DNA of 64,000 nt from Alphaproteobacteria bacterium (GTDB taxonomy: Bacteria > Pseudomonadota > Alphaproteobacteria > Holosporales > JBOFFI01), in contig JBOFFI010000041.1 in NCBI GenBank assembly GCA_051648545.1, positions 843 to 64,842 of the forward strand, written 5' to 3'. Positions 1 to 64,000 of this stretch are shown piece by piece. The stretch's first letter is position 1. Every line of letters starts with the position of its first letter. Both the position numbers and the translations under genes were made by a program. Under the pieces are notes generated by a model that worked only from the letters and a program-made list of their open reading frames with translations, was not told the origin of the DNA and did no database searches.

Positions 1-430
1 TTTCTTGGGGCAAGCAAACCGTTGAGCAGGTGAGAATTTTCAAAACACCTTTCAAAAAAACAGGTTTACCTGCTTCTCTTGCAACTATCTTGAGGGGAAC
101 ACGAACTTGCTCAGTATAAACATGGGCTATTTCCTGGGCCGTCTCGGTTTCTTTTCCAAAGGGCCACGTGGGGGTTGCATCCTTTAGGTTTTCAGAGCCA
201 TGCCACACAACCTCAGGGGGATAAACAAGGGTGTCCGAAGCATCTGGTGGTGCATACATTTTCCAACCATCAGCAAGTTGAATTGATAAAATAAGCCCGC
301 CTTCTCCCTTTTCAAGGGAAAAAGACTCTGTCAGCACATCCAATCTCACAGAATGATTTTCAACACCATAAAGTTGGGATATAATGAGGACGTAAAAAGT
401 CAGGCATAGCTGTGTGAGTTTTCGAAACAT
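1..430 (-). CDS. Partial CDS (N-terminal ~143 aa; 3' end lies outside the window): exported DsbD/ScsB-type thiol:disulfide interchange protein, N-terminal-domain-like
   Basis: Absent from the ORF track because it runs off the window. Hand translation of the minus strand from the ATG at 430..428 gives MFRKLTQLCLTFYVLIISQLYG (signal-like), then ...LADGWKMYAPPDASDTLVYPPEVVWHGSENL...LTCSTVCLPQE. The GW-x-Y...P...W pattern with paired Cys resembles the DsbD N-terminal domain. Confidence 0.5.
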   Translation of the reverse strand, partial: MFRKLTQLCLTFYVLIISQLYGVENHSVRLDVLTESFSLEKGEGGLILSIQLADGWKMYAPPDASDTLVYPPEVVWHGSENLKDATPTWPFGKETETAQEIAHVYTEQVRVPLKIVAREAGKPVFLKGVLKILTCSTVCLPQE

Positions 431-508
431 GGTGCTTCCAGGCTTTATGATAGGGAGAAGCCAGCTTAAGTATACGTTAAGTTGGTGTTGAAGGTAAAGG
501 TTTTTTGA

Positions 509-1111
509 ATGGCTATCGGATCAACAAAAGAAAAAAAACATAAAATTTCTGAATTTTCTGGCTATCTAACGGGGAGTCTTTTGGTCGCCATGCCCCACAT
601 TTCAGATGCACGCTTTCATAAATCTCTGGTTTTCGTCTGTGGTCATGATGAAAATGGCGCTATGGGGCTTGTCGTCAACCGGGTATTAGAAGAAATTACC
701 CTTAAAGATCTTTTTCAGCAGATGAACATGGAAGCAAGTCCTGCCTGCGAGAACTATCCTATTCATTTTGGGGGTCCTGTTGAAGGCGGCAAAGGCTTTG
801 TTTTGCACACAGCAGACTATCAGCAAGCAACAACTTTAATCATCAATGACCACTATGGGGTGACAGCAACCCTCGATATCCTCTCAGCCATTGCGGAAGA
901 AAAAGGCCCTAAATTTTCTATTTTAGCCCTTGGTTACGCAGGTTGGGGGCCAGGTCAGCTGGACACGGAACTCCAATCCAATAATTGGCTAGAAATTGAG
1001 CCCGACGAAACGTTGATTTTTCAAACACCTTATTGGAAAAAGTGGGAAGCTGCCATTTCCAAGCTTGGTATTGAAGAGATGATGTTAACACCCGATCTAG
1101 GTCACGCATAA
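509..1111 (+). CDS. YqgE/AlgH family (UPF0301) protein
   Basis: 200 aa. GSLLVAMPHISDARFHKSLVFVCGHDENGAMGLVVNR and YAGWGPGQLDTEL are the typical YqgE/AlgH signatures. Confidence 0.8.
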   Translation: MAIGSTKEKKHKISEFSGYLTGSLLVAMPHISDARFHKSLVFVCGHDENGAMGLVVNRVLEEITLKDLFQQMNMEASPACENYPIHFGGPVEGGKGFVLHTADYQQATTLIINDHYGVTATLDILSAIAEEKGPKFSILALGYAGWGPGQLDTELQSNNWLEIEPDETLIFQTPYWKKWEAAISKLGIEEMMLTPDLGHA

Positions 1112-1199
1112 AACCCATGGCCTAGGTGCTTAATCAAAGCGCTACATTTGGGATGACATTTCAAGCGTCTGGTTTTAGGATGGGGAGATATTTTCACAT

Positions 1200-1991
1200 A
1201 TGGATCCTCGGATGAAGACATACCAAAAACCAACGAAATCTTTTTCAAAACAGGCAGACCCAGGTATTTGGCTGTGGGGTATTCACCCGGTTAAGGCTGC
1301 GCTGGAAAACCCGCGACGAACATGTCACCACCTGTGGTGCACGCCAGATCTTTTTGAAAAGGCACATTCATGGGCGGCTTCCAGGCGCCAGGAAATAACC
1401 ATCCAAAAAGTCGATAAGCAAACCTTAGACTTGAAATTTCCCCAAGCGGTTCACCAAGGCGTTGCTTTATGCGTTGCGCCTTTGCCTTCCCTCAACCTCT
1501 CGGAGTTCTGTCAGCAGGCTTGTGATACATCGGTGGTGCTGATTTTAGACCACGTCACAGACCCCCACAATGTGGGCGCCCTTTTGAGGGTGGGAGCTGC
1601 CCTCGGGGTGAGCGCCTTGCTGCTGACTGAAAAGCATGCGCCGCCGTTTCAAGGCGCCCTTGCGAAGAGCGCTTCGGGTGCTTTGGAGCATATCCCCATC
1701 ATCGTCGTAAGCAACCTTGCCCAGGCCCTGGATGCTTTGAAAAAAAGTGGGTTTTGGTGCATTGGCTTGGCTGAGGAGGGGGCCGTTCCCCTCCCCGAAG
1801 TTTCCCTGGGTGAAAAACTAGCCTTAGTTTTGGGTGCTGAAGGTGAAGGGATGCGAAGGCTTACTCGGGAACGTTGCGATGTTTTGGCGTTTCTCCCAAC
1901 GTCTCCCACGTTTAGCACGTTGAATGTCTCAACAGCAGGAGCCATTGCGCTCTATGAGCTGCAGTCCCGTAAACCGGTTTTGAAGGGCTAG
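1200..1991 (+). CDS. rlmB: SpoU/TrmH-family RNA 2'-O-methyltransferase, RlmB-like (23S rRNA Gm2251)
   Basis: 263 aa. N-terminal substrate-binding part (WLWGIHPVKAAL), then SpoU motifs LDHVTDPHNVGALLR, LVLGAEGEGMR and LNVSTAGAIALYE. Confidence 0.8.
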   Translation: MDPRMKTYQKPTKSFSKQADPGIWLWGIHPVKAALENPRRTCHHLWCTPDLFEKAHSWAASRRQEITIQKVDKQTLDLKFPQAVHQGVALCVAPLPSLNLSEFCQQACDTSVVLILDHVTDPHNVGALLRVGAALGVSALLLTEKHAPPFQGALAKSASGALEHIPIIVVSNLAQALDALKKSGFWCIGLAEEGAVPLPEVSLGEKLALVLGAEGEGMRRLTRERCDVLAFLPTSPTFSTLNVSTAGAIALYELQSRKPVLKG

Positions 1992-1998
1992 CCATGCT

Positions 1999-2940
1999 AT
2001 GACAACATCCCCCCATGTGCATGGTGCATCTCAAGCTTCGGCGCCCCTGCCAACCCAAGGGCAAAAGGATCAGGCCAAAGCTTGGTATGAGCAGTTGCAA
2101 ACTTCCATTTGTGAAGGCCTTGAACAGATTGAAGCTTCTTTTTTGGGAACAGCTTCAAACGTTCCCGTGTTTCGCCGTAAATCCTGGGAGAGGACCGGCG
2201 GCGGCGGCGGAACCATGGCACTGCTCGGGGGGAATGTGTTTGAAAAAGCAGGGGTTAACGTTTCCACCGTCTGGGGCGCTTTTTCACCTGACATGCAAGC
2301 GCAAGTTCCTGGCGCCCAAGAAAATCCCCATTTTTGGGCATCTGGCATCTCTTTGGTCATCCACCCGCGCTCTCCCCACGTGCCTGCGATTCACATGAAC
2401 ACACGTCACATCGTCACCTCGTGTTCTTGGTTTGGCGGGGGGATCGACCTCACCCCCGTTTTCCCTAGGGAAGAAGATTCAGCCTATTTCCACGAAGGCC
2501 TGAGGGAGGTGTGTGATGCGTTTCATCCCACCTATTACCCCCATTTTAAACAGTGGGCTGATACCTACTTTTATCTACCCCATCGCCAAGAAGCTCGCGG
2601 CATTGGCGGCATTTTCTACGACAGCTTAAACAGCGGAGACTGGCAACGAGATTTCGCGTTTAACCAAGCAGTGGGAGAACGCTTTCTGCCCCTTTACCGA
2701 GAGCTCGTCATGCGCCACCTGCAGACCCCCTGGACCCCAGCTGAGAAGGAGGCCCAACGCCGCAAACGCGGTCGTTACGTAGAATTCAACCTGCTTTATG
2801 ACAGGGGCACCCAATTTGGGCTGCGCACGGGGGGCAATGTGGAGGCTATTTTAATGTCGCTACCTCCAGAAGTGGCCTGGCCGCTTCCCTTGAATGAGCG
2901 TCCTCTGGGTGAAGATGCCGAAAACGATGCAGCTCTGTGA
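1999..2940 (+). CDS. hemF: Oxygen-dependent coproporphyrinogen III oxidase
   Basis: 313 aa. WERTGGGGGTMALLGGNVFEKAGVNVS, HPRSPHVPAIHMNTRH, GIGGIFYD and YVEFNLLYDRGTQFGL are HemF hallmarks. Confidence 0.9.
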   Translation: MTTSPHVHGASQASAPLPTQGQKDQAKAWYEQLQTSICEGLEQIEASFLGTASNVPVFRRKSWERTGGGGGTMALLGGNVFEKAGVNVSTVWGAFSPDMQAQVPGAQENPHFWASGISLVIHPRSPHVPAIHMNTRHIVTSCSWFGGGIDLTPVFPREEDSAYFHEGLREVCDAFHPTYYPHFKQWADTYFYLPHRQEARGIGGIFYDSLNSGDWQRDFAFNQAVGERFLPLYRELVMRHLQTPWTPAEKEAQRRKRGRYVEFNLLYDRGTQFGLRTGGNVEAILMSLPPEVAWPLPLNERPLGEDAENDAAL

Positions 2941-3787
2941 ACAGCTTCAGGTTTGGGCAGAGGCTTTTTTCCCAGATCTTTCAAAAGAAGACGCGCTCCG
3001 TGAGGTGAAGGCTGTTGTCTTAGAGGCCCTCCAGTGGAATGTGCTGACTTTACTTGAGAACCTTAAAGCGCCTATGGCATTAGAAAAAGGCCTTCAGGTG
3101 GAGGCTTTGCTTCAACGACGCGCCGCAGGAGAGCCCCTCTCGCGCATCCGGGGAACGAAAGGTTTTTGGAAACACACGTTTGGGATCAGCACAGACACCC
3201 TTGACCCGCGCCCTGAAACGGAGGGTGTGATTGAACAAGCTCTCAGCTTTTTCCAAGATCGCCCCACACCCCAAACCATCTTAGATCTGGGAACAGGAAG
3301 TGGTTGCTTGCTTATAAGCCTGTTGCTAGAGTTTCCCCAAGCTTGGGGATTTGGCGTTGATATCAGCCAAGCGGCGTTGAAGCTAGCGCGGTGTAATGCG
3401 TTTTCCCTTGGAGCTTCCCCTCGGGTCTCTTGGCTCTGTGGCCATTGGGCAGACATGCTAAGGCTGAGCCCACACATGGATCTGATCGTCTCGAATCCGC
3501 CCTATATCGAAACGGCTGAAATCCCAACCCTCTCCCCTGAAGTGCGTTGCCATGATCCCCTGCTGGCGTTGGATGGTGGAGGCGATGGTTTGGCTTGTTA
3601 TCGACATTTAATTCCACAAGCGGCGCAACTTCTTTCCCCTCAAGGCTGTTTGATTCTGGAAATAGGAAACACCCAAGGAGCGGCCGTTCAGTCGCTTTTG
3701 GCGCCTTTTTTTCAACACATTCATTTGATTCAAGATTTATCTGGACATAACCGCATTATATTCGCCCATGGTCCTGCGAAATTCTAA
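2894..3787 (+). CDS. prmC: Release-factor glutamine N5-methyltransferase PrmC (HemK)
   Basis: 297 aa ORF. SAM motif ILDLGTGSGCLLISL and catalytic IVSNPPYI. The true start is probably a few codons downstream (Met at 2915 or 2927), because the ORF overlaps the hemF 3' end. Confidence 0.85.
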   Translation: MSVLWVKMPKTMQLCEQLQVWAEAFFPDLSKEDALREVKAVVLEALQWNVLTLLENLKAPMALEKGLQVEALLQRRAAGEPLSRIRGTKGFWKHTFGISTDTLDPRPETEGVIEQALSFFQDRPTPQTILDLGTGSGCLLISLLLEFPQAWGFGVDISQAALKLARCNAFSLGASPRVSWLCGHWADMLRLSPHMDLIVSNPPYIETAEIPTLSPEVRCHDPLLALDGGGDGLACYRHLIPQAAQLLSPQGCLILEIGNTQGAAVQSLLAPFFQHIHLIQDLSGHNRIIFAHGPAKF

Positions 3788-4344
3788 GTTTTTTTAAAGA
3801 ATAGGAAGATTTTTTTTCGAAATTTCCAAACAATCCAAAAAAGCAACCCAAACGCAACACCCGCCAACACAAACGTGCGTTGGGTAGGTGTTATACGGTT
3901 CATCAAAAAATCCCCGAAAAAATAGCCTGCCGAACAACTTAAAACCGACCAAATTGCTGCCGCAATAACGTTAAGAATGGCAAAACGGGGAAATGTCACA
4001 CCAGCGGCTCCGATAATCACGGGGCTGATCGTGCGAATGCCATAGATGAAACGAAAGCTTAGGATGAAAGCCGTGTCATACTTATGCAGCAGCTCAAAGG
4101 CGCGCTGGGAAGGCGCTTCTAGCTTAGGGAAGCGCTGGATAATTCGCAAACCGAAGTGGCTGCCTACAAAAAACAAAAGCTGGTCCGCAATCACAGTCCC
4201 GGTGAAAGAAATGAGAATGATCTTTAATAAGGAAAGATAACCTTGGGAAGCCAAAAAGCCCGCAGTTAAGATGACCGATTCGCCCTCGACCAAAGAACCC
4301 AGAAAAACTGCGAGATAACCCCACTCTTGGATAAATGCTTCCAT
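3784..4344 (-). CDS. DedA family inner-membrane protein
   Basis: 186 aa. WGYLAVFLGSLVEGESVILTAGFLASQG, RFIYGIRTISPVIIGA and several TM segments. Its 3' end overlaps the convergent prmC by 4 nt. Confidence 0.8.
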   Translation of the reverse strand: MEAFIQEWGYLAVFLGSLVEGESVILTAGFLASQGYLSLLKIILISFTGTVIADQLLFFVGSHFGLRIIQRFPKLEAPSQRAFELLHKYDTAFILSFRFIYGIRTISPVIIGAAGVTFPRFAILNVIAAAIWSVLSCSAGYFFGDFLMNRITPTQRTFVLAGVAFGLLFWIVWKFRKKIFLFFKKT

Positions 4345-4380
4345 GAATTAAAATCCTCTTGTGCCATGCATCAATATCTC

Positions 4381-5358
4381 TCATACCTCATCTAGCGTTT
4401 CCGGAGGCTCAACCCCCATCAACAGAGAAGCAAAAGAATCTGCCCGAAAAGGTTGAAGATCCTCAATACCTTCTCCCAAGCCAATAGCATGGAAGGGAAG
4501 CCGAAACGCCTCTGCAAGGCCAACCAAAACGCCCCCTTTAGCCGTCCCGTCTAGTTTTGTCATAATCAAACCTGTCAACGCAACCGTTTTTTGGAACAGC
4601 TCCACCTGAGAAAAAGCGTTTTGGCCAACGGTTCCATCCAAAACCAAAACACAGCTGTGGGGTGCTTCTGGATCATGCTTCTTCAAAACGCGCACAAGCT
4701 TACTCAGCTCTTCCATCAAATGGGCTTTGTTCTGAAGCCGGCCTGCCGTATCCACCAAAAGGATGTCCTCGTGGTTCTGACACGCAGCCTGGTAAGCTTC
4801 AAAGAGCAAACCCGCTGAATCAGCCCCTTGCTTGCCTTGCTGTAGTGGAACGTTAGATCTGGAAGCCCAAACCGCAAGCTGTTCAACAGCCGCAGCCCGA
4901 AAGGTGTCTCCCGCCACCAGACGCAGGGTATAGCCTTGGGCCTTCCAAAGAGCCGCCAGCTTACCGAGGGTTGTTGTTTTTCCACTTCCATTTACCCCAA
5001 CCATCAAACAAACCCATGGTTTGCCCAATTTTTTTTCAGGAATGAGGGGCTTCTCGCAAGGCTGGAGCAGTTGCTTCATTTCATTTGCCAAAAAAGTCTG
5101 AACTTTTTCTGGATCAAAGGGAGTTGGAAATCGCTGTTGGCGGACCCGCTCAACCAATCGAGTGCTCACCGAAACGCCTAGGTCAGCCTGAAGCAGAAGC
5201 TCTTCCAAAGCCTCCAACGTTGTAGCGTCTACCTTGCGGTGCTTGAGGAGCGAGACAACTTGGGTTCCTAAGGCCTGTGAAGATTTTTTAAGTCCTTGCT
5301 TTAAACGCTTGAACCACCCGCCAGAACCTTCCCCTGAAGATGCTTTTGAAACAGACAT
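4381..5358 (-). CDS. ftsY: Signal recognition particle receptor FtsY
   Basis: 325 aa. SRP-GTPase motifs MVGVNGSGKTTTLGKLA, DTAGRL, TKLDGTAKGG. Confidence 0.92.
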   Translation of the reverse strand: MSVSKASSGEGSGGWFKRLKQGLKKSSQALGTQVVSLLKHRKVDATTLEALEELLLQADLGVSVSTRLVERVRQQRFPTPFDPEKVQTFLANEMKQLLQPCEKPLIPEKKLGKPWVCLMVGVNGSGKTTTLGKLAALWKAQGYTLRLVAGDTFRAAAVEQLAVWASRSNVPLQQGKQGADSAGLLFEAYQAACQNHEDILLVDTAGRLQNKAHLMEELSKLVRVLKKHDPEAPHSCVLVLDGTVGQNAFSQVELFQKTVALTGLIMTKLDGTAKGGVLVGLAEAFRLPFHAIGLGEGIEDLQPFRADSFASLLMGVEPPETLDEV

Positions 5359-5365
5359 TTTCTAG

Positions 5366-6631
5366 CTAGGCTCTCCCAACTTGAAGCACACCATTTTCAA
5401 CGGCTTTAACCCTACCCTTCATGATGGTTTTATCAAGGGGGGCAACACCTTCAAATTTAGCAGGTGCAAAATGCTCTGTATAGCCAAAACCCTGTTGCTC
5501 AGCTAAAACCGATACGGTTTTTCCTACAAAGCTATCCAGGGTAGCCATCTGCCGAGCCTCCCCCACGTAACGAAGGCGAGCGGCACGTTCTTTGATGATG
5601 GACTGTGGCACTTGGGGCATTTTAGCAGCCGGTGTGCCAGCCCTTTGAGAGTAAGGAAAAACATGGAGGTAGGAAAGCCCACACTGCTCCACCAATGCCA
5701 GGGTTTCTTGAAACATTTCCTCTGTTTCTGTTGGGAACCCAACAATCAAGTCGGCGCCAAAAATAGCCTCTGGACGCAGCGTTCTCACCTGTTCACACAA
5801 GGCAATCGCATCCTCCCGCAGATGGCGGCGTTTCATGCGTTTGAGGATAAGGTTGGCACCAGCCTGAAGGCTTAGATGAAAATGCGGCATCAAACGCTGC
5901 TCTTGTTGGATACATTCTAACAGAAGTGGATCGACCTCCACAGGGTCTAGGGAAGACAAACGCAGGCGAGGCAGCTCTGGCACCTGCTGAAAAATACGCT
6001 GAACCAGGCGGCCTAATGTGGGCTTTCCTGGTAAATCTTGGCCATAGTCTGTGATATCAACCCCTGTAAGCACAACCTCTTGAAATCCTTGCTGAACCAA
6101 CACATGCAGCTGATCTATGATAAAACCCGCAGGGGTGCTGCGGTTATTACCACGTCCATAGGGGATGGTGCAGAAAGTGCAACGGTGGTTACAACCATTT
6201 TGAATTTCGATAAACGCGCGGGCTTTAGATTCAAAACCTGTCACCAAGTGATGAGCTGTTTCTTTGACTTTCATGATGTCTTGAACCAGCACGCGCTGGG
6301 GAATTTCTGGCTTAAAATTCTCACCCTGCAGCTTGTCTTGGTTTCCCAAAACGCGGTCCACCTCAGGCATGGCCTCAAACACCTTGGGACGAATCTGGAC
6401 AGCACATCCGGTTACGATGATCATAGCCTCTGGATGCTCACGCCGCATCTTCCGAATGGTCTGACGCGCTTTACGTTCTGCTTCTGCTGTTACCGCACAT
6501 GTATTCACAATGATGGCATTTTCAAGCCCAGCTTGCTTTGCGTGCTGGCGCATCACTTCAGATTCATAAGTGTTCAGGCGACAGCCAAACGTTACAATTT
6601 GAGGCTCTTCCATCCTATCATTTCCATCCAT
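5366..6631 (-). CDS. mtaB: Radical-SAM methylthiotransferase, MtaB-like (MiaB family)
   Basis: 421 aa. N-terminal MTTase domain (TFGCRLNTYESE), radical-SAM CxxxCxxC (GCNHRCTFCTIP) and a C-terminal TRAM-like region. An alternative start at Met7 (6613) is possible. Confidence 0.8.
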   Translation of the reverse strand: MDGNDRMEEPQIVTFGCRLNTYESEVMRQHAKQAGLENAIIVNTCAVTAEAERKARQTIRKMRREHPEAMIIVTGCAVQIRPKVFEAMPEVDRVLGNQDKLQGENFKPEIPQRVLVQDIMKVKETAHHLVTGFESKARAFIEIQNGCNHRCTFCTIPYGRGNNRSTPAGFIIDQLHVLVQQGFQEVVLTGVDITDYGQDLPGKPTLGRLVQRIFQQVPELPRLRLSSLDPVEVDPLLLECIQQEQRLMPHFHLSLQAGANLILKRMKRRHLREDAIALCEQVRTLRPEAIFGADLIVGFPTETEEMFQETLALVEQCGLSYLHVFPYSQRAGTPAAKMPQVPQSIIKERAARLRYVGEARQMATLDSFVGKTVSVLAEQQGFGYTEHFAPAKFEGVAPLDKTIMKGRVKAVENGVLQVGRA

Positions 6632-6680
6632 TGAATACCCACAAGGAAACTATAGCAAAAAAAAGCACCCACGAGGGGGT

Positions 6681-6709
6681 AAAAAAAGGAGATTTTTAAA
6701 AAATCTCCT
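6681..6709 (-). terminator. Rho-independent terminator downstream of the XRE/S24 regulator gene
   Basis: Near-perfect palindrome aggagattttt/aaaaaatctcct at 6687..6709. On the minus strand it is followed by a 6-7 nt T run (plus-strand A run 6681..6687). Confidence 0.6.
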
Positions 6710-6786
6710 AAAAACAAAATTTTCAAGCCAAAACCCAGAGAAAAGCATTTTTTTCTGGGCCAAAGCTCTCCTAAAAAAACCAGCCC

Positions 6787-7629
6787 TTAATGGTCTTCCA
6801 GCGTCCCAATAATCTTATAAACAGCCCTCAATTCTTCTCGAGGGATGCTTTCTTTTCCCCTAGGCTCGTGTGCTGCAAAGGGGGAAACTAACAAGCATTC
6901 CTGATCCCAGCCCCAGAATTGACGAACCAACGCGTGGTCATTTTTTGTAAGCACGACCACAGAGCAGCGTGGTGACAAAGGCCTCGTTGTGTGAACAAAC
7001 AAAACATCTCCTGTCATATATTTAGGAGCATTTTCATCATCCTTCACATAAAGCGCAAAAGCCGTTGGAATCCCTAAAAGCTGCGGCGGACGGAAAGTCC
7101 AGTCTGCAGGGTTTATGAAATCGATGGTGGTAGCCTCTTGGGAAGCGCCCGGCAAAAGGCCCAGAGGTGTCGACACACTGTAGACCGGCAGGTCTTTTTG
7201 AGGCACAGCGGCTTCTGCTCCATGGTCATGGGGATAGGCATGGCCAATTTCATGATGGCTATCGTGTGCAACCCGAATATTGCGAGAAGACGGATTAGAA
7301 GAAGCACCTGAAAGATTCAACAGTTCTCCTGGCTGACACCCCAACACAGCGGAAAGACGTTCCAATAAGTCTGTATTTAAACGTCGGGCTCCTCCTTCAA
7401 GGCGCGAAAGGTAAGAAGGCGAGATGCCTGTAAGTTCTGACAAACCCTCAAGGGTCAGTCCACGGGCACGACGAAGCATTTTTAAGCTACTTTGCTTGCT
7501 GCGCCGCATCATATAAGCGGAATAGGGCCCTTCAAACTCATTGGTGTGGGAAGATTGTTGTTCTCCCTCATACCCATGATTTACAAACGTGAAGGGGGAG
7601 AGTTTTCTGATACGTTTTCCCGAATTCAT
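6787..7629 (-). CDS. XRE-family HTH transcriptional regulator with a C-terminal LexA/CI-type S24-like domain that appears catalytically degenerate
   Basis: 280 aa. HTH LRRARGLTLEGLSELTGISPSYLSRLEGGARRLNTDLLERLSAVLG, a His-rich linker (AHDSHHEIGHAYPHDHG), and an S24-like fold motif YVKDDENAPKYMTGDVLFVH...VVVLTKNDHALVRQF. Confidence 0.7.
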   Translation of the reverse strand: MNSGKRIRKLSPFTFVNHGYEGEQQSSHTNEFEGPYSAYMMRRSKQSSLKMLRRARGLTLEGLSELTGISPSYLSRLEGGARRLNTDLLERLSAVLGCQPGELLNLSGASSNPSSRNIRVAHDSHHEIGHAYPHDHGAEAAVPQKDLPVYSVSTPLGLLPGASQEATTIDFINPADWTFRPPQLLGIPTAFALYVKDDENAPKYMTGDVLFVHTTRPLSPRCSVVVLTKNDHALVRQFWGWDQECLLVSPFAAHEPRGKESIPREELRAVYKIIGTLEDH

Positions 7630-8238
7630 TTCGTGGCTCCTTTTTATTATCTGTTCCTAGAAGAGGAAATACCTTGCCTCGTTTTTCTAAACAAAGAACT
7701 TATGTAAAATATTTTGCCAAAAATTATTTTTTTGTCTAGAGAAAAAAAATAATAATAAAAATTTTATAAATTTTTTTCTTTTTTCGACACATTTTCTTAA
7801 AAAAACCATCAAAAAGTCAAGCTTTTTTTCGGAAAAAATTGCCTTATTTTTTTTATGAAGCAAATTATCTTCTTCCAGGCAAGCAAAACTGACATGAAAA
7901 AATAGATTTTTTGGGCTTTAAAAAGATCGTGTTGCGCAAAATTATACCAAATCTCAGATTAATTGAGGCGAATGCGAATGCGAGGGCAAGGCGAGGTTTG
8001 GGCAAGCATACATGCGCAAAGGATCTAGGCCTGTCTCCAAAGGGGTTAAGCTTCTGCTCCATAACCGATTTCAGTAAGTGCATCTACCAATGCTTTGATG
8101 CTACCAGGGCCACAGGCTCTACTTTTATGGGGTTAAAAGGTTCCTCCGATGGTTTTACCTTATCATTTCAGCGCCCAGTGAGATCCACAGCTACGGTTAT
8201 CTGGAATCTCACCCCCAGGATGTTCCCTAAACGGTTAA

Positions 8239-8275
8239 ACAAAAGGGCAAAAGGGCAAAAGGGCAAAAAAGCAAA
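8239..8275. repeat. Short tandem repeat (CAAAAGGG)x3 plus degenerate copies
   Basis: Read directly: aacaaaagggcaaaagggcaaaagggcaaaaaagcaaag, inside a ~760-bp non-coding gap. Confidence 0.9.
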
Positions 8276-8387
8276 GAAAAATCTGTTTAATTTCATGAGT
8301 CTATTAAATCCAAAAAATAATAAAAAACTAGAACATTAACTGCTTTTAAAGCACAGGAGAAACATGAAAAAGGATATGAAGGCCAAT

Positions 8388-8945
8388 TTATTGATGCATC
8401 TCTAGAACAAATTCTCCAAAAGAACCCTCTGGCAACATGCCATTTTCTTGCAAAATTTTCATGGCAATAAAAGCTTGTAGTTTCGTCCTTTTATCAAAAA
8501 AAATTCTGGGATTTGAAGCTAAATAAACCAGGTTTTCAAGAGCTTCTAGATGTAAAAATGAGCTATCATTTTGCTTAAAATAAGCATAAGATTTTTCAAG
8601 GAAACGGTCACCCCCCGGTTCGTCAAAAATGTTTTCCAGAGCTGTTTTTGAAGCTTTACGAAGTTTTTTACTTAAGCAATCCCCTGCATAATTGACTGCA
8701 ATTTCATAGTCTGGGTGATTTGGGTTTTTCAAAAGGCTCAAAAGTAATTTTTTGCCTTTTCCATGTTTTTTTTTGCTTTCATAAAGCGTTTTGGATGAAC
8801 TAAAATTTTTAGAATCCTTGAGAAATTTAACACGCTCAGGATGCAAAAATTCAAAGCTTTCGCTAGACACAAGCCCATTAGGCTTTGAGAAAGCATTCAC
8901 AGAATTAACCAAATTAAAAAACAAAAAACAATAAAAAAAATTCAT
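8388..8945 (-). CDS. Hypothetical exported protein (orphan) in an AT-rich segment
   Basis: The ORF track gives 8388..9041. An internal Met (8945) starts a classical signal peptide, MNFFYCFLFFNLVNSVNA|FSKP. The remainder is Lys-rich (KKKHGKGKK) with no family I recognise. Confidence 0.5.
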   Translation of the reverse strand: MNFFYCFLFFNLVNSVNAFSKPNGLVSSESFEFLHPERVKFLKDSKNFSSSKTLYESKKKHGKGKKLLLSLLKNPNHPDYEIAVNYAGDCLSKKLRKASKTALENIFDEPGGDRFLEKSYAYFKQNDSSFLHLEALENLVYLASNPRIFFDKRTKLQAFIAMKILQENGMLPEGSFGEFVLEMHQ

Positions 8946-9157
8946 CTTTATACCAATTTTTAAACAAACAATCCAAGTACCATAGATAAAAAAAATATCT
9001 ATAAAAGACATTTTAAATAGCACCTTTGAAACATTAGACAATTTTGAATGTTTGGATCTCCTCAGCGTGTCCTTCTTGTGTTCTGGCTAGATTCATGGCA
9101 GAAAGGGGGAGAAGAGAATCCAAGTCTTGTACAAAAAATAAAGGGCCACTTTTACAG

Positions 9158-11974
9158 ATGGAAAAAGACTACCGCGCTACCATTTTTTTACCCCAGACGC
9201 CCTTTCCTATGAAGGCTGGCCTTCCTCAAAAAGAGCCCCAATTGCTGGCATTTTGGGAAGTTTTTCAGCTTTCTCAGAAACAACACAACGCCCGGGTTGG
9301 TGCGCCTAAATTTGTACTGCATGATGGTCCCCCTTATGCCAATGGCCACCTCCACATGGGCCACGCTGTAAACAAGATCTTGAAAGACGTTACCAACCGA
9401 AGCCAATTTATGCTGGGCAAAGATGTTGTGTTTGTTCCGGGGTGGGACTGTCACGGGCTGCCCATTGAATGGAAGGTAGAAGAAGCTTACCGGGAAAAGG
9501 GCAAGAAAAAAGAAGCTGTGGACCCCCTTGAGTTCCGCCAAGCCTGTCGTGCGTTTGCCCAGACGTGGCTGGAGATTCAGCGGAGGGAGTTTCAGCGCTT
9601 GGGCCTTATGGGGGATTGGGAAAATCCCTATAGCACCATGGATTTTAAAGCGGAGGCTTCCATTGTTGCGCAGTTTCTTGCGCTCGTCGAAAAAGGTTAT
9701 GTCTACCGAGGTGTTAAGCCTGTTTTGTGGTCTGTTGTTGAAGGGACTGCCCTTGCGGAAGCAGAGGTGGAATACCAAGAGGTGACCTCCCCCTCCCTTT
9801 ACGTGCGCTTTCTTTTTAAGAAATTGCCAGAAGCCATGGAGGCTGCGCTGGGAACGCTTCAAGGTTCCGCTGTCATTTGGACGACAACGCCGTGGACTTT
9901 GCCTGGAAACAGAGCCATTGCCTACCACCCCAATCTTAACTACGTCTTGCTCCACGTCCAAGCCGTGACCCAAGAAGCAAGGGTTGATGTGGGAGAGGTG
10001 CTGCTTTTGGCAGAAGATCTCGTGCCGTCTTTTAAGGAAGCCGTTGGCTTGCAAGAGGCTACGGTTTTGAGCACCTGCACGGGCGCCTCTTTGGAAGGAG
10101 CCGTGTGTCATCATCCGTTGGCTGATGCTGGTTATGGCGTGGAGGTGCCCCTTCTGCCTGGCGACCACGTCACCGCAGACACGGGGACGGGGCTTGTGCA
10201 TACGGCGCCGGGGCATGGGTTGGAAGATTTTGAGGTGGGAAAACGCTTTGGGTTAGAGATTTCTGAAACCGTCATGGCGGACGGGGTATTTGTGGATGCG
10301 CTTCCCGTTGTGGGGGGTGCGCATGTTTATAAGGCAAACCCTTTGGTGATTGAGGCCCTGAAAGCTGCGGGAACCCTCGTGTCAAAAAAACCGCTGCGCC
10401 ATAGCTATCCCCACTCCTGGCGTTCTAAAACACCCCTTATTTACCGCACGACGTCCCAGTGGTTTGTGTCCATGGATGGGGAAGGAAAGCTTCGGGAAAA
10501 GGCCCTCAAAGCCATTGAAGCGGTGGCGTGGCACCCCCCTCAGGCCAAAAATCGCATTAAAGCCATGGTGGAAGGGCGACCCGATTGGTGTTTATCTCGC
10601 CAACGGGCCTGGGGGGTTCCCCTCACGCTGTTTGTGCATAAACAAACCCAGACCTTGCTCCAAGACTCCCGGGTCAACCAACGCATCCTTGAGATTATCC
10701 GTCAAGAGGGAACCGAAGCCTGGTTTTCGTCCTCTCCTCAGCGTTTCTTGGAGCCTTTCCATAACCCTCAAGATTATGAAAAAGTGACAGATATTCTGGA
10801 TGTATGGTTTGATTCTGGCGTAACCCATGCCTTTGTTTTGCGGGATAGGCCAGAGCTCCAGTGGCCAGCTTCTCTTTACCTGGAGGGGTCTGACCAACAC
10901 CGCGGATGGTTTCAATCTTCTTTGCTGACGGCTTGCGCGCTCCACGACCAAGCGCCTTACCAGAGCGTGGTTACCCATGGGTTTGTGGTGAATGACCAAG
11001 GCCATAAAATGTCAAAGTCTGCGGGCAATGCAACCTCTCCCCAACAGCTAACAGATGAGCTTGGGGCAGACCTATTGCGCCTGTGGGTAGTTTCTGTGGA
11101 CAGCCAAGAGGACATGCGCATTGGTCCTGACATTTTGAAGCATCTGCAAGACCTCTATCGCCGCCTGCGCAATACATTACGCTATTTGTTGGGAGCAGTA
11201 GACGGTTTTTCGGCAGAAGAAGCGATTCCCTTTGAAGAAATGCCAGAGCTGGAGCAGTGGGTATGCCATCGCCTCAAATCTCTGGACACTGAATTGCGTA
11301 AGGCCTATGAAGGCTATCGTTTTCAATCTGTTTTTCAAGAAATTCATCATTTTTGCGCGGTAGATTTATCGGCTTTTTACCTAGATCTGCGTAAGGACAG
11401 TCTTTACTGTGATGCTGCCTCAACACTGAGGCGCCGCGCGGCCCGCACCGTGATGCTCAAGGTTTTGGAATGCCTCTGCCAATGGCTTGCCCCTTTGCTT
11501 CCCTTTACCACAGAAGAAGCTTGGCAGGCCTTTAAAGGACCTGAGTCCAGCGTCCACCTGGAGACATTTTCAGCCTTGCCGGATGCGTGGCTGCAGCCAG
11601 CTCTTGGCGAAACATACCAAACGCTGCGTTACCTACGCCAGGTGGTAACCGGCGCGCTGGAGCTGGCCAGAGCGGGCAAAAAAATAGGATCTAGCCTTCA
11701 AGCATCAGTCACGGTTTGCCTCCGCCCGAACTACCAACCTGTCCTCCAGCATCTTGATTTTGCAGAATTTTGTCTGACTTCTGAGGCAAATTTGGTGTGG
11801 ACTGAAACCATCCCCGCTGACGCTTACCAGCTTTGTGACGTTGAAGGCATGGGCGTAAGTGTTGAAATGGCTTCCGGTGAAAAATGTCTCCGTTGCTGGA
11901 AGGTATTGCCCGAAGTAGCCCAAAACACCGGCAAGCTTTGTAAGCGATGTGAAAGAGCTGTAGAGCGACTGTAG
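9158..11974 (+). CDS. ileS: Isoleucine--tRNA ligase
   Basis: PPYANGHLHMGH (HIGH), KMSKS, and a C-terminal zinc knuckle CLRCWK...CKRCERAV. The ORF opens at 9044, but the ATG at 9158 (MEKDYRATIFLPQTPFPMKA) fits the conserved IleRS N-terminus. Confidence 0.93.
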   Translation: MEKDYRATIFLPQTPFPMKAGLPQKEPQLLAFWEVFQLSQKQHNARVGAPKFVLHDGPPYANGHLHMGHAVNKILKDVTNRSQFMLGKDVVFVPGWDCHGLPIEWKVEEAYREKGKKKEAVDPLEFRQACRAFAQTWLEIQRREFQRLGLMGDWENPYSTMDFKAEASIVAQFLALVEKGYVYRGVKPVLWSVVEGTALAEAEVEYQEVTSPSLYVRFLFKKLPEAMEAALGTLQGSAVIWTTTPWTLPGNRAIAYHPNLNYVLLHVQAVTQEARVDVGEVLLLAEDLVPSFKEAVGLQEATVLSTCTGASLEGAVCHHPLADAGYGVEVPLLPGDHVTADTGTGLVHTAPGHGLEDFEVGKRFGLEISETVMADGVFVDALPVVGGAHVYKANPLVIEALKAAGTLVSKKPLRHSYPHSWRSKTPLIYRTTSQWFVSMDGEGKLREKALKAIEAVAWHPPQAKNRIKAMVEGRPDWCLSRQRAWGVPLTLFVHKQTQTLLQDSRVNQRILEIIRQEGTEAWFSSSPQRFLEPFHNPQDYEKVTDILDVWFDSGVTHAFVLRDRPELQWPASLYLEGSDQHRGWFQSSLLTACALHDQAPYQSVVTHGFVVNDQGHKMSKSAGNATSPQQLTDELGADLLRLWVVSVDSQEDMRIGPDILKHLQDLYRRLRNTLRYLLGAVDGFSAEEAIPFEEMPELEQWVCHRLKSLDTELRKAYEGYRFQSVFQEIHHFCAVDLSAFYLDLRKDSLYCDAASTLRRRAARTVMLKVLECLCQWLAPLLPFTTEEAWQAFKGPESSVHLETFSALPDAWLQPALGETYQTLRYLRQVVTGALELARAGKKIGSSLQASVTVCLRPNYQPVLQHLDFAEFCLTSEANLVWTETIPADAYQLCDVEGMGVSVEMASGEKCLRCWKVLPEVAQNTGKLCKRCERAVERL

Positions 11975-12120
11975 AATTTACCCGCCAGCAGAGAAAAACG
12001 CGAAAGGAGAGGAACCCTTGTGCTCCCCTTTTCGCACCCCCTTGAGGAAGCCACAAGCTGTGCTATAGTAAGGAAGAATTAGACAAACAAAAACGCCCCA
12101 GCAGGAAGGGAACAGCCATC

Positions 12121-13479
12121 ATGCAAGAAGGTGGACTCAAAGCCCCCACACGCCACCCTATCCCTTGGCAAGAGGCTTCTTTTTATGATGAAGAGGCTTT
12201 GGAGGTCGAAACACGACGCATCTTTGATATCTGCCATGGGTGCCGTCGGTGCTTCAACCTGTGCGACAGCTTTCCCAGACTTTTTGACTTGATTGATGAT
12301 GCTCCCAGCGGGGAGCTAGACACGGTTCCCGCGGAATCGTTTCGAAAGGTCACAGACGCTTGCACCCTTTGCGATATGTGCTTTATGGTGGCCTGCCCCT
12401 ATGTGCCCCCCCACGAATTTAACGTTGATTTTCCCCACCTGATGCTGCGCCACCGGGCGGTTCAGCACCAAGCGGGGAAAACCCCTTGGGCAGCTCAACA
12501 ACTGGCTTCTACAGATCGCAACGGAAAGCTGGGGACGGCGCTTCCTGACCTCAGCAATTGGGTAACCAAGGCCGAAAACACGCTAACCCGGCCCTTGTTG
12601 GAGAAAACCTTAGGGGTCGACCGCCGGGCTCATCTGCCGACTTTCGCGTCTCAGCCCTTTGCAAAAGCCCTGGCCCAACAGCCAGCCCCTCCAAACCCTA
12701 AAGCCCCTGGCTTTGGGGAAAAGGCTGTGCTCTATGCCACGTGTTATATGAGCTATAACGACGTCCAAACGGGACTCGCAGCGCGGGCTGTGCTGGCTCA
12801 TAACGGCGTTCAGCTGGAGGTAGTGTACCCTGAATGCTGTGGAATGCCCCAGCTGGAACAAGGTAACCTGGGGGACGTAGCGCGAAAAGCGGAGGCCATC
12901 ACACAGGCCCTTTTGCCTTGGGTGGAACAAGGCTATACGGTGGTGCCGCTGGTGCCATCTTGCACCCTGATGATACGCCAAGAGTGGCCCCTGCTGCTGC
13001 CTGAAAACCCAGTTGTCGAGCACGTGGCTCAGCATACCCGAGATTTATCTGAATTTTTAGTAAACCTCTCCAAGATCAAAGGCTTCATAGACGGACTGAC
13101 GCCCCTGGAGGCTCCCGTCACCCTGCATATGGCCTGCCATGCAAGGGCTCAAAATAAGGGCCGTCAGGCAGAGCTGTTGCTGAAGCTGATTCCAGGGATT
13201 GTGTTGAAAGTGGTGGAGCGATGCTCAGGCCACGGTGGCACCTGGGGGATTTTTAAAGAAAATTTTGACACAGCCGTAAAAGTTGGGAAGCCTGCCACCA
13301 AGCAAATCCTCCAAACCCCAGCTGAAGGCTTTGTGGTTTCAGAGTGCCCCCTAGCTTTGAGCCACCTAGAACAGATATGTGATCTAGAGGCTCAAAAAGC
13401 GCCGTCTATTTCTGCCGCTCAAAAACACTTTACCCATCCTATTCACTTGATTGCCCGTGCTTATGGGCTTAATACATAA
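12121..13479 (+). CDS. (Fe-S)-binding protein with two 4Fe-4S ferredoxin motifs and two CCG domains (GlpC/HdrD/GlcF-like)
   Basis: 452 aa. CHGCRRCFNLCDSFP and CTLCDMCFMVACPYVPP, then the CCG-type motifs YPECCGMP and ERCSGHGGTWG. Confidence 0.75.
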   Translation: MQEGGLKAPTRHPIPWQEASFYDEEALEVETRRIFDICHGCRRCFNLCDSFPRLFDLIDDAPSGELDTVPAESFRKVTDACTLCDMCFMVACPYVPPHEFNVDFPHLMLRHRAVQHQAGKTPWAAQQLASTDRNGKLGTALPDLSNWVTKAENTLTRPLLEKTLGVDRRAHLPTFASQPFAKALAQQPAPPNPKAPGFGEKAVLYATCYMSYNDVQTGLAARAVLAHNGVQLEVVYPECCGMPQLEQGNLGDVARKAEAITQALLPWVEQGYTVVPLVPSCTLMIRQEWPLLLPENPVVEHVAQHTRDLSEFLVNLSKIKGFIDGLTPLEAPVTLHMACHARAQNKGRQAELLLKLIPGIVLKVVERCSGHGGTWGIFKENFDTAVKVGKPATKQILQTPAEGFVVSECPLALSHLEQICDLEAQKAPSISAAQKHFTHPIHLIARAYGLNT

Positions 13480-13489
13480 GGATTAATCT

Positions 13490-14077
13490 ATGACCAAAGC
13501 TTTTACACCTGCTGATATTCTGCCCCTGGATATTTATGAACAGCAACGCCCTGAAAAGCGTTTAGAGATTCTGGAGCTCAAGAAAAATCGCCGGGTGCAC
13601 GTGGGTCCCTACGCTGTGTTTTTATTTGAAAATGCGGAAACCCTTTGGTTGCAAATCCACGAAATGCTGCGCATTGAAAAGGGAGGAAACGCACAGCTTG
13701 AAGATGAGCTCCGGGCCTATAATCCCCTCCTTCCCCAGGGGAATGATCTGGTAGCCACCCTCATGCTGGAGATTTCAGATGCTGCTGAGCGTAAAGCGCT
13801 CCTCGCCCAATGGGGTCATCTAGAAGAAACGGTTTTTCTGCAGGTGGGAGATTTTTCTGTTCAAGCTCGCTCCGTAGACACGGAAGAACGCACAGATCCG
13901 TCTGGAAAAACCTCCTCCGTACACTTCCTCCGATTTTCGTTTGATGCGCAAGCCAAGCTTGCTTTTTTGAAGGGGAGCGCACCTATCAGCCTGCGCATCG
14001 CTCACCCGGGCTATACGCATCAAGCGCTCATCCCCCAAGCAGTTCATGAAGCTTTGTGCAAGGATCTGATATCGTAA
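13490..14077 (+). CDS. DUF3501-family protein (recurrent partner of CCG-domain Fe-S proteins)
   Basis: 195 aa, 10 nt downstream of the Fe-S gene. I assigned the family from memory of its N-terminal pattern (ILPLDIYEQQRPEKRLEILELKKNRRVHVGPYAVFLFEN), not from a search. Confidence 0.55.
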   Translation: MTKAFTPADILPLDIYEQQRPEKRLEILELKKNRRVHVGPYAVFLFENAETLWLQIHEMLRIEKGGNAQLEDELRAYNPLLPQGNDLVATLMLEISDAAERKALLAQWGHLEETVFLQVGDFSVQARSVDTEERTDPSGKTSSVHFLRFSFDAQAKLAFLKGSAPISLRIAHPGYTHQALIPQAVHEALCKDLIS

Positions 14078-14080
14078 AAA

Positions 14081-14115
14081 AAGACCCCAAAGCGGTCTTC
14101 GGGGTCTTATATTTT
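14081..14115 (+). terminator. Rho-independent terminator after the Fe-S/DUF3501 pair
   Basis: Stem aagacccc (14081-14088) pairs with ggggtctt (14101-14108), followed by atatttt. Confidence 0.75.
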
Positions 14116-14519
14116 GGTAACAAAGATTTTACAGCACCCTGCGCCCTTAATCGCTTTAAGATTTAGCTGTAAAAAGCTCTGGTTTTATGCCATGAGCGCT
14201 TTAAAGTGGCTTCGGTTTGCAGAGGTTCAATTTTTTATCACAAGAGGTTGTTGGTAAAAGCTTGCTTTTTAAATCCCAATTTTGCTAGAATAAATCCTGC
14301 GTTAAGGGTGTTGGTTTTAGGGAAGGGTTTTCATTAAGGCGTATTCATGCAGGTTTTTGCAGGTTGGTCCTTTGGAGAGTCTTGAAAATTTATAGGCAGG
14401 AAAAATTAGGTGGAGAAACCGTTAATCTGTGAACTGGGCACGTTTTACTTCAATCATTTTTCTCGCAAATTAGGCGCAGTGTCGAAGTTTTAGCCAAGCA
14501 TCGTTGAGAGGGGTTTGTT

Positions 14520-16961
14520 TTGTCGAAGTCCATTCCGTTTGAGTTGCCTTTGGGCACGGTCTATCCGGTTTTGCCATTGCGAGACGTGGTGGTCTTTCCC
14601 CATATGGTCGTCCCTTTGTTTGTGGGAAGGGATAAATCTATCCGTGCTATTCAATCTGTAGCTGGTGAGGGAAAGCCCATCTTGCTGGTCACCCAAAAGC
14701 GATCAAATTTGGATGATCCGACAACGAGTGATCTTTATTCTGTAGGTACGATCGGCCAGGTTTTGCAGATTTTGAAGATGCCTGACGGAACAGTTAAAGC
14801 CTTGATTGAAGGTAAGCAGCGGGTTAAGATTCTGCGTTACACAGAGGCGCATGACTATTTTGAAGCCTATGCAGATGTTTTAGAAGATGAGCCTGAAGAA
14901 GTCCAAGAAGATTTGGAGCCCCTTCGGCGCACACTTTTGAAAGAATTTGAGAGCTATGTGAAGCTCAATAAGCGTAAACCTGCAGAGATTCTATCACCTG
15001 TTTCCCAATTGACAGATACGTCTAAGCTTGCAGACACCGTTGCATCCCACATTCCTTTGAAAATTGATCTAAAGCAGAATATTTTAGAAAAGCTCAAAGT
15101 TTCTCAGCGGATTGAGCTAATCATAGGTTATGTCAATACTGAGATTGAATTATTTAAAGCGGAAAAACGCATTCAAAACAGGATTCGCAACCAGGTTGAG
15201 CAGAATCAACGAGAATATTATCTGACGGAGCAGCTGAAGGCGATTCAAAAAGAGCTTGGAGAATCTGACGAAGCTCGGGATGAATTGCGGGAGCTGGAGG
15301 AGCGGATCGAAAAGACAAAGCTTTCCAAGGAAGCTAAAGAACGCGCTAAATCTGAGCTTAAAAAGCTTAAGAACATGAACCCCATTGCAGCAGAAGCGAC
15401 AGTGGTTCGGAATTATCTAGATTGGCTGCTTTCTATTCCTTGGGATAATCGGACAAAAGTCCGTAAAAATCTCTCAAAAGCTGAAGCTATTTTGAACGAA
15501 GACCACTACGGCCTTGAGAAAGTTAAAGAACGAATTTTAGAATTTTTAGCTGTTCAGACCCGAGTTGATAAAGTGAAGGGGCCCATTTTGTGTTTAGTAG
15601 GTCCTCCAGGCGTGGGAAAAACATCCCTGGGAAAATCTATTGCTAAAGCAACGGGACGCCAATTTGTGCGTATTTCCGTAGGCGGCTTACGGGACGAATC
15701 TGAGATTCGAGGACACCGCCGGACGTACATTGGCTCAATGCCGGGCAAGATTGTCCAAGGCATGCGGAAAGCGAAGTCTTCCAACCCTCTCTTTTTGTTA
15801 GATGAGATTGACAAAATGGGTTCGGACTGGCGCGGGGACCCTTCTTCAGCGTTGTTGGAGGTGCTGGACCCGGAACAAAACACCGCGTTCAATGATCACT
15901 ATTTAGAGGTAGACTATGACCTCTCAGATGTCTTGTTCGTGACCACGGCTAATAGCTTGAATATGCCTCTTCCGCTTTTGGACCGGATGGAGATCATTCG
16001 TATCTCTGGTTATACGGAAGATGAAAAAGTTGTCATTGCGCAACGTCACTTGGTTCCTAAACAGCGAGAACTTCATGGATTGAAAGAGGATGAATTTTCT
16101 ATCAGTGAAGAAGGTCTAAGAATCCTGATTCGCAAATATTGCCGTGAATCAGGCGTTCGAAACCTGGAACGTGAGATTGCAAGCCTTTCTAGAAAAGCGG
16201 TTAAAAGCATTGTGCTGAAGAAGGTAGATCACCTCAAATTGACCAAAACAAATCTTGAGAAATATGCAGGTATCCCTCGATATCGTTTTGAGGAGGCAGA
16301 CCTTACAGATTTGCTGGGCATTACCACAGGCCTTGCCTGGACAGAGGTGGGGGGAGAGCTTCTTTCTATTGAGGCGGTGATGCTTCCTGGGAAGGGCAAA
16401 ATCATGACGACGGGTAAGCTGGGAGAGGTGATGCAGGAATCTATCCAAGCAGCATCTAGCTTTGTGCGTTCCCGAGCTGCGGCTTATGGCATCAAGCCAA
16501 CCTTATTTGAGAAAAAAGATATTCACGTTCACGTACCTGAAGGAGCGACGCCGAAAGACGGGCCTTCAGCCGGTGTTGCCATGTGCACATCTATTGTTTC
16601 AGTTTTGACGGGCATTCCCGTTAAGGGGAACGTAGCCATGACAGGAGAGATCAGCTTGCGAGGACGCGTACTTCCCATTGGTGGCTTAAAAGAAAAGCTG
16701 TTGGCAGCCCACCGTGGAGGCATCAAAGAAGTCTTGATCCCAGAAGAAAATCTAAAAGATCTTGAAGAAATCCCAGAAAACGTGAAAAAAGGCCTGCGGA
16801 TTATCCCAGTTGCTAAAGTGGATGAGGTATTGGAGCATGCTCTGGTTCGTAAGTTCACACCAATTGAGTGGATAGACGAAAATCTGGGGGACCATCTTGT
16901 AACAAACGTTTCGACGGGAGGGGGAACCCCTGTTATCGAGCCATCTCCCACGACCCATTAG
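14520..16961 (+). CDS. lon: ATP-dependent Lon protease
   Basis: 813 aa with a TTG start. LON N-domain ([22 protein letters not shown]), Walker [10 protein letters not shown], and the protease site DGPSAGVAM. Confidence 0.95.
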
Positions 16962-16989
16962 GTTTTGCAAAAAGGTTGAGAGATATCTT

Positions 16990-17730
16990 TTAAAGCGTGG
17001 TTGGGCAGAAATGTCGCGCTATATACATCATAGGGGTATGTAAGAGTAAAATCAGTGCCCTGATGGTATAAGCGCCCAAAATATAGCTCCACCAAAGGGT
17101 ATTCCAGTCCATGGGTGTGGAGGCAAAAACCACCCAGGCTAGGAGGCTGAAGATAACGTGATCTACAAATCCAGACACAAGATTTGAAAGGCTTGTGCGA
17201 AACCACAGGTGTTGCCCCTTTGTCAGACGCTTAAGCGCTGCAAAAATCCAAATATCATTATACTGGCTCACCATATAAGCCAGCAGGCTTGCTGCAACAA
17301 GGGAAGGAACGGGCAAGAAAATCTTTTCCATGGCGTCCTGTATCCCTGCTTGACAGGGGATTGGCGCTTTTGGATGCGCCACTGTTATCAACATCCAAAC
17401 CATAAAAAGAATCAAAGCGCCAAAATGGATCCAGATGGCTTTCTTGGCTTTTTCAGCTCCATAAAACTCTGTCAATATATCACTGCATAAATAGAGGGAA
17501 CTGAATACAATGGTCCCCAGGGCAACGGGTTCAGGAAAATAATCACAAGGAGAAATTTTTAAAACTTGGAGGGTAGCGGTGATGATGGCAAGCACGCCAT
17601 AGGCAACAATCCCAAACGCCCCCCATAACCTAAAAGCAAGCAGCAAAGCCATATTTGAGATTAAAAATGTCAAAATCATGAGGGTTTCTGAAGAAAAAGG
17701 CAGGTTTGAAAAGAGGATTGGTGAAAACAT
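16990..17730 (-). CDS. yhhQ: Queuosine-precursor transporter, YhhQ/VUT (DUF165) family
   Basis: 246 aa polytopic membrane protein. YMVSQYNDIWIFAALKRLTKGQHLWFRTSLSNLVSGFVDHVIFSLLA matches the YhhQ pattern (Q..D...F..L....W.R...S......D...F). Confidence 0.65.
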   Translation of the reverse strand: MFSPILFSNLPFSSETLMILTFLISNMALLLAFRLWGAFGIVAYGVLAIITATLQVLKISPCDYFPEPVALGTIVFSSLYLCSDILTEFYGAEKAKKAIWIHFGALILFMVWMLITVAHPKAPIPCQAGIQDAMEKIFLPVPSLVAASLLAYMVSQYNDIWIFAALKRLTKGQHLWFRTSLSNLVSGFVDHVIFSLLAWVVFASTPMDWNTLWWSYILGAYTIRALILLLHTPMMYIARHFCPTTL

Positions 17731-17905
17731 AAAGCTCTTTTTAAGAAAAAAAATAAAAAAACCCCTAACGATGGGATTGACGTGGATTAACTTTCCTCGC
17801 TAGTATGCAGAAAAAGGCCGTTCTTGGGAATAGGCCGTGGAAAAAGTTTGGGTAATTGGCCTTTTTCCACTTGGAAGATAATTAAAGGAAATAACGAAAA
17901 GGATC

Positions 17906-18184
17906 ATGGCCGTGAATAAAGAAGATTTAGTTACAGAAGTTGCAAATGCTGCTGGGATATCTAAAACAGATACACGAAGCGTTATTGACGCTTTTATTAA
18001 CGTTGTTACAGACGTACTTAAAAGAAATGACGATGTTCGCTTGGTTGGCTTTGGAACTTTCCTCGCCACGCACCGAAAGGAATCTGAGGGTCGTAACCCT
18101 CGGACCGGTGAGAAAATTAAAATTAAAGCTGCAAAAGTTCCTAAGTTTAGACCAGGAAAACAACTAAAAACACTCATCAACTAA
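17906..18184 (+). CDS. hupB: Nucleoid protein HU
   Basis: 92 aa. MAVNKEDLV...VRLVGFGTF...RKESEGRNPRTGEKIKIKAAKVPKFRPGKQLK. Confidence 0.95.
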   Translation: MAVNKEDLVTEVANAAGISKTDTRSVIDAFINVVTDVLKRNDDVRLVGFGTFLATHRKESEGRNPRTGEKIKIKAAKVPKFRPGKQLKTLIN

Positions 18185-18542
18185 GACCATTTTTAAAAAT
18201 ACCTTCTCATGTAGAAGTGATTTGGCAGCATGCCTTTAGTTATCTTGGTTGAAGCTTTTGTTATTGTCACGAGCGCTGAAAAACTATTAACCTTACGTAT
18301 GTTTTAGGGGATTCATAGGTTGAGTTACTTGCACGCGCTCGTTGACGGTTCCCAACTTTAGGGACAGTAAAAAAATAGAAGATTGAGGTAAGCGCTTTAA
18401 GGCATGGGAATGCAAAGAAAAAAATACTTAATTTATATGGCTTGGTGATTTGCGTGGGTTTGGTGCTTGTATCTGGACTAGCTTTTTTAAAAAAAATCAA
18501 CTAGAATGAGACTATCTTGCCCTAAAAGAGGTTGTTGAAGCG

Positions 18543-18725
18543 GTGTCTTTTTGTTTTATGCTAACCGCAATGATTTTAGTTTTGGCTTCCCTCGTTGGGG
18601 GGCTTTTTCTTTTTGGACGTAGTTCGCCAGAAGCTTCCGCCAAAGGACAGATGCTGATGCGCTTGAGAGTTCTTTTTCAAGGCGCTGCGCTGCTTTTTTT
18701 TCTGATCGCTGTGAGCTTGGGTTGA
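18543..18725 (+). CDS. Twin-transmembrane-helix small protein (HIG1-like), putative
   Basis: 60 aa (GTG start; an alternative ATG at 18558 gives 55 aa). Two hydrophobic helices flank QMLMRLRVLFQGAAL, which resembles the HIG1 motif common in alphaproteobacteria. Confidence 0.5.
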   Translation: MSFCFMLTAMILVLASLVGGLFLFGRSSPEASAKGQMLMRLRVLFQGAALLFFLIAVSLG

Positions 18726-18852
18726 TTACGTTACGCTTAAAATTTTTTTTCGCGGGATCTTTTTCCCTTACTTCTTAAAGCGCAAGCCCCAACGTGGCTT
18801 TGATGGCTATGTTCATTCACCCTAACCCTGTTCTATTTACTCATGAGGATCT

Positions 18853-19110
18853 ATGCTGATGTATGATTTTGTTTCGATGACATTTGAGAAAGCTCTACAC
18901 GAGATGGAGGAACTCATCAATTTGATGGAGAACCCTCAAACAACGTTGGAAGAGGCTATTCTGGCTTATGAAAAAGGAGCAAGTCTTAAGCATTTTTGTG
19001 AAGGTGAGTTGAAAAAAGCCCGGCTGCGGGTTTCTCAAATCAATATTGCCCAAGATGATCAGCTGGACCTTCAACCATTTGATATGGCATTGCGTGGGGG
19101 AACTGCGTGA
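18853..19110 (+). CDS. xseB: Exodeoxyribonuclease VII small subunit
   Basis: 85 aa. FEKALHEMEELINLMENPQTTLEEAILAYEKGASLKHFCEGELKKARLRV. Confidence 0.85.
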   Translation: MLMYDFVSMTFEKALHEMEELINLMENPQTTLEEAILAYEKGASLKHFCEGELKKARLRVSQINIAQDDQLDLQPFDMALRGGTA

Positions 19111-48333: not shown

Positions 48334-49361
48334 GTTGATGCGCCGTACTCCCGAATGTTTCGAATTAATTCACCGATATGTTCCAACGGTGTTTGGGGTA
48401 GCATGCCATGACCCAGGTTGAAAATAAAAGGTGTTTTTTCCATGGTCTTGATAATGAGGTTCGTTTGTTCTTTTAAAAGGCTACCACCTGCTAATAACAC
48501 AGATGGGTCTAGATTCCCCTGAATGATGCAGGGAAGGTTTTTTATCTCTTCCAAAGGAACCGAAAAATCAACGGATAAACCATCTACCTGGGTAGTGGCT
48601 TGGTAAGCTTTGAGAGCGAAAACACCAAGCCCTTTCGGGAAACCAATGATAGGAACCGTTGGATAACGAGACTTTAGAAAACGAGAAATCTGTTGGGTAG
48701 GCTTCAAAATCCAAGGCTCAAAAAAGGGAGCAGGCACCAAGTGTGCCCAGCTTTCAAAAAGTTGAATCACGTGAACCCCGGATTGTATTTGGCGTTCCAG
48801 GTAGCGCGTTGTCAATAAGGTGAGATGGTCCAGAATCTGTTGAAATAGGTTGATATCTTTAAAAATAGAGCTTTTTGCCTGGTGAAAATCTTTCGAGCTC
48901 GCTTGTTCCAGCATGTAAAGCGCTACCGTCCAAGGAGCTCCAGCGAATCCAATCAACCCAACCTTTTCAGGAAGTTTTATCTGTATTTGCTGGATCGCAT
49001 CAAAAACTGGCTCAAGCTTTTTTTCTATCGACTCAAATGTCTGTTCCAAAAAATGAGAGATTTGAAGTGACGACAAACAGGGGCCTTGCTTTTCTTTAAA
49101 CGTTACGTTTTGACCACATACTGAGGGAAGAAGCAGAATATCTGAAAAAAGAATCGCCGCATCCATCTCAAATCGACGTATGGGTTGAAGCGTTGCTTCG
49201 CAGACCGCCTCAGGGTTTAAGCAAAATGAGATGAAATCTGGAAAACGGCTTCGCAGACTTATATATTCTGGTAAAGATCGCCCAGCCTGGCGCATAAACC
49301 ACACGGGTGGAGATTCTAAAACTTTTTTTTGAAAAGGGTTAAGAATGGTCTTAGAAAGCAT
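48327..49361 (-). CDS. hemE: Uroporphyrinogen decarboxylase
   Basis: 344 aa. PPVWFMRQAGRSLPEY, ILFSDILLLP, HGMLPQTPLEHI. Overlaps hemH by 7 nt. Confidence 0.92.
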   Translation of the reverse strand: MLSKTILNPFQKKVLESPPVWFMRQAGRSLPEYISLRSRFPDFISFCLNPEAVCEATLQPIRRFEMDAAILFSDILLLPSVCGQNVTFKEKQGPCLSSLQISHFLEQTFESIEKKLEPVFDAIQQIQIKLPEKVGLIGFAGAPWTVALYMLEQASSKDFHQAKSSIFKDINLFQQILDHLTLLTTRYLERQIQSGVHVIQLFESWAHLVPAPFFEPWILKPTQQISRFLKSRYPTVPIIGFPKGLGVFALKAYQATTQVDGLSVDFSVPLEEIKNLPCIIQGNLDPSVLLAGGSLLKEQTNLIIKTMEKTPFIFNLGHGMLPQTPLEHIGELIRNIREYGASTC

Positions 49362-49575
49362 CTTTTTTCGAGTATCTCATATAATAAATATTTTTTTTAC
49401 TTTTATAAAAAAGAATAAAAAAAGGTGGTAATGGTTGTATATCCCTGTGGAATGTGTGGAGCTTTTTTTTTCCACACGTTTAACCACATGTTTTAATCAC
49501 CTTAAAACTATTTATTTCAAGAGAACAGAGAAAAAATCCACAGGCTGTGGATTTTTTTTAAAAACAAGAAAAATC

Positions 49576-49584
49576 TGTGGATAA
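49576..49584 (-). promoter_or_regulatory. Perfect DnaA box (TTATCCACA on the minus strand)
   Basis: The plus strand reads tgtggataa. Confidence 0.75.
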
Positions 49585-49642
49585 AATGTGGGTTATATTG
49601 AGGAAATTGTTAATTTTTTTTTATCCCCAATTTACCCCATTG

Positions 49643-49651
49643 TTATCCACA
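49643..49651 (+). promoter_or_regulatory. Perfect DnaA box (TTATCCACA)
   Basis: The plus strand reads ttatccaca, 13 nt from the flgL stop codon. Confidence 0.75.
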
Positions 49652-49663
49652 GATTTTTAAAGC

Positions 49664-50656
49664 TTAAGGTATAGATTTTATAAAATCTTCCAAAAATTTA
49701 ATCGTGTTGAAGGTAAGCGTATTGTTGATCATGATGGCCACTTTTAACAATTGATAATCTTGAAGCCCATCTAAAATATCTTGTCCTGCTATATCCCCCC
49801 AAGAATTTTTCGCTGCATTAATTTCATCTGAAAGGCCTTCATTAACATCTATAAAAATTTGCTCCATATGGCCGGTGTGGATAAGAAGCTCATCGTTAAG
49901 TTGGGCAATAGCTTCTACTAAGATATCTTCAACGGGCTCAAAATGTTTAGCGTTTTGGGGAGGGCCTAAGTCAATCAGCCTTGCTCCCCGGAAAGCACGG
50001 AAAGCTTTCTCAAAACACTCATGGTTAGCTTTTATTCGAAAATCAACTTTTTGGGTTTCTTTTTTTAACTTGATTTTCAAGGTCTCATCAGAGCCTTTAT
50101 AATAATCAAAATACGTTCTATTTTTAATATAATCAGGATTATCAATCCAAGTTCCAGGATTATTTTGGTCTTCTATCTGGGGTTCTAAGCTGTAATCTTG
50201 AGGGTAATCAGTCATGTCTACAGGTTTTTTATCCGTTCGGATTCCCGCAAAAATATAATTTCCGTAAACATCTTTTTGATTTAGTAATACAGTTAACTGG
50301 TATTCTAATTGTTGTAGGCGCTCTGGGAAACTGATAGTACTGTCGACAGCGGCGTTGTTGGCCCCCTTACACAGCACAAAAAAATCTTTTAGAACTTGGT
50401 TAGTCTGGTTTATAGCTATTTCATAGGGCTTTAATTCTGTAAGCAGAGATCTTTGGTTAAGCGATTCAAAGGAAAGCCCGATTTCTTTTTCAGCAAAAGA
50501 TGAAAGAACTATCTTTGTTTCTTTGGGTGCTTCTCCCCACTCTTCTGCTTTGTAACCTGTTGAAATCTTTACAACAGAAATGGAGAGCTCTGTCTGTTTT
50601 TTGGCGTTTTGACGTTGAAGACCATCAAAGGTGTGTCGAGTTGAAACGTGAAACAT
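49664..50656 (-). CDS. flgL: Flagellar hook-filament junction protein FlgL (HAP3), highly divergent
   Basis: 330 aa immediately downstream of flgK. The N-terminus MFHVSTRHTFDGLQRQNAKKQTELSISVVKISTGYK follows the FlgL/flagellin-N pattern (ST....Q.Q..L......STG). The rest is unrecognisable by eye. Confidence 0.55.
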   Translation of the reverse strand: MFHVSTRHTFDGLQRQNAKKQTELSISVVKISTGYKAEEWGEAPKETKIVLSSFAEKEIGLSFESLNQRSLLTELKPYEIAINQTNQVLKDFFVLCKGANNAAVDSTISFPERLQQLEYQLTVLLNQKDVYGNYIFAGIRTDKKPVDMTDYPQDYSLEPQIEDQNNPGTWIDNPDYIKNRTYFDYYKGSDETLKIKLKKETQKVDFRIKANHECFEKAFRAFRGARLIDLGPPQNAKHFEPVEDILVEAIAQLNDELLIHTGHMEQIFIDVNEGLSDEINAAKNSWGDIAGQDILDGLQDYQLLKVAIMINNTLTFNTIKFLEDFIKSIP

Positions 50657-50674
50657 GGCTTTAAGCTCCTATAA

Positions 50675-52459
50675 CTAAGCGTTCATCAATAATCGAGAAA
50701 TAAGATCGCTATTGCTTCTTAAAATATTGAAAACCCCCATCAAGGACTGAAGGTACATTTGGCAGAAGAGCAACGCCTGTATTTCATCTTGAATATTAGG
50801 TTGGGAAAAATTTTTGACTTCTTCTTCCAGAGCTTCAAAAAGGCTTTGTTCGCCTTCAAAGGTTGAAACAGCCTTGTCAGTTTGAATCGCAAAATCTTCT
50901 ATGGTATTTTGAACATAATTTAAGAGGCTATCTCCTTCAAACCTTGGAAGGAAGCCTGCTCTCTCGAATTCGATTTTTTTTTCAGATAAATCTTGCATCA
51001 GTTGGACCGTTTCTGCATCGCTTTTTTCCACAGCAATGCCATCTCCATAATCTGGGCCGTCTAGCCTTGAAAGGGTTCCACATTCAAAAAAATTTGGGTT
51101 TTCAGCATAATAGGGGTTAACATCTAAAACATTTGCAATGCCTGCAGCTCGAACACCATTCAAAAAATCTGGCGTTACAAAAAAATCTTGAAGCCCAATA
51201 AAGTGGGAAAGAGAGAGAGTGTTACCATCTGTTGTTTGAACACTGGAGGGAGGATCAAGATCAACAACGGCAATGCTGCAATTTGGGTCTATGCTTTCAA
51301 GCTGTACTTTATTTTCCGGTGTCATGGATGCCTTCATCGACGCAACAGCGTTAATGTTATCAAAGACATCTTGTAGTGTGGCGCAAGTGGTTAAATCAAG
51401 GTCTAAAACGTCCACAAAGGCTTTGGTTGTTTTATCAATGGTTGCAATTCGAATGATCCCTTGGGGATTTGTTAGAACTGTTGCAGCACCGTTTGGGAAA
51501 ATCTGAGTTCCAGTTTTTATTGACTGTAAATTATAGGATGTCCCGTTGTTATGGTATTTGTTCATCCACTCTCGCAATGTATAGGTAAATTCATCTAATT
51601 CTGCTTGGAGATTTGGCAGCGTTTCATCTCGCATTTTTAGAAGATTTCCAAGGGTTCCTAGTCCAAGTTTTTTAAGATCATCCGAGACGTCACAAATTTC
51701 AATTTCGATACCACTTAAATTCATTGACGAAGCCGAAATAAAGGAAGTACTCTCAAAATGAATTTCAGCTATAAAATTATCATGTACGAGAAGGTGACCG
51801 TCACAGTACAAGGAAAATCCACCATTACGCTCATTACATTCCACAATAGGCAAGTATTTTGAAATTTCGAAAGCTACGGCGTCCCTCTTGCTTTGAAGAT
51901 CTAAAGGATTTTTATCATAAAGCAATTTAATTTGTTTGTTTAAATCTGCGTATTCTTTCAGATTGGCCCTTAGCTCATCAATTTTTTTATAAATCTCCCA
52001 ATCAGCTTCTGAGCGAAGAGATTGTATTTTATTGGATATTTCTCGTATAGATGCGACAAGGGTTTGAGAGCTGATGACAACGCCTTGGATTAAGCCAATA
52101 TCATCAGGTCTCCTCGCCAAAGCATTCAGAGATGTAAAAACCTGGGTGAGGTAGTTTGATAGGTTATCTTCTCCAGCAAACCTTCCCAATGTGGGTTGAA
52201 TTTTTTCAAAATAAAGTGCTGAAATTTGGGTTCCTTCAAAGGCACTATTCTGCTTTTTATAGGCTTTGTGGAGCTGTTCATCGATAACTCGTTTAGGAAT
52301 GGTTCCTGTAACACCTGTTGTTCTTCCACTGGCTGTCACCGTTTTTCCTTGCATTTCGTGCCTACAAAAATCTGGATCTTGAGCAGAAGCGGTGTTGATA
52401 TTGTGTTCGTCTGAAAGCTTGGTTCCCAGCTTAAGACCTGTTGTAACCAGAGAAAACAT
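50675..52459 (-). CDS. flgK: Flagellar hook-associated protein FlgK (HAP1), divergent
   Basis: 594 aa. N-terminus MFSLVTTGLKLGTKLSDEHNINTASAQDPDFCRHE (compare the FlgK pattern M.L...GL......L......N.AN..T.GY.R). The C-terminus DEIQALLFCQMYLQSLMGVFNILRSNSDLISRLL resembles the conserved FlgK C-terminal helix. Position between the flgN-like gene and flgL. Confidence 0.65.
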   Translation of the reverse strand: MFSLVTTGLKLGTKLSDEHNINTASAQDPDFCRHEMQGKTVTASGRTTGVTGTIPKRVIDEQLHKAYKKQNSAFEGTQISALYFEKIQPTLGRFAGEDNLSNYLTQVFTSLNALARRPDDIGLIQGVVISSQTLVASIREISNKIQSLRSEADWEIYKKIDELRANLKEYADLNKQIKLLYDKNPLDLQSKRDAVAFEISKYLPIVECNERNGGFSLYCDGHLLVHDNFIAEIHFESTSFISASSMNLSGIEIEICDVSDDLKKLGLGTLGNLLKMRDETLPNLQAELDEFTYTLREWMNKYHNNGTSYNLQSIKTGTQIFPNGAATVLTNPQGIIRIATIDKTTKAFVDVLDLDLTTCATLQDVFDNINAVASMKASMTPENKVQLESIDPNCSIAVVDLDPPSSVQTTDGNTLSLSHFIGLQDFFVTPDFLNGVRAAGIANVLDVNPYYAENPNFFECGTLSRLDGPDYGDGIAVEKSDAETVQLMQDLSEKKIEFERAGFLPRFEGDSLLNYVQNTIEDFAIQTDKAVSTFEGEQSLFEALEEEVKNFSQPNIQDEIQALLFCQMYLQSLMGVFNILRSNSDLISRLLMNA

Positions 52460-52888
52460 TTAAAGGCTCCTTTGAATTCCAAAAAAAGGGGAAGGTGGCG
52501 TTGCAGAACTCAAATTACCCAATGAACCATATTTTGTTGTTTGAGAAGGTTCTTTCATCAATTCTATGACAGATTCAAGTTGGGTTTGCTTGGATTCTAA
52601 AAAATGTTTAAGCAGCGTTTGATTCAATTCCGTTTGATCTGCGAAGTATGTGGAGGCTTCTGCCCACGCCCGCTGCTTTTTAGGGTCCATCTCTTCAAAA
52701 GCGTGTGGATTTTTAACCAGCTCTTGCAACAAAGTTGCGTAAGTCTGAAAAAGAGTTCCTTTTTTTGCTTGAAGGCTTTCTAGACCTTTCAATTTTTCAA
52801 GGGCTATCATCTGATATTCTTCTTGAAAAATTTCCAGGATCTCTTTTTGTAAACTGGATAATTTTTCCGGCAAAGTATTCGTTTCCAT
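52460..52888 (-). CDS. FlgN-like flagellar export chaperone, putative
   Basis: 142 aa, predicted all-helical, Glu/Leu/Gln-rich. Its stop codon abuts the flgK ATG (taa-atg with no spacer). The call rests on size, composition and position only. Confidence 0.4.
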   Translation of the reverse strand: METNTLPEKLSSLQKEILEIFQEEYQMIALEKLKGLESLQAKKGTLFQTYATLLQELVKNPHAFEEMDPKKQRAWAEASTYFADQTELNQTLLKHFLESKQTQLESVIELMKEPSQTTKYGSLGNLSSATPPSPFFGIQRSL

Positions 52889-52893
52889 GGAAT

Positions 52894-53148
52894 CTATTTT
52901 CCTTGTTTCGTAAAATTCTCAGAAAATTCTTCAACAAAGGGCTCAAAGCTAGAAGATTCAGCCAAAGCCTTGCCCATCTCCTTTGACAACACGTAGGTGA
53001 CAAAAGAAGCGTGTGAAGACGCGCCGAATAAACCTTCTTCTTCGAAACAATCGAAAAGAGGACGAATCATTTGGGCAAGCTGCCCACCTAAAAGGTTTTC
53101 TGTTTTTTCATAAATAAGACTTGGAGAAGGTGGGGAAACTGAAAGCAT
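52894..53148 (-). CDS. flgJ: Rod-binding protein (FlgJ N-terminal-domain only; no muramidase domain)
   Basis: 84 aa, 1 nt after the flgI stop. LLGGQLAQMIRPLFDCFEEEGLFGASSHASFVTYVLSKEMGKALAES resembles the Rod_binding motif (F...fl.qMlk.M......g.......y......e.a..ia). Confidence 0.5.
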   Translation of the reverse strand: MLSVSPPSPSLIYEKTENLLGGQLAQMIRPLFDCFEEEGLFGASSHASFVTYVLSKEMGKALAESSSFEPFVEEFSENFTKQGK

Positions 53149-53149
53149 G

Positions 53150-54352
53150 TTAACGGACCTCTATTTGTGCTTGGAGTGCGCCGGATGCGGCAATATTTTG
53201 GATGATGGTGATCATGTCTCGCGGGCTAACCCCCAATGCATTTAGACCATCTACAAGGTCTTTAAGAGTGGTTTTCCCTGGAAGAACTGTCATCTTACGG
53301 TCAGTTTCTTCGTCAACAGAAATGGTAGAGCGTGGGGTGACGACTGTTCTTCCACTGGAGAACATTCCCTCGGGCTGTGAAACATCCTTCTCTTCATCGA
53401 TGCGAATAATCAGGTTTCCGTGGGCAACAGCAACGGTGCTGATTCGGACATTCTCTCCCATGACAATAATGCCGTTTTGCTCATCAATAACCACTTTTGC
53501 AACGGTATCTGGTTGGATAGCAAGTTGCTCAATACTTGCTATAAACGCAGAAGGGTGACTGTATTGAGAGGGAACATTTACCGAAACTGTTGATGGGTCA
53601 ACAGCTTTAGCAACAAATGCACCTTCTTTGGCGTTAATAGCACTGGCAACGCGTTGGGCTGTTGTAAAATCTGGGTTTTTAAGGGCTAGCCTAAAAGATT
53701 TTTGGTTGGATAAATCATGGGGAATTTCACGCTCCACGATGGCGCCTCCAGGGATTATACCACTTGTTGGGACCCCTTTGGTAACAGAGCTTCCTGATTG
53801 TCCTTGGGCTGAAAATCCACCGGTTGAAACGGGTCCTTGAGAAACAGCATACACTTCGCCATCAGCACCTAACAACGGCGTGACGAGAAGCATTCCGCCA
53901 TTGAGGCTTTTAGCATCCCCCATGGCAGAGATGCTTGAATCAATGCGAGACCCATGTCTTGAAAAAGCTGGCAATGTGGCTGTTACCATCACGGCTGCAA
54001 CATTTTTTGTTTTCATTTTAAGCATCTGGTCTCTGGTATTAATCCCGAGACGTTCCAGCATGGATACAAGACTTTCTCTTGTAAAAGGAGAGCCGTTTAA
54101 GCTATCTCCTGTGCCGTTTAGCCCAACCACTAATCCATAGCCGACTAGCATGTTTTCCCGGACACCTTCAAAATTGAGAATATCTTTGAGACGCACACTG
54201 GGGCGTATGGGCTGAAGGGGCTTATTTTCTGCCTGTGGTTGCGTTATCAGCACCAATTGAATCAACGCTGCCCATAAAAAGACGCTGCGAAAAAAGCCTG
54301 TAGAAAGAGAGCGGTTAAAAAATCTGACACCCATGACGTTCCCATATCTCAT
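53150..54352 (-). CDS. flgI: Flagellar basal-body P-ring protein FlgI
   Basis: 400 aa. Signal peptide, then VRLKDILNFEGVRENMLVGYGLVVGLNGTGD, PLLGADGEVYAVSQG, LVDGLNALGVSPRDMITIIQNI. The start may be Met7 (54334). Confidence 0.93.
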   Translation of the reverse strand: MRYGNVMGVRFFNRSLSTGFFRSVFLWAALIQLVLITQPQAENKPLQPIRPSVRLKDILNFEGVRENMLVGYGLVVGLNGTGDSLNGSPFTRESLVSMLERLGINTRDQMLKMKTKNVAAVMVTATLPAFSRHGSRIDSSISAMGDAKSLNGGMLLVTPLLGADGEVYAVSQGPVSTGGFSAQGQSGSSVTKGVPTSGIIPGGAIVEREIPHDLSNQKSFRLALKNPDFTTAQRVASAINAKEGAFVAKAVDPSTVSVNVPSQYSHPSAFIASIEQLAIQPDTVAKVVIDEQNGIIVMGENVRISTVAVAHGNLIIRIDEEKDVSQPEGMFSSGRTVVTPRSTISVDEETDRKMTVLPGKTTLKDLVDGLNALGVSPRDMITIIQNIAASGALQAQIEVR

Positions 54353-54445
54353 TGAATTTTGAGCTTTTTGGATTCTCCAGATTCAAAATCTTGGAGCATT
54401 CCAGAACGTGTATGCGATTTTTATGCCAGATAGAAATGCTGGATT

Positions 54446-55366
54446 TTACTGCCTGGAAGTGCCTTGATGCAGCGGTTCCATACGACGGTATTTCCAAACC
54501 AACCCCCAGGCCCAGAACATGTCTTTTTCATCTAGAGCTTTTCCAATATTTTCTGGAGACTGGTTTTGGGAAAAATGGGCCTGAAAAGCTCTAAGGCTTG
54601 GCATCAACGTTTCCTCTCCACCAGTATCTGGAACAGCATATCCATAGGCCCTTAGATAGGTTGCTAAAAAATGAGGGTCAAGCTCTTCCGGTAGCTGCTC
54701 ACTGGGATTATATTTTTGTTGAATAGCTTCAGGGGTTTGCTCATCAGCGGAAAGCCAAGCGCCCACACCATAGTGTTCATAAAGAAGACCCCAGGGAAAC
54801 AGAGGCCCTGGATCTTGCTTGCGGGATGGAGCAATATCTTCGTGCCCGATAACGCAAGTGGGGTTGATGTTATAACTTTGAACGATTTTTTGGGAGAGGG
54901 TTCCCAGGGTTCTCATTTGGTCAGTATCAAAAGGAATCCAATTTTTGGCTTTGTCTACGCCCAGATTAACCAGCTCAATGCTGATGGAGGTATCGTTTAG
55001 CCCCTTTGATCCTTGCCAGTTGCTGACGCCTGCATGCCAGGCCCTTTTGGCTTCTGGAACAACCTGGATTAAGGTTCCGCCAGCAACGGGAGATGTTTCT
55101 GCTTCTGTGATAACATAATGGGCGCTGACGCGATCAGATGTTGCGTCTCGCGTCATGGTTTTCAAGGAATCTAGAAGATTTTCAGCGGTGTAATGGAGAA
55201 CCAGTTGGTTAATCTGGCTTCCCTGGGGGCGATCATTAAAATGGTTTCGGTTGGGTTGGTCTGAAAAATAAGGAACGCTATAGCCGGGTAAACTTTGCTC
55301 ACGGTGGAGGGCTATTTGCGTTGCCTTGAAAACATAATCTTGGAAATCATCATCCTGTATATCCAT
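54446..55366 (-). CDS. N-acetylmuramoyl-L-alanine amidase (Amidase_2, AmpD/AmiD family) with a C-terminal peptidoglycan-binding-like domain
   Basis: 306 aa. LVLHYTA, SAHYVI, AWHAGVSNWQG, ISIELVN, GHEDIAPSRKQDPGPLFPW. C-terminal LRAYGYAVPDTGGEETLMPSLRAFQAHFSQ is PG_binding_1-like. No obvious signal peptide. Confidence 0.8.
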   Translation of the reverse strand: MDIQDDDFQDYVFKATQIALHREQSLPGYSVPYFSDQPNRNHFNDRPQGSQINQLVLHYTAENLLDSLKTMTRDATSDRVSAHYVITEAETSPVAGGTLIQVVPEAKRAWHAGVSNWQGSKGLNDTSISIELVNLGVDKAKNWIPFDTDQMRTLGTLSQKIVQSYNINPTCVIGHEDIAPSRKQDPGPLFPWGLLYEHYGVGAWLSADEQTPEAIQQKYNPSEQLPEELDPHFLATYLRAYGYAVPDTGGEETLMPSLRAFQAHFSQNQSPENIGKALDEKDMFWAWGLVWKYRRMEPLHQGTSRQ

Positions 55367-55392
55367 ATATAATTGCCCCCTTAAAGCGTGGT

Positions 55393-55671
55393 TTATAAAT
55401 AAAGTGTTAGGGCGTGGAGCCCCCGGGTTTTAAAAAGGTCTTCCAGCACAGCGTGGACCTGCCGATGGCGTTCTAACCGAGATAAAGGAAACAGAATTTC
55501 CGCTTCCATGGTGATGGCAAAATGGGTCTCACCTGTACTTTCTTCAATGGGAAGGTGCCCTGCATGGAGGTGAGATTTATTTTCAATTTGAAGCAAAGTA
55601 GGAAAAAAAGCTGACTCCAGGCGCCAACGTAAAACCTCTTCAAGGTTAGATTCAGTTTTGATTCGTTCCAT
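55393..55671 (-). CDS. BolA family protein
   Basis: LQIENKSHLHAGH...GETHFAITMEAEILFPLSRLERHRQVHAVLEDLFKTRGLHALTL. ATG at 55671; the track ORF opens at a TTG at 55686. Confidence 0.8.
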   Translation of the reverse strand: MERIKTESNLEEVLRWRLESAFFPTLLQIENKSHLHAGHLPIEESTGETHFAITMEAEILFPLSRLERHRQVHAVLEDLFKTRGLHALTLYL

Positions 55672-55682
55672 AAACGACCTAC

Positions 55683-55717
55683 TCAAAAGAAAACGCTTTG
55701 ATACAAACCAAAGCGTT
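55683..55717 (-). terminator. Rho-independent terminator downstream of ctrA
   Basis: A 9-bp stem, aacgctttg (55692-55700) with caaagcgtt (55709-55717), and an 8-nt loop. On the minus strand it is followed by ttttctttt. Confidence 0.7.
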
Positions 55718-55747
55718 CTTTAATTGTTTAGAAAATCTTGAGTTCCG

Positions 55748-56515
55748 TCAAGTCCCTACGTTCTGAAGGCGATTTTTAGGCCTTCCGGATACAGGAGAGG
55801 AGGCCATATCTGGCGGAATTTTCACATATTCAGGGGATGAGGCAGGGTCTCGAAGGACATAACCACGGCCCCATACCGTTTCAATATAATTTTCTCCACC
55901 CAAAGCATCGCCCAGTTTTTTCCGGAGCTTGCAGACAAACACATCGATAATCTTGAGCTCGGGCTCATCCATACCACCATAAAGATGATTCAGGAAAATT
56001 TCTTTGCTGAGGGTTGAGCCTTTCCGTAAGACCAGCAATTCTAAAATCCCATATTCTTTCCCTGTAAGCTTTAGGGGAACCCCATCAACATCCGCCATAC
56101 GTGTTTGAAGGTTTACAGTCAGGCGGCCTGTCCGGATGATAGATTCGGCATGTCCCTTGGATCTGCGAACGATGGCTTGGATGCGAGCCAGAAGTTCTGC
56201 CTTGTTAAAAGGCTTGGTGAGGTAGTCATCAGCACCGAATCCGAGGCTTTTAATCTTATCTGAAACTTCTTGACGTCCTGAAAGAATCAAGATAGGTGTG
56301 GAAACGTTGGCACTCCTCAAACGACGCAGCACATCGTGACCGTCCATGTCTGGCAGCGTCAAATCAAGTAGGATGATGTCATAATCGTACAGCTTCCCGA
56401 TTTCCAGACCATCCTCTCCCATATCTGTCGTATCGCACACAAAACCTTCGGTTTTCAGGGCAAGTTCAATGGTTTTCGCAGTCGGTGTATCGTCTTCAAC
56501 TAGAAGGACTCTCAT
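55748..56515 (-). CDS. ctrA: Cell-cycle response regulator CtrA (OmpR family)
   Basis: 255 aa. Long near-identical stretches to Caulobacter CtrA as I remember it: [92 protein letters not shown]. Confidence 0.92.
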
Positions 56516-56650
56516 CCCTGTACTCCTTATTATTATTTATAGTTAATATCTATTAAAGCATATTTTTTCGACAACGTTAAGTGAAAAAACTAACGAAGCA
56601 TAAAACTGTTTCCATTGAGACGCAAAAAATAAAATTTAATGCGTTGAAAA

Positions 56651-64000: not shown

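Follow-up and report, generated by a model that had tools for sequence, protein, structure and literature searches.

A probable hemE-linked, DnaA-dependent chromosomal origin next to flagellar genes in an uncultured alphaproteobacterium

Introduction

Adjacency to hemE is an established hallmark of the replication origins of alphaproteobacteria (PMC1914354, PMC6393856), and the flank opposite hemE varies among them (PMC1914354). In the Rickettsiales, this other boundary has been described as a COG1806 gene, a CBS-domain gene or a phage gene (PMC1914354). In Caulobacter crescentus, the hemE promoter lies inside the origin, termed Cori, and is required for replication (PMC6393856).

The locus described here belongs to an uncultured, metagenome-assembled alphaproteobacterium of about 45% GC that appears to be flagellated. 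A stretch of 64 kb of its DNA (the window), taken from a contig of about 65.5 kb, was analyzed, within which hemE and a flgL-like gene are separated by a spacer of 302 bp (49362-49663; 28% GC). A first-pass annotation had proposed this spacer as the chromosomal origin. With a probability of roughly 85%, we consider it to be oriC, where DnaA would start replication of the chromosome, and to belong with the hemE-linked origins of alphaproteobacteria. This reading is supported by the density of DnaA boxes, the least stable duplex, a switch in strand skew, the conservation of the boxes in relatives down to 56% HemE identity, and the joint movement of box module and skew switch in a sister genome.

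Like Cori, the spacer directly precedes hemE, is AT-rich over about 40 bp at its hemE end, and carries a DnaA-box cluster within a few hundred bp, in a host that also possesses ctrA (PMC6393856, PMC1914354). The hemE promoter of Cori is found within or beside the unwinding region; the spacer has a promoter-like match in its AT tract, identified by consensus scan only. Cori, however, contains only moderate (G) and weak (W) boxes, whereas in the spacer two boxes match the consensus perfectly and three deviate from it at one position. Five CtrA sites (TTAA-N7-TTAA), an IHF site and GANTC sites for methylation are further parts of Cori, and the spacer is without all three. The other flank of Cori is a DUF299/COG1806 gene (RP001), a trait that is typical but not obligatory; no such gene was found in the 64-kb window, where flgL takes this place. 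Because the flank opposite hemE is known to vary (PMC1914354), the flagellar flank is unproblematic.

The predicted origins of the Rickettsiales (Rickettsia, Wolbachia, Ehrlichia, Anaplasma) resemble the spacer in having hemE at one boundary, in being AT-rich and 300-600 bp long, and in holding a few DnaA boxes, with the sequence in between less well conserved; some of these origins have few or no CtrA sites, and breakpoints of rearrangement or recombination occur at the spacer edges (PMC1914354). They carry 2-4 TTATNCACA-type boxes and an IHF consensus, whereas the spacer has more boxes, an inverted-repeat and palindrome layout, and no IHF consensus; the apparently flagellated host and its GC of about 45% are further differences. 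The chromosomal origin of Sinorhizobium meliloti is likewise devoid of CtrA-binding motifs, although CtrA is essential in that organism (PMC4433202). The CtrA site TTAA-N7-TTAA and its half-site TTAACCAT are absent from the spacer and from the five orthologues of it that were checked; loose TTWW-N7-TTWW matches correspond to T-runs. The same six spacers contain no IHF match, either to WATCAANNNNTTR or to the looser WATCAN5WTR, and no GANTC. A full CtrA site occurs elsewhere in the window, at 25714, with TTAACCAT close by, and thus the motif is seemingly in use in this organism, only not at the origin.

For the comparison with Escherichia coli, the familiar sequence of its oriC was used. Both regions have an AT-rich duplex unwinding element (DUE) at one end and oppositely oriented R-type TTATCCACA boxes that bracket arrays of weaker sites (PMC5742627). 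Unlike E. coli oriC, the spacer lacks a GATC/SeqA system, 13-mer repeats and an IHF site, and its flanking genes differ. The basal unwinding systems of Bacillus subtilis and Helicobacter pylori show the same succession as the spacer, namely two boxes of the same orientation, a short G-rich gap, a block with 3-nt periodicity and an AT tract (PMC8287927, PMC8235120); in contrast to these systems, the proximal boxes of the window have three mismatches and the key position is present in two of five trios.

The spacer and its gene neighborhood

With 72% AT, the spacer is the most AT-rich of all intergenic regions in the window. Transcription of hemE runs away from it, the start codon of this gene bordering the spacer at 49361, and the flgL-like gene is transcribed towards it, with its stop codon at the opposite border. 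The two neighbors named by the first-pass annotation were recovered, hemE by a TIGR01464 match above the cut-off (Table 1). The TIGR02550 match of the second gene is weak, and its assignment is supported because the gene comes after flgK and because a 78%-identical homologue is called FlgL by JGI.

On the left, the minus strand carries hemE, hemH, a hemJ-like gene, gltX, ftsW/rodA and truA, and on the right flgL, flgK, two small ORFs, flgI, a gene for an AmpD-like amidase, and ctrA. Beyond ctrA, the plus strand carries ftsK, lolA, tatC, a tRNA-Leu gene, tig and clpP, the latter named from synteny with L011 alone. The flagellar block to the right of the spacer has a GC content of 36-39%, below that of the rest of the window. 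In a protein search, no homologue from beyond the small lineage itself exceeded 49% identity to HemE. No DnaA domain was detected among the window ORFs of at least 150 aa, in agreement with the earlier remark that dnaA is absent from the window. An Rfam scan of the window returned two tRNAs as its sole matches and no RNA family in the spacer.

Table 1. Coordinates of the genes and sequence elements in and around the spacer (positions in the 64-kb window; invariant positions refer to the seven-genome alignment).
Feature	Position	Strand	Details
hemE (uroporphyrinogen decarboxylase)	48327-49361	minus	TIGR01464, 349.9 bits vs cut-off 303; left boundary gene
flgL-like hook-associated protein gene	49664-50656	minus	TIGR02550, E=2.5e-11, 43 bits, under cut-off; right boundary gene
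ctrA	55748-56515	minus	NF045991, 388 bits, exceeds cut-off 350; 6 kb from spacer
Portable origin module (proposed)	49393-49663		about 270 bp shared as one unit with L011; alignment diverges beyond
AT-rich tract, proposed unwinding element (DUE)	49380-49423		44 nt, 2 G/C
Promoter-like site, TTTATA, 17-nt spacer, TATTAT	49381-49409	minus	consensus scan only, 9/12 positions; 20 nt upstream of hemE ATG
Conserved block with 3-nt periodicity, ACA ACC ATT ACC ACC	49424-38	minus	8/15 positions invariant
Two abutting low-affinity boxes, AGCTCCACA then CATTCCACA	49446-63	minus	TCCACA cores intact; oriented towards AT tract
One-mismatch DnaA box TTTTCCACA	49468-76	plus	7/9 positions invariant
One-mismatch DnaA box TTAACCACA	49480-88	plus	3/9 positions invariant
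Perfect palindrome	49531-57		27 nt; two inverted AAATCCACA boxes, A6 and T6 on flanks
Palindrome boxes AAATCCACA, inverted pair	49534-42, 49546-54	plus, minus	two mismatches each
Imperfect inverted repeat	49569-49658		about 90 bp; 70% self-complementary (blastn reverse-strand self-match)
Perfect DnaA box TTATCCACA	49576-84	minus	8/9 positions invariant in 7 genomes
Two-mismatch DnaA box TAACCCACA	49587-95	minus	poor conservation, 0/9 positions invariant
One-mismatch DnaA box TTATCCCCA	49621-29	plus	retained in L001, L002, L008, L011
Perfect DnaA box TTATCCACA	49643-51	plus	8/9 positions invariant in 7 genomes; outer end of right arm of 90-bp inverted repeat

DnaA boxes

The two perfect and three one-mismatch boxes listed in the first-pass annotation were all found at the coordinates it had given, and their number is far above that of composition-matched shuffles: five boxes with at most one mismatch occur in the 302 bp versus 0.10 expected, and eight with at most two mismatches versus 1.36 expected (0/5000 shuffles in both cases). 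The further TCCACA cores that had been reported at 49446-60 are present as TGTGGA at 49446-51 and 49455-60. Seven of the 49 TCCACA cores of the window fall in the spacer, which makes up 0.5% of the window length. The spacer is the densest 300-bp box window of the 64 kb, followed by one with three boxes at the start of uvrC, and its counterparts are likewise the densest in every related contig scanned.

The perfect box at 49643-51 reads TTCTCCACA in L001 and L002. Boxes TTTTCCACA and TTAACCACA are in direct orientation with an offset of 12 bp. The two abutting boxes at 49446-63 have three mismatches, with six of nine positions invariant in the box at 49446 and four of nine in the other; their equivalents have two and two mismatches in L008, and three and one in L010. 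These boxes may guide the growth of a DnaA oligomer.

The AT-rich tract and the adjoining periodic block

Nearest-neighbor free energies place the least stable 40-bp duplex of the window at 49379-49418 and the least stable 50-bp duplex at 49373-49422 (rank 1 of about 64,000). The nearly pure A/T stretch that had been delimited as 49381-49433 is real, but its end was misplaced: the tract stops at 49423, and an end at 49433 runs into ggtggtaat. The tract adjoins the boxes and is proposed as the unwinding element. Its part from 49393 to 49423 is kept in L011, where it is without hemE beside it. The promoter-like site within the tract is a candidate for the hemE promoter.

The periodic block sits between the tandem boxes and the AT tract, separated from the boxes by GGG, and is a candidate for a DnaA-trio-like element. 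CTA is the complement of the 3'-GAT-5' DnaA-trio; in the CTA frame the block reads ATA CAA CCA TTA CCA, its trios being non-canonical with the key position kept in two of five repeats. The equivalent block of L010 reads CTA CTA CTA CCA CTA and begins 4 bp past GTATCCACA. The orientation of trios relative to boxes was taken in part from the sequence of the B. subtilis origin. A published description served as the other source (PMC8235120). The rule for basal unwinding combines a DnaA box with at most two mismatches, located at most 16 bp from at least three NAN trios (3'-GAT-5' consensus), with adjacent AT-rich DNA. This combination of box and NAN trios is present in L010, and the proximal boxes of the window have three mismatches; the NAN part discriminates poorly here because the adjacent T-run satisfies it trivially.

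Palindrome and inverted repeat

The perfect palindrome of two inverted boxes that had been noted at 49531-57 is indeed located there. Terminator scoring also marks it, on the minus strand, as resembling an intrinsic terminator of flgL. Each arm of the 90-bp inverted repeat opens with one perfect box and contains weaker boxes as well, and an A/T run lies at the center. The repeat folds as a long hairpin, and the predicted transcript downstream of flgL would fold much better than shuffled sequences (z=-7.9). In the alignment, compensatory covariation in the hairpins is essentially absent (2/31 pairs, with an unfavorable covariation term), and L009 has lost the flgL-proximal arm of the palindrome (49546-54), the hemE-side box (49534-42) being kept in all genomes. 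The lack of compensatory changes and the loss of this arm with retention of the box indicate that the constraint falls on the boxes. An RNA-structure reading of the inverted repeats was rejected, as covariation gave it no support. A secondary role of the palindrome or of the inverted repeat as terminator or insulator is possible.

Conservation in related genomes

A scan of species genomes identified two close contigs, L001 and L002 (92% and 89% DNA identity), and a protein search with contig look-ups added L008, L009 and L010, with HemE identities of 76%, 62% and 56%. A metagenome scan for hemE relatives returned only loci of 38% identity. In all five contigs (hemE 92-56% identical), hemE lies directly downstream of a box spacer of 300-390 bp that holds 4-6 boxes with at most one mismatch, and such a cluster is unique within each related contig. 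The order flgL-spacer-hemE is shared by L001, L002, L008 and L009; L010 has another upstream gene. When L011 is included, six relatives retain the box cluster.

Conservation is focused on the boxes. In an alignment of seven genomes, 44 of 90 box positions (49%) are invariant, versus 32 of 181 (18%) elsewhere (Fisher p=1.5e-7), with ten boxes defined from the window alone. The best kept elements are the two perfect boxes, TTTTCCACA at 49468, the tandem box at 49446 and the periodic block. The identity of the spacer as a whole (91%, 93% and 75%) is on a par with whole-gene identity and well above that of third codon positions, which amounts to 80-87% in the close pair and to 51-55% in L008, whose hemE and spacer are 76% and 75% identical, respectively. 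Three sphingomonad hemE loci (L003, L005 and L006), which served as a loose control, have 1-3 near-consensus boxes upstream of hemE, a neutral outcome.

Strand skew and gene direction

The third-codon skew of 51 genes was modeled as the sum of a constant, an orientation term and a breakpoint-side term, and all inter-gene breakpoints were scanned; the skew tests here and in the sister genome described below span only 64 kb and 21 kb. For GC3 skew, with orientation as a covariate, the best single breakpoint is 49512, inside the spacer, with a side coefficient of +0.128; it explains 47% of the residual variance and was matched by none of 2000 gene-order permutations. AT skew also breaks at the spacer (21/2000 permutations), and total GC skew and AT3 skew break at 47.3 kb, two genes off (0/2000 each). 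The plus strand changes from C-rich and A-rich on the left of the spacer to G-rich and T-rich on the right. Across the spacer, skew rises from -0.11 to +0.08 in minus-strand genes and from +0.03 to +0.28 in plus-strand genes; this change from negative to positive is the polarity of an origin, not of a terminus.

The skew step is lopsided, its replication component being about -0.05 to the left of the spacer and +0.21 to its right. The block at 9-20 kb (ileS, lon) is shifted to positive values and has a composition like that of leading-strand plus-strand DNA. A skew step can also be expected at the endpoint of an inversion. Forks departing from 49.5 kb would be co-directional with 23 of the 51 genes and 40% of the coding bases, versus 60% of coding bases if the whole plus strand were leading; the caveat raised earlier, that ileS, lon and rpsA at 9-30 kb would be met head-on, therefore stands. 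Raw GC skew is uninformative, since its cumulative minimum near 8 kb follows gene orientation; a clear breakpoint emerged only from third-codon skew corrected for orientation. An AT-rich gap of 758 bp at this raw minimum, which coincides with a switch of gene strand (7630-8387), was considered as an alternative origin and dropped because boxes within one mismatch of the consensus are missing from it and it holds a single TCCACA core.

A rearranged sister genome

The assembly GCA_051657245.1 is about 87% identical to the window at the DNA level, and its two relevant contigs separate hemE from the boxes. The hemE contig, L007 (JBOFKI010000004), runs colinear with the window across typA to hemE, and the match ends 8 bp ahead of the hemE ATG; past this breakpoint comes an unrelated stretch of 980 bp that holds one box, and then phasin and ompA genes. 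On the flgL contig, L011 (JBOFKI010000095), the entire module follows directly after flgL (L011:10994-11265), with the two perfect boxes, the direct and the tandem boxes, ACAACCATTACCACC, the palindrome and the AT tract all in place. The module is now followed by the sbt transporter gene, which in the window is located at 31 kb. Since the module remains intact beside flgL without hemE, it is an autonomous selected unit and not a control region of hemE.

Plus-strand genes of L011 have a GC3 skew of about -0.13 to the left of the module and about +0.27 to its right, and no change of skew was found upstream of hemE in L007. The skew switch thus travels with the module, not with hemE. An inversion of [ctrA..flgL-module-sbt] that spans the module is compatible with two of the junction changes, and the rest needs further rearrangement. 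A misassembly of the metagenome-assembled genome is a small possibility for the L007/L011 arrangement, but the junctions of the two contigs are reciprocal and consistent with each other.

Discussion

Initiation at this locus can be sketched from the sequence as follows. DnaA would sit on the consensus boxes at 49576-84 and 49643-51, which face each other in the 90-bp inverted repeat, and these two boxes would probably hold the protein constitutively. ATP-DnaA would next fill the weaker boxes, namely those of the palindrome, the direct pair (49468-88) and the abutting TCCACA pair (49446-63); from the latter pair, an oligomer may extend over the 3-nt-periodic block. The oligomer would melt the AT tract at 49380-49423, where the helicase would be loaded and from which two forks would depart, possibly from the sole origin of the replicon. 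Given that the putative hemE promoter falls within the region to be melted, hemE transcription may aid opening, as in Caulobacter.

Other bacteria also have clusters of consensus boxes at sites other than oriC. The spacer could accordingly be a DnaA locus other than an origin, that is, a titration or reactivation site of the datA or DARS type, for which there are precedents (PMC5742627), or a DnaA-controlled promoter, with the origin elsewhere on the replicon. The evidence spans the window and the related contigs only; gene orientation around the spacer shows no leading-strand bias, and a second, weaker box cluster is present at the start of uvrC. This explanation is nevertheless unlikely, as skew polarity switches at the module in both of the gene arrangements compared, the boxes are next to the least stable duplex of the window, and the synteny with hemE is that of known alphaproteobacterial origins. 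Persistence of the intact module after the detachment of hemE speaks against a regulatory role for that gene, and ten boxes or cores in 220 bp exceed what known titration sites contain. It is still harder to regard the spacer as ordinary intergenic control DNA, composed of a terminator or 3'-UTR structure of flgL and a hemE promoter, in which the boxes would be incidental. The terminator-like score of the palindrome on the flgL strand, the folding of the transcript downstream of flgL (z=-7.9) and the promoter-like site in the AT tract are in its favor, but only 2/31 pairs are compensatory, with an unfavorable covariation term, and L009 keeps the box after loss of one palindrome arm. Hairpins leave unexplained both the exact DnaA consensus in their arms and the direct and tandem boxes outside them, and L011 keeps the AT tract without hemE. 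The spacer may act as a terminator or promoter besides being an origin, and such a role does not constitute the whole explanation, which makes this alternative very improbable.

Least probable of all is that replication from the spacer serves a secondary replicon or an integrated mobile element rather than the main chromosome. The low GC content of the flagellar block (36-39%, below the rest of the window) and the rearrangement of the region between sister genomes could be taken in this sense. Core single-copy genes, however, lie on both sides (ileS, lon, rpsA, gltX, ftsW, hemE and hemH on the left; ftsK, tatC and tig on the right), no rep, par, integrase or transfer genes were found in the window, and linkage to hemE is common to relatives down to 56% identity.

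Taken as the chromosomal oriC, the spacer shows where replication begins in an uncultured, deep-branching lineage of alphaproteobacteria. Its position aids the orientation and scaffolding of fragmentary assemblies as well as the interpretation of strand bias. Current understanding is not overturned; the origin is of the already known hemE-linked type, the variation here being the flagellar operon on the other flank. It adds a data point on the variation of alphaproteobacterial origins, with consensus-strength boxes, no CtrA, IHF or GANTC sites, and ctrA 6 kb off; the arrangement of boxes of E. coli strength as nested inverted repeats and the proximity of ctrA and flagellar genes are noteworthy. 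The sister genome provides direct evidence that an origin cassette can part from hemE between close relatives. Because the module can detach intact, the practice of finding the origin by finding hemE can fail at about 13% DNA divergence.

A more speculative extension, which we regard as doubtful, is that the origin constitutes a self-contained cassette of about 270 bp with the flgL-flgK-flgI-ctrA block, and not hemE, as its stable partner within this lineage. The palindromic box pair would then double as the flgL terminator, and the cassette edges would be preferred breakpoints for origin-centered rearrangements. If so, DnaA occupancy would be mechanistically coupled to read-through from the flagellar/ctrA block into the origin, which would tie initiation to the cell-cycle and motility program by a route free of CtrA sites.

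Rearrangement of the probable origin region in a sister genome

In the sister genome GCA_051657245.1, the origin module is bordered on either side by a rearrangement breakpoint (L007:9021-10000 on the hemE contig, L011:10994-11410 on the flgL contig). Upstream of hemE in L007, the place of the module is taken by a 980-bp sequence with REP-like palindromes ttcccgcggaagcgggaatc around 9305 and 9385.

Two junctions of this genome, sbt/186-aa gene and methyltransferase/ctrA, are the reciprocal of those found in the window, the pattern expected of an inversion that would have spanned the origin.

Composition and gene order in the flanks

On the hemE side, the block running from ileS through lon to ispA (9044-19979) has an orientation-corrected third-codon-position GC skew that is shifted by +0.13 to +0.18 relative to the remaining left flank, and it looks as if the block had until recently belonged to the opposite replichore or been inverted. 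Its genes are highly expressed and would now be head-on to the fork if the origin is at the module. To the right of the origin, the flagellar genes (49000-53000) have a GC content of 36-39%, clearly below the roughly 46% that the window averages. The ctrA gene is just 6 kb away from the module (55748-57059 region; NF045991 match, 388 bits), on the strand head-on to a rightward fork, and the interval between them holds flgI/K/L, an ampD-like gene and a small ORF, putatively bolA, a name given by synteny with L011 and the related contig L008.

GANTC sites and a second DnaA-box cluster

GANTC is rarer than expected over the whole window: dinucleotide-preserving shuffles give 217 +/- 12.5 sites, the window has 166, and none of the 166 falls in the origin spacer. 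A second DnaA-box cluster, weaker than that of the origin module, occurs at the start of uvrC (25481-26139), and L012 carries this cluster too. The divergent glycosyltransferase/uvrC spacer looks like a promoter region under CtrA control, possibly also under that of DnaA.

DnaA boxes, CtrA sites and GANTC sites near uvrC and ctrA (window positions)
Feature	Position	Strand	Location
Perfect DnaA box TTATCCACA	25885	+	uvrC-start cluster
Box TTATGCACA	25663	+	uvrC-start cluster
Box TTATCCAAA	25970	+	uvrC-start cluster
Box TTATACACA	26131	+	uvrC-start cluster
CtrA full site TTAATTGTTTTTTAA	25714-28		Divergent glycosyltransferase/uvrC spacer
GATTC	25736		Divergent glycosyltransferase/uvrC spacer
Half-site TTAACCAT	near 25755		Divergent glycosyltransferase/uvrC spacer
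GANTC (three sites)	56763, 56838, 56887		Spacer upstream of ctrA

An AT-rich gap and longer assemblies

Where the gene strand switches, a 758-bp AT-rich gap without ORFs (7630-8387) has no DnaA boxes and no Rfam match; around 8244-8275 it contains a short repeat of the GGGCAAAA type. A Lon identical to that of the window is on record in a 253-kb contig and in a 70.8-kb Logan contig (ERR14374427), both from the same or a near-identical organism; these assemblies could widen the skew profile past the window.
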